IMG/VR virus record: IMGVR_UViG_3300034069_002149
Span: 27,650 to 91,649 of that record
Direction: 5' to 3' (one strand)
DNA from: a virus
DNA length: 64,000 nt
Shown: positions 1-64,000 of the stretch, one piece after another
Numbering within the stretch: position 1 is the stretch's first letter
How the letters are laid out: every line of letters starts with the position of its first letter
Translations under genes and position numbers: made by a program
The notes under the pieces: model-generated
Database searches by the model: none
Told to the model about the DNA's origin: nothing
The model's input: only the letters and a program-made list of their open reading frames with translations

Positions 1-918
1 CGGCCTGGAGAAGCCGGTATCCTCGCTGGCCGCACTCTCCTCCGGGATCGGCGCGTCGTAGTATTCCCCGAGAAGCTGATTGACCTTCCGGAGCAGGTCA
101 TTGCGCATAAACCAGATGTGCGCGTTGCCATTCTCGTAGGTCCGGACCTTGAAGAACTCCGTCTCCACGAGGCACTGCTGAGGTCCCCACCGGTTACCGC
201 GCGCCTTGTCTATCGCAATCTTCAGGCTGTAGTGGGTCTCGTTCTCCGTCTCTCCTTCCTTGGGCTTCGCGCCGTAGTAACTTCCCGGTGGCTCCCGACC
301 GTCCAGGATAAAGAACACGCGCTCGATGTCTGCAATTACGTCCTGCTGATTACGATGGTAGTTCCAGTGTCCGCTGTCATTGAAGGCGCGATCCAGGATG
401 ATCCTGCCACCGATCTTCCAGCCGTCGTGTGACTTGAAGCGGCGATCCAGATTAGAGAAGCACTCTGCGATGCCTCTTTTGAAGATCAGATCCCGCTGGC
501 CCATCAAGCTCTGAACCGTCGCCCGAATGTTGTCCTCCGTCGCGGGCGGCGGGGTCTCCATCAACTCCTTCGTGAACTCGTCCTTGGCCTTCTTGTCCAT
601 CAAGGCTTCGATGTTGCTCAACTCGATCACCCGCGCCCAGACCTGACGATCCACCATGCGCTCGACGGTCTTCTGATAATCCTCCAGCTTCGGTATTGCC
701 AGACGCCCGAGAAAGGCGGTGTCTTCGGTGCGTGAGTGGTAGTTGTAGCGGTTGACCGTCGAGCCGGAAGCATTGGTCAGAGCCATCAGCGCCGCTTTGA
801 TCGTGGTATCCGCCGTGTTCAGTTCGCTGTGAGCCTGGGCGTACAGGTCGAGTGCTTTTTGTCGCCAGCCGCAGATTTCCGTCACCGTGGCGCGAAGGAT
901 TAGAGCATTGTCCTGCAA
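1..918 (-). CDS. DUF4942-type protein, truncated at window edge (missing from ORF track because it has no stop in the window)
   Basis: Hand translation from TTG at 918 (SD-like AAAGGAA upstream) is open to base 1: ...IFKRGIAECFSNLDRRFKSHDGWKIG...ETEFFKVRTYENGNAHIWFMRNDLLRKVNQLLGEYY. These motifs are recalled as DUF4942. Confidence 0.65.
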   Translation of the reverse strand, partial: MQDNALILRATVTEICGWRQKALDLYAQAHSELNTADTTIKAALMALTNASGSTVNRYNYHSRTEDTAFLGRLAIPKLEDYQKTVERMVDRQVWARVIELSNIEALMDKKAKDEFTKELMETPPPATEDNIRATVQSLMGQRDLIFKRGIAECFSNLDRRFKSHDGWKIGGRIILDRAFNDSGHWNYHRNQQDVIADIERVFFILDGREPPGSYYGAKPKEGETENETHYSLKIAIDKARGNRWGPQQCLVETEFFKVRTYENGNAHIWFMRNDLLRKVNQLLGEYYDAPIPEESAASEDTGFSRP

Positions 919-983
919 GGTCGTTCCTTTTTAAAATTCGATGGGAAGATGTGCCGGATGACCGGAGCCACCCGGCGAAGCGG

Positions 984-2326
984 TTATCCCGGAAGTCGGA
1001 CGTAGCGGCCATTCCGGACTTCGATAGGCCGCACGAAGGACATGAAGCGAACATTGAACGGCTTGCCGTTGCGTACTCGTGCCGCTACCTCTGCGGCGTC
1101 CCAGTTGTCCCAGGTGCTCGCCAGCTCCGCGCTGTCGCTGCCCTTGCCAATCTCGTAGGTGAACACCCCGAAGCTGTGGCCGTCCGCGACGTCGATTTTC
1201 CGGATGGGCGGAATGCCGCTCATGTTGTGATCCGGGACAGAGCCATCCAGGAACCCCGGATGACGGGTGTTGCGGATCATCGCCTCGAATTTCTTGGCAA
1301 TGCGCTCCTGCGTTTCCCGAGACATATACTGCGGTTCGTAGCTGTACTTGGTCATCAGAAAATCCTCGTGGTCAAACCGGTGTAGCGGGAGAAAACTTCC
1401 TGCAACATGTCGCAGTAGATATCGTTGATTTCCTTGATCGTTTTGACGTCAAAGACTCCCTTGCGCCTGCCGATCTTCATGAACTCGATGCGGTAGGTGT
1501 CTGACGGCTCCAGGGTAATGCGAACCTTGTTGATGCCGTCCTTAACGAAGTGCCGTGTCGATGGCAGAGAGAACATCAGGGACTTGTCGTCACCCAGAAA
1601 ATTCTTTGCGCCGGTCACAGTCGCAAACGGCTTGCCGCCAAGCTGCTGAAGGATGGTGTTCGCAACGCCGTTGTCTGTCGATGCCATTTGTTTTTCTCCT
1701 GGATTATGGGGTCCGGAGCGACCACACACGAGGCCGCTCCCATATGCTCAAGCGGCGTCGGATTGGTTCCGGACAATTGCCTCGATCATGACGTCCAGGT
1801 CTTCCTCGTCGTTCTCTTCCTCCTGGTCGTCATCCGGCGCGTAGTTTGGAGCCACCTCATCGAACAGTTCTTCCGCGACTTCCCGGAGATAGTCCGTGCA
1901 ATCGCTCTCGATGCCCCACAGCGAAGCGGCGTGTAACTCGACCTCTTCGCCGTCCTGCTCTACGGAAACGACCACGCCGACGTATTCCCAATCCCCATTG
2001 CACCAGCGGCGAAGCCGGTCAAAATCTGCCTCAGCCGCCCGTGCCGCGCGCTGCGCCTTGGTGCCTTCGCCATACGGCGGCGCGTCCCAACCGTCACGCT
2101 TGGCGATCCTGACCGCTTCTGCGAAGTCGTAGTAACGCTTGGCTCCGCGCCGGTCTCCGATCAGCACACGCTCTCCCGGCTGCTTGGCTCTGGTTGTCCA
2201 GTCCGTTACCGGACCATGGCCGCATTCGTGGTCCCACGGTGCTTCCTGGTAATCTTCATGCTCAAGGCGGGCAATCAGTTCGTAGCCGTTGCTCAGGGTG
2301 CGGGTGGCGAAGTTGTCGAAGCTCAT
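984..2326 (-). CDS. Three hypothetical phage proteins: 984-1355, 1355-1687, 1748-2326
   Basis: Abutting ORFs with SD sites and host-like codon usage. Starts trimmed to ATGs behind SD or leader motif (MASTDNG..., MSFDNF...). Confidence 0.7.
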
Positions 2327-2390
2327 AGGGCAATCTTTCATGTGAGAGTAGGGGAGAAGGTGGGCGGGTGCTCGACCCGCCCGGTTGGTG

Positions 2391-3428
2391 TCAGGCTGCC
2401 ATTTCCGCGACTTCTGCGGTTTCCTGCTTGGCCTCGACCTCGATCTCAAAATCACCGTCTTCGTCAATTTCCAGGTCACCGGCTGGCTGCTTCGCAATCA
2501 TGAAGTCAACCGCCTTCTGCGCTTCACTCGCGGCCTTGAAGAAGAACTTCTTGTCGTTCTTCATCGCCTTGAGCCAGTTCTTCAGGTAGATCGCATGGTC
2601 TTCGCGGACGGTCGCGGAAACCCCGAGATAGCTGCACAGGAAGGCGGAGCCAAGCTCGGCAATCAATTCCTCGTAGGCGTAATCCTCGCTGCCGAAGCGT
2701 CCCGTCTGGTCCCGGTTCATCCGATCTTCCTTGCCCGTCCAGTGGATGTATTCGTGAAGCTGTGTGCTGTGGAAGTGCTCGATGGCGGTGCCGTGCGCCG
2801 TGTCGATGAACTGCTCAGGTGTCGGCATCACGATCTTGTCGTAGGTCGGGCTATAGTAGGCGCTGTCGGAGCCTTCCGTGTAGTTCGCCAGCATGTGGCG
2901 CAGGAACTCGGTAACGCGCGGGCTGCGCTCGACCAGCTTGGGAACCTCGACCACCTTCGGCTGATAACCCTCGACCTGCTCGGCGTTGAACACCGTGTAG
3001 GCTCTCATCATGAAGCCGCCTTTGTCGTCCGGATTGTTCTCGTCCTTCTCGAACCGCTTGGCGTACACGATGGTCGTGCCCTTCTCACCCTTGCGGACAG
3101 ACATCGTGCCCTGCTTGACGACCTTGCCCTCTTCGTCTCGTTCCTCGCCGCCCTTCTTCTTCCACTGGTCGAAGGTGGCCCATTCGCCGCTGCTGTACCC
3201 GGCACTCATCAGGATCACGACGTTGATGCCGCGATAAGGCTTCCGGCTCACAACGTTGATCGGGGTTCCGCCATACAGGCCGGTCGTCTTCCAGGGACGC
3301 TTCCACGGATCGGTGCAGGTCTCCAGCATCTCGGCCAGCTTGTCGGTGACCGACTGGTAAACGTCGAACTTCGGCTTGGTGGAGGTGGACTTGCGGGTCG
3401 TCTTCTTCGTGGTCGTGCGCTTGGTCAT
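2391..3428 (-). CDS. ardC: ArdC-family antirestriction/ssDNA-binding protein (N-terminal ssDNA-binding plus zincin-like domain)
   Basis: PWKRPW, P-N..S.KPYRGIN...L, W.TF.QW, VRKGEKG, YTVFNAEQVEG, HE..HWTG...R..R, YA.EEL.AELGSAFLC, Y...WL..M..D..FFFKAAS.AQKAVDF. ATG at 3428 lies behind the leader motif. Confidence 0.9.
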   Translation of the reverse strand: MTKRTTTKKTTRKSTSTKPKFDVYQSVTDKLAEMLETCTDPWKRPWKTTGLYGGTPINVVSRKPYRGINVVILMSAGYSSGEWATFDQWKKKGGEERDEEGKVVKQGTMSVRKGEKGTTIVYAKRFEKDENNPDDKGGFMMRAYTVFNAEQVEGYQPKVVEVPKLVERSPRVTEFLRHMLANYTEGSDSAYYSPTYDKIVMPTPEQFIDTAHGTAIEHFHSTQLHEYIHWTGKEDRMNRDQTGRFGSEDYAYEELIAELGSAFLCSYLGVSATVREDHAIYLKNWLKAMKNDKKFFFKAASEAQKAVDFMIAKQPAGDLEIDEDGDFEIEVEAKQETAEVAEMAA

Positions 3429-3443
3429 TTGCCCTGCCCTATC

Positions 3444-3670
3444 TGTGAGAGTTTGCGGCGGGTGCCGCGTGTTCCGCGCTGTGTGCCTAAGCACAAAAAC
3501 ACTATGCATCATTTAGCGGGTGCATGCACCATTTATTTTGCCTTGGGATGAAAAAAGTTTGGCGTGCCTGTGCTGGCAAGCAGCCATGAAAAAAGCCACC
3601 ACAAGCCCGTATAAGGCTGCTGTGGTGGCTTCTGAGGATTGGCGGGTACATGGGCACCCGCCGCAGGCTT
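3444..3670 (-). repeat. Terminator-promoter-operator-leader cassette, copy A
   Basis: Hairpin GGCGGGTACATGGGCACCCGCC 3641-3662, palindrome GGTGCATGCACC 3519-3530, -10-like CATAGT, leader hairpins and CTCTCACA 3444-3451. Near-identical blocks at 5787 and 10302. Confidence 0.85.
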
Positions 3671-3697
3671 TAAATCAAGCGGACAGGCCGCATCGGC

Positions 3698-5772
3698 TTA
3701 CGAGCAGGGAGGGGAATTCAGGAAGGTCTGCAAAGAATGTTTCGTGGCCGGAATGCCGAAGGAGGTGGCGACTTCCTTGGCGATGTCCCTGACCTCTGCG
3801 TCGCCGGTCTTCAGGTCGCTGACAATCTTTCTGGCCCGCATGTCCACTTCGTCCAGGTCGTAGTTGAAGCCATCTCGGTCCGCCTTGATGGCTTTCATCA
3901 GCGCCAGCTTGTAGCGCGCCAGGAAATCCTCGGCACTGACCCCGACCACTTCCCACGCACCGCGAGCGGGCATGATGTCATCGCGCTCGATCTGGTCCCG
4001 CTGCTTCTGTGTGTAGAGTGTGGCGAATGCCTGTCCCGGTACCCAGTCCTTAACCTTGCCGCCACACCAGTAGGGTCGCCCGCCAGAGGCGTCCTGGTCA
4101 AGGCTGCGAATGACATAGCGGCTGTAGTTCTTCGTCATTGGGCGTGTCTCCTGTTCGTGAGAGATGGGGGAATGGTTAGGCGTCGATCTTCTCTTGGGAG
4201 GAAGGAAGCGGTTTCATCTTGCCCGTGTAGGTCGGGCGCAGGACTTCCCACGGACGAGGCACGCCAGCATGGTAATCCTGCTCGATCTTGGTCAGAAGCT
4301 CCTTGGCTTCCTCCCAGGTCTCAGGCGTCGGCAGATGCCACGCTTCCGACCAATGTCCCTGCTTGTCGATGACGTTGATCCAGCCCTTCTTCTCGGAAGA
4401 TCCAGCGGTATCCAGGCCGTGCCACTTCGCATACTGCGTGACAATCTGACGGGCGGTTTGCTTGATAGCTTTGAGCATGACGATGTTTCCCTGTGTGAGA
4501 GTTCAGCGAATGCCGCAGACGGCGAGCGGCTTGTCTGCATTCTGTTTCGTCGGCTTGGCGGGGAAGACCCGAACCACCCATCCACGACCGTAGAAAAGCC
4601 GGGTGTTGGCGGAAATCACATCGACCATCCCGTGACAGACTTTGTCCGCGTCCTTCTTGGTCGTGCTCAGCTTCACGTCGATCCGCGACATGAAGGCATC
4701 GACGGCGCAGTCAGTCTTGACCCGAGTGCGTTCCGCCAGGAAGCAGACCACCTCGGCGGCGTCCGCCGCTGTGGTTTCGATTTCAGGCTTCTTAAGTGTC
4801 ACGAAGTTCGGCTCCGCGCCGACAATGGAAGCTCCGAAGAACCCAACACACAGGCATGCCGTAACCAGTCCGAAATTCCGTAGTCCCTTCAGCATTAGAC
4901 AGCGTTCCTTCGTGTGAGAGCGATGGATCAGAAAGGATAATAGAAGCGATTGGTTTTGTAGTTCAGAATATGCCCCCGGATGGTTTCCTCATCGATCTTG
5001 CCCTTGGCCCAATCCTGGAAAAGATCGACCCACCATTTCGCGTTGGTGCTGACGAAGAAACCGCGCGTTCTGGAAATCTGCCGACGTTGCTTGGTGGACA
5101 GAGACATATACTCGGATGCTCCCTCCTTGGTCGCAATCTCCTGTGTCTGGACGTAGAGCAGGTCGAACAGTTCTTGATTGGTCATGCGCTCAAACCTCCA
5201 GGATGCGGGAAAAGCCGATGTAGTCCACGCTGTAAAGCTCCGTCGTGCCGTCGTCCCGCTCGATCTCGATGCGATCCCCGACCGATGTGCTCCGGCATCC
5301 GCTCTCCAGCTTGGCAGGCCCGACCATCTCGACGCTGGCGTTCTCCCACCATGCTTGCTCGATGGTGTTGGTGAGCACGTAAGCTGCGTCGAGTGCAGGC
5401 TTGAGGCTGATGTCGTAGTCGAAGCTCACGATGGCGACGCACTCTCCGCTGGCTCCGAATGAGTGGTGCTGGACCTTGGCGCGAACGATCTTGGTCATGA
5501 TGCTGTGTTTCCTTGTGTGAGAGTGTTTCGTTTTAGGAATAGAGTTTCTTTCCAAGCCTCTTCTCGAATATCTCCTTAGCTTCATCCAGAGACAGACCCT
5601 TCTCTGATTGCTTGACGACACACCAGGACTTTCGAATTCCGCCTCGAACCCGACCGTCGTAGTTCTCGCACAGCTTGAAAATGAAATACTTTCCAGTGCG
5701 CTCGTCTTTGCCGGGTGCGAAAATCACGCCTTTGGTGCTTTTCTGTGCCTTGTTGGTATACACCGTCGCCAT
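3698..5772 (-). CDS. Six hypothetical proteins: 3698-4138, 4176-4478, 4503-4895 (signal-peptide-like N-terminus), 4928-5185, 5190-5498, 5533-5772
   Basis: Compact co-oriented ORFs. Five of the six starts follow a CTCTCAC(A/G) leader motif plus SD. Confidence 0.7.
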
Positions 5773-5786
5773 GTTTCCCGTTCCCC

Positions 5787-5990
5787 TGTGAGAGTGTGCG
5801 GCGGGTGCCGCTGCGCTGTGTGCCTAAGCACAAAAAGATAATGGCACATTGTTATGGTGCATGCACCATTTATTTTGCTGTGAGATGAAAAAAGTTTGGA
5901 CGGCAGAAACGGAAAGGCGGGTCATGCACAGGCACAGAACGCCCACACAAGCCCGCCAGAACGTCACACAGTAGGGTCTAAGGGTTTTAG
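5787..5990 (-). repeat. Promoter-operator-leader cassette, copy B
   Basis: TGTGAGAGTGTGCGGCGGGTGCCGC...GTGTGCCTAAGCACAA...GGTGCATGCACC (5856-5867) ATTTATTTT...GATGAAAAAAGTTTGG...CACAAGCCCG. Confidence 0.85.
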
Positions 5991-6044
5991 GCTATCAGGG
6001 TAGCGGAAGGCCGCCAGCTTGCGCCAGCGGCTCCCGTATCGTGC

Positions 6045-6716
6045 TCACAGATCCAGGAGCTTGTTGCCCTTTGCCAAGTTCTCCGATGCCGGGATGATCC
6101 GAAGATTCCAGGGGACGTGAAGGCCGCAGACGTTGTCTCCCTGGAGGGGTACGATATGATCGACATGGTGCTCGATGCCGGTCTCCGCCGTGATCCCCCG
6201 ACACTCGGTATATATGGCGTCAACCTGCTTGCGAAGCGCGCCCTTCAGCCAGGGAGGACAGGCTCCCAACTTGGCCGCATGCCGCTTCGCGCCGATGGCG
6301 TTGACCTTGTCGAGGTTGATGGTCTGCCACAGCCGGTCGTAGGCTTTCTTGCGAGCAGGATCTACACGAGCCTTTCTCTCCCTCGCATACTCCGCCATTT
6401 TTACACGGTTTCGGCTCGACCAGTCTTTGAACTGCTCATAAATTTTCAGGCGGTTTTCCTGACGATATTTCTTCTTATGAGCAAGGCGCGCTTCCCGGTT
6501 TTCCTCGTCATACTTTAGACGGTAGGCTTTGCGATGGTCAAAAGTCTTCGCCGTCCAGTTCCTCTTAGAGTTGTTGTTGCATGTCGTGCAATACTTGTTA
6601 GCCGTGTATCGTGGAGCGAGGTGGCCGTGTTTGCATGGCTTGCCGGTAAAGAACTGAGTGCAGGAAAGAGCGCGAGCCTCTTCATAGGTTCGCGGCAGGT
6701 CCTCGTAATCGATCAC
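6045..6716 (-). CDS. Free-standing HNH homing endonuclease
   Basis: C-terminal HHVDHIVPLQGDNVCGLHVPWNLRIIPASENLAKGN and N-terminal TGKPCKHGH...CTTC zinc module. Confidence 0.88.
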   Translation of the reverse strand: MIDYEDLPRTYEEARALSCTQFFTGKPCKHGHLAPRYTANKYCTTCNNNSKRNWTAKTFDHRKAYRLKYDEENREARLAHKKKYRQENRLKIYEQFKDWSSRNRVKMAEYARERKARVDPARKKAYDRLWQTINLDKVNAIGAKRHAAKLGACPPWLKGALRKQVDAIYTECRGITAETGIEHHVDHIVPLQGDNVCGLHVPWNLRIIPASENLAKGNKLLDL

Positions 6717-6769
6717 GGTGTTTCCTCGTATAGATGATTGCCCTGAAGTTCTTTCACATTATGGCAAAG

Positions 6770-6797
6770 AAAAAGGAGCCTGTAAACAGGCTCCTTA
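6770..6797 (-). terminator. Intrinsic terminator after helicase
   Basis: AAAAAGGAGCCTGTAAACAGGCTCCTT: perfect stem with a U-tract on the minus strand. Confidence 0.8.
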
Positions 6798-6802
6798 TCT
6801 CG

Positions 6803-8371
6803 TTACGCTGCTACTTTTTCCTTCGTTTCTTCCTTCTTTGGAAGTGTCTCTATGCTCTGATCCACCTCGACTAAGGTTTCTATTGCTCTAGTGACTGCCA
6901 CATAGTCGAGATTATGTTCCGCGACAAGCTGATGTGGCTGCCGCGCGAAGCGGCTCGGGCAGTGCTTGAAGTGGTCTAGGCGAAATACCCTTTTGAACTC
7001 GCGGCCTTTACTTCTGTGGTAACTACAAAGGGTTAGCAGTCCACTCTTGGTCACATCGTCCGCGAACATGTCCTCGATCATCGCCTTCAGGCCGTTGACG
7101 TCGAGGTTCAGGCTTTCCGCCCGCTCGATCAGCACCAGCAGGGTGTTGACCTTATCCGTGATCGCGTCAGCCCGCTCCTCCTGGTCCTTCGCCATCGCCT
7201 TCTCAACCTCACGGTCGCGGTAGGTCGAGAGCCGATCCTTCAGGGTGTCGAGCTTCTTAACCTTCCACTTGGAGACCAGCGCCACCAGACCCGCGCCGAT
7301 CTCCCGGCCCTCGATCTTGCAGGCGATGCCGCGCCGGATCAGGGAGAACGCCAGGGTAACCATCGGCGCATTGACCCGGCACAGGATGGCATCGGTCGGC
7401 AGAAGCTCCGTCGCGTTAAACTCATCGCCGCCGATGAACAGCACCTCACCCTCGGGCGCGTTGGGTGCCGCCTGGATGTGGCTGACAACGCGATGGGCAT
7501 AGGCCACGATCTTCTTGGCGGAGCGGTACGTCACCGACAGCGGCAGGGTGTGGCAGCGGAAGTCGCGCTTGATGATATCCAGTGCGCCATGCATCGCACC
7601 CGTGAAACCGTAGATGTTCTGGCGTGGATCACCCACGAAGATGAACCGGCCACCGCGACGGATCATCTTCTTCGCCAGGAGCATACGGGACAGGTTCAGG
7701 TCCTGCGCTTCGTCAACCATCAGGTTGTCGTAACCCCAAACCCGCATGTTGTGAACCAGAGGCAGATAAACCATGTCGCTGAAATCGATGGTGGTAATAT
7801 CGGCGTTGGACTTCTTCAGGACGTGGATCGCGGCGGGAATGGCCTTGTCTTCCAGTCGTCCCTCGACATTATCGGAAAGCTTTTCATCAATGCTGTAGTG
7901 ATAAATCATGTGGTTCCAGGCATTCATATCGTTCATCTCCGGACCACCAGCAACACCAAATGCAAGGTTCTTCGCCATCTTGACGGCGGCTTCGATGAAC
8001 GGCCCGAACTCGGCAATGTCCGGACGCTTGATGCAGATCTCGTCAACGATCTTGTTTACCTTCTTGTCGTCAATCTCGGCGCGCTTCTTGCCCTGTCCCT
8101 TCAGATAGCTGTTGATCGCGCCGTTGCCCGCGCTGTGGAACGTCTTCGCCTGCGAGCTGACCATCTCAGCCTTCTGGATCTTGCCTTCCAGCTCGACCGC
8201 GATGGCCTTGTTGAAGGCGATGATGCCAGTGGAACCGGTAACCAGTTCCGCAGCCCTGAGAATGGTCGTGCTCTTGCCCGACCCTGCCACCGCTTCGATG
8301 ACCAGATTTTGCTTGGTGGTTTCGAGGAAGGAGAAAACCGCCTGCTGATATTCGGACCATGAGAAAGCCAT
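6803..8371 (-). CDS. UvrD/Rep-like SF1 DNA helicase
   Basis: Walker A AVAGSGKS, Walker B LMVDEAQD, VGDPRQNIYGFTGA, LSVTYRS, H.SKGREF, YVAVTRA. ATG at 8371. Confidence 0.9.
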   Translation of the reverse strand: MAFSWSEYQQAVFSFLETTKQNLVIEAVAGSGKSTTILRAAELVTGSTGIIAFNKAIAVELEGKIQKAEMVSSQAKTFHSAGNGAINSYLKGQGKKRAEIDDKKVNKIVDEICIKRPDIAEFGPFIEAAVKMAKNLAFGVAGGPEMNDMNAWNHMIYHYSIDEKLSDNVEGRLEDKAIPAAIHVLKKSNADITTIDFSDMVYLPLVHNMRVWGYDNLMVDEAQDLNLSRMLLAKKMIRRGGRFIFVGDPRQNIYGFTGAMHGALDIIKRDFRCHTLPLSVTYRSAKKIVAYAHRVVSHIQAAPNAPEGEVLFIGGDEFNATELLPTDAILCRVNAPMVTLAFSLIRRGIACKIEGREIGAGLVALVSKWKVKKLDTLKDRLSTYRDREVEKAMAKDQEERADAITDKVNTLLVLIERAESLNLDVNGLKAMIEDMFADDVTKSGLLTLCSYHRSKGREFKRVFRLDHFKHCPSRFARQPHQLVAEHNLDYVAVTRAIETLVEVDQSIETLPKKEETKEKVAA

Positions 8372-8385
8372 CTGCCCTATTCCCC

Positions 8386-8460
8386 TGTGTGAGAGTGTCC
8401 CGTGTGGCTGTAACCAACCAACAACAGGACTATGGCACAACAACGGGTGCATGCACCATA
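8386..8460 (-). promoter_or_regulatory. Helicase promoter with GGTGCATGCACC palindrome and leader motif
   Basis: Palindrome 8446-8457, CATAGT 11 nt downstream on minus strand, CTCTCACA 8388-8395. Confidence 0.7.
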
Positions 8461-8561
8461 GGAAAATGAAGATTTTTCACATCTAATACTAATGCGCGCC
8501 GCGCCCCAAACGAGAGGCACAGCGCACACTTCAGCTATGGGTTGAGGATCGCGCCGCGAAG

Positions 8562-10286
8562 TTATTCGTCTTCGTCGTCCTCATCCTGGTCGTCGTCCTC
8601 GCTGTTCGGAATGGAGATGTCGTTGGCGGAAACCAGTGCCTCGAACTCCGCGACGTCGCTTTCTGCTTCCCGGCTTTTGCGCGCCATCTCCAGGCCGAAC
8701 TGTGCCAGGATGCGAACGTGAGACCTCAACATCTCGATCAGCGCCAGAGTATCACACGCGCCAACCGCCACGAAGTCATCCCCGGCATCGATCTCCTCCG
8801 CGACCTGGATAGCGTGGTGCGGGCTGGCTGCCTCGACCTCCAGCGTGAAGTCGGGGACGCCGACCGGCGTCGTGGTGAGCGGATAGCGGCAATCAACGAT
8901 GTACATGGTCATGTGTCTTGTCCTCGTGTGAGAGATTGGTTAGGAGATGGCTTGTTCGTGGGCGCGGAAGGCTTCGTCACGGGAGGAGAAGCCATCGAGC
9001 ACAGGCAGATCGTCTCGCTCGAAGATCACGAACCACTCGCCTGACATGAAGCTGTTGTCGATGATCCCGCCTTTGACGGGATCTCTGTTCGTCGCCATCC
9101 CGCCAGGGAATGCTTCTGTCCAGCCTTCGGGCAGATTACGCGGCATCTTGTTCGTCCTCTACCTTGGGATAATAGATGCGCTCAAGCTCGACATAGCGGG
9201 TCATGAACTTGATCAGAGCTTCCTTCAGGTCGTCGCACTCTCCGCTGCAATAGTGCATTCCGGCGACCCCACCGTCTGCGTCGTCTGCCGGGTAGATGAG
9301 GTTCTGAATGTCGCGGTACATGGTGTCGATGCCGTTGTCCACGGCATCCGCGATCATCTTCGGTGTGATGGACGGAAAGCTTTTCATGATGTTCGTGTTC
9401 CCTGTGTGAGAGCGTTTGGGGTTGTCGAAGGTGGGGGACTAAGCCCCCGTATCGTCCAGGCTTTCCGGCAACTGAATTCGGATGCGATGGACCTTGCCCT
9501 TGCCGAAGTCGAAGTGGACCATCCAGGAGCAGTAGTGACGCTCCGCCGCATACTTCTCGCCGTTGGGGGACAGGGTGCCGTCCGCGTAGACGTATTCGGG
9601 TTCGATGTGTCCGGATTTCATCCGCGATACGCTTCCCTCCCAGAGAGATTGGCAGGCTTTGCGGGCGAAGTCTCGATCAGCGGCGGGAATGGAGTTGACG
9701 CAGAAAGCCATGGCGCGAACCTCAGATGTGAATGGTGACTTGAGCCAGGAAACCGGAGGTATCGATCTCGACACTCTCAGGCACGGCATCCAGGCGGATA
9801 TACTCGGGAATGCTGGCATCCTTCATCGCGCTGCGAACCAGGGGAAGGAAGACGTTGCTGTTCGAGTAAGGCCCGAACTTATCGTCCAGATGGAAAGCGC
9901 CCATGTCGCAGTGCTTACGATCAATCTTCGGCACTCTGATGCGCTGGTATGCAGGACTGTGATCCATGTGCCAGACGGTTTCGACCTTGGCCTTGAACGT
10001 GATGTTTGGCATTCGACTGTCCCCTGTGTGAGAGTGAAGATGGGAGATGTTAGACGAGTTCCGCTTTGAAAGCCGCGTGCCCGCCGCCGCAGAATTCCGC
10101 GACACCTGTATCCTGAAGACTGGATCGAAGTTCATTCTCAGTCATACTTATGCCCAAATCTCCGTTCTGCTCGACATCCAGGAGTTCCTGAATATATCCG
10201 TCAAGGGTGCCGTGCCAGACCGGTTCTTCTTCGAACTGTGTGAATACCCGGTTGACGTAAAATCCTGTCGAAATCTTTATGTTCAT
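8562..10286 (-). CDS. Six hypothetical proteins: 8562-8912, 8940-9146, 9136-9387, 9439-9711, 9722-10012, 10050-10286
   Basis: Co-oriented compact ORFs. Four starts follow the CTCTCACA motif. Confidence 0.7.
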
Positions 10287-10301
10287 TGCGCCCGTTCCCC
10301 T

Positions 10302-10530
10302 TGTGAGAGTGTGCGGCGGGTGCCGCGCCGTTCCGCTGTGTGCCTAAGCACAAGAACACTATGCACTAAACTGTGGGTGCATGCACCATTTATTTTACTG
10401 CCAGGGAAAAATAATTTGGCACCCAACGGCACCCGTAAGCATAAAGGGAATAGCGCCACAAGCCCGCCAGAAGCTCAGGGAGTGGCCTGTGAGGGTTGGC
10501 GGGTACGTGGGCACCCGCCAACGGCCTGCT
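10302..10530 (-). repeat. Terminator-promoter-operator-leader cassette, copy C
   Basis: Hairpin GGCGGGTACGTGGGCACCCGCC 10498-10519, palindrome 10376-10387, CATAGT, leader hairpins, motif 10302-10309. Confidence 0.85.
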
Positions 10531-20151: not shown

Positions 20152-22713
20152 ATGGAGCATGACATGTCTGGTTCGCACTGCCCGGTTTGCCTGGGGGATG
20201 CTGGTGTTGACGCGGAGGATTGGTTTCGGGATCACGAGCACCGGGATCTGGCGGTTTGCGCGGGCTGCGATGCTCGGCTCAAGGCGTACTGGGACGATGC
20301 GGGTGAGGGCGGCTTTTGGGCCTTTGAGGCTATGTCCCGGCCAGCAGGTTGATGGCCCACTGGCGCGCTTCCTCTAGGGAGGGGAGATGTTGGCATTGGC
20401 TCCCTTCATGTAGACGGTGGGACGAGACGGTCTGAGATAACTTCGACTCGCTCGTCTGGCTCAGGATAGTCCCACCCTGTCAGATACCAGCCGATTTCAA
20501 ACCGACCTCGGCTGCTCCATTCCGCGATTTGCGGAGACTGCGGTTCATGCCGCCATCTGACCCAGTAGAAGCCTTCATCCCTGCTCATACGCCTATGTCC
20601 CTTCCAGCATGGTGAGCGCCCACTGTCTGGCTTCTTCGATGGACGGCAGGTCGTCGCTACAGGCGTTTTCTTTGACGTTGGCCCAATATGTGCCGTCCTC
20701 GTTCTGGAAGATGACGTAGTCTGGTGTGCCGCAGGGTGGGACGCGCTCGACTTCCATCACTCTGCCTTCTCTGGGAGAGGCATGGCCCAGACCCTGTTCA
20801 TGCGTTCGAGGACGTCTTCAGCCTCCTGTTTGTCGCTGAGGCCCATGGCGGTATCTCGGAGTATGGGCGGCACCCATTTGACGCGCCAGTTCTCCAGCCG
20901 GTCGGTGCGCATCCATTTTCGGACCCATCTGCCGCTTCTCGATCTGACGACCATCATGTTGCGGTCGAAGCCGCCGCCTGGATTGGTCCACATGATCCAG
21001 CACTGCGCCTTCGGGCTACAGATGTTGTCGCCGTCTCTGTGGTTTGCCATGATGCCCCAGGCGTCGGGCAGGTTGAGGTGGGGAGCGGGGGACATGGAAA
21101 CGATCACCTGTTCGGTTATGGGTTTTCTCTGGGGAGAGGAATGGGTCGTGCTTCTGAAAAAATAAAGTATATTCCGCAAAAGGAAACATAGGGCGAACGG
21201 GAAATGTCTCTTACACCAGAAGCCATGGATGAGATCCGGAAGACATTGCCACGGATCGAGGAGGCCATGCTCGCCTTCGTTGGTCAGGGAGAGGTGGGCA
21301 GACTGCCGCTGAAGGTGGCTGAGTTTACAGACAACAAGCATATGTCCGCACTGATCGAGAAAGGCATGATCGAGATCGACGGGGAGGACTACGTCGCAAC
21401 GATCAAGGGATGGCTGTTCCTTGATTCGAGGCGGTCCAGGTAGGGAGCAGGGCATGGGAAACGGGTTCAGTCTGACGGACGAGGAAGCGTATTTGGTCTA
21501 CAAGCTGGTGAGTGATGCCATCAGCCGCTCGACCAGCGAGACGGTTGAGAGGGAGATCGGCAACCCCGATGCCATCGCTACGGCGGTGGGGCTTTACATA
21601 CGGATCTCCGATGCCATGCAGGGAGGTCGGTTCCCATGACCAAGGGCGAGTTGATCAAGCGGATGCGGGGCTTGCCGGACGACACGGAGATTGTCTGGGA
21701 GGACAGGTCTGACGGAGCGCACTGGACATTTCTGGACCCCAAGGTCGATGTCGAGCTGCTGGCGCGGGTCGAGGTCGTGGAGGGGGATATCGACTCCGGA
21801 CACCAATGGTGGGAAAGGCTATCGACCCTGCGGGTCTATGAGAACATGGATCGGGTGAGGATGATTCGGATGAAGCCGGTCGTGGTGCTGAGTTGACGCC
21901 GGATGACGATGGAGATCCCTGTCCTCACTGCGGCGGAGAGGGGTATATCGATGACCCCCTCAGCAGTGCCTGCGGCGGACGGTGGTTTAGATACTGCGAT
22001 TGCCCTGTAGGGGAGGCGGCATCTGAAAAGGACCGCGCGGCTCGGGGCGCTAAGTCGAAGGACAGCATGGTGAGCAATCTTGAAAAGCGGCTTTGGGACA
22101 GCGATGACGCCAGCCCATTGACCCACGAAGCAGCCCGTGAGATCGAGCGGCTGAACTGGATCATCAAGTCCTGCCTGTCTCGTGCGGAAGCGGCTGAGGC
22201 TGATCGGGATAAGCTGCGTGCCATCGTGGAATATCTCACCGACGATCTTACAGAGAGAGGGGAGAAGATCGTTGAGCTTTATCGAAGTCTGGATCGGCTG
22301 AGCCGCGCGATGCCGGAAGCTCTGGCGCTGATTATGTTCGATGACCTGAAGCGGCAATTCGATGTCTGCGCCACGGGCGGAAATAGCTGGATGGACGTTG
22401 ATGGCGGTCTGACCGATGTCGTCATGGACGGCAAGATAGATCTGGTCTCCATGGCTCAGGCAGCGCTCAGCGCATTGAAGGAGCCGTCATGAAGATGGAA
22501 CCGCTTGCCGGTACCCACTGCCACCATTGCAGCAGCCAGCCCGTCTATCTGATCTCGTATCTCAGCCCGGTTGACTATCGTGGCCTGACCCTTGACGTGA
22601 CCAAGGTCTTCCGGGAGTGCAAGATGTGCGGTGCCCGCTGGGAGAACACTAAGGACCCGGATTGGCGGGAAGAGGCCAAACGGCTTTATCTCGAAACCAT
22701 GGAGAGGGCATGA
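20152..22713 (+). CDS. Small hypothetical proteins: + 20152-20352, 21204-21443, 21454-21639, 21636-21896, 21893-22492, 22489-22713; minus 20406-20588, 20757-21095
   Basis: ATGA/TTGA-type overlaps and SD sites. Several CxxC motifs. Confidence 0.6.
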
Positions 22714-23177
22714 AGATCTGGTTCGACACCGAGTTCATCGAAGATGGAGAGAGCATCGACCTGATCTCCATCGGCATGGTCTCCGAGGGTGGCCGGGAGT
22801 ATTACGCCGAGTTCGCGGAGTGCGACCACAGCCGTGCCGACAGTTGGGTCAAGGAAAACGTCCTGGTTCACCTGACCGGAAAGATCAAGTTCCGGGATCA
22901 GATCAGGCGGGAGATCATCGCCTTCTCCGGTCCTTCCCCAGAGTTCTGGGCCTATTACGCGGACTACGACTGGGTGGCGCTGTGCCAGTTGTTCGGACGT
23001 ATGGTCGATCTGCCAACCGGCTGGCCGATGTATTGCCGTGATTTAAAACAACTTGAAGACAGTATCGGGGTGGCGCTGCCGAAACAGGAAAGCGGAGAGC
23101 ACCATGCCCTGGCCGACGCGCGCTGGGCAAGGCTGGCCTGGATGAGCCTCCATCCGGATAGTGGGCGGTGGTCATGA
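22710..23177 (+). CDS. DEDDh 3'-5' exonuclease (Rv2179c/DUF5051-like)
   Basis: MKIWFDTEFIEDG...LISIGMV, WAYYADYDWV, P.YCRDLKQL, HHALADARW. Confidence 0.85.
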   Translation: MKIWFDTEFIEDGESIDLISIGMVSEGGREYYAEFAECDHSRADSWVKENVLVHLTGKIKFRDQIRREIIAFSGPSPEFWAYYADYDWVALCQLFGRMVDLPTGWPMYCRDLKQLEDSIGVALPKQESGEHHALADARWARLAWMSLHPDSGRWS

Positions 23178-24144
23178 ACCATGCTCAGAACCACTTCAAA
23201 CGCCAGATCAATGCCTCCTGGACCTTCAGGGAAATGCTGTCGGAAGACGATGACGTTCGGAAGGCAGCTATCGTTCACTCCCTGGAGATCGGGGCGGAAT
23301 TGTGGCGTACTGGCTGCCAGTGTAACGAATGCCGGGACGGATACCTCAAGGTCGTCCGGTCCCTGGTCGGAGAAAGCTAAGCATGATCGATCCGGAAGAA
23401 GCCCTTGGCGAAAAATGGAGCGAGTATCGCAAAGAGTTCATCCCGTATGACGCCGGTCCAAACCAGAAGGCAGCCTTGGCCTATGCCTTCTACAGAGGGA
23501 TGATGGCGCTTATGCAGATCCTCCACAAGGCGACGTCAACGGAGCCAACGCCAACCGGAGAGGAACTCTCCTCGTTCATGAACGGCTTGGAGACCGCGCT
23601 CTCCGGGTTTCACGATGTCCTCTGCCCTCCGGAGAAGGAGCCGTAAATGGACGTGATCCTGATCACGTTCCCCGTGAGCATCGGGGAACCCAAAGCCCTC
23701 AAGCCGCCCTGCACCGCAGAAGCATGGCCCGCAGACGGCAACCCGGCGCTCCGCGCCAACGGCTCAACGCCGATTGGTGCCCTGGAGGAGCTTCTGCCGA
23801 AGATCGTGAGAGAGAGGGACTTCTGTGAGAAGGACAGCCTGCGCTGGGAAAAGCTCGACCTCTCCAGGGCCAAAGCCGAGTACATGCTGGCAAACCCGGC
23901 TGACTTCTCCCTGTGGTGAGGATCAAATATGACGCCAGATGAAGCCAAATCCTTCTACGGCAAGGTGCCGAAAATCCCCTGGCCGGACCCGTCCCCAGAG
24001 ATGCTGAACGATCCGACCTTCAACGCGATCTGGGATGCCATCAAAACCTGGGACGTCAATGTGCCCGCCGTCTACGATGGCTATTGCGGCGCTACCGGAA
24101 ATCACGCGCGGGCAATTTTCGATGCCGTCGTCAAGGCGCGCTAA
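23174..24144 (+). CDS. Four hypothetical proteins: 23174-23380, 23383-23646, 23647-23919, 23929-24144
   Basis: Coupled ORFs with SD. Confidence 0.6.
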
Positions 24145-24148
24145 GCCC

Positions 24149-24457
24149 CTATTCCTGGTCCCCGATTAATCGAAGGATGGCCTGCTGCACCTCCGGTGCG
24201 GCACCTTCTATGTCCAGCATCAGAACATCCCTGGTGTCCCCATGTCCGGCAACAACCGTCTGACGGGAAATCTTGACGCCTGGAGGCAGGTACGTCGCTC
24301 GCCTGTTCCAGTCCCTCCCATGCCCCCACTCCTCCCCGGTCTCAAGGTTGCATCCGCAACTGGTGCAGCAGTAGATCGTAGACCGACGAGCATCCCCCAG
24401 GCGCTCGATCTCCGCCTCGTAGCCGCAGAATGGACAGGGCAGTAGGGCAACGCTCAT
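24149..24457 (-). CDS. Lar-like restriction-alleviation family zinc-finger protein
   Basis: LLPCPFCG.EAEI...C.SCG.......WNRRA pattern. ATG at 24457 overlaps the upstream stop. Confidence 0.6.
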   Translation of the reverse strand: MSVALLPCPFCGYEAEIERLGDARRSTIYCCTSCGCNLETGEEWGHGRDWNRRATYLPPGVKISRQTVVAGHGDTRDVLMLDIEGAAPEVQQAILRLIGDQE

Positions 24458-25299
24458 GACCTGTGTTCCTTGTTGGACTGATTTTGCGGCTTGAGCCAAT
24501 CCGCGACCTTCTCCTTGCGCCAGCTCAACGCGGCCCAGGCAATGACGGTCAGAACCAGCCCGATACCCAATGAGATCACGATGAAGAGAACGGTGGTGTC
24601 GAGCATCTGATTGCCGCCAACGGCCTTCATGATGAGCAGCAGCATAAAGATCACGGCAGACCGATAGACGATGGTGACCATGGTTCTCCCCATCTGGAAC
24701 ATGGCTTCCTCCTCCATGCTCAAATCCCTTCCCGGATTCCCCTTCTGGCGATGCTGTGGGAAAATAACGCAAAGCATGCAGGTCATACAGACCATGAAGA
24801 TCACGCCGACGTACCACACCAGAGGGATTCCCAGAAAGGCCGTGTCGAGAAGTTCTCTCAAATCCGCCACCCCATCAGCCTCCTGTGGACTTCTGTGGAA
24901 GGCGCTTGCTCCGGTCGATCAGCCGCTCCAGCAGGGTGCGCTTGCAGCACAGGTCCCGGCTGATCAGGTCGATGTCGTCCAGAGCCGCCTCCATCGCTTC
25001 AATCTGCGTCGGGCCAATGCCGCCAGCCCTGCCGCCCAGGAACAGCACATCGGCCATCCAGTTGTCGCCAAGCGGCATCAGGATCAGGAACTCGTCGGGG
25101 AAGCTCATGGCCCCCTCTTCTCTAAAAGCCTTACGGACTTGGCTTCAAGCTCCAGTTCTATCGTGCCGCTTCCATCGCAAAGTTCACCGATGTACGCCAC
25201 TCTTCCCAGTATCTGCAACGGCTCCTGGTGTTTTATGTCGCTGGGGCGATAAATCGTAACCAAAACCATCCTGTCCTGGAGATCCGTCTGGTCTTTCAT
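24454..25299 (-). CDS. Membrane protein 24454-24870 (three TM-like segments) and hypotheticals 24875-25108, 25105-25299
   Basis: Hydrophobic segments and coupled overlaps. Confidence 0.6.
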
Positions 25300-25898
25300 G
25301 ATCCACCTGTCATCGCCCGCCCCTCACGCCAACGCCACAGGTTCACGTTCCGTTCCGTTATACCCTGACCGCCATAGACTTCATGGATTTTATGGGTTTC
25401 TCCAGCCTGCGGTTGGCGAGGGGAGATCCCCATCAAGAGTTGCCCTTACGCCTTCAGCATCGTCCCCGGTCAGATCGTAGGATCTCACAAGGCGCGGTGG
25501 CCCATACTCACTCTGTCGAGAGATCCGGCTGAGGAGCAGGGGCATCAATGACCGCCGTATCCGGAACGCAGACGCTGAGCGGGAAAAGCACTCAGTCTCG
25601 GCCTTGGCCCCGGTCGGTAGGTGCGTGATGCGCATGAGGAAGAATGGGTGCCAGACCATGTCATGTGCTCCGCACGTTGCAAAAGCCCCACCGCACGAAA
25701 CGATGGGGCTTAAGGTCATACGATCCATTCGGTGATGTCCCTCATGGACCAGCCAACCATACCCCGGCATTCCGGCCAGCGCCACGCAAAAACCCCGCCG
25801 CGAACGACGGGGCTTCTGGTTCTCGCTATCAACCTTGGATGCCGCGCTGCCACGAGGCAAAACAGAAGATATCCCATTGCAGCGCGCCCGTCGATGTC

Positions 25899-27086
25899 TC
25901 AGACGAAGGTGATGTCATTAGCCACACTAAGAGACGTCACCCCCACAAGGGCTAGGCTGTCCGTGGCATTGAAGGTCATGGTCAACGTGTCCGTGCCAGC
26001 GTCGTAAGCCGCCAGATCGTCGGCGTCATCGATTGTGCCGTCCGCATTGGTGTCTAGTTGCGCTTGCGTGATGCCGCCCAGGAACAGGTCGTCCACGAAG
26101 TTTTGGAAATCCCCAATCGAGTCGTTGCCGCCCGCTACCGGAGACAGGTCGTAGCGAATGTCGTCCTGGCCCGTGCCGGTGAGTGCCGTGTCATCTCCAG
26201 GACCAGCAACGATCACGTCCGTTCCAGCCCCAGCGCTGATGGTGTCATTGCCGCTGCCGGTGAAGATCTGGTCGTTGCCCTCCGCTCCGTCGATAATGTC
26301 GTCCCCGGCCCCGCTGAAGAAGTGGTCCGCGCCATCTCCGCCATGAAGCTCCTCCACGCCTGGACCGCCGAAGAAGAAATCCGCCCCAGCGCCGCCAACC
26401 GCCAGAACCTTGACCCCCTGGTTCGCCGTGGTGTCCAGCGTGTCAGTGCCGTCACCGCCATCGAACACCAGCGCCGTAATGCCGACGCCGTCCAGATTGC
26501 CGACCGTCAGGCGATCATCACCACCCTCCCCGGAGATGTTGACCGTCTCCATATTGCTGATCTGGATGTTGAACGGAACCAAGTTCTCCCGCTGAAAAAC
26601 CAACGTCGTCTGCGCGTTCTCCGGATCGAGCCTGAAGATGTCCCCGGAGTCCTCCGATCCGAAAATGTTGAGGATGTCCTGGCCGGAACCGCCATCGTCC
26701 ACGTCATTGCCGTCGCCGTTGGTCCAGATGAACGTGTCGTTCTCACCGCCCCCGGACATGTGATCGAAACCCTTGTTTCCGATCAGGTCGTCATTCTCAC
26801 CGCCGCCTTCGAGGTGGTCGTCGTTGTCCCCGCCAACCAGCGTGTCATTGCCGTCCTGGCCGTCCAGATGATCGTCCCCAGTGCCGCCGTCGAGGTTGTC
26901 CTCTCCCGTGCCGCCGATCAGCGTGTCATCCTGAGCATCGCCGTTGAGATTGTCCGCACCTCCTAAGCCGTGGATCGTGTCCGCCCCGTTCAGGCCGGAA
27001 ATAGTGTCACTGCCGGTGCCGCCGAACAGGAAGTCGTCGCCGTTGGTTGCGTTCTTGTTTTCGAGGTCGGGCGTTAAGCTTGCCAT
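25899..27086 (-). CDS. RTX/hemolysin-type calcium-binding repeat protein 1
   Basis: Many GGxGxDx(L/I) nonapeptides. No signal peptide. Start MASLTPD behind AGAAGG SD. Confidence 0.85.
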   Translation of the reverse strand: MASLTPDLENKNATNGDDFLFGGTGSDTISGLNGADTIHGLGGADNLNGDAQDDTLIGGTGEDNLDGGTGDDHLDGQDGNDTLVGGDNDDHLEGGGENDDLIGNKGFDHMSGGGENDTFIWTNGDGNDVDDGGSGQDILNIFGSEDSGDIFRLDPENAQTTLVFQRENLVPFNIQISNMETVNISGEGGDDRLTVGNLDGVGITALVFDGGDGTDTLDTTANQGVKVLAVGGAGADFFFGGPGVEELHGGDGADHFFSGAGDDIIDGAEGNDQIFTGSGNDTISAGAGTDVIVAGPGDDTALTGTGQDDIRYDLSPVAGGNDSIGDFQNFVDDLFLGGITQAQLDTNADGTIDDADDLAAYDAGTDTLTMTFNATDSLALVGVTSLSVANDITFV

Positions 27087-27358
27087 TGTTCTGACCTTCT
27101 TGTGTTGTTTTGGTGGCAGCGCAACAATGCCCTCCTGGAAAGTCCCTGTGTACCGGGACAGAGGCGCTAAAGCATCCGACATAGATACTAGGGACATGCC
27201 TCCCAGACCATGGGACAGCCCTTCCCCATCCTGGCGGGCGGATTCCAAAACCAAAGACCCCGCCGAGTTAACGACGGGGTCTCCAGTGGATCACTCATGG
27301 CGCGTCCAGGATCAAGTGGACGATATCAGGCTACTACGCCCCGGCAAATCCGTCCAGG

Positions 27359-29122
27359 CTAGAACAGCCTCGCAACCGCCAGTACGATTACGCACCCACC
27401 TGTCAGAACGAAGATCCAGAATAGAAAATTCAGTGCCCGCCCCAGTTTCCGCATGCTGCCCCGGAATTCCTCGATGGTCTCAGTCACCTCCTCGACGGAA
27501 CGCTCCAGAGTCGCCATCGCCTCCTCGATCCGGTCGTCCACGTTGTCGTTGACGGGACTGCTCTCTCCGGGAGGACGATAAAGAAACTTCTTCCTCTCAC
27601 AAGGACCGGCATAGCCGTGCTCGCAGCCGGGAAGGCAATCCTCCTGAGCGTATGGGCACGGCGGTTTGCCGAACAAAGGATCAAACTTATCAGGCATCGG
27701 TGCTCCCGGAGGTAAAAAGATGAGCCATACCGGTCTCCCCGGCATGGCCGCAGTATCCCTTGGCGATCCCGCTGCCATTATCATGCAGCGGCCCGTTCTG
27801 GCGATGGTCGTCCGTGAAATAATCCCACCGCCATGCCATGCACTGGGTTCCAATGCAGGTCCTGGTCGAGTCGAATGGGTGCAGGGCACACCGCTTGGTC
27901 CGCGCCTCGGGAAGCGTCAGCGCTGGCATCAGGCCGCTTCAACCCCGTCCCTGGCAACCGCGTGCGCCGCCATCAACGTCAGCTTGGCTCGGAATATCTC
28001 CTCGTTCTTCACCAGCGCCCACTCCCCCTCGAACTCGTCCTCCGGCAAAAGTCGTCTGGCGAATACGCCCCGGAAGGCAATCATGGCAATCGCCTCTATC
28101 TGCTTCTCGTTCATATTACCTCCCATTGGCCTGTTGCAAAAGTCCCTTTGTTTCGGCATCGTTGCCGTGCCTCCACTGTTCACGATACCCTCCTCTCCCC
28201 GCCACGTCTCGGCGGGGATTTTTCTGAAATAATTTCACTTGCAAAGTCCCTTTTGTTCGGGCATGATCCCGTCGTGCTGTTTTTCTCCTTTCCAGCACAA
28301 AGCGCAGCTACAACTACCCCTAGCCGATTATTCTTCGTCGGCACTGAAGACCCGGCAGCCAGCCTAAGCGGTACTCACCTCCTTCGCCGGTTGCCTGTCG
28401 GGTTTTTCTTGCATACTCATATGCCTTATGGCATAAAGACCCTTCACATGGCCTGATCTCATCGTCTGCCGTCTTGTGTGAGAAAGCCCGCCAGTGGAAG
28501 AGACTGGCGGGCTTTCGCCTGTCTAGGTCTCGTCTCCCAGGTACGGCAGGTAGACCTTGCGATCCGGATCTAGCCCGACTGCCGACCACAGGACCGGCAA
28601 TGGGTTCTTCTGACCCAGGCTGGCATGTCCGGGAGAGTACAGGTGAAACCACGGGCCAAGCTCGCCATCCTCCGTGATGTCGATCCGGATGTAGTCCCTC
28701 GGGTTTGACCAGTGCGGCAAACGCAGCCGGGGGATGCGGTACTTCACCGCATCGTTGAGAGACAAAAGGTCAGTCATCGTCCTGCTCCAGGTGCTTGGGA
28801 CACCTCGGGACGTCCGCCGCGTTGATCGTCACGCCGACCATGAACGGCCCACCACGCTTCGGAATGGACTCATCGACCGCCCGGTCAATCTGCCGGAAAT
28901 AGTCCCGTACCGCATCGCATTTCCGGCAGCCGGGTTTGTAGGGCATCAGAGTCATGGCCGGTCCCTCTCGATCTCCGCCTTCACACGCTCGACCTGACGT
29001 TGGAGCCATGGATGCAGCGTCACCATCAGATCTTCCTTCTCCTCCCCCTTGGGCGCTATCCGCATCCCCCAGAAAATCAGTGCGTCAGATACTATCCAGC
29101 GAAGCTGATACATGAGTTTCAT
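27359..29122 (-). CDS. Small hypothetical proteins: 27359-27697 (C-terminal TM), 27690-27929, 27929-28114, 28523-28777, 28770-28955, 28952-29122
   Basis: Coupled ORFs with SD. Terminator-like CCCCGCC...GGCGGGG at about 28196-28220. Confidence 0.55.
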
Positions 29123-29236
29123 ACCCGCCCCAGATGACGGCCTGCGCTTTTGCATAATGCACCATCCCTCCCCCTGTACGGGACAGGGAGTTTGTGAGAA
29201 GAAAGGACATTCAGGAAACCATAGTTGGAGGACGCC

Positions 29237-29542
29237 ATGGAGTGCCGCATGCCTCTGCTCGCCGTCGCCGCCTTCCTGTTCCTGTGCGGATCAGCCGCAG
29301 CGCAAGAAGGGGTGGATAAGTGCCAGTGCCTGTGCATGGCAGATCAGGACGACGATGGCAATGGCGGGAAAACCTCCCGTCAGCTTTATCTGGTCACGGA
29401 ACCCACTATCTGCTCCGTCTTCAACGAGAAAAGCTGCGAGGTCAAAAACCCCGGCACCGGACAGGTCTCCTACGGCAACACCGTCATGTGCGAACCACTC
29501 GGCGGAAAGAAATATCTCGAAATAAAGTCCCCGCCAAAGTGA
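29237..29542 (+). CDS. Small secreted cysteine-rich protein
   Basis: GGAGG SD, signal peptide ending SAAA-Q, six Cys in the mature part. Confidence 0.6.
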   Translation: MECRMPLLAVAAFLFLCGSAAAQEGVDKCQCLCMADQDDDGNGGKTSRQLYLVTEPTICSVFNEKSCEVKNPGTGQVSYGNTVMCEPLGGKKYLEIKSPPK

Positions 29543-29668
29543 TCTCTGGCGGGGAAAGTTTCTTGCGACCCTCAAAACCAGTCGGTCACCCGACCAATCC
29601 ACGTGGAGGCTATCCACGGGCCGCAGTCTGTCGTCTCAAAAGGGCTTTGGCAACCCCCTTCCCGGCTG

Positions 29669-30694
29669 TTACGTCAGGAACCAGTCCTGCCCCTGGACCA
29701 ACCCGGTGGCATCGACCTGGAGTGCGTCCACGCCGCCGTTCAGGGTGAAGGTCGTCTTGCCACCAAACTCGGTGACCTGCGTTGACGGGTCAGTCAAGTC
29801 GTAGCTGGAGATGTAGAGAATGTCTCCACCGCTCTTGCCCGCTCCGTTGAACCCGGTCAGCGTCGCCAGACCATCGTTGTAGCCGCCGTAGAAGAAGAAC
29901 TCGTCGGCGTCCTTGGCTGCCGACTCGATGGTGTCTCCACCGCCGAAATAGAAGTCGTCGTTGCCGCCGCCACCCAGGAAGCTGTCCTTGGCATCGTAGC
30001 TGACAAACACGTCGGCCTTCTGCGTGCCGGTGACCGTTATGCCGTCGTCGCTGGTGTAGTTGCCGTAGAACTCCAGACCGCCCTTGCCGGTGACCTTCAG
30101 TTCCTCGATGTTGTAGAAATCCCCAGCGCTGACGAAGGGGGAGCTTCCGTAGTCTTCCGGCTGTCCCTCAAAGTAGATGTGGCCGGTGCCGTACTCATCG
30201 AAGTTGACGTAGGTCTGGGAGTGTTTCGTGGTCCCGTCGTCCTTGTATGTGGCTTCATTGAATAGGTTCAGCGTGTCGTAGCCGTCGCCACCGTCCATGT
30301 GGCTGTAGAGCAGACTGTCCCCCAGAGACTCCAGCTTGGCATTGGTCGGATTGTAGTAGAGGTCGTCGTTACCCTCTTCTCCGTAGAGGTGGCTCTCATC
30401 CCGGCCACCCTTGACGATATCGTTGCCAGGACCGCCGAACTCGTCGTCTACCCCGTCAGCGCCGTGCAGAGTGTCATCTCCGCCGCCGCCAAACAGGGTG
30501 TCTGCACCATTCTCTCCATAGAGATGGTCTTTGCCCGCCTCCCCCTCCAGCCAGTCGTTGCCATTGCCTCCATGCAGGCTGTCTGGACCGTTCTTGCCAT
30601 AGATCGCGTCGAAGCCGTTCTTGCCGTAGATCGTGTCTGCGTTGTTCGTGCCGAAGATCGTGTCGTCATTATTGGTACCATTGATGACTGCCAC
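29669..30694 (-). CDS. RTX/hemolysin-type calcium-binding repeat protein 2
   Basis: AGGAGG plus GTG at 30694. MAVINGTNNDDTIFGT, repeated G.xG.D.LYG nonapeptides. Confidence 0.85.
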   Translation of the reverse strand: MAVINGTNNDDTIFGTNNADTIYGKNGFDAIYGKNGPDSLHGGNGNDWLEGEAGKDHLYGENGADTLFGGGGDDTLHGADGVDDEFGGPGNDIVKGGRDESHLYGEEGNDDLYYNPTNAKLESLGDSLLYSHMDGGDGYDTLNLFNEATYKDDGTTKHSQTYVNFDEYGTGHIYFEGQPEDYGSSPFVSAGDFYNIEELKVTGKGGLEFYGNYTSDDGITVTGTQKADVFVSYDAKDSFLGGGGNDDFYFGGGDTIESAAKDADEFFFYGGYNDGLATLTGFNGAGKSGGDILYISSYDLTDPSTQVTEFGGKTTFTLNGGVDALQVDATGLVQGQDWFLT

Positions 30695-30876
30695 GGACCC
30701 CTCCTGAGTGACCTGCCTTGCCGCGCCATGAACCATCTGCGCAGCGCTATCATTATCCCTTTTTGACAAAATACCCGATCTCTCTTAAGCGACTCGCCTT
30801 CAGGTGGCGCGGATCAGAACTTCCGGGGTATCAATGGCGTCGTACAGAAACATGTTGTCAATTGTACATTTGGACG

Positions 30877-30920
30877 TTGACTTACTGTGAACGTCTGCTA
30901 TGATGCCGTTACTCTCACAC
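30877..30920 (+). promoter_or_regulatory. Sigma70-like promoter TTGACT-N16-TATGAT followed by a plus-strand CTCTCACA leader motif
   Basis: -35 at 30877-30882, -10 at 30899-30904, motif at 30912-30919, gene start at 30946. Confidence 0.65.
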
Positions 30921-30945
30921 GCCACCACAGGAACAAGGGCAGATA

Positions 30946-33227
30946 ATGACGGAGACCTATCCACTTCTGACGCCGTCCATGGTGATCAAGGACAGCATCA
31001 AACAGTACGGCGGCACCCACCTGCAATTCAGAGCTTCAGACGTTTTCGTGAAGGGCGTTCGGCGCAACGACATCTTTCAGGCGCACGGTTTCTCCGAATA
31101 TGGCTTCGAGGATGGTCTGATCACCTTCGACGGGTTTGCGGATTTCGGAGGCGGCACTGTCATCGTGGCGTTCTGGAGGGCAACAATCGATGACTAAGAT
31201 CAGGCATACCATAGACGGATACGACGTTGACTGGATCTCTGGCGGGAATGCAGAGGAAGCCATCTCCTTCACCAGGAAGAAAGAGAAGCTGAGGGAAGAC
31301 ATCTCCAGGATCGATAAGATGATGGTGGATGATCTCAACGATCTGGATGACAGGGTTTTTCAGGCTCTCTCGAAAACGAGAGCGAGCATAGAGGCTTTTC
31401 GTCAAAAGTCTCAGTATCACACTCCGGATGACGAAGATCTCGATTGGTTTCGCAGGGCTGAGTACTCCCGGAATTATTTCTGTCGAGTGAGGAAGCTCAT
31501 CCATCGGCGTAAGGTTACCCTTAATTATCAGGAGCCTATAAGGGCGCAGATATCAAAAAAAGATGCAGGGCGCTTACAGGCTGCCAGAGAACAGGAGTTG
31601 GCTTTAAAGAAGCAGCAGGAAAAGACTAGAAGAGAAGAGTTAAAGGCTGAGAATGTCAGGGTTGTGGCGGAGGCAAAGACCAGAAGACATCAACTGGCGA
31701 TGGAGACAAATCTTTCCGTTGCCAAAAAAGTTATCTCTCTTATTCGAGATCGCGGGATTATGACTGCGGAGGAAATCTCTCAGTTGTATGAGGAGGCACG
31801 GGCCATCGTGTCAGAAAAAATCTCTAAGGAGGGTGACGCCAATGGCTAGGAAGACAGCCACATCGACGGGGCAGGTCATCGCCGCCAACAGCCACTGGAA
31901 GCTGACCTGCTACACCAATCACGCCGATATCGTGACCTGGATCTTGCGCAAGAAGATCGACGCCAAGGGACGGGAGAGCGGCTACATCGAGCCGTACACC
32001 GACGAAACCCTGGCCTTTGCCGCCTGCGAAAAGTATGGCCTCAAAATCGAAGTGAGGAAGTCATGAGTGAGACAGTGGAAGCACAGGACATCGACGCTCA
32101 GAGAATTCTACACCTTGCCGCGAACCTTGTTGAAGGTGGTTGGACGAAGGGCAACATGGCTCTCGATGGGATGGGAGACTCCATCGATCCCCTGGACCCC
32201 CGCGCTTGTGCCTTCTGTGCCCACGGTGCGCTTGTGGCGGCAGCGAACCGGATCTATCCGGAGATGAGCAGGGAAGTCCTCTGGGAAGAAGTTGAGATTA
32301 TCAACGAGGCCGTCATCGAGCTTGGTCTAATCCCAGACACCTTTGAAATTACCGGAGCAAATGCTGTGGTCCACCAGTGGAACGACGAAGCGTACCGGAT
32401 GAAGATCGATGTCGTGGAAACGCTACACAAGGCGGCGCAGAAGATTGCAGCGGGTGCATTGTGAGAAATTCGGAAACCGCAGCCATCGTTCTCAGGTCTA
32501 TCATCGCCGTCTTTGCCGGTGCCGTCCTGACTTTGGGCGGCATAGGGATTGCCGTTGCTCTCGGCAACGGTCGTCCCGGCATTGCGATAGCGCTGGTCTT
32601 CGTGACTACCGCCGTCACACTAGGTTCCATCCTGGTTGGGCGGGACGTTCTGGCGAAATACGACGCAGAAGCCTACGACTTCAGGAGGTACGATTGACTG
32701 TCAGTAAGGCGAAGAAGCTGAGAAGGAAGCTTCCTGTCGCTCCCGTTGGTGATTACGAGTCAGCCTACAGAACGGCGCTCGAAGTCGTGCGTGAGATGAA
32801 CGAGCAGATAGACCAGCTCAACAGACTGCTCGACTGGTGTAGCCCGCGCATGAAGGATGAAATCTGCAAGGGCACCCTGAGCAACATGCGGATTGACCCG
32901 ACCCAGATCCCGGTTCGAGAGAAGAAGAAGGTCCCGCCGAAGTCAGCCCCTGAGAAACCTCCCTCCGAGAAGGACTGCTTCAGCGTGGTCGATCAGAGAG
33001 AGGTCACGCCCATGGTGGACGATATGCCGGAAGACGTCGCCACCTACCTGCTGTTCACCCCGGAAGACGAGATGAACTGGATCGGGGATAACTTCGACCG
33101 CATGACCTGGCTGCGCAACAAGGGCTTCTTCGTCCTGGTCGGCGCAGACAACAGGGTCGGCTTGCCGCCGAAGCTCTCACCCCTTGGAATATCCGTCGTC
33201 GAAATGCTGAAGAAAAGACGCCTCTAA
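30946..33227 (+). CDS. Hypothetical proteins: 30946-31197, 31190-31849 (coiled-coil), 31842-32066, 32063-32464 (DUF6197-like), 32461-32697 (two TM), 32694-33227
   Basis: Continuous translational coupling. 32063-32464 has GW.KG...C..GAL...WND motif. Confidence 0.6.
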
Positions 33228-33263
33228 CAAGCGCACCCTCAAATTCATCAAGGACGACAATCC

Positions 33264-34745
33264 ATGAACGCCATTCCCAAGAAGACCTTTCTCGGCGGTC
33301 TCAGGACCAAGCTGCTCGGGGAAACGCAGAAGCCGCCCCCGGCACCCTGCCCGGTCGCCACCCGCATTGCGGAGGGGGAGAAGATCAAGCCCAAGGGCAA
33401 GATGGTCGAGCAGGTTCTCCAGTATCACAAACAAGCCTATCCGGACGACTTCGGCGTGATCCTCCAGGACGAGCGGATCTATCAGAACATCATGAATGTC
33501 CTGATCAGCCGGAAGATGAACAAGGTCAACACCAAGCTGCGCCTGGAGCCGATCTCCAGCACCATCCAGGCCACCCGATCAGAGCCGGTGATCGTCAAGA
33601 CCAAGGCCGGTCGCAAGCTGATGTTCAGAGATGCCTCCGGAGCTTTCCGCATCCACCTCGGTCACGGCCAAGTCTGCCACCTGATCCGATGCCGCCTCGG
33701 CAAGGGTATTTCCAAGGAGTACGTCGTCGGCACCAGCGAGACGATCCGCGCGCTGTGGCTGCTGCTGGAGACCGGCGTCAAGAAGGCGAGGGTCACCCTG
33801 CCGAAGAACGGCTGCTGGGAAGCGTTCTCCTGGGATCATCAGACTGCCTTTCGTCCCTGGAAGCTGAAGGAGGAGCACGTCGCCCGCTTCCGCACCCATC
33901 CCAGCTACGACAAGCTGGCGGAAGACGTCGATGCCTTCTTCTCCGATATCGACTTCTATACCCGCTACGGCCAGACCGGCATGCGCAAAGTCCTGCTGAC
34001 TGGTCCTCCCGGCAGCGGCAAGTCCTCGATGGTGATGGCGCTTGCCGTCGCCAAGGCCAGGGATATGCCGGTGATCGTCACCACGGACGACCAATTCAAG
34101 CCCGTCTGCACCATGGCCGCGAACCTGCGACGCCCGTGCCTGATCATCATCGAGGAGATGGACACCCTCATCCACCCCGACAGCCAGGACCTGAACTTCC
34201 TGGACGGCGTCGGCACTCCCCGCAACGTTGCCGGAACCTACCTGATCTCGACCACCAACTATCCCAAGCGGATCGATCCCCGCATCCGGAAGCGTCCAGG
34301 CCGGATCGACCTGACCATGCAGGTCGGCGCTCTCCGGATGAAAGCCGCTGCCGCCGTAGCGCTCAGCTATCTGCCGTCCGACGTCACCCTGACGCCGGAT
34401 GAGGTCAAGAAGCTTGGCGGTGTGTTCGACCGCACCACGCCAGCGGAAATCCGTGAGATCATCGGCATCGCGGTTCGTCTGTGCCGCCCGACCAGCAAGA
34501 ACGAGACACCGCCAACCCTAGACCTTTCTCTCCTGGAGAAAGCCCGTATCCAACTCAAGACTCAGCTTAACAGCGTCGTGGACGAGGATGGGGACACACC
34601 GGAGGAGCGGGAGATGCTACACCATACGGTTGGCCCGGTCGGCAATCCCTTCTTGTTCGATGATTTCGATGATCTCGAAGCAATCGAAAGCTCCGAGAAC
34701 GAAGTGCCCGAACTCAAGAAATCCGCCTGGAAAGAGAAGGTGTGA
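33264..34745 (+). CDS. AAA+ ATPase
   Basis: Walker A GPPGSGKS, Walker B IIIEEMD, TTNYP..IDP...RPGRID. Confidence 0.88.
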   Translation: MNAIPKKTFLGGLRTKLLGETQKPPPAPCPVATRIAEGEKIKPKGKMVEQVLQYHKQAYPDDFGVILQDERIYQNIMNVLISRKMNKVNTKLRLEPISSTIQATRSEPVIVKTKAGRKLMFRDASGAFRIHLGHGQVCHLIRCRLGKGISKEYVVGTSETIRALWLLLETGVKKARVTLPKNGCWEAFSWDHQTAFRPWKLKEEHVARFRTHPSYDKLAEDVDAFFSDIDFYTRYGQTGMRKVLLTGPPGSGKSSMVMALAVAKARDMPVIVTTDDQFKPVCTMAANLRRPCLIIIEEMDTLIHPDSQDLNFLDGVGTPRNVAGTYLISTTNYPKRIDPRIRKRPGRIDLTMQVGALRMKAAAAVALSYLPSDVTLTPDEVKKLGGVFDRTTPAEIREIIGIAVRLCRPTSKNETPPTLDLSLLEKARIQLKTQLNSVVDEDGDTPEEREMLHHTVGPVGNPFLFDDFDDLEAIESSENEVPELKKSAWKEKV

Positions 34746-34749
34746 CCAG

Positions 34750-35473
34750 ATGAGAGGGGATGAACGCACGATGTACGAGATCGAGGTCTTTCGCAGGCTG
34801 CGCGCCGCGCTGGGAGAGACGGATAAGCCGGGATGCTGCTGTGACTGCGGCGGTTCCGGTGTCATTCCGGATAGTGAGGGAACACAGCCCACTGGCCCTG
34901 GTGTCTGGCAGACCTGCCCAACCTGTGAGGGGCAGGGCAAGGGAGGCATCTCATGACATCTCCCATAGATCTCCTGATCTCCCGCGTGGAGATGCGCTGT
35001 ATGGTCTGTCAGGCCAAAATGGGCACCTGTGGCTGCTGGGTGAAAATGGAATGCCCATCGTGCGGCACGTCAAAGACAGCGCAGCGGCACGAGACGGACC
35101 CGGAAGGAACGGCGCGCGTTGTGGCCCGCTGTCCGGATTGCGATGATGACGGCAGCGAGTATCCGGAAATTTTCTACTACGATGCTGCCGGACGACAGCT
35201 TGCCGCTTTCTAAGAAGGAAACAGAGGATGACGACCCCGTACCACGTCAAGTGTCCGCTGTGCGGCGCTGAGCCAATGCATCGGTGTGAAACTCCGACAG
35301 GGTACGGGTCTCCGCCTCACGACCGCCGCTGGAAAGCGGCAGGTATCGGAAGTCCGACGCCGCAGGACAGAATGGCGGCATGGAATGTCTATCAGGAGCA
35401 TATCAGGGACGGTATCCTGAAAGGCCGCATCAAAGATCGGGGAAGTCCTCCGGAGAACACTTCCGGGGATTAG
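34750..35473 (+). CDS. Three small zinc-finger-like proteins: 34750-34956, 34953-35213, 35228-35473
   Basis: CxxCxGxG and CxxC pairs, SD and overlaps. Confidence 0.55.
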
Positions 35474-35479
35474 CGATTA

Positions 35480-36049
35480 ATGCTACAGCGCAGCATGATC
35501 CTCTCAGATATCGAAATCCTCGAACTCATCGACGCCGGGATGATTAGCCCCGCCGAACGTGAACTCATCGGCAGGGTGCAGGGCATTATGTCCTTCGGCC
35601 TGTCTTCTTACGGCTACGACTTCCGACTCGGGACGGAGTTCGTTCGCTACAAGTCGAGAGCGCCGGACGACCCCCTTGACCCTAGAAACATCACGGAAGA
35701 CGACGTGATCCGGTTCGAGGCGGAAGAGGTTGTCATTCCGGCCAAAGGGTTCCTGCTCGGGACCACCATGGAATACGTCAAGATGCCGAGAGACGTAACG
35801 GCATTACCGCACGACAAGAGCACGCCCGCCCGCTGCGGCATCGTGATCCAGAACACCGTCGTGGAAGCTGGATTTGAAGGGCCTATCACGATGGAGATCT
35901 ATAACTACCAGCCGTTCCCCGTCCTTCTTCGGGCTGGGGAAGGCATCTGCCAAATGCTGTTCCTGCGCGGTTTCCCCTGCAAAACCAGCTACGCCGACCG
36001 CAAGGGCAAGTACATGAACCAAGCAGGAACTACGCTTCCGAGATCCTGA
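35480..36049 (+). CDS. dcd: dCTP deaminase
   Basis: ILSD.EI, SFGLSSYGYDFRL, KST.ARCGI, E.GFEG.IT.EI.N, GEGICQMLF, SYADRKGKY..Q.G.TLPR. Confidence 0.93.
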   Translation: MLQRSMILSDIEILELIDAGMISPAERELIGRVQGIMSFGLSSYGYDFRLGTEFVRYKSRAPDDPLDPRNITEDDVIRFEAEEVVIPAKGFLLGTTMEYVKMPRDVTALPHDKSTPARCGIVIQNTVVEAGFEGPITMEIYNYQPFPVLLRAGEGICQMLFLRGFPCKTSYADRKGKYMNQAGTTLPRS

Positions 36050-36071
36050 GCGCAAACACATCAAGGGCAAC

Positions 36072-36989
36072 ATGGTCAGCATCGGTTACGCACGAGTCTC
36101 CACGGAGGAGCAGACAACAGAAGGGCAGATCGAGGCCCTGTATAATGCTGGGTGCAGTAAGGTTTTTACAGAGAATGCCTCGGGCGGAGATCCGCGCCGC
36201 CCCATTCTGGCTCAGGCGATAGCCTCCCTGAAGAAGGGGGATACCCTGGTGGTCGTTCGGATCGACCGGTTGGCGCGCTCCGTCGTCCACCTCCTGGAGG
36301 TTATCGATGATCTTCAGGAGAAGGGCATCAGCTTCCGCTCGCTGAGCGATCCCATCGACACCACCAGTCCGCAAGGGCGCTTCACCCTCCAGATCCTCGG
36401 TTCCGTGGCGGAGTTCGAGCGCGCCCTGATCCGGGAGCGAACACTGGCTGGAATGATCGTCGCCCGCAAGAACGGCAAGGTCTCCGGCAATCCCGGCCTG
36501 ATCAACAAAGACCCCGCAGCCCTCGCCAAGGTTCAGTCTGCCCGAGATGCTGTCCGGATGAACACCATCCGGGAGAAAGCTGCCGACTATCTGCCCATCA
36601 TCGTGTCTCTGCGTCCTGCCGCGAGTTGGGAAGCAGTCGCGGAAATGCTGAACCGGAACGGTGGCACTCGGCCCATCTCTGGCAAGCCGTGGACCAGGGA
36701 TGGCGCTATTCGAGTCGCCAAGCGTCTGGTCGAGGCCGGTCTGGCAGATCCCTCCGTGCTCGGCGTTGCCAACCGCAAGGGCACCACGGATAACCTGCTG
36801 GCGATCATCTCCGGTCTGGTCAAGATGAACCCAGATGCCACCCTGGACCAGATCGGGGAGAACCTGCGCGCCATGGGTCAGGTCACTCCAAAGGGAAGCG
36901 CCAAATGGAACCGCTCCTCAGTCAAGTGGTTGCTCGATCAGGCGCGGGAACGCGGTATGATTCCCGCACCCGCTCACGAACCGGCATAG
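36072..36989 (+). CDS. Serine recombinase (resolvase/invertase) with extended C-terminal DNA-binding region
   Basis: GYARVST.EQ, RP.L...I..L..GD.LVV.RIDRLARS, GRFTLQILGSVAEFERALIRERT.AG. Confidence 0.92.
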   Translation: MVSIGYARVSTEEQTTEGQIEALYNAGCSKVFTENASGGDPRRPILAQAIASLKKGDTLVVVRIDRLARSVVHLLEVIDDLQEKGISFRSLSDPIDTTSPQGRFTLQILGSVAEFERALIRERTLAGMIVARKNGKVSGNPGLINKDPAALAKVQSARDAVRMNTIREKAADYLPIIVSLRPAASWEAVAEMLNRNGGTRPISGKPWTRDGAIRVAKRLVEAGLADPSVLGVANRKGTTDNLLAIISGLVKMNPDATLDQIGENLRAMGQVTPKGSAKWNRSSVKWLLDQARERGMIPAPAHEPA

Positions 36990-36990
36990 G

Positions 36991-37248
36991 ATGAGAGACG
37001 CTATGTCACCGATTGAGAAGAAGCACAGAAGCCAGATGAACGCCATCATGACGGCGCTGACCGATGTCTTTCCCGGATACGGTGTTGCCCTGATGGTGTT
37101 CGAAATGGACCAGCCGGACAAACCGCGCGTGCCGGGGCGGATCAACTACATCAGCAATGCCGAAAGGTCGTCTATGCTGGTAGCCCTTAAGGAGTTCATC
37201 GCCCGCCACGAAGGAAGAATGGTGGACGGCCCGGATATGCCACAGTAG
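36991..37248 (+). CDS. Hypothetical phage protein
   Basis: ORF abutting the resolvase. Resembles 41404-41658. Confidence 0.55.
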   Translation: MRDAMSPIEKKHRSQMNAIMTALTDVFPGYGVALMVFEMDQPDKPRVPGRINYISNAERSSMLVALKEFIARHEGRMVDGPDMPQ

Positions 37249-37343
37249 CCATATTAGATACTAATCTGCCCCCTATGAGAGCCTGCGGGACACCCTTCGG
37301 GTGTTTATCATCCAGGCATCGCGCGCATCAGGGGCAAATTAGA

Positions 37344-38954
37344 ATGATTACAGACGCCAGGAAGCTGGGCAATGGCTCAGCGGTCGAGACGGACATCTGC
37401 ATCGTCGGTGCCGGGGCTGCCGGTATCACGCTTGCCATGGAGTTTCTGGAGAGCGGCTACAAGGTCGTGCTGCTGGAGAGCGGCGGTCTTGATCTTGAAG
37501 AGGAAGCACAATCCCTCAATCAGGGAAGCTGCGTCAGCGAGTGGAAGATCGATCCTGAGTGGACCCGGCTGCGCCAGTTCGGCGGCACCACCATGCACTG
37601 GGGCGGCAACTGCTCGCCGCTCGACCCGTGGGACTTCGAGGTGCGGGACTGGGTGGCGGGCAGCGGCTGGCCGTTCGGCCGGGAGGAACTGGACCCGGTT
37701 TATCCCAAAGCCTTCTCCTACTGCCAATTGCCCTCGGACCAGTTCGATGTCCAGCACTGGGCCGCGATCAATCCGGATTTCGCGGAGAAGCGGATAAAGC
37801 TGGGCAATAACCTCCAGGAGAAGATCTATCTCAAGAGTCCGCCAACCCGTTTCGGCACGGTTTACAAAGACGCCCTGGACGACAAGGAGGGGCGCTGCAT
37901 GGTCTATCTCAACGCCCACGTCACGGAAATAGAAACGGATGACAGCGGAGTCGTGGTGACCGGCCTGTCTCTCCTCGGGCCGGACAAGGCGGTTTCCCGC
38001 ATCACCGCCCGCGCTTTCGTGCTGGCGGGCGGCATGGAGAACGCCCGCCTGCTGCTGCTGTCCAACCGGATCATGCCAAATGGTCTCGGCAACGGCTACG
38101 ATACGGTCGGGCGCTGGTTCATGACCCACCTCTCCTTCACCAGCGGCACGGCCCTGATCGATATCGGGGACGGTGCCGCCCACTACTACGGTCTCGATGG
38201 CTGGGAGGCCCGGTTCAAGGATACGGTCCTGCCGTTCGCGGTCGGCATCCAGCCAACCCGTCAGGCTCAGCAGGCGAGAGGCATGCTCAACAGCGTCGTA
38301 TTTCTCGATGAGAGTTACGGCGGGGAGAGATCCCCCGGCTTCAAGGCGCTGCGCCGCATCGTCAAGCGCGCTCTCTATGGGCAAATTCCGGACGATCTGT
38401 CCGGAGATCTGGCGAAGGTCCTGTCCGACGTCGATGGCATCGCCAGCGCTCTCTATGGCCGCTACAGCGGGGACGCCGACTACCGGGTGCTGGAGCTTGG
38501 CTATTTCGCTGAGCAGGCTCCCAACCGGGACAGCAGGCTGCGGCTGGGAGACAACCTGGATCGCAACGGCCAGCGGGAACTGGTGATCGACTGGCAGCCG
38601 TCAGAAATCGATAAGCACACCATCCTGGAAACCCAGTCCCTGCTGTCGGCGGAGTTCGGGGACATGGGGCTTGGCCGGATCAAGGTCGAGTTCAATGATA
38701 TGTCTGATCCCTGGCCCAAGGTGCCGGACAGCGCCTCCCACTTCATGGGATCGACCCGGATGCATGACGATCCCCGCCACGGCGTCGTCAATCGGAATTG
38801 CCGGGTGCATGGCATGGAAAATCTCTACATCGCCGGAGGCTCCGTCTTCCCAACCTCCGGATCTGCCATGGTGACGATGAATATCGTCGCGCTCAGCATC
38901 AGGTTGGCGCGCTACATGACCCAGAAATTGTCCCGCACGGCTTCCAATCACTGA
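37344..38954 (+). CDS. GMC-family FAD oxidoreductase
   Basis: DICIVGAGAAG Rossmann motif, R.RQFGGTT.HWGG, ENARLLLLS, H.MGSTRM...P..GVV..NCRVHG..NLYIAGGSVFPT. Confidence 0.9.
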   Translation: MITDARKLGNGSAVETDICIVGAGAAGITLAMEFLESGYKVVLLESGGLDLEEEAQSLNQGSCVSEWKIDPEWTRLRQFGGTTMHWGGNCSPLDPWDFEVRDWVAGSGWPFGREELDPVYPKAFSYCQLPSDQFDVQHWAAINPDFAEKRIKLGNNLQEKIYLKSPPTRFGTVYKDALDDKEGRCMVYLNAHVTEIETDDSGVVVTGLSLLGPDKAVSRITARAFVLAGGMENARLLLLSNRIMPNGLGNGYDTVGRWFMTHLSFTSGTALIDIGDGAAHYYGLDGWEARFKDTVLPFAVGIQPTRQAQQARGMLNSVVFLDESYGGERSPGFKALRRIVKRALYGQIPDDLSGDLAKVLSDVDGIASALYGRYSGDADYRVLELGYFAEQAPNRDSRLRLGDNLDRNGQRELVIDWQPSEIDKHTILETQSLLSAEFGDMGLGRIKVEFNDMSDPWPKVPDSASHFMGSTRMHDDPRHGVVNRNCRVHGMENLYIAGGSVFPTSGSAMVTMNIVALSIRLARYMTQKLSRTASNH

Positions 38955-39023
38955 TCGTTTTAGGCATGTTACTCCGCGATCACTGCTAAATGGCCTATGC
39001 CTGTCGATGGAGCTAACAGACGA

Positions 39024-39239
39024 ATGGAAGATTGGATCGGCGCTGACCTGCTCAATTGGCGCAAGGGGCTGAACTTAACCCAGGAAGAGGCGGCGGAGCT
39101 TCTGGAAATCTCTTCTCGAACCATCATCACATGGGAGAAGATGGAAACTCCAATCAAGCGGCACGTCATGCTGGCGTGCCGTTTCATCGAGCAGAACCCC
39201 TCCGCCCGGTCCCGCTTCGCCAGGAGGGTCAGCGCATGA
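39024..39239 (+). CDS. XRE/Cro-type HTH protein
   Basis: L..WRK.L.LTQEEAAELL.IS.RTI..WE. Confidence 0.8.
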   Translation: MEDWIGADLLNWRKGLNLTQEEAAELLEISSRTIITWEKMETPIKRHVMLACRFIEQNPSARSRFARRVSA

Positions 39240-40781
39240 AGCCGCAGGGATTTCATATGACGGATCGAGTCGCGACGGATGTTGATCCGGACATGACCCT
39301 GACGGATATCGCCATGCTTCTGTCCCGGATGAACGACTGCTATCCGACTCCGGGGACCCAGCGGCTGGCACAACAGCTTGCCAATGAGCTTGGAGAGGTC
39401 TATCTCGACAAGATGTGCCAGCAACTCATGCAGGCTCCGTTCTGGAACAGCAAGGACACCCCGGACTGATGACCGATCCCGGCATCTCCATGACAGAGGT
39501 AGACTTCCACTTCGGCCCCAGCGTGCCGCAGGAGGTCTTTGACTTCATCGGCAGCAACAGGATCGGCCTGACCGTTCAGCAGAAGCGCTCTGTCCTCTCG
39601 CTGCTGGCGAAGCTCTACCATCTCGGCGTTGACGATGGCCGAAAACTCCTCAGCGAGGAAGACCGGCAGCATCTGCTGTATATGGAGACATTGGACCGTC
39701 TGGCCCAACGCATAGCCAAGCTGGAAAAGAATGCCTGACTTCAAGCCGCAGGACCGGGTTCAGATCTGCAACGACTACGCTGTCATGCACGACCTGTGGA
39801 AGATGGCGGATTTCATTCGGCTCAAGGACCGCCTCGGAACCGTTGTGACCGTGATGCCGCCGCTGATCGAGGTTCTGTTTGACCGCAGGAAGCCGAAGGG
39901 CCATGACGTCCTGGTGGCGCTGCACAATCCGGACTGCCTCGAACTGGTCAAGCGCCCTCGCCCCCGGCGCGCATGAGAAGTGCCGCCAAACGTTCCAGGC
40001 CGGTTCGCCGCAGGAAGAACGCCAGCAAGAAGTACCGCCCGCGCACGATGGAGCGCGTCAAGGGCGATGAGTCCTTCCAGGAAGGCTGGGGCTTCAGCCA
40101 CGACACCAGCATCAAGGCCCACTGGTTCACCCCGACCGTTGCCGGGATGCGCGTCAGCCTGTGTCACGTCTCTCTCCAGGCTCCAGTCTGGATCATCCCC
40201 TCCGTCAAGGAGGACGATGCCAAATGCCTCAGTTGTCAGAAATTCCTGGACCGCAGGCTGAACCTCGCCAAGATAAAGCAGGAGCGGGATCTGAAGCGCC
40301 GACTGGACAGCCGGATCGCCAGCTTCCTGGCAGATCCCCTGCTCGGTCCCCGCCTCTACGCCTGTCCGGTCTGTGATACCGCCTACGAAGGCATGGCTCC
40401 ACAATTATTCCCATGCTCAGAAGGAGGGCACCCGGCTACGATGGTCGTGGAATTGGTGAGAAAGGACACCTGGACGAGAGACAAGACGCCCTAAATGCTT
40501 TATACGTTCGCGTCTGAGCCTCAAAGGGATAAATCATGACAGCCGTTGACGAGCCTATTCTCTACGTCAATCCGGATACCATGGGGCGTCTGCTCGCGAG
40601 CGAACGGGCGTCCATCAGATCTGTTAACGGCGTTGCCACCACGGCCTTTGCTGAAACGGACGACAGATACCCGAACGTGAAGCTCCTTGTGTCGAGAGAA
40701 GTCATGGGGCATTCCGTCCACAGGAAGATATGGATCGCTTCGGAGCAGCGGTTCATTTTCGAATATATCGGGGATGTTTGA
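39236..40781 (+). CDS. Hypothetical proteins: 39236-39469, 39469-39738, 39731-39976, 39973-40494, 40536-40781
   Basis: Coupled ORFs. Confidence 0.55.
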
Positions 40782-40861
40782 TCGGCGGGCCGGGGGTGGG
40801 AATCAGTTGGGATTGTATCCGATGTGCTCAGAAATCCCGAGACTCACACGAGGACGAAGAG

Positions 40862-41407
40862 ATGGACCGGATCGCTAGTTACGAAATTCTCACCGACGAC
40901 CTGACCCTGCCCAACGATTGCCGCTTTCGCATCTGGAGCCGTGCGCGCCTGGAGGTCTGTGGCCGTCATGTCATGCTTGAGGGTAGTCATGCCGGTCTGA
41001 TGCTGGAACTCCTGAGAAACAGAGGGAAACGGGTTTCCGCAGAGATGCTGAGAGCATCGATGCTTGGCAGCAATCACAAGGATGGCGAAGTCTCTGTCGA
41101 GGAAGAGGTCGGCATGGAGATCCGCCGTATCCGCTACATGATGGCCGCGAGGGGTATCCTTCTCTCTATCGATGACAGCGAGCCGGAGGAAGGCTTCATG
41201 CTCTCCGCCGTCTCCCCGATCCACTGCGATCCGCCGTCATCCCCTCACCGCAGGAAATCGCGGACGCGCCGGACGCACAAGGCTATTTCAGACCAAGTTA
41301 CGGAGCGACCGACCTTCACTCGTGGACACTCTTCTGAGCCATCGGCTGTGCCCTACTCAGTCCCGGAGAGACATGAGAGAAGAACGATACGCGGAGGAAA
41401 AGAATGA
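40862..41407 (+). CDS. OmpR/PhoB-like winged-helix DNA-binding protein without receiver domain
   Basis: V.L......L.L.LL...G..VS...L...........V...I.RIR pattern, GAGGA SD. Confidence 0.55.
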   Translation: MDRIASYEILTDDLTLPNDCRFRIWSRARLEVCGRHVMLEGSHAGLMLELLRNRGKRVSAEMLRASMLGSNHKDGEVSVEEEVGMEIRRIRYMMAARGILLSIDDSEPEEGFMLSAVSPIHCDPPSSPHRRKSRTRRTHKAISDQVTERPTFTRGHSSEPSAVPYSVPERHERRTIRGGKE

Positions 41408-42713
41408 CGTCACAGTCAAGTGAGATGGATCTCAAAATCGGAGCCATGCTGCGCGCTCTGGCGGAAGCCATCTCTGAGGAGTTGCCGGACGCCGGTTTTG
41501 TTCTGATCATGGGCCGCTCCGCCGACGATAGCAGTTCCGGCAGCCTGCTGTCCCTGTCCAACCTGGACGACGAGAACACCGCCAGCATCCTGGAAGCCAT
41601 TCTGGTGCGGCGGCGCGGCGGTCAGTCAACCCACATTCCCGGCCCCACTATACAGTAGGAACGGCAAGGCCCCGCCACGGCCTTGCGCAGCACCGTGGCG
41701 GGCTTGCGCGCATTATCTCTAGCTACCCTACCGGAAAACCGGACAATTCACACAGGAGCCACAGCCGCTCATGACGATCACGCCGGAAGACATCGATGAG
41801 ATCTGCCGCCGCGTTGTCCAGAACACCATGGCGAGGGTTCTCAAGGATGACCGTCCGCTCGACTACGATATGGGCATCAAGCTCGGACTGCTTCAGATTA
41901 AGCTGATAGAGAACCTGATCTTCTCTCTCAAGGCGAAGATGGAGGTTTTGCCTGGACAGGCCAACCATCCGGCTCAGGTTCATGGAGATATCCCGTCCAC
42001 CCAGGAGATCAATCCGATGGACCGCTTTGGGATTCCCCCAGCGCAGCTTCTTGCTGGCTCCATCCCGGAGGACGACAAGCCGTGATCGATCCGGAGGAAG
42101 TCAGGGACAGCGCCCTTCTCCTCGATATCCTGGAGTGGATCAAGACCATGCGCTCTGATCCAAACGCGCAGTTCGTGCTGGACATGATGATTGATCACAG
42201 AAAAAGTCGAGAGGTCGTCATGCCGTGCTGGCTTTTCAAACTCGTGCTCAATGACCTTGAGGTATATGCTACCAGCACCCTGGCGAAGCGGGGTGTTGAT
42301 CTGCCGTCTGTGCCTGCTCCGCCCCATGATCCGGCTGGAGAGGACCGCACATGAACCAATTCGTCGTTGTCATGCTTGCCGCCCTAACCCTGGCGATGAC
42401 CGCCAGTTGCCTTATGGTCGGTTTCGTCTGCGCCTTCTGGAAGACAAAAGCCAGTCTGCTCGGTGTCCGTCCTACCGGAATCATGATCCTGTACAAGGCG
42501 TCGTGTGTGCTGTGCGTCTCCATGGCGATGCTGATGTTGACTCCGATTGGGCTTCTGGCAACGCTTCCCGGCATGATCGTCGGTGCCACCGTAGCCCTGC
42601 TCGATGTCATCAAGATGGATGATGGTGACCGGGAGAGATTTCTCAGAAACAACAGCGGTCGCTACTTCGACCCACTCGGCATCATAGACGCCAGCGTCAT
42701 TAAAAGAGGCTGA
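41404..42713 (+). CDS. Hypothetical proteins: 41404-41658, 41771-42085, 42082-42354, 42351-42713 (membrane)
   Basis: SD and overlaps. Confidence 0.55.
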
Positions 42714-42882
42714 AGCTTGCCAAGAAAAGGCCAATTACTGGAACGAAAACCCTGGTTTCGATTATGACTGGCAAATCCTGATCTATTGGGCTATTGTCAT
42801 CGACGGATAGCTGCGTCTTAATTCAGTCACCCCGCCTCGCATCCCCGCGACGGCGGGCTTTTTGCGTGTCCGGGGATTCTCG

Positions 42883-43371
42883 ATGCAACCTACTAAAGTC
42901 GTGATAGACCCTGTTCAGCTCGGCAAGCTGGCCGAGATGTGCTGCTCCATCGAGGAGGTCGCCGCCTATTTCCGCACCACGGTCCAGACGGTGCGCGCGA
43001 GGCTCAAGAAGGACCCGCTGAAAACCGTCTGGGAAAGTGGTCTGGCGCGCGGTCGGATCAGCCTGCGCCGCGCTCAGATGCAGTCGGCGCTGGGCGGTGA
43101 CCGGACGATGCAGATCTGGCTCGGCAAGCAGTTGCTAGATCAGAAGGACAAGATCGACCAGGACGTCAAGCAGGAGCAGAAGTGGGTGGTCGAATTGCCG
43201 CCCGCCATGACCGCAGACCAGTGGCTTGCCGCCTATGGCAAGGTCGGCGGGGAGGTTGTCACCCAAGGTGGGGCCAAGCCTAATTCCAAGAGGCTCAAGC
43301 GCAAGACCGCCCGAGTCCTGAACCGAGACGAGATGGACGATCTTGAGGAAGAGGAAACCCCGGAGAAATGA
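42883..43371 (+). CDS. terS: Terminase small subunit
   Basis: HTH-like N-terminus, G...G..SLRRAQ...A..GD.TMQIWLGKQ.L.QKD motif. Lies upstream of TerL. Confidence 0.75.
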   Translation: MQPTKVVIDPVQLGKLAEMCCSIEEVAAYFRTTVQTVRARLKKDPLKTVWESGLARGRISLRRAQMQSALGGDRTMQIWLGKQLLDQKDKIDQDVKQEQKWVVELPPAMTADQWLAAYGKVGGEVVTQGGAKPNSKRLKRKTARVLNRDEMDDLEEEETPEK

Positions 43372-43727
43372 AGATCCGGGACACCTTCTCCTCGATCTCC
43401 CGCAAGGCTGCCGAGATCAGTGGCAGTTGGCAGGCATCGATCCTCGCCATCGCCTGCGTGATTGTGTGGACCATCGGAGGTTTTGTATTTGGCTTCACGG
43501 ACACGTATCAGTTGATCATCAACACCGGCACGACAATAGTTACATTTGTAATGGTCTTCTTGATTCAGAGTGCTCAAAACAGAGACACAAAGGCAATGAA
43601 CCTGAAGCTCGATGACCTTCTATCCAGTATCCGCAAGGCTGACGACAAGCTGATAAATATCGAGAACTCAACAGACGACGAGATCACGGAAGCCAAAAAC
43701 AAGATCAAGCCGGAAGGAACGTCGTGA
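43368..43727 (+). CDS. Low-affinity iron permease (Fet4-like) family small membrane protein
   Basis: GS......A...V.VW...G..FGF.DT.QLIINTGTTIVTF.MVFLIQ..QNRDT.A...KLD.L. Confidence 0.85.
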   Translation: MKIRDTFSSISRKAAEISGSWQASILAIACVIVWTIGGFVFGFTDTYQLIINTGTTIVTFVMVFLIQSAQNRDTKAMNLKLDDLLSSIRKADDKLINIENSTDDEITEAKNKIKPEGTS

Positions 43728-44176
43728 AGCAGTCCTTCCGAAATCCCAGCACCTACCGCAGGCTGTCTGAGCATTCCTTTAGGACACCGCGCTGGTCAGG
43801 CCCCGGCAAACAGCGCCCTGATACCCCGTGGGGGCGCTGCATTACCGCGTTCGATATCATCATGGATCATGCCAATGCGGAACCTGCTGCCCATATCCTG
43901 CTGGCAGCGAGTACGTCGATCAGCTTCACCAACATGCACATGGCGTGTGAATACTATCTGCCGCAGGCCGGAGCCGTGCGTAATGGCGGCATCTGGCGCT
44001 TTCCCAACGGCGCGCGGCTGCGGGTTTCCAAAGTCTCCAACGAGACAGACGCAGACAAGCTGGCTCATCTCGATTTCTCCCTGATCTCCGTCCAGGCGGA
44101 GGGTGATGTGGTCACCCTGCTCCAGCCGATGCTGACCCTCCAGGGGCGGATCATTCCCTTCCTCGGATATTACTGA
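43724..44176 (+). CDS. Degenerate paralog of the TerL ATPase core
   Basis: Collinear with TerL N-terminus (W.FPNGA.L). TGATG coupling to terL. Confidence 0.55.
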   Translation: MKQSFRNPSTYRRLSEHSFRTPRWSGPGKQRPDTPWGRCITAFDIIMDHANAEPAAHILLAASTSISFTNMHMACEYYLPQAGAVRNGGIWRFPNGARLRVSKVSNETDADKLAHLDFSLISVQAEGDVVTLLQPMLTLQGRIIPFLGYY

Positions 44177-47100
44177 TGTCACAAGCAGAGAATAAGGCCG
44201 CGTCAGATCCCGACGAGCCTGCCGATTTCGATCCGCTCAACGCCCCCTTGCCAGAACTCGACCGCAAGGAGCGACAGCGCCTGAAGCGCAAGGCTTATTT
44301 GCGGGACTACCACAGGGAATACAGCAAGAAGCGCAACACCGGCAGACCGCCAGGACGCCCGCCCAAGCCGAAGCAGACCGAACCTGCCCGCCCAAAGAAC
44401 TACGAGTCGATCTGGTCTCCCCAGTACAAGGAGGATGGCACTCCCGGCCCGCAGTTCGCTCTGCTGTCCTGTCCCTTCCCGGAGATCTTCTTTGGTGGCG
44501 CGCGTGGTGGCGGAAAAACAGACGGCGCTATCGGCAAATGGTTGCAGCACGCTCACCGCTACGGGCCGGACGCCAAGGGGGTGTTCTTTCGCCGCCGCTT
44601 CAAGCAGCTTGAAGAAGTCCAGGCTAGATGTTCCGCGCTGTTCCCCCGGATCGGAGCCACCTACCACAAGGGAGACGCGAATTGGGTATTTCCAAATGGC
44701 GCATTGCTGAAGCTAAGACATTTGTGGGATGTATCTGCGACTGAAGAATATCAGGGTCACAACTACTCATGGTTGTGTTTCGAAGAATTAACTAATTGGA
44801 GTACCCCTGACGCTATAGACAGGATGAGAGGTACACTCCGTTCCGCCAAGGGTGTGCCTGTCGAACTGATCATGACCGGCAACCCAGGTGGCTCTGGTCA
44901 CTGCGTTCCCTATGGAGAGGTTCTGACGCCGACCGGCTGGAAGGACATCTCCCACTTCCAGGTCGGTGACCCGGTGATGACCGTGACGGACAAGGGGGAG
45001 ATCGTCCAGTCGGAAGCCAGTCAGGTTCACAAGTCCCACTACACCGGGATGATGGCAGCCATCTCCGGCAGCGGCGTGACGATGGTCTGCACGCCCAACC
45101 ACAAGATCGGCGTCGTCAATTCCAGCAAATCCAAAATCACGCTCAAGCCGTTCAACCAACTCGGTTCCGGCTTCTCCATTCCGCGCGTCCTGAGCAGGCA
45201 AGGCAAGGAATCTCGGCTAGACGAGTCCGGCAGGTCAGAGCTTCACATCACGGCTGAGGCCGTGAAGATGCTCGACTTCGAGGGAGACATCTACTGCATC
45301 GGCGTTGCCAAGACCCACAGCTTCATCATCCGGCAGAACGGCTTCATCTGGGTCAGCGGCAACTCCTGGGTCAAGAACCGCTTCATCTCCCCGGCCCCGC
45401 AGGGCTGGACGCCGATCAAGGATGAGGAGACCGGTGCCTACCGCATCTACATCCCGTCCCGCCTCGAAGACAACACGGCGATGATGAAGAACGACCCGAC
45501 CTACGCCGCCCGCCTGCGCGGCACCGGATCTGCGGCGCTGGTCAATGCGTGGCTGAAGGGTGACTGGGATATCGTCGCGGGCGGCTTCTTTGACGATCTG
45601 ATCGTCCCGGATATCCACTTTCTCACCCCTTTCCACATTCCCTCGACCTGGAGTTACCGGCGTTCCTTCGACTGGGGGTCCGCATCTCCGGCCTCTCTCG
45701 GCATTTGGGCCGTGTCTGACGGCAACCCGGTTCCCGATCTGGACGGCTTCACCTTCCCTAGAGGTTCCCTGATCCGGATCAAGGAGTGGTACACCGTCGC
45801 CAAGACCAAGAACGGGGACATCGTGCCCAACGAGGGACTGCGCCTGACCAACTTGGCGCTCGGGGAAGGCATCGCGCAGCGCTCTCTGGGATACCGGTTC
45901 TCCGGCTGCGTTGCTGACCCGTCGATCTACTCCAAGCTCGGACGGGAAAGCATCTACGACGAGATGCGCAAGGGGGCGGCGGATGCCGGTCACAACCTGA
46001 TCATGTCCCCTGCCGACAACAACCGGATCGGCGGCTGGCAGAAGATGCGGGACATGCTGGAGAACGCCCGCGCAGACCGCCCGGAAAAGCCTGGACTGTG
46101 GGTGTTCGAGACCTGTCACCACTGGCTGCGCACCGTGCCTGTCATGCAGAGGTCGGACACAGATTTTGATGACGTTGATACAACCCAGGAGGACCACTGC
46201 CTGCACGGCAATACCTTGGTGGAAACCAGCAACGGCAATCTTCCTATTCGGGATCTGGTCGGGCAGACCGGGACTGTCCGGCAGGCGGATGGTTCGTGGC
46301 GGGCTTTCTATGATTGCCGCCTAACTCGGGCAGGGGCCAAAACGATTTCCATTGAGACGAGAGATGGGCGCTCTATCACCTGTACTCCGGATCATCTCAT
46401 CCTGACCACGGAAGGATGGATTGAGGCAGAAAAGACGCTTGGCAAAACCATTGTTTGTGTGCATGATGGGAACGCGCATAACGTTTCTCATCAGGAGGCA
46501 GGCAGTGAAGGTTACGGTTATCAGCGAGACCATTCAGGAGTTCATGGGAGTCCGGTACTACCTGTGCGACCAGTACTTCCAGAAGGATGGACGGAGATTG
46601 CACATCGAGGTGTGGGAGCAGAAATACGGCCCGGTGATGTCTGGCTATCACGTCCATCACAAGGACGAGGACAAGTCGAACAATCAGTTGAGCAATCTGG
46701 AAGCCTTGCCGGGAACGGAGCACAGGTCTCTCCACATGAGGCAGCCGGACAGGGTGGCTCAGTCCAGGGAGACCATCAAGGTCGCCAGATTAGCCGCATC
46801 GGAATGGCATGGCTCACAAGAAGGCCGGGACTGGCACTCCAGGCACTATCACGAAAATATCGCGCCGCTGAAGGAGGATTTGAGGGATCAGGTCTGCGAC
46901 GAGTGCGGAGCCTCCTACCAGATATCCATGATCTGGCAGAAAAATTCAAAGTTCTGCTCCAACAAATGCAGATCGGCGGCGAGACGGAAAAGCGGCGTGG
47001 ACGACGAGCAGAGGATTTGCGCGGCGTGCCAAGCGCCGTTCACGACCAACAAGTACACCAAGATCAAGACATGCAGTCACCAGTGCAGCGTCAATCTGAG

Positions 47101-47286
47101 GTGGGGTCGGACGTAGTCTCCATCCGGGACGGCGGAACGCATGACGTCTTCAATCTTGAAGTCGAAGGCACTCATGCGTTTGCCGTCAACGGCGGGCTGA
47201 TCGTCCACAACTGCGCCGATGATACACGCTATGTGTGTATGACTGGAGCAAGACAACTTAAGATCGGCGCTCTGGTTGGTCGGTAG
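44176..47286 (+). CDS. terL: Terminase large subunit precursor with two inteins
   Basis: Walker A GGARGGGKT, Walker B LCFEE, coupling motif TGNPGG. Splicing would restore the C-terminal DH-CADDTRY nuclease motif. Confidence 0.93.
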   Translation: MSQAENKAASDPDEPADFDPLNAPLPELDRKERQRLKRKAYLRDYHREYSKKRNTGRPPGRPPKPKQTEPARPKNYESIWSPQYKEDGTPGPQFALLSCPFPEIFFGGARGGGKTDGAIGKWLQHAHRYGPDAKGVFFRRRFKQLEEVQARCSALFPRIGATYHKGDANWVFPNGALLKLRHLWDVSATEEYQGHNYSWLCFEELTNWSTPDAIDRMRGTLRSAKGVPVELIMTGNPGGSGHCVPYGEVLTPTGWKDISHFQVGDPVMTVTDKGEIVQSEASQVHKSHYTGMMAAISGSGVTMVCTPNHKIGVVNSSKSKITLKPFNQLGSGFSIPRVLSRQGKESRLDESGRSELHITAEAVKMLDFEGDIYCIGVAKTHSFIIRQNGFIWVSGNSWVKNRFISPAPQGWTPIKDEETGAYRIYIPSRLEDNTAMMKNDPTYAARLRGTGSAALVNAWLKGDWDIVAGGFFDDLIVPDIHFLTPFHIPSTWSYRRSFDWGSASPASLGIWAVSDGNPVPDLDGFTFPRGSLIRIKEWYTVAKTKNGDIVPNEGLRLTNLALGEGIAQRSLGYRFSGCVADPSIYSKLGRESIYDEMRKGAADAGHNLIMSPADNNRIGGWQKMRDMLENARADRPEKPGLWVFETCHHWLRTVPVMQRSDTDFDDVDTTQEDHCLHGNTLVETSNGNLPIRDLVGQTGTVRQADGSWRAFYDCRLTRAGAKTISIETRDGRSITCTPDHLILTTEGWIEAEKTLGKTIVCVHDGNAHNVSHQEAGSEGYGYQRDHSGVHGSPVLPVRPVLPEGWTEIAHRGVGAEIRPGDVWLSRPSQGRGQVEQSVEQSGSLAGNGAQVSPHEAAGQGGSVQGDHQGRQISRIGMAWLTRRPGLALQALSRKYRAAEGGFEGSGLRRVRSLLPDIHDLAEKFKVLLQQMQIGGETEKRRGRRAEDLRGVPSAVHDQQVHQDQDMQSPVQRQSEVGSDVVSIRDGGTHDVFNLEVEGTHAFAVNGGLIVHNCADDTRYVCMTGARQLKIGALVGR
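44902..45363 (+). mobile_element. Mini-intein 1 (154 aa, no endonuclease)
   Basis: H|CVPYGEVLTPTGW, block B TPNHKI, block F/G IYCIGV..THSFII......SGN|S. Confidence 0.88.
46198..47211 (+). mobile_element. Intein 2 (338 aa) whose central region is the alternative-frame read of an HNH gene
   Basis: H|CLHGNTLVET, block B TPDHLI, block F/G DVFNLEVEGTHAFAVNGGLIVHN|C. Confidence 0.9.
46505..47116 (+). CDS. HNH endonuclease (203 aa) nested in the +1 frame inside intein 2
   Basis: AGGAGG at 46493-46498 plus GTG at 46505. H..VWE..YG.....YHVHHKDEDKSNNQLSNLEAL...EH.SLH, then three CxxC-type Zn modules. TAG at 47114-47116. Confidence 0.85.
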   Translation: MKVTVISETIQEFMGVRYYLCDQYFQKDGRRLHIEVWEQKYGPVMSGYHVHHKDEDKSNNQLSNLEALPGTEHRSLHMRQPDRVAQSRETIKVARLAASEWHGSQEGRDWHSRHYHENIAPLKEDLRDQVCDECGASYQISMIWQKNSKFCSNKCRSAARRKSGVDDEQRICAACQAPFTTNKYTKIKTCSHQCSVNLRWGRT

Positions 47287-47368
47287 GTCATCTCTTCTGG
47301 ACGGGGTTTTCTCTCGGGAGAGACAGGGGGATAGTGTCCGCCCACCTGTCCACTCAAGGAGGACCGAC

Positions 47369-47713
47369 ATGTATCACCCCATCAATGTCTCTCCCGAGAT
47401 CATTGGATACCGCGTCAATGCACAGGACGGCACCACCACCCACCTTCTGGCTCTGCCGGAAGACTTCCAGTTCGTCGGCTTCATGAAGACCAGCGAGGAC
47501 ATCCTGTCCTGCATCTACGTTCCGGCAGGACCCACCGGAAATCGGCCCATCCTCAAGGTCAAGACCCGCAAGGGGGCCAAAAGCTTTCTGATCGACTTTG
47601 CCGCCTATGGGCCTGGGGAATGCCCGCCGCCGCAGCCCGAGTCGGAGCCGCGCCCCCGGCAGATCGATTACGCCGCCATCACTCATGCCGTCAGTACCGG
47701 GAGCGCGTCATGA
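47369..47713 (+). CDS. Hypothetical protein
   Basis: AAGGAGG SD. Ends QIDYAAITHAVSTGSAS. Confidence 0.7.
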   Translation: MYHPINVSPEIIGYRVNAQDGTTTHLLALPEDFQFVGFMKTSEDILSCIYVPAGPTGNRPILKVKTRKGAKSFLIDFAAYGPGECPPPQPESEPRPRQIDYAAITHAVSTGSAS

Positions 47714-48216
47714 ACAGCACGCGCAGGCGGCTTATGGTGAAGGACCCCGCCCACGCCGTCGAGAAGTGGGTCCTTGAGGGAAATGCCTTCGGCCAGTTCG
47801 GCAACGGCGTGATCTTCTGTTCGACGGAGAAAGACGTCAATCTCTACATGCGGTTGGTGGAAAACGCCGCCGCGTTCCCGGCCTACATCAGGACCCGGAC
47901 GTTCAGCGGAGCCGTCAGCTACGCCATCGGCAGCGGCGCGAAGCTCGACATCATCCCGATCCGTGGTGTTCCTGACGCTTCCCATCTCGGCTCTGAGCGC
48001 TGGCAGTTCATGGTCTTCCATAACCCGACCCTGTGGTCAGACCGGACGCCGATCCGGCTTCTCCTGCCCCGTTTGGCTCCCGCCATCGGGGCGCGCACGA
48101 CACTTGTTTCTGTCGGGACTGAACTGGCCTCCCTCCTCGGCACGGACCCGAAGCCGGAAGAGAAGCCCAAAGAGATTGACTGGATGGCGATCACCAGAGC
48201 CATCAGCAACGGATAA
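47710..48216 (+). CDS. Second degenerate paralog of the TerL ATPase core
   Basis: AVEKW/FG..GNGVIF/GAKL/VFHNPTLWS align with TerL AIGKW/YG.DAKGVFF/GALL/CFEELTNWS. Ends EIDWMAITRAISNG. Confidence 0.55.
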   Translation: MNSTRRRLMVKDPAHAVEKWVLEGNAFGQFGNGVIFCSTEKDVNLYMRLVENAAAFPAYIRTRTFSGAVSYAIGSGAKLDIIPIRGVPDASHLGSERWQFMVFHNPTLWSDRTPIRLLLPRLAPAIGARTTLVSVGTELASLLGTDPKPEEKPKEIDWMAITRAISNG

Positions 48217-48539
48217 CCACAGGAAAGGAACACCCCATGGCCCCGGCCTTCTCTCTCAACATTCCGGCCCCGCCGTCGCGGAGACCGGACAGTGCCTGAC
48301 GCCGTGGTCGAACTGAACAGCACAGTCCGGGTTCTCGGCAAAGAGGTCCGGGTGCCGATCACCTACGCCAAGGAAGGTGTCTACTTCGTCTTCACGGCAC
48401 CGTCGTATAATCTCAAGGTCGCGCGGGGTGCCCGCACGGTCGCCTGGAAAGAGTTTTCCGAAAAGCTCAATGAGGCGGTTGAGGAAAGACTGAAAGCCCG
48501 CCTTTAACCCTCCCGGAGATTTAAACCCTCCCAACCCAA

Positions 48540-48572
48540 GGGGCCGACCGGACAACCGGCGGTCCCTTTTCT
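48540..48572 (+). terminator. Intrinsic terminator before portal
   Basis: GGGCCGACCGG-ACAA-CCGGCGGTCCC followed by TTTT. Confidence 0.65.
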
Positions 48573-48607
48573 TGCGCTGATTTGCTCGGCGCTGAACAGG
48601 ACATCTC

Positions 48608-50140
48608 ATGCCCGTCACAGATCTACATCCAGCATATGTTGAAAGAATGTTGGAGTGGCAAATGATAAATGACTGCCTCGGCGGTCGGCGCGCAATGATC
48701 AGGGCCGGTCAGACCTACGTGCCCAAGTTGACCGGACACAAGAGCGACGATGAGTACTCCGGCTACCTTAACCGGGGAAGCTGGTATGGTGCGCTTGCCA
48801 AGACGGCGGCGGCGTTCATCGGTCAGATTTATCGTCGGGAACCTATCGTTACCCTCACCAGCAGACTCGCGCCGCGTGAGAAGAACATCACCAATACCGG
48901 CGACAGCATCCACACCTTCACCAAGGGGGCCACCTTCGATGTCCTGACCAAGGGCCGCTACGGCATCCTGGTCGATGTCGAGCAGGAGGGTGATATCACC
49001 CGGACGCCGCTGCCCTTCATGGCCGGGTACAATGCCGAGTCGATCCGCAACTGGCGTCACCGCATCATCGACGGCGTGCGCACCCTCGATCAGGTCATCC
49101 TCCAGGAGTTCATGGACTTCCCGGCCCCGGATGGGTTCGGCTCCGTCTACAAGCCGCGCTTCCGGGTGCTGGAACTGGACGATGAGGGCTTCTACACGGT
49201 GCGCTTCCTCTCCCCTAACAAGGACGGCCAGTACGTCCAAATGGGAAACACGGTGCGTCCCTCGATCCGGATCGGCGGCAAGCCTATTCGCGAGATCCCC
49301 TTCTACTTCATGGGGCCGCGCAACCAGCGGGCGGAGCCGGATCAGCCGCCGATGCTGGCGATGGCTGAGGCCAACATCGACCATTGGCGCTTCAGTGTCG
49401 ATGTCAATGCGGGTCTCCACAAGACCGCCTTCCCGGTGCCGTGGATTCAGGGGGTAGATGCCGATGACCAGCACAAGTTCGTCATCTCGGAAAGCATCAT
49501 CTGGCTGCTGCCCGCAGGGGCCAGCGCCGAGTATCTGGAGTTCCACGGAGATGGTCTGGGGGCGCTGGAGCGCGCGGTGGATCGCACCGACCGCTACATG
49601 AGTAAGCTCGGTGCCCAGATGCTGGAGGACAAAAAGAAGGTGACGGAAACGGCGGAAGCGCTCAACGTGCGCTCCAGTGGGGAAACCGCCTCCCTTTCCG
49701 ACATCGCCATGTCTTGCTCAGAAGCCTTCACCCAGGCAATCCGTATGATGGCAACGCTGGTCGATGAGGACCCGATGAAGTGCCAGATCACCCTCAACAC
49801 CGACTTCGAGGCGGGTGGCATGTCGTCCCAGGACCTGCTCGGTCTGGTCACCGCCAAGCGCGAGGGCCTGATGACCCTGGAGGACTATGCCTGGAACCTG
49901 ATGCGCGGCGAGTTGGTCCGTCCGGGGCAGAGCCTGGAGGAACTGGTGGATGCTCTGGACAAGGAGAAGCCGATGCTGATAGGCATGCCCGGCACCGGCA
50001 CTGGTACCGGCTCCCCGACCCAGAGCACGGCGTCCAAGGCCCCCAGCAATCAGCCAGCCGGTTCCAGACCGATGATGCGTCAGCCGGGAGGCGTCCAGAC
50101 CACGGTCAAGGCTCCGCGCCGGGATAACCAACGAGGATAG
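48608..50140 (+). CDS. Portal protein (DUF4055-type)
   Basis: HPAY......W..I.D..GG......G..Y.P, Y..YL.R, GR.GILVD, PP.L..A..NI.H, L.....P.P.I.G. Located after TerL. Confidence 0.85.
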   Translation: MPVTDLHPAYVERMLEWQMINDCLGGRRAMIRAGQTYVPKLTGHKSDDEYSGYLNRGSWYGALAKTAAAFIGQIYRREPIVTLTSRLAPREKNITNTGDSIHTFTKGATFDVLTKGRYGILVDVEQEGDITRTPLPFMAGYNAESIRNWRHRIIDGVRTLDQVILQEFMDFPAPDGFGSVYKPRFRVLELDDEGFYTVRFLSPNKDGQYVQMGNTVRPSIRIGGKPIREIPFYFMGPRNQRAEPDQPPMLAMAEANIDHWRFSVDVNAGLHKTAFPVPWIQGVDADDQHKFVISESIIWLLPAGASAEYLEFHGDGLGALERAVDRTDRYMSKLGAQMLEDKKKVTETAEALNVRSSGETASLSDIAMSCSEAFTQAIRMMATLVDEDPMKCQITLNTDFEAGGMSSQDLLGLVTAKREGLMTLEDYAWNLMRGELVRPGQSLEELVDALDKEKPMLIGMPGTGTGTGSPTQSTASKAPSNQPAGSRPMMRQPGGVQTTVKAPRRDNQRG

Positions 50141-50141
50141 T

Positions 50142-50399
50142 GTGACTCAGACGTTCTCAGATGACGAAGTGCCGCAGCGTGGGCCGCGCAAGCGGTCCCT
50201 CAGCGTTCAGGGGAGACCAACCAGCGTCTCCCTGACGGACGAAATGTGGCAGGAATTCCGGGACTGCGCAGCCAGAGAAAAGCTCAGCGTAAATCAATTG
50301 GTCAGCCGAATAAAGTCCAGGAATCCCGGTAATCTGAATAGAGCAATCCGTTTGCACATCATCAATGAGAGGATGTCTGAAACCGGAAATAACAAATAA
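50142..50399 (+). CDS. Ribbon-helix-helix (RHH_4-type) DNA-binding protein
   Basis: KRS.SV.GR.TSVSL....W......A....LSVN.LV..I......NL..AIRL.I. Confidence 0.8.
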   Translation: MTQTFSDDEVPQRGPRKRSLSVQGRPTSVSLTDEMWQEFRDCAAREKLSVNQLVSRIKSRNPGNLNRAIRLHIINERMSETGNNK

Positions 50400-50489
50400 G
50401 GCTATAGCTATCGATCGGCATGGACGACCTAAAAGAGGTGCTGTTAGTAATGCGGTATTGAAACGTTTCCATACTCTGGAGTCTTTCCA

Positions 50490-51308
50490 ATGTCAGCCAG
50501 CGTCTCTCACCGCCAGGACCGACGTCCCCTGCCGGAACATCTCGATACCCCGCTCTACCGCACCCTGCGCGCACTCGGCCTGTTCCGCCCGCTGCGCAAG
50601 GTGTCCCGCCTGATGTACCGCCTGAAGACTCAGCGCCGCGCTCTCCGGGGACAGGGGCTGGTCCCCGAGGAGGCACTGAAGAAGACCTACACCGATGCCG
50701 TTCTGTTCCTGAGAGAGAAGAGTGCCGACACCATTGGTGATTATCTGGAGTTCGGTGTCTGCTACGGCTCCAGCATGGCGTGCATGCACGATGTCCTGAC
50801 CGCCACCGGAACCACCGGGGTTCGCAAGTTCGGCTTCGACAGCTTCCAGGGGCTGCCTCCGGAAGCGGACGAGCAGGACGGCGGGTTCTTCAGTGAGGGG
50901 CAGTTCGAAAGCTCCCTCTACTTCGCCTACAAACTCCTGACCAAGCGCGGCATCGACTGGAGAACGACCTTTCTGATCGAGGGATGGTTCAAGGATACAT
51001 GCACCCAGCAAACCATTGAGAAGCACGATATCCGCAAGGTCGGCATCGTGATGATCGACTGCGATATCTATTCCGCTTCCAAGGAGGCCCTGGATTTCGT
51101 CGGCCCGCTGCTGGCGAAGAACGCCGTCATCGTGTTCGATGACTGGAACTCCGGAAACTTAGCGGAGAAGAATATGGGGGAGAAGAAAGCCTTCGAGGAA
51201 TTCCTGAGCCAGAACCCGATGCTCCGGGTTACAAAGTTGCCATCGACCTACGGCAACTCAGCCGTCTTTCACGTGACCCGGAAGAAAGGGTTCTATGACC
51301 GCAAATGA
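50490..51308 (+). CDS. TylF/MycF-family O-methyltransferase
   Basis: GDYLEFGV..G.S, FGFDSFQGLP, LIEGWFKDT, IDCD.Y.....AL......L....VIVFDDW. Confidence 0.85.
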   Translation: MSASVSHRQDRRPLPEHLDTPLYRTLRALGLFRPLRKVSRLMYRLKTQRRALRGQGLVPEEALKKTYTDAVLFLREKSADTIGDYLEFGVCYGSSMACMHDVLTATGTTGVRKFGFDSFQGLPPEADEQDGGFFSEGQFESSLYFAYKLLTKRGIDWRTTFLIEGWFKDTCTQQTIEKHDIRKVGIVMIDCDIYSASKEALDFVGPLLAKNAVIVFDDWNSGNLAEKNMGEKKAFEEFLSQNPMLRVTKLPSTYGNSAVFHVTRKKGFYDRK

Positions 51309-52287
51309 TGAGTTGATGGATGAGGCGATCCGGCTTGGGTTGATTCTGGATCGGCTTGCCGTCAACAGCACCGGTCGGGTCCTGGAGAAGCTGAACGCGC
51401 TCAGTGACGAACTGGCCGTTCTGATCATCAAGACGGACCCGACCGCAGTGGTCCGGGACAGCACACGACGCGCTCGACTGGAAGCCCTGGTCAATGAGAT
51501 GGACCGGGCAATCCAGGACGCCTACCGGCAGATCGGCTCACAGATCAGCGCGGATCTCGACAACGCTTCCGCGCTGACCCAGGACAGCCTGTCGAAGCTT
51601 CTGGCGCTGCTGCTGCTGATCAAGGGGCTGTCACGCCAACTCGACAAGCCCGCCCTTGTCTCCCTGAGAAAAGACACCTTCGTCTCCGGAGCCTCCATCG
51701 CGGAGTGGTGGGACCGGCAGTCCGAGGATATGCGCTTCCGAACCCGCCGCGCCCTGGAGGACGCCTTGCGCCTGACCCAGATCGGCAAGGAACCCGGTAC
51801 CGGGGATCTGGTTGGCGCGATCAAGGACACCTCTCCCGGCAGCTTGTTCTCCGCCGCTCCCCGTTACGCCCAAGGTCTGGTGCGCAGCGCCTATCACGCC
51901 GTCGCCAACCGGGTGCGTGTCGAGATGATCCTACGCCATCCTGAACTGTTCCGCGCCTTCCAGCACATCTCGGTCCTTGACGGGAAAACATCCGGTATCT
52001 GCCGCGCCAGAGCGGGAAAGCTGTGGACCCTGGAGGGTGCGCCAATCGGTCACACCCTGCCCTTTGCACGACCCGCGTTGCACTGGAATTGCAGGAGTCA
52101 CCTTATTGCTGTGATGAACTCCTACGGCAATATGCCTAGTCGAATACAGCGCCGGATCAGGAAAGAAGATTTCGACGGCAGGTCAAGTCCTGAACCTGAC
52201 ATCGAAATGTGGCTGGAAATTCGCGGAGAACAACGCGACCCTGGTCCGCTAGACTATCAAACCGCGAGGCAGCTTCTTGGTCTATGA
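51295..52287 (+). CDS. Minor head morphogenesis protein (SPP1 gp7/Mu gpF-like)
   Basis: SVLDGKTS.IC.AR.GK.W and P.HWNCRS motifs. Confidence 0.82.
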   Translation: MTANDELMDEAIRLGLILDRLAVNSTGRVLEKLNALSDELAVLIIKTDPTAVVRDSTRRARLEALVNEMDRAIQDAYRQIGSQISADLDNASALTQDSLSKLLALLLLIKGLSRQLDKPALVSLRKDTFVSGASIAEWWDRQSEDMRFRTRRALEDALRLTQIGKEPGTGDLVGAIKDTSPGSLFSAAPRYAQGLVRSAYHAVANRVRVEMILRHPELFRAFQHISVLDGKTSGICRARAGKLWTLEGAPIGHTLPFARPALHWNCRSHLIAVMNSYGNMPSRIQRRIRKEDFDGRSSPEPDIEMWLEIRGEQRDPGPLDYQTARQLLGL

Positions 52288-52320
52288 TCTGACCTATGCA
52301 AAAAAGCCAGGAGGAATATC

Positions 52321-53099
52321 ATGAGGCAGAAGGCCAAATTGCTTGCTGCGGGATGGGAGGGGTACAGACAACAGGTTATCCCCCAGTCCGCGTCGGAGGC
52401 ACAGATTAGCGAGTGCAGACGTTCGTTCTACGCCGGAGCGCATCTGCTGCTCTGCGACATTCTCGAACTTCTCGACCCCGGAGACGAGCCAACCGAAGGA
52501 GACCTGACCATGGTTGAGGATTTGCAGGAAGAGTTGGCGGAGTTCGCCATCGACGTTGTCCAGGGGCGTGCGTGATGGCGGAGAAGGAATGCGGCATCGA
52601 GGTTTATGGCATGGAGTATGCCTGCGACCGTTGCGGGCGCGGCACCATGATGAGATCGACTGACATCAGCCCAACCGAGAGCTTTCCGCCGCTCTACACC
52701 CATTACTGCAATAGCTGCGGCGTCATCGCTAAGCTGAAAACCGAATACCCGAAGATCCTCTACCGGATTTTGTCGAAGAACTGAGTTTTATAAAGAGGAC
52801 GAAAAACAATGAGCGGAGATTCCCAGGCGGGCACCAAACAGGTCGTCAGCTTTAACGAGGCTCGGGCGCATAGGGAAGGCAATTCCAGCCTGTGGACGCC
52901 CAAGGAAGCCGCTGAGAAACTGCTTCGTGATATCACGGAAGGTCGTAGAAACCCGACTGTCATGTATGTCTGCTTGGCCCAGAGCACAGGCGAAGGCACT
53001 GAGCAGATCTATCACTACTGCGCCGGAGGGTCCAACATGGAATACGCCGGTCTGTTGTCGTATCACCTCAGCGACCTGACACGCGATAGCGGAGAGTGA
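52321..53099 (+). CDS. Three hypothetical proteins: 52321-52575, 52575-52784 (CxxC), 52809-53099
   Basis: SD sites. The first resembles 23383-23646. Confidence 0.55.
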
Positions 53100-53432
53100 C
53101 CGCGTAGTCCTAGCCGTGTTTGGTTTTCTATGACTTTTTGCTAATCCGCTGATGGAAAGTCCTTGCACCGAAGGGCATATGACGGTATAGATCACCCCGT
53201 ATAGTTCCGTTCGAATCATGCCTTTCGAATAGGACGTACCCATCATTCCAGCCCCACGCTCTCAGAGCGCCGGGGCTTTTTTTGTGCCTGGGTCGGTTCC
53301 GCCGACGCCCGCCGAAGAATGGTGAGATCTACCGGCTGACTCTGTTGGCCGTTTTTGAAACCAGTCCCACGCCAGCGAAGCGGAGCGGAGCCGAGCCAAG
53401 CTAGGTGCGGGCAGCGACCGGAGGTCGTTTCA

Positions 53433-54299
53433 GTGCCGTCCACTACCCCCCTTCCCTACATTGTCGATACCCTCGATAAGGTCCCGGAGTCCCTGCGGGA
53501 TTACTACGCTGAAACCGAAGAAGGCGGCACCTTCCGCCTGTTCGTGGACAACGTTGTTCCCAAAGAGAAATTTGATGAGTTTCGGGGCAACAACACGAAC
53601 CTCAACAAGGAAAAGGCCGATCTCGAACGGCAGTTGACCGTCTACAAGACGATCAATGAGGACGCCGACAAGCTCCGTCAGGAATACGAGGAATTGACCA
53701 AGCTGCGCCAGCGGGTCAAGGACAAGGACCTGATCGAGAAGGACGGGTTCGAGAAGGCCGTTGAGCAGCGTACCCAGGAGATGAAGTCGGCCAGCGAGGG
53801 CCAGATCCGTGCCCTGTCGGAAGCGCTCAACAAGCGTGAATCCGAACTCGCTGCCGCTGTCCAGGAGAACGAGCGGATCATCATCTCGCGCGCCATCCAG
53901 GACGCGGCCCTTGCCGCCAACGCCATCCCCGGCGCGATCCCGAACATTCTGGATCAGGCAAACCGGGAAGGTTGGCAGTTGTCGGACAAGAAGACGCCGA
54001 TCCTGGTTCGCAACGGTGAAATCGTCTTCGGTGAGAACGGCGTTGACCCGCTGACTCCGAAGGAATGGGCGTCTCGCACGCTCCGTGACTCGGCTCCCTG
54101 GTTCTTCGAGCGGGCACACGGCATGGGCGCTATCGGTGCCAACATTCCGGGTGGCCCGGTCAATCCCTGGACCAGGGATAACTGGAACATCACCAAGCAG
54201 TCCGAATACATCCTCAAGGAAGGAACCGCGAAGGCCGAGGCCATGGCTCTTGCCGCTGGCTCGACTCTCAACGCGATCCATCCTCCGAAAGCAGCCTAA
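53433..54299 (+). CDS. Capsid scaffolding protein
   Basis: GGAGG plus GTG. Coiled-coil, C-terminal NPW...NWN.T.Q. Immediately before the capsid gene. Confidence 0.75.
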   Translation: MPSTTPLPYIVDTLDKVPESLRDYYAETEEGGTFRLFVDNVVPKEKFDEFRGNNTNLNKEKADLERQLTVYKTINEDADKLRQEYEELTKLRQRVKDKDLIEKDGFEKAVEQRTQEMKSASEGQIRALSEALNKRESELAAAVQENERIIISRAIQDAALAANAIPGAIPNILDQANREGWQLSDKKTPILVRNGEIVFGENGVDPLTPKEWASRTLRDSAPWFFERAHGMGAIGANIPGGPVNPWTRDNWNITKQSEYILKEGTAKAEAMALAAGSTLNAIHPPKAA

Positions 54300-54446
54300 A
54301 GCCTCTATCACGGACAACAACCCGCTGCCCTCCGGCAGCGGGAACCCTGAGCCGTGCCCGAAACGTCCGGTGCTGAGCATCGGGCTGCCCGGTGGGCTGT
54401 CTCCACCGATCCTACCCCAACCCCTCAACTCCACCGGGAGTAAGTC

Positions 54447-55430
54447 ATGGCGAGTACCCGCCTAGCAAACATCATCGTTCCGGAACGCTGGGTTCCCTAC
54501 GTTGTCCACAAGACCGCAGAACTGTCCGAACTGTGGACCTCCGGTATCGTCCAGCCGGTCACCGACCTGAACGGTTTCGTGTCCGATGGCGGCAATACCC
54601 TCAACATGCCGTTCTGGCAGGATTTGACCGGTGAGTCCGAAGTGCTCTCCGCCACGGGTGCCGCACTCAGCGTCAACCCGATCACCTCGGCCCAGGACCA
54701 GTGCGTCGTGATGGCCCGTGGTAAGGCATGGGGCGTCAATGAACTCGCCAGCGCCCTCAGTGGCGGTGACCCGGCCTCCGTGATCGGTGATCTGGTCGCC
54801 GCTTGGTGGGCACGTGACTTCCAGCGCACCACCAAGGCGATGCTGACCGGCGTGTTTGCCTCGGCCTCGATGGCAGCCAACGTCCACGACATCAGCGGCG
54901 TTGCCAACGGTCAGGCGATCACCGCAGTCGGCTACCTCGATGCCATCCAGAAGCTGGGTGACAGCAAGGACAAGGTCGTTGCCGTCCTGATGCACTCCGC
55001 CGTTGAGAGCCAGCTCGCCAAGCTGAACCTCATCGACTACGTCACCTTTGCCGATAGCTCGGTGCGTGTGCCCTTCCTGATGGGCAAGCGCGTGATTGTA
55101 GACGATGGCGTTACTGTAACCGGAAGTGGTGCAACGGCCGTATATGATACGATCCTGTTCGGTCCCGGTGCAATTGGTTATGCGGATGGCACTGGCACGA
55201 AGCTAACTCAGGTTGAAACTGACCGTGATTCACTCGCAGGAGAGGATTACATCATCAACAGGCGTCACTTCGTGCTCCATCCGCGCGGTGTTCGTTATGT
55301 TGGTGCAGCTATTGGTGGTGGTCCGGCTAACTCGGTACTTGCGGACGGCGCTTCTTGGGAGCGTGTCTACGAGCCGAAACAAATCCGTATGGTGCTCTTC
55401 CGCCATCGTCTGACCAGCGCCGCATCGTAA
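54447..55430 (+). CDS. Major capsid protein
   Basis: TRL..II.PE...YV......S.L..SGIV, MPFW.DL.G, R.KAWG..EL...L.G.DP...I...VA..W, RR.FVLHP.G. Confidence 0.88.
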   Translation: MASTRLANIIVPERWVPYVVHKTAELSELWTSGIVQPVTDLNGFVSDGGNTLNMPFWQDLTGESEVLSATGAALSVNPITSAQDQCVVMARGKAWGVNELASALSGGDPASVIGDLVAAWWARDFQRTTKAMLTGVFASASMAANVHDISGVANGQAITAVGYLDAIQKLGDSKDKVVAVLMHSAVESQLAKLNLIDYVTFADSSVRVPFLMGKRVIVDDGVTVTGSGATAVYDTILFGPGAIGYADGTGTKLTQVETDRDSLAGEDYIINRRHFVLHPRGVRYVGAAIGGGPANSVLADGASWERVYEPKQIRMVLFRHRLTSAAS

Positions 55431-55488
55431 CGGAAGCGCGTCGGGGTCCCGACGCCTTCCCCCTTCTGCAACGGTCAGGAGAACCATC

Positions 55489-57263
55489 ATGAGTGTGACC
55501 AGTTTCAACCGGTCCCGCCGCCAAAACGAGGCGCTGGCCGACGCGAAGGCGCGGGACGACGCTAAGCAGAACACCCCGCTCAACCACGCCATGGACGCCA
55601 AGGAACTGAGCAAGTTCGCTCAGGACCCGACCCCGGACATGGCGTCGCCGCCCTACCCCGATATCCGCAAGCTGGTCAACATCCCGTCCGGTTCGGATGT
55701 GGGCCGGGAGATCGAGGGTGCCCGCCAGTCGGAACTCAACAAGGTGCGCGTCCTCTCAGATGAGGCCCGCAACGAGTTGCAGAACGCCCATCTGCGGGAT
55801 GCCAAGACGAAGGCCATCCCGGATCACGACGAGGCCGGTCAGGACCGTTCCCAGGAGGGCATGGCTCCGCTCCAGGCCGAGGCGTACAAGGATTACGAAG
55901 ACCCGCGCGCTCCCCAGCACGACGGTCGTATCCGCGCCACGGAGGAATACTCCGAGCGTCCCGACGTCGATACTACGGCCTCCAAGAAGTCCGCCACCAA
56001 GCCGGTCAAGCTGCCCGAGGACGACAAGTCCGAGACGGTCGGCAAGATCGCGGAGAAGCATGGCAGCCGCAAGGTGCCGCGCGCCGAGACCGTGCAGGAA
56101 ACTGCCGTCGAGGAAGAGACCAAGGCGCGCAAGGAAGTCCAGGCCAAGGCCAAAGCTCCCAAGGAGGAACCGGCCCCGGTCAAGACCGCTCCCGTGGCTC
56201 CGAGTGCATCGGAAGCCAACAAGGAGTTTGCGACCAAGCCTGCTGAGGCTCCCAAGGTCCAGCCGGTTCAGGTTCCCGGTACATCTCCCAAGGAGAAGTG
56301 ACCATGTCAGACCAGCCCGCAGAAGAAACCCCGGAAGCCCAGCCGGAACCCCAGCCCGAGTCCCCGCCCGAAGGCGGCAGCCCCGCCCCGCTGCCGCCCG
56401 TCATGAAGCCGGACCAGACCACTGAAGACGCGCCGCCGTCGAAGACGGTTGGTGGCGCTCACGACCTGTCCGACCATCCGGCAGTCGCCAGCGGCAACGT
56501 CAAGAACGTTGGTGACACGGTTATCGGTCGGGACCCGAACGCCCCGGCTTTCCGGCGTCCTCCCCTGGAGGTTCCGGCAGAGCAGGGTGCTGTTGAGGCC
56601 GAGCAGAGCGAGGGTGAGCGCACCACCACCACCGCGAACCCGGCCAAGAAGGCGTCCAAGGGCAAGTCCAAGGGCGATGGCGCAGGTCCTGAAAGCTAAG
56701 GGGTTTCCCCCATGCCAGAGGATATCGGCGTCACCCTGGCCCGCCTGATTGCCTCCAATCAGATCGAAACGGCAACCATCACGGTCGTCCTTAAACCGGC
56801 GACCGTGACGCCGCCGCCATCAGACGATCCGGTCTGCGTCTTCAAAATCGGCCCTGTTTCTTCCAAGGAGTAGTCTTCCATGCTCGTTCTAACTGCGGAC
56901 CAGAAAGTCGTGCTGACTCCCTCCTATGAGGACCGCTACGGCAATCCGGCCCCGATTGACGGCCAACCCACCTGGGAAACCAGTGCTGACGGCATCGTGA
57001 CCGTCACCCCGAGCGAAGATGGCTTGTCGGCGGAAGTGGTCACGGTTGGTCAGATCGGCACCGTCCAGGTGCGCGCCACCGCCGACGCCGTGCCCGGTGC
57101 GGAAACCAAGCTGATCATCGGCGTCCTGGATATTCAGGTGGTCGGTGGCGAGGCCCGTGTCGTTACCCTCCAGGCCGGAATCGCCTCCTCGAAGGACGTC
57201 ACGGAAGACCCCGTTCCGGCAGACGACGTTCCAGAGGAAGAGAACCCGGACCCGGCACCCTGA
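55489..57263 (+). CDS. Post-capsid hypothetical/virion proteins: 55489-56301, 56304-56699, 56711-56874, 56880-57263 (Ig-like)
   Basis: AGGAG SD sites. First two are Pro/Lys/Glu-rich. Confidence 0.6.
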
Positions 57264-57289
57264 TCGGTTCCGGACGGGACTGATCCCAG

Positions 57290-59980
57290 ATGCTCCGCAG
57301 GATTTCCCGCCGCCAGTTCGCTCGCGCCTACACCGCCTCCCTTGAGGCGAGGGAAAGCAGGCTGAAACGGGCTGGTCTGAAGCCGGGGGAAAGCTACGAG
57401 AGCGGCGGCTCTGGCGGTGAAGCGCCGCCCCAGCCGACGAACTATGCTGTCCTGCGGGCACCCAAGGCGGTCGTCTCCGCGACCGGCGTGTTCACCATAC
57501 CGAACCGCGTTGGTACCGCAGCGCTGACCGCGCCCATGGCTTTGGTTGTGTCCAGCGGCAGCAGTACTGTGGCGATGGTCACCGGGACCGCCGCGATCAC
57601 CGCTCCAGCGGCGCGGGTGGACTCAGCCGGGACCGTGATTGCCGCGACGATCACCGGCACTGCTCATGCCCGCGCTCCGATGGCGGCAGTCGTCTCCAGC
57701 GGCTTCTCCGTGATAGTAGAGATCATCGGCAGCATCTCCGTCAGTGCTCCGATGGCGCGCGTGGACTCAAGCGGAACGGCTACCCCGGCCCTGATCACCG
57801 GCACGGCCCAGCCCCGTGCGCCGATGGCGGGTGTCTCAGCTTCTGGCCTCCAGTCCACTGTCACCCTGACAGAACTGCCAAGCAGGCGGATCTACCAAAG
57901 AAACCCGACCAGCGCCACGGTACCGCTCTCCGGCACCTATACCGGCTCTCCCGGAGCCATCGAGGCGCGCGTTGTAGACGCCACCACTGGGGATCAGGTC
58001 GTCGCCTGGACCACTGTGGCAAGCAGCCTGACGGGCGGCACCTGGAGCGGCAGCCTCTCGATCCCGCAGGGCGGCTGGCATCGCATCCAGCTTCGTCCGC
58101 AGATCTCTTCGACGGGCATCAGATCCGCGACCGGCAGCTTCGGGGTTGGAGACATCTGGATGCTGGCCGGACAGAGCCAGCAGGCATTGATGACAACCGC
58201 GACTGCCTCTGCGCCAACGCCGGACGATAAGACTGTCTACTTCGACGGTGCTTTCTGGTCTCCTCCGGGAGACGCCTCCGGTGCTGCGACCACAGGCGTT
58301 GCCGATTTCTCTTCCGATTTCTCCTTCGAGTTCGGCCCGAGCACGACCGGCAATGGCGGCATCCGGTTCATGAACCTGATGCGCAGCAATACCGGGGTGC
58401 CGCAGGCTGTCATCCAGGCCGCACTGACCGGTACTGCGATCAGCGACTGGGAAGAAACAGATCCGGCCTACCTTGCCGCCGTCTCGAAGCTGACCGCTGC
58501 TGGTCGCATTGCCGGTCTCCTGTGGCACCAGGGCGGAACCGGAATCACCTATATCTCCCGGACCAGCTACAAGACGCGGTTGACCAACCTGAGAACGGCT
58601 TTTGAGGGCGTTGCACCTATCGGGCGCTTCGGCGTCCTGCCGCTGATCCACCGTATCGAACCGACAGATCCGGATTACGATACCCAGGAAACCCGCCGCG
58701 CCCATTACGAGTACATTGCGGAGAACCCCAGCACGATCAATCTCGGTTGGGACCCGGCCCTGCCGCTGTCAGACAACGTTCACCCCACGGCGGGTGGATT
58801 GGAAAAAATCGCCTACAACTACGCTCATGCTCTTCTCTACAACATGGGTGTCGTTGCAACCAACAATCTCGGCCCGACGATTACCGGAGTTACCCGCTCC
58901 GGCGCGACACTGACGTTGACGGTTCAGCATAAATCCGGCACGTCCTTGAAGATCAATTCGGGAACGCAGGCAACCGGCTTCCAGGTCTACCTGAGAGGGG
59001 CGACCCAGGACGACGCAACTGCTCTCGCCATTTCCTCCGTTGCTCTCGGGACGGATACCATTACGATCACCCTGGCCTCAGATCCAGGCAGCGCGGTGGA
59101 CGTTTACTATCAGTACGGTCGGTTCGACAACACCTCCCCGATCTACGACAACACCACGGCCCTTGGCAGAACGGACGGCAACGCCCTCCAGCCGCTGATG
59201 TCTCCAGTGCAGTCCGTTGTCGAGACCGTCAACCTGAAGGCAACCGGCTTTGCCGGAACGGACGTCGCCGCAGGCAAGGTCACTTTTGCGGACTCCGCGT
59301 CCTTCGATATGCCGGACGCAGCCTGGACTCTCGGGTTCATGACGCGGGTGTCAGACAACTCCGGAACTGCTGGAAACTACGTCTTCTCGACGGGTAATTA
59401 CCAAGCGGCGCAAAGCCTCAACTTCCTGTTCTGGGAAGCCAGCAGCAGCAATCCGAATTCCGTTGCCTGCGCCTTTGCCGGAAGTGACGGCACGACCTAC
59501 AACGTCATTTCTACTGCCACGGCATCCGGTGCCACCAGTGCCCTGTTCGATGGGACCTGGAGATTGTGGATTGTCGAGCGGACCAAGCCCAATAGTTCCG
59601 CCACCACCTTCAACATCTACCAGATCCCGGTAAAGGGAACCCGCTCTCTGGTTCACACCCAGACCGCCAACTCGCTGACGACCATCCTTCCTCCCGGAGG
59701 AGCCAGCGGTGTTCCCACTCTCGCTGCCCGCGCCCTGTCTCCCGGTTCGCGTTATCTGGCTGGAGACATGCATCTGGCTTTCCAGATGGACGGCCTGCTG
59801 ACCCAGGCAGAGATGGAAAATCTCGCGGCTGGGGTCGATCTGATGACCGGTTTGAGCAAGACGCCGAAATGGTACGTCAAGCTTCAAGGGACCGCTACTT
59901 CGATCTCTGACCTGTCTGGCAATGGCAATACCGGCACGCTGAGCGGGACCGTCACGGAAGTCGCTGGCCCAACCTTCTGA
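57290..59980 (+). CDS. Virion fibre/spike protein with SGNH (SASA/CE6-like) acetylesterase and LamG-like domains
   Basis: Six AP(M/A)A.V.SSG repeats, GDIWMLAGQS, GLLWHQG, SDNVHP, C-terminal concanavalin-like region. Confidence 0.72.
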   Translation: MLRRISRRQFARAYTASLEARESRLKRAGLKPGESYESGGSGGEAPPQPTNYAVLRAPKAVVSATGVFTIPNRVGTAALTAPMALVVSSGSSTVAMVTGTAAITAPAARVDSAGTVIAATITGTAHARAPMAAVVSSGFSVIVEIIGSISVSAPMARVDSSGTATPALITGTAQPRAPMAGVSASGLQSTVTLTELPSRRIYQRNPTSATVPLSGTYTGSPGAIEARVVDATTGDQVVAWTTVASSLTGGTWSGSLSIPQGGWHRIQLRPQISSTGIRSATGSFGVGDIWMLAGQSQQALMTTATASAPTPDDKTVYFDGAFWSPPGDASGAATTGVADFSSDFSFEFGPSTTGNGGIRFMNLMRSNTGVPQAVIQAALTGTAISDWEETDPAYLAAVSKLTAAGRIAGLLWHQGGTGITYISRTSYKTRLTNLRTAFEGVAPIGRFGVLPLIHRIEPTDPDYDTQETRRAHYEYIAENPSTINLGWDPALPLSDNVHPTAGGLEKIAYNYAHALLYNMGVVATNNLGPTITGVTRSGATLTLTVQHKSGTSLKINSGTQATGFQVYLRGATQDDATALAISSVALGTDTITITLASDPGSAVDVYYQYGRFDNTSPIYDNTTALGRTDGNALQPLMSPVQSVVETVNLKATGFAGTDVAAGKVTFADSASFDMPDAAWTLGFMTRVSDNSGTAGNYVFSTGNYQAAQSLNFLFWEASSSNPNSVACAFAGSDGTTYNVISTATASGATSALFDGTWRLWIVERTKPNSSATTFNIYQIPVKGTRSLVHTQTANSLTTILPPGGASGVPTLAARALSPGSRYLAGDMHLAFQMDGLLTQAEMENLAAGVDLMTGLSKTPKWYVKLQGTATSISDLSGNGNTGTLSGTVTEVAGPTF

Positions 59981-59994
59981 TTGGATGAAATCTT

Positions 59995-60408
59995 ATGGCT
60001 ACCAAACTTTCAAATTCCCTGGCCGATGCCAAGCTGGCTGCCGTCACGACTGCCTGCAATACCGGTTACCTGCGGATTTACGACGGTACGGAACCGGCTA
60101 ACGCCAACATCGCCCTGTCCGGCAATACCCTGCTGGCGGAGTTGCGTTTCGGCAGTCCCTCGTTCGGAGCGGCGGCAACCAGCGGATCAGACCGCGCCAT
60201 CACAGCCAATGCCTTCACCCAGGACGATGCGGCAAACGCCACCGGCACAGCGACCTTCTTCCGCGCCTTTCAGAGCAACGGATCGACCGTGGTCTTCCAA
60301 GGAACGGTCGGCACCTCCGGACAGCAGCTCAACCTGACATCAACCTCGATTGTCGTGGACGGCCCGGTTCAGGTCACCTCGATGACCTATACCCAGCCAA
60401 CCGCGTAA
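59995..60408 (+). CDS. Virion structural protein
   Basis: G.LRIYDGT.P........L.E......F..A..G motif typical of phage structural genes. Confidence 0.65.
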   Translation: MATKLSNSLADAKLAAVTTACNTGYLRIYDGTEPANANIALSGNTLLAELRFGSPSFGAAATSGSDRAITANAFTQDDAANATGTATFFRAFQSNGSTVVFQGTVGTSGQQLNLTSTSIVVDGPVQVTSMTYTQPTA

Positions 60409-60461
60409 GTGTGCCTTTTCCCTCTTCACTGCGCCCATGATCTTCCCACGGAGTTTGCCTG

Positions 60462-60881
60462 ATGGCCGTTGATACCATCGCGGGGCTTAAAGCCAAAATG
60501 CCCGCCAATACGCCCGGTGGAACGACCATCGCGGACATGTATGACTTTCTCGACACCGTGGAGGATCGCACGTCCCAGGCGGTCGTCGTCCAGACTGGAA
60601 CGACCTACACCGCAGCCCTGACCGACAATCGCAGGCGCATCACCTTCGACAATGCCGCCGCGATCACCTTCACCATTCCCAACAACGTGCCAGTCGGCTG
60701 GGAATGCCTGATCATGCAGCTTGGGGCCGGGGTCGTGACCGTCGCGGTGACAGGGGGCAATCTTCGCTCTCGTGACAGTCACACCAAGACGGCGGGCCAG
60801 TACGCTCAGGCTTACCTGTGGTGCTACGCCAACGCGGGAACCGCGCCGCAGATCGCGTTCTCCGGCGATACGGCTGTCTGA
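60462..60881 (+). CDS. Putative fibre adaptor, copy 1
   Basis: Paralog of 61732-62148 (MAVDTIAGLK.KMP...DTVEDRT.QA...TDNRR...SRD.HT.TAGQYA). Confidence 0.65.
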   Translation: MAVDTIAGLKAKMPANTPGGTTIADMYDFLDTVEDRTSQAVVVQTGTTYTAALTDNRRRITFDNAAAITFTIPNNVPVGWECLIMQLGAGVVTVAVTGGNLRSRDSHTKTAGQYAQAYLWCYANAGTAPQIAFSGDTAV

Positions 60882-61651
60882 TGTTGGGCCGCGCTCAAAT
60901 CTCGGCCCGCCGCAAGCTGCTGTCGGTCGTGCCAATCTCCATTGCGCTGTTTTCCACAGCCTACGGAGATGGAACCACCAGTATCGACACCACAGCCCAA
61001 ACGATATCCATTGCCTACGGCACCACATCAACCGGGCGTCGCGCCCTGGTGCCGGTGGTTGTCGGCAAGAGATATCGCGTCTCATGGACCTATACGGGCA
61101 CGACCGGCATGCAACTGTATGCCGGAACAGCGGCGGGCGGCTTGCAGTACCGCCCCAATATCGCCAACGACCTGTTCTTCGATTTTACGGCAACCACGAC
61201 AGATCTTCACCTCGGGTTCCAGCGGATTGCTACGGGCACGACCACTGTTAGCAATCTGACGATCCAGGAAATCCCCGCCGTGACCTGGGCGGATACTTCG
61301 CTGATCACCCCGGCTGGCTGGGTCAGTATCTCTCCCGGCGTCACGATAGATCAAACAACCGGAGCGATGACCATCGCTTCGACCGGAAGCCTGCTTTCTG
61401 CCAGACAGGGTTTTACCACCACGGTCGGCAAGCTCTATCGGGCAAGGTGGAACAACAGTATAGCCGGTGTCTTCTGTCTGATCGGAAGCAGTAACGGCGG
61501 CTCTCAGATGAAATCTGCGGCTTCCAGTGACTCGTCTGGGGACAAGACCTACGAGTTCAGGGCAACCACGACTCAGAGTTGGCTTCAGTATCAGCGCTCG
61601 ACTACCGGCACCGCCGTCGTCTCGAATATCTTCGTCCAGGAGACCGTCTGA
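60881..61651 (+). CDS. Putative fibre/decoration protein with two internal beta-rich repeats
   Basis: TGATG coupling. Repeated VGK.YR..W...F.ATTT.....QR..TGT..VSN...QE. Confidence 0.65.
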   Translation: MLGRAQISARRKLLSVVPISIALFSTAYGDGTTSIDTTAQTISIAYGTTSTGRRALVPVVVGKRYRVSWTYTGTTGMQLYAGTAAGGLQYRPNIANDLFFDFTATTTDLHLGFQRIATGTTTVSNLTIQEIPAVTWADTSLITPAGWVSISPGVTIDQTTGAMTIASTGSLLSARQGFTTTVGKLYRARWNNSIAGVFCLIGSSNGGSQMKSAASSDSSGDKTYEFRATTTQSWLQYQRSTTGTAVVSNIFVQETV

Positions 61652-61731
61652 GCGGCTAGGCCGGTACTCAGCGCTCCCTCAGATCGCTCCGACCTGGATG
61701 CGTCCCCCCTTTTCCCAGCCGGAGTGTTCTG

Positions 61732-62148
61732 ATGGCAGTAGACACGATTGCCGGACTCAAGACGAAAATGCCGCTCTCTGTGGCGGCTGGAACGTCAGTG
61801 GCCGATCTCTGGGACCTGATCGATACCGTTGAGGACCGCACCACCCAGGCCCTGGTTCCGGTAACCGCCAACTACGGCGTTGCTCTGACGGACAACCGCA
61901 GAAAGATCCTTGCCACCTCAGCCGCCGCGATCACCATCACTCTGCCAAGCAACACGCCCGCAGGCTTCGAACTGACGCTTATCCAGATGGGCGCTGGAGC
62001 TTCCGTCTTCCAGGTCACGGGCGGCACCCTGCTGTCCAGGGACAATCACACCCGAACGGCGGGACAGTACGCCGTCGCCTTCCTCGTCTGTGTCTCCAAT
62101 GCCGGAACCGCTCCCCAGGTCATTCTGACCGGCGATACCGCGCCATGA
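61732..62148 (+). CDS. Putative fibre adaptor, copy 2
   Basis: Paralog of 60462-60881. Confidence 0.65.
   Translation: MAVDTIAGLKTKMPLSVAAGTSVADLWDLIDTVEDRTTQALVPVTANYGVALTDNRRKILATSAAAITITLPSNTPAGFELTLIQMGAGASVFQVTGGTLLSRDNHTRTAGQYAVAFLVCVSNAGTAPQVILTGDTAP

Positions 62149-64000: not shown

What the first reader, a model, noticed from the sequence alone, without database searches (positions are those of the whole stretch)
46198..47211. Homing-type HNH gene overprinted in the +1 frame inside a terminase intein, with its own ribosome-binding site
Seen: intein 2 of TerL has intact splicing blocks (C1, TPDH, F/G ...VHN|C), and splicing would rebuild the nuclease motif DH-CADDTRY, so the TerL frame must read through. 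The roughly 200 codons between blocks B and F look like nonsense in that frame. In the +1 frame they encode a complete 203-aa HNH nuclease (YHVHHKDEDKSNN...NLEAL...EH...H plus Zn modules) with AGGAGG-6nt-GTG at 46493-46507 and TAG at 47116. By hand, about 20 HNH codons end in T and none is followed by AA/AG/GA, which would create a stop in the intein frame. A rough estimate puts that near 1 in 1000 by chance, suggesting selection on both frames. Established: inteins normally carry their endonuclease in-frame between blocks B and F. Inference: this is a dual-coding mobile element whose endonuclease is made as a free protein, uncoupled from TerL expression and splicing. I cannot check whether this architecture has been reported.
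Basis: partly seen in the sequence, partly recalled or inferred. Interest (0 to 1): 0.92.

Follow-up and report, generated by a model that had tools for sequence, protein, structure and literature searches.

The report
Hidden nuclease gene inside terminase intein
A phage DNA-packaging gene carries a self-splicing protein insert (intein) whose middle encodes, in a shifted reading frame, a complete mobile-element nuclease, and both readings are kept intact by selection; a 2025 preprint described this layout for another nuclease type, but here it proves widespread.

Summary
TerL (44176-47286) carries two inteins. Intein 2 (46198-47211) is contiguous. Between its splicing blocks lies a 203-aa HNH_3 gene in the +1 frame (AGGAGG 46493-98, GTG 46505, TAG 47116).

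- **Open frame is not chance.** The TerL frame has no stop over the HNH gene. Shuffles expect 6.6 stops (P about 1.5e-4).
- **Same layout in relatives.** Four relatives (63-80% HNH identity) share the layout. Pooled with the window, 0 of 304 risky T-ending codons occur, against 171 of 727 elsewhere.
- **Selection differs by frame.** HNH-frame dN/dS is 0.09-0.22. The TerL-frame reading shows no amino-acid constraint and is predicted disordered.
- **Sister states exist.** One relative is an intein-less terL with the HNH free-standing just downstream. Another is decayed, with 6 stops in the TerL frame.
- **The family is large.** Sixty-seven stop-free loci (54 with both intein halves detected, 13 inferred from the N half) form 44 clusters at 60% identity. 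Five are published phages where the HNH is unannotated. The HNH is +1 or +2, sometimes between split halves or free-standing. No in-frame case turned up in the 98 loci or the best 150 of 1,113 cluster representatives.

Out-of-frame endonucleases in inteins were reported in a 2025 preprint (EndoVII-like, actinophages). An out-of-frame HNH in a non-intein insert was published in 2025. I therefore rate this a new variant of a known kind. Splicing, HNH expression and the cleavage target are inferred, not shown.

The parts
44176..47286 (+). terL precursor ORF (1036 aa; 544 aa after removal of both inteins)
   Evidence: ORF list. tblastn matches phage large terminases in two pieces flanking intein 1. 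Lengths.
44902..45363 (+). Intein 1: a 154-aa mini-intein in the ATPase domain (..GNPGGSGH|C ... SGN|S..), with no endonuclease
   Evidence: Boundaries read from the translation. Phage TerL homologues align in two pieces around it.
46198..47211 (+). Intein 2 (338 aa): contiguous, class-1-like, inserted in the nuclease-domain motif ..QEDH|C ... VHN|CADDTRY
   Evidence: Pfam Intein_splicing. Intein-less allele L098. AF2 model and Foldseek matches to mini-inteins.
46198..46473 (+). N-terminal Hint half (blocks A-B, including C1 and TPDH), intein residues 1-92
   Evidence: pLDDT 91-98. C1, T63 and H66 are invariant or nearly so across 35 inteins.
46477..47097 (+). TerL-frame read-through linker (intein residues 94-300): stop-free, no amino-acid constraint, predicted disordered
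   Evidence: pLDDT 34-54. TerL-frame dN/dS 1.7-2.3. No stops against 6.6 expected.
46493..46498 (+). Shine-Dalgarno AGGAGG for the HNH gene, 6 nt before the GTG. In the TerL frame it lies within the His-Gln-Glu-Ala codons.
   Evidence: Sequence. catcAGGAG(G) is conserved in five relatives (L093, L095, L096, L098 and the window), including the free-standing copy; L092 has AGGAA, and L094 and L099 have other purine-rich motifs.
46505..47116 (+). HNH_3 / I-HmuI-like homing endonuclease gene (203 aa) with a helical linker and two Cys4 zinc ribbons, in the +1 frame of terL
   Evidence: Pfam HNH_3. PHROG 15471, E 2e-46. AF2 pLDDT 95.5. I-HmuI Z 7.9. dN/dS 0.09-0.22.
47098..47211 (+). C-terminal Hint half (blocks F-G, ending ..LIVHN), intein residues 301-338. 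The HNH stop codon TAG (47114-47116) lies inside its first codons.
   Evidence: pLDDT 91-98. G333, V336 and N338 are invariant.
47212..47286 (+). C-extein (CADDTRY... 24 aa plus stop) carrying the end of the TerL nuclease motif
   Evidence: Aligns to the tail of the intein-less L098 TerL.

Best explanation
Intein 2 of terL is a composite mobile element: a splicing-competent intein hosting a complete, independently translated homing-endonuclease gene in another frame.

**Shown**
1. The two Hint halves are intact. They sit exactly at a conserved TerL nuclease motif that an intein-less allele shows uninterrupted.
2. The roughly 620 nt between them encode a well-folded I-HmuI-like HNH_3 protein with two zinc ribbons in the +1 frame. 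It has its own AGGAGG-GTG start, and its stop lies at the edge of block F. It is under strong purifying selection.
3. The same nucleotides read in the terL frame give about 207 residues with no amino-acid constraint and no predicted fold. They are kept free of stop codons by context-specific avoidance of T-ending HNH codons before AA/AG/GA.
4. The arrangement persists across deep divergence and recurs in many phages.

**Inferred**
1. Ribosomes translate TerL straight through the HNH gene. The junk segment acts as a flexible loop at the position where canonical inteins carry their endonuclease. The Hint halves associate and splice, giving a 544-aa TerL once intein 1 is also removed.
2. The HNH is made separately by internal initiation on the terL mRNA.
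3. During co-infection or phage-prophage encounters it nicks or cuts intein-less terL alleles near the QEDH/xADxxRY site. Repair then copies the intein plus HNH into them.

The free-standing sister copy lies 68 nt behind an intein-less terL and about 140 nt from the insertion site. This suggests the origin: a free-standing endonuclease gene that targeted terL moved into a mini-intein, the protein-level analogue of 'collaborative homing' described for introns. Gain of stops in the terL frame converts the same layout into the split-intein ('fractured gene') relatives.
For: - **Architecture and domains:**
- **Stop-free frame:** P 1.5e-4; 0/64 against 21/138.
- **Relatives with the same site, same +1 relation and both frames open:** L092, L094, L095, L096/97. 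Pooled risky codons are 0/304 against 171/727, p 2e-29.
- **Selection by frame:** HNH-frame dN/dS is 0.09-0.22 where dS could be estimated (it is saturated in most pairs). Differences concentrate at HNH codon position 3. TerL-frame dN/dS is 1.7-2.3.
- **Natural controls:** 13/13 free-standing and 13/13 split relatives have stops in both alternative frames. In the contiguous inteins with both halves detected, only the terL frame is stop-free and the third frame carries 7-18 stops on average. Decayed L093, which lacks the C-terminal Hint half, has 6 stops.
- **Intein-less allele:** defines the junction.
- **Folds:** Hint halves pLDDT 91-98, insert 34-54, matching mini-inteins. HNH pLDDT 95.5, with I-HmuI as the top structural match.
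- **Translation signal:** the SD is conserved in the clade. SD-like motifs precede 26/51 nested HNH genes against 15% background.
- **Not an assembly artefact:** the independent assembly is identical.
- **Family survey:**
Against: - There is no direct evidence for splicing, for the GTG-initiated protein or for the cleavage site. No RNA run holds the sequence.
- A 207-residue disordered insert could slow or lower splicing.
- Internal initiation must compete with ribosomes translating terL.
- Shuffle P values for some relatives are modest (0.05-0.5), especially in GC-rich +2 cases.
- Free-standing relatives also show some depletion of T before AA/AG/GA (30/306 against 157/719). Part of the avoidance may therefore be a general dinucleotide bias or a legacy of ancestry.
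- The record is a metagenomic provirus, so phage viability is not known.
Confidence: 0.82

Rival explanations
1. Assembly or sequencing artefact: two compensating frameshifts hide an ordinary in-frame HNH intein.
For: The source is a metagenomic contig. In-frame HNH inteins are known from the literature cited in 10.1101/2025.01.02.630785.
Against: - An independent assembly at depth 24.5 is identical with no gaps.
- The HNH has its own SD, start and stop.
- Five other contigs from different samples (L092, L094-L097) and five isolated phage genomes show out-of-frame nesting.
- No in-frame case occurs in 98 loci or in the best 150 cluster representatives.
Confidence: 0.01
2. The open terL frame is a by-product of GC-rich composition. 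The intein or terL is dead and only the HNH gene matters.
For: The region is 52-58% GC and long spurious ORFs are common there. One relative (L093) really is decayed.
Against: - P(no stop) is 1.5e-4. The third frame has 9 stops and the antisense frames have 3-12.
- AT-rich phiCDHM19 (30% GC) also keeps the frame open, P 2.5e-4.
- Free-standing relatives of similar GC have 2-10 stops.
- The Hint blocks are conserved and confidently folded.
- The record is an estimated 91%-complete provirus.
Confidence: 0.03
3. The HNH is not a homing enzyme. It is a packaging accessory nuclease, like the HNH proteins that assist terminases of HK97-like phages, and it is nested in terL to secure co-expression.
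For: Every family member found lies in or beside terminase genes. PMC11855218 notes that HNH proteins can aid terminases.
Against: - Distribution is sporadic among close relatives. The same HNH clade occurs free, nested, split or decayed.
- It belongs to Pfam HNH_3 and its best structural match is the homing enzyme I-HmuI.
- It sits exactly where inteins carry homing endonucleases.
- Adjacency to terL is what a free-standing endonuclease that targets terL would show.
Confidence: 0.07
4. The HNH is made as a fusion to the TerL N-extein and N-terminal Hint half by programmed +1 ribosomal frameshifting, not by internal initiation.
For: The HNH frame is open for about 100 nt upstream of the GTG (from 46406). 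A Hint-HNH fusion would resemble a canonical intein endonuclease.
Against: - A conserved SD-start lies at the same place as in the free-standing and split relatives, whose HNH begins at the homologous Met or Val.
- The upstream extension is not conserved and is closed by a stop at 46403-46405.
- The frame relation differs (+1 or +2) among relatives. A shared frameshift mechanism is therefore unlikely.
Confidence: 0.04

Closest known systems
Non-canonical actinophage inteins with the endonuclease in a separate reading frame (Gosselin, Arsenault & Gogarten, bioRxiv 10.1101/2025.01.02.630785)
   Same: The intein is contiguous and stop-free. The endonuclease ORF lies between the splicing blocks on the same strand in another frame. 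Hosts include the terminase large subunit. The authors propose origin by invasion of an intein by a free-standing endonuclease.
   Different: - Their same-strand case is an endonuclease VII-like enzyme in frame 3, and in that survey HNH inteins were in-frame.
- Here the enzyme is HNH_3 / I-HmuI-like, with no EndoVII Pfam match and no PhagesDB-type actinophage hits.
- The hosts span several bacterial phyla. Both +1 and +2 relations occur. An SD is present.
- Stop avoidance is demonstrated statistically here.
ShiLan domain: hidden out-of-frame HNH in a phage DNA methylase insertion (Arsenault et al., Genes 2025, PMC11855218)
   Same: A roughly 195-200-aa HNH with zinc-finger modules, a GTG start a few codons into the insert and a stop at its very end. 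The host frame reads through without stops as a disordered loop.
   Different: ShiLan has no splicing domains, so the insert stays in the methylase. No RBS was detectable and leaderless initiation was proposed. Here the insert is removed by an intein and a strong SD is present. My HNH queries did not find mycobacteriophage copies.
Fractured genes: split inteins with a free-standing endonuclease gene between the halves (Dassa et al. 2009, PMC2677866)
   Same: The gene order is the same: N-extein and IntN, endonuclease, IntC and C-extein. The endonuclease has its own translation signals. Relatives of this very element (L011, L013, L026, Vibrio phages, BL3) are true fractured terL genes, with the HNH stop overlapping the IntC start as ATGA or GTGA.
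   Different: In the window there is no stop in the terL frame, so the intein is contiguous and cis-splicing. Dassa's endonucleases were GIY-YIG and Vsr-like; they predicted HNH could do the same.
Canonical bifunctional inteins (in-frame LAGLIDADG or HNH endonuclease domain)
   Same: The endonuclease coding sequence sits in the same place, between blocks B and F. The presumed homing life cycle is the same.
   Different: The endonuclease is not part of the intein polypeptide. Its expression is uncoupled from host-protein synthesis and splicing.
Free-standing phage homing endonucleases acting beside their target, and collaborative or trans homing (e.g. T4 mobE, PMC2790892; review PMC3984707)
   Same: The sister copy L098 and Yuavirus-type copies are free-standing HNH genes immediately next to terL. 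The nuclease and the self-splicing element are separate products that move together.
   Different: The partner here is an intein rather than a group I intron. The nuclease gene is physically inside it, overprinted on its reading frame.

Membership tests
Intein (Hint-fold, class 1) | N-terminal nucleophile Cys1 and block B TxxH | tested here: met
   C1 at 46198-46200 and TPDH are present. C1 and H66 are invariant and T63 nearly invariant in 35 homologous inteins.
Intein (Hint-fold, class 1) | C-terminal His-Asn followed by a Cys/Ser/Thr +1 nucleophile | tested here: met
   The sequence reads ..LIVHN|C (47209-47214). N338 is invariant.
Intein (Hint-fold, class 1) | Hint fold formed by the N- and C-terminal parts | tested here: met
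   Pfam Intein_splicing E 5.7e-14. In the AF2 model, residues 1-92 and 301-338 have pLDDT 91-98. Foldseek probability is 1.0 to the Ssp DnaB, Npu DnaB and DnaE mini-inteins.
Intein (Hint-fold, class 1) | Precise insertion in a conserved host motif, with intein-less alleles known | tested here: met
   The L098 TerL is colinear up to QEDH and resumes at ADxxRY.
Intein (Hint-fold, class 1) | Protein splicing activity | not testable with these tools
   This needs expression of the precursor.
HNH_3 / I-HmuI-like homing endonuclease | HNH (beta-beta-alpha-Me) motif with the catalytic His and Asn residues | tested here: met
   Pfam HNH_3 scores 49.6 bits against a cut-off of 24.8. H51, H52, N60, H73 and H77 are invariant in 44 homologues.
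HNH_3 / I-HmuI-like homing endonuclease | Structural similarity to a characterised homing HNH | tested here: met
   VIA-align places I-HmuI (1u3e) first, with Z 7.9 and rmsd 2.5 A over 75 residues; the next hit has Z 4.4. Foldseek alone was not significant.
HNH_3 / I-HmuI-like homing endonuclease | Sporadic, mobile distribution | tested here: met
   The states free, nested +1, nested +2, split and decayed are interspersed on the HNH tree, needing at least 22 changes. The window's clade holds three states.
HNH_3 / I-HmuI-like homing endonuclease | Site-specific cleavage of the element-less allele | not testable with these tools
   This needs an in vitro or in vivo cleavage assay.
Intein with the endonuclease overprinted in another frame (non-canonical intein) | An intact endonuclease ORF between the splicing blocks, on the same strand in a different frame, with the intein frame uninterrupted | tested here: met
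   The HNH is +1 and the terL frame has no stops.
Intein with the endonuclease overprinted in another frame (non-canonical intein) | Both frames maintained by selection | tested here: met
   
Fractured gene / naturally split intein | A stop codon ends the N-half and the C-half has a separate start | tested here: not met
   There is no stop in the terL frame from 44176 to 47286. The feature is met in relatives L011, L013 and L026.
Canonical bifunctional intein | The endonuclease domain is part of the intein polypeptide (in-frame) | tested here: not met
   The terL-frame insert has no HNH motif, no Pfam hit and pLDDT 34-54.

The most novel reading that the evidence does not exclude
Overprinting is the stable, selected state of this partnership, not a brief intermediate. 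This terL-nuclease-site intein lineage and this HNH_3 / zinc-ribbon lineage have coexisted out of frame in at least 44 diverged lineages, in phages of Proteobacteria, Firmicutes and Actinobacteria, and were not seen fused. They interconvert with free-standing and split-intein forms. That would make the family a living series showing how inteins acquire endonucleases and how split inteins arise. It would also imply that uncoupling nuclease expression from the host protein is advantageous.
Probability: 0.5. Interest if true: 0.75.

Novelty: new variant of a known kind. Interest (0 to 1): 0.62.

Why it matters
**Annotation.** Large terminases with unexplained roughly 200-residue inserts hide a complete nuclease gene. 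This applies to published phages: Tetrasphaera TJE1, C. difficile phiCDHM19 and phiCD119, Acinetobacter Highwayman and Rhodobacteraceae LS06-MD07.

**Evolution.** One clade contains a free-standing endonuclease beside an intein-less target, contiguous inteins with the endonuclease overprinted in the +1 frame, and a decayed copy. Just outside it lie a +2 overprinted relative (L099, same intein lineage) and split-intein 'fractured' genes. These are the intermediates postulated by the 'splicing first' and gene-breaking models of intein evolution.

**Overlapping genes.** This is a clean natural case of overlap in which one frame is selected only to be stop-free. It can be measured at single-codon resolution: 0 of 304 risky codons.

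**Practical use.** The Hint halves tolerate a roughly 200-residue unstructured insert and have naturally split relatives, which may interest protein engineers.

Tried and rejected
- **Expression evidence.** No sequencing run holding the stretch is RNA, so expression could not be assessed.
- **Raw reads.** Only contigs were available, so per-read indel frequencies could not be seen.
- **Closest homologue.** The DNA of P0001 (82% identity) could not be fetched.
- **Foldseek on the HNH model.** The PDB search gave nothing significant (best I-HmuI, E 0.17). The exhaustive VIA search was needed.
- **Regulatory hairpin.** A hairpin just upstream of the SD (46464-46492) has z -2.5. The consensus fold over 7 relatives keeps only 6 pairs with little covariation. 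I do not claim it.
- **Internal promoter.** One promoter-like site was found against 0.8 expected by chance, so there is no support for an internal promoter.
- **Same family as the preprint?** I tested whether the preprint's EndoVII-like family is the same as this one. No Endonuclease_7 Pfam match was found and there were no PhagesDB-type actinophage hits.
- **In-frame relatives.** None of the best 150 cluster representatives (177-395 aa) carries a Hint domain. The remaining roughly 960 clusters with E <= 1e-30 were not inspected.
- **Complex prediction.** Not attempted, because no binding claim is made.


Full report
**1. What is in the window**

The window is part of a 143-kb IMG/VR provirus record. 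A 1036-codon ORF at 44176-47286 is the large terminase. Its exteins match phage TerL proteins in two pieces flanking a first insertion. Intein 1 (44902-45363, 154 aa) is a mini-intein in the ATPase domain.

Intein 2 runs from Cys 46198 to Asn 47211, followed by Cys+1. Pfam reports Intein_splicing for the terL frame (E 5.7e-14). It reports HNH_3 (E 3e-13, 49.6 bits against a cut-off of 24.8) for the +1-frame ORF from GTG 46505 to TAG 47116. AGGAGG lies at 46493-46498, six bases before the GTG.

**2. Is the open terL frame more than chance?**

Over the 203 HNH codons the terL frame has no stop. The third + frame has 9 and the antisense frames have 3-12.
- Shuffling codon order gives a mean of 6.6 stops and P(0) of 1.5e-4.
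- Permuting synonymous codons gave 0 and 1 stop-free outcomes in two runs of 20,000.
- In this frame relation a stop arises only when an HNH codon ending in T precedes AA, AG or GA. The observed count is 0/64, against 21/138 T-ending codons elsewhere (Fisher p 2.9e-4).

An independent assembly of the probable source run is identical across 46150-47290, with no gaps, at depth 24.5.

**3. Close relatives**

A protein search with the HNH found relatives of 50-82% identity on short metagenomic contigs. I read their DNA.
- **Same layout.** L092 (80%), L095 (65%), L096/L097 (64%) and L094 (63%) have the same intein at the same terL site (..QEDH|C ... VHN|CAD.TRY). The HNH is again +1 and both frames are open.
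- **Codon avoidance.** Pooled over these four and the window, T-ending codons before AA/AG/GA number 0/304, against 171/727 elsewhere (p 2e-29).
- **Selection by frame.** Differences concentrate at HNH codon position 3. HNH-frame dN/dS is 0.09-0.22 where dS could be estimated; it is saturated in most pairs. The same nucleotides scored in the terL frame give 1.7-2.3. The HNH protein is conserved, and the terL-frame peptide is constrained only to lack stops.
- **Intein-less allele.** L098 (61%) is an intein-less terL, 71% identical to the window's TerL up to QEDH and then continuing VADECRY. The HNH is free-standing 68 nt behind the terL stop. This fixes the splice junction.
- **Decayed copy.** L093 (70%) has lost the C-terminal Hint half and the CADDTR motif. 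There the terL frame has 6 stops over an intact HNH ORF. It is a natural control for relaxed selection.
- **Different frame relation.** L099 (50%) has the same intein lineage but the HNH in the +2 frame, again with both frames open.

On an HNH tree the window groups with L092, L093, L094, L095, L096 and L098 with 99% SH-aLRT support.

**4. The wider family**

*Published phages.* tblastn of the HNH against GenBank phages and reading of the loci gave three kinds of result.
- Free-standing copies lie beside terL or the terminase genes in Pseudomonas PAE1, Sphaerotilus SN1, Salmonella Shemara and Acinetobacter BP10.
- Copies lie inside the annotated TerL in Tetrasphaera TJE1, Acinetobacter Highwayman, C. 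difficile phiCDHM19 and Rhodobacteraceae LS06-MD07. Each is out of frame (+2) with the TerL frame open. phiCDHM19 has only 30% GC, yet P(0) is 2.5e-4.
- Split arrangements occur in Vibrio phages and Brochothrix BL3.

*IMG/VR census.* A profile scan returned more than 554 relatives, of which the best 80 were kept. I classified them by tblastn of the Hint halves.

| State | Loci (of 80) |
|---|---|
| Contiguous, HNH +2 | 54 (13 inferred from the N half only) |
| Contiguous, HNH +1 | 3 |
| Interrupted (split) | 14 |
| Free-standing | 8 |
| Undetermined | 1 |
| In-frame | 0 |

*Stops in the alternative frames.* Free-standing (13/13) and split (13/13) copies always carry stops in both alternative frames, with means of 5.5 and 16.3 for the free-standing copies. 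In the contiguous inteins with both halves detected, only the terL frame is clean.

*Independence.* The 67 overprinted loci form 44 clusters at 60% HNH identity. Shuffles predict 2.3 open frames among the 44 representatives.

*Search for in-frame fusions.* An exhaustive profile search found 1,113 cluster representatives at E <= 1e-30. The best 150 are all 177-395 aa, and the ten longest have no Hint domain. No in-frame fusion was seen.

*Split relatives.* In L011, L013 and L026 the N-half ORF stops just after the HNH start. The HNH stop overlaps the start of the C-half as ATGA or GTGA. This is the fractured-gene layout of Dassa et al..

**5. Structure**

With an alignment of 35 homologous inteins, AlphaFold2 gives pLDDT 91-98 for residues 1-92 and 301-338 and 34-54 for residues 94-300. 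The confident part matches mini-intein structures (Ssp DnaB, Npu DnaB, DnaE, gp41-1) with probability 1.0.

The +1-frame protein folds with mean pLDDT 95.5. Its N-terminal 82 residues match the homing endonuclease I-HmuI best (Z 7.9, rmsd 2.5 A over 75 residues; the next hit has Z 4.4). Two invariant Cys4 modules follow.

**6. Translation signals**

The catcAGGAG(G) motif before the start is conserved in L093, L095, L096 and L098 as well as the window, which includes the free-standing copy. L092 has AGGAA, and L094 and L099 have other purine-rich motifs. An SD-like tetramer precedes a candidate start in 26 of 51 distinct nested HNH genes, against 15% background. A hairpin next to the SD and an internal promoter are not supported.

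**7. Mechanism**

*Shown.* There are two overlapping coding readings. One is selected for its protein. The other is selected only for absence of stops and is flanked by conserved Hint halves at a site where an intein-less allele exists.

*Inferred.* TerL is translated through the HNH gene, and the junk loop sits where canonical inteins hold their endonuclease. Splicing restores a 544-aa TerL. The HNH is made separately from its own SD and GTG and drives homing into intein-less terL.

The free-standing sister beside an intein-less terL suggests the origin. A terL-targeting free-standing endonuclease gene invaded a mini-intein, as proposed in general terms by Gosselin et al.. This is analogous to collaborative or trans homing of introns (PMC2790892, PMC3984707).

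**8. Comparison with the literature**

- Gosselin, Arsenault and Gogarten (bioRxiv 10.1101/2025.01.02.630785) report actinophage inteins with endonucleases in another frame or on the antisense strand, including in TerL. Their same-strand case is EndoVII-like in frame 3, and their HNH inteins are in-frame.
- Arsenault et al. (PMC11855218) report an out-of-frame HNH with zinc fingers in a non-splicing methylase insertion without a detectable RBS.
- Full-text searches found no report of an out-of-frame HNH in an intein.
- The family here is distinct from theirs.

The kind is therefore known, but only just. The window adds a fifth HEN/intein arrangement, a much wider host range and quantitative proof of stop avoidance. 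It also links free, nested and split states within one family.

**9. Verdict**

Novelty is reduced by the 2025 reports, so I rate this a new variant of a known kind with interest 0.62.

Noticed in passing
window 44902-45363: TerL carries a second intein: a 154-aa mini-intein in the ATPase domain (GNPGGSGH|C...SGN|S) with no endonuclease in any frame that I noticed. It lies about 830 nt upstream of intein 2, so it could travel with it by co-conversion.
   Followed up: partly
L001 2393-3040 (TJE1); L002 2423-3070 (Highwayman); L003 2056-2721 (phiCDHM19); L006 2495-2980 (LS06-MD07): Published phage genomes annotate a single long TerL and miss a complete HNH_3 gene overprinted in the +2 frame of its intein. 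phiCD119 shows the same region annotated as hypothetical.
   Followed up: yes
L011 3020-3723; L013 3501-4207; L026 2936-3642; L005 (Vibrio phage 1.245.O); L007 (Brochothrix BL3): These are naturally split terL genes ('fractured genes') with this HNH between the intein halves. In L011, L013 and L026 the HNH stop overlaps the start of the C-terminal intein half (ATGA or GTGA), which suggests translational coupling. They may be a source of new natural split inteins.
   Followed up: partly
L093 1-720: A decayed relative keeps the N-terminal Hint half and an intact HNH ORF (70% identical). It has lost the C-terminal Hint half and the CADDTR motif, and the terL frame has 6 stops over the HNH.
   Followed up: partly
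window 46464-46492: A predicted hairpin ends right at the Shine-Dalgarno of the HNH gene (z -2.5). Only 6 pairs are kept in relatives, with weak covariation. It recalls the hairpins that regulate phage homing endonuclease genes but is not established.
   Followed up: partly
L098, L093, L004: Free-standing and decayed relatives still show partial depletion of T-ending codons before AA/AG/GA (30/306 against 157/719). This is either a general TA/TG boundary bias or a footprint of a recent overprinted ancestry.
   Followed up: no
window 47276-47713 and 47620-48216: Two overlapping ORFs downstream of terL share motifs (..ITHAVSTGSAS / ..ITRAISNG tails) and are conserved in L093. Another first-stage note calls them terL-related paralogues. 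I did not examine them.
   Followed up: no
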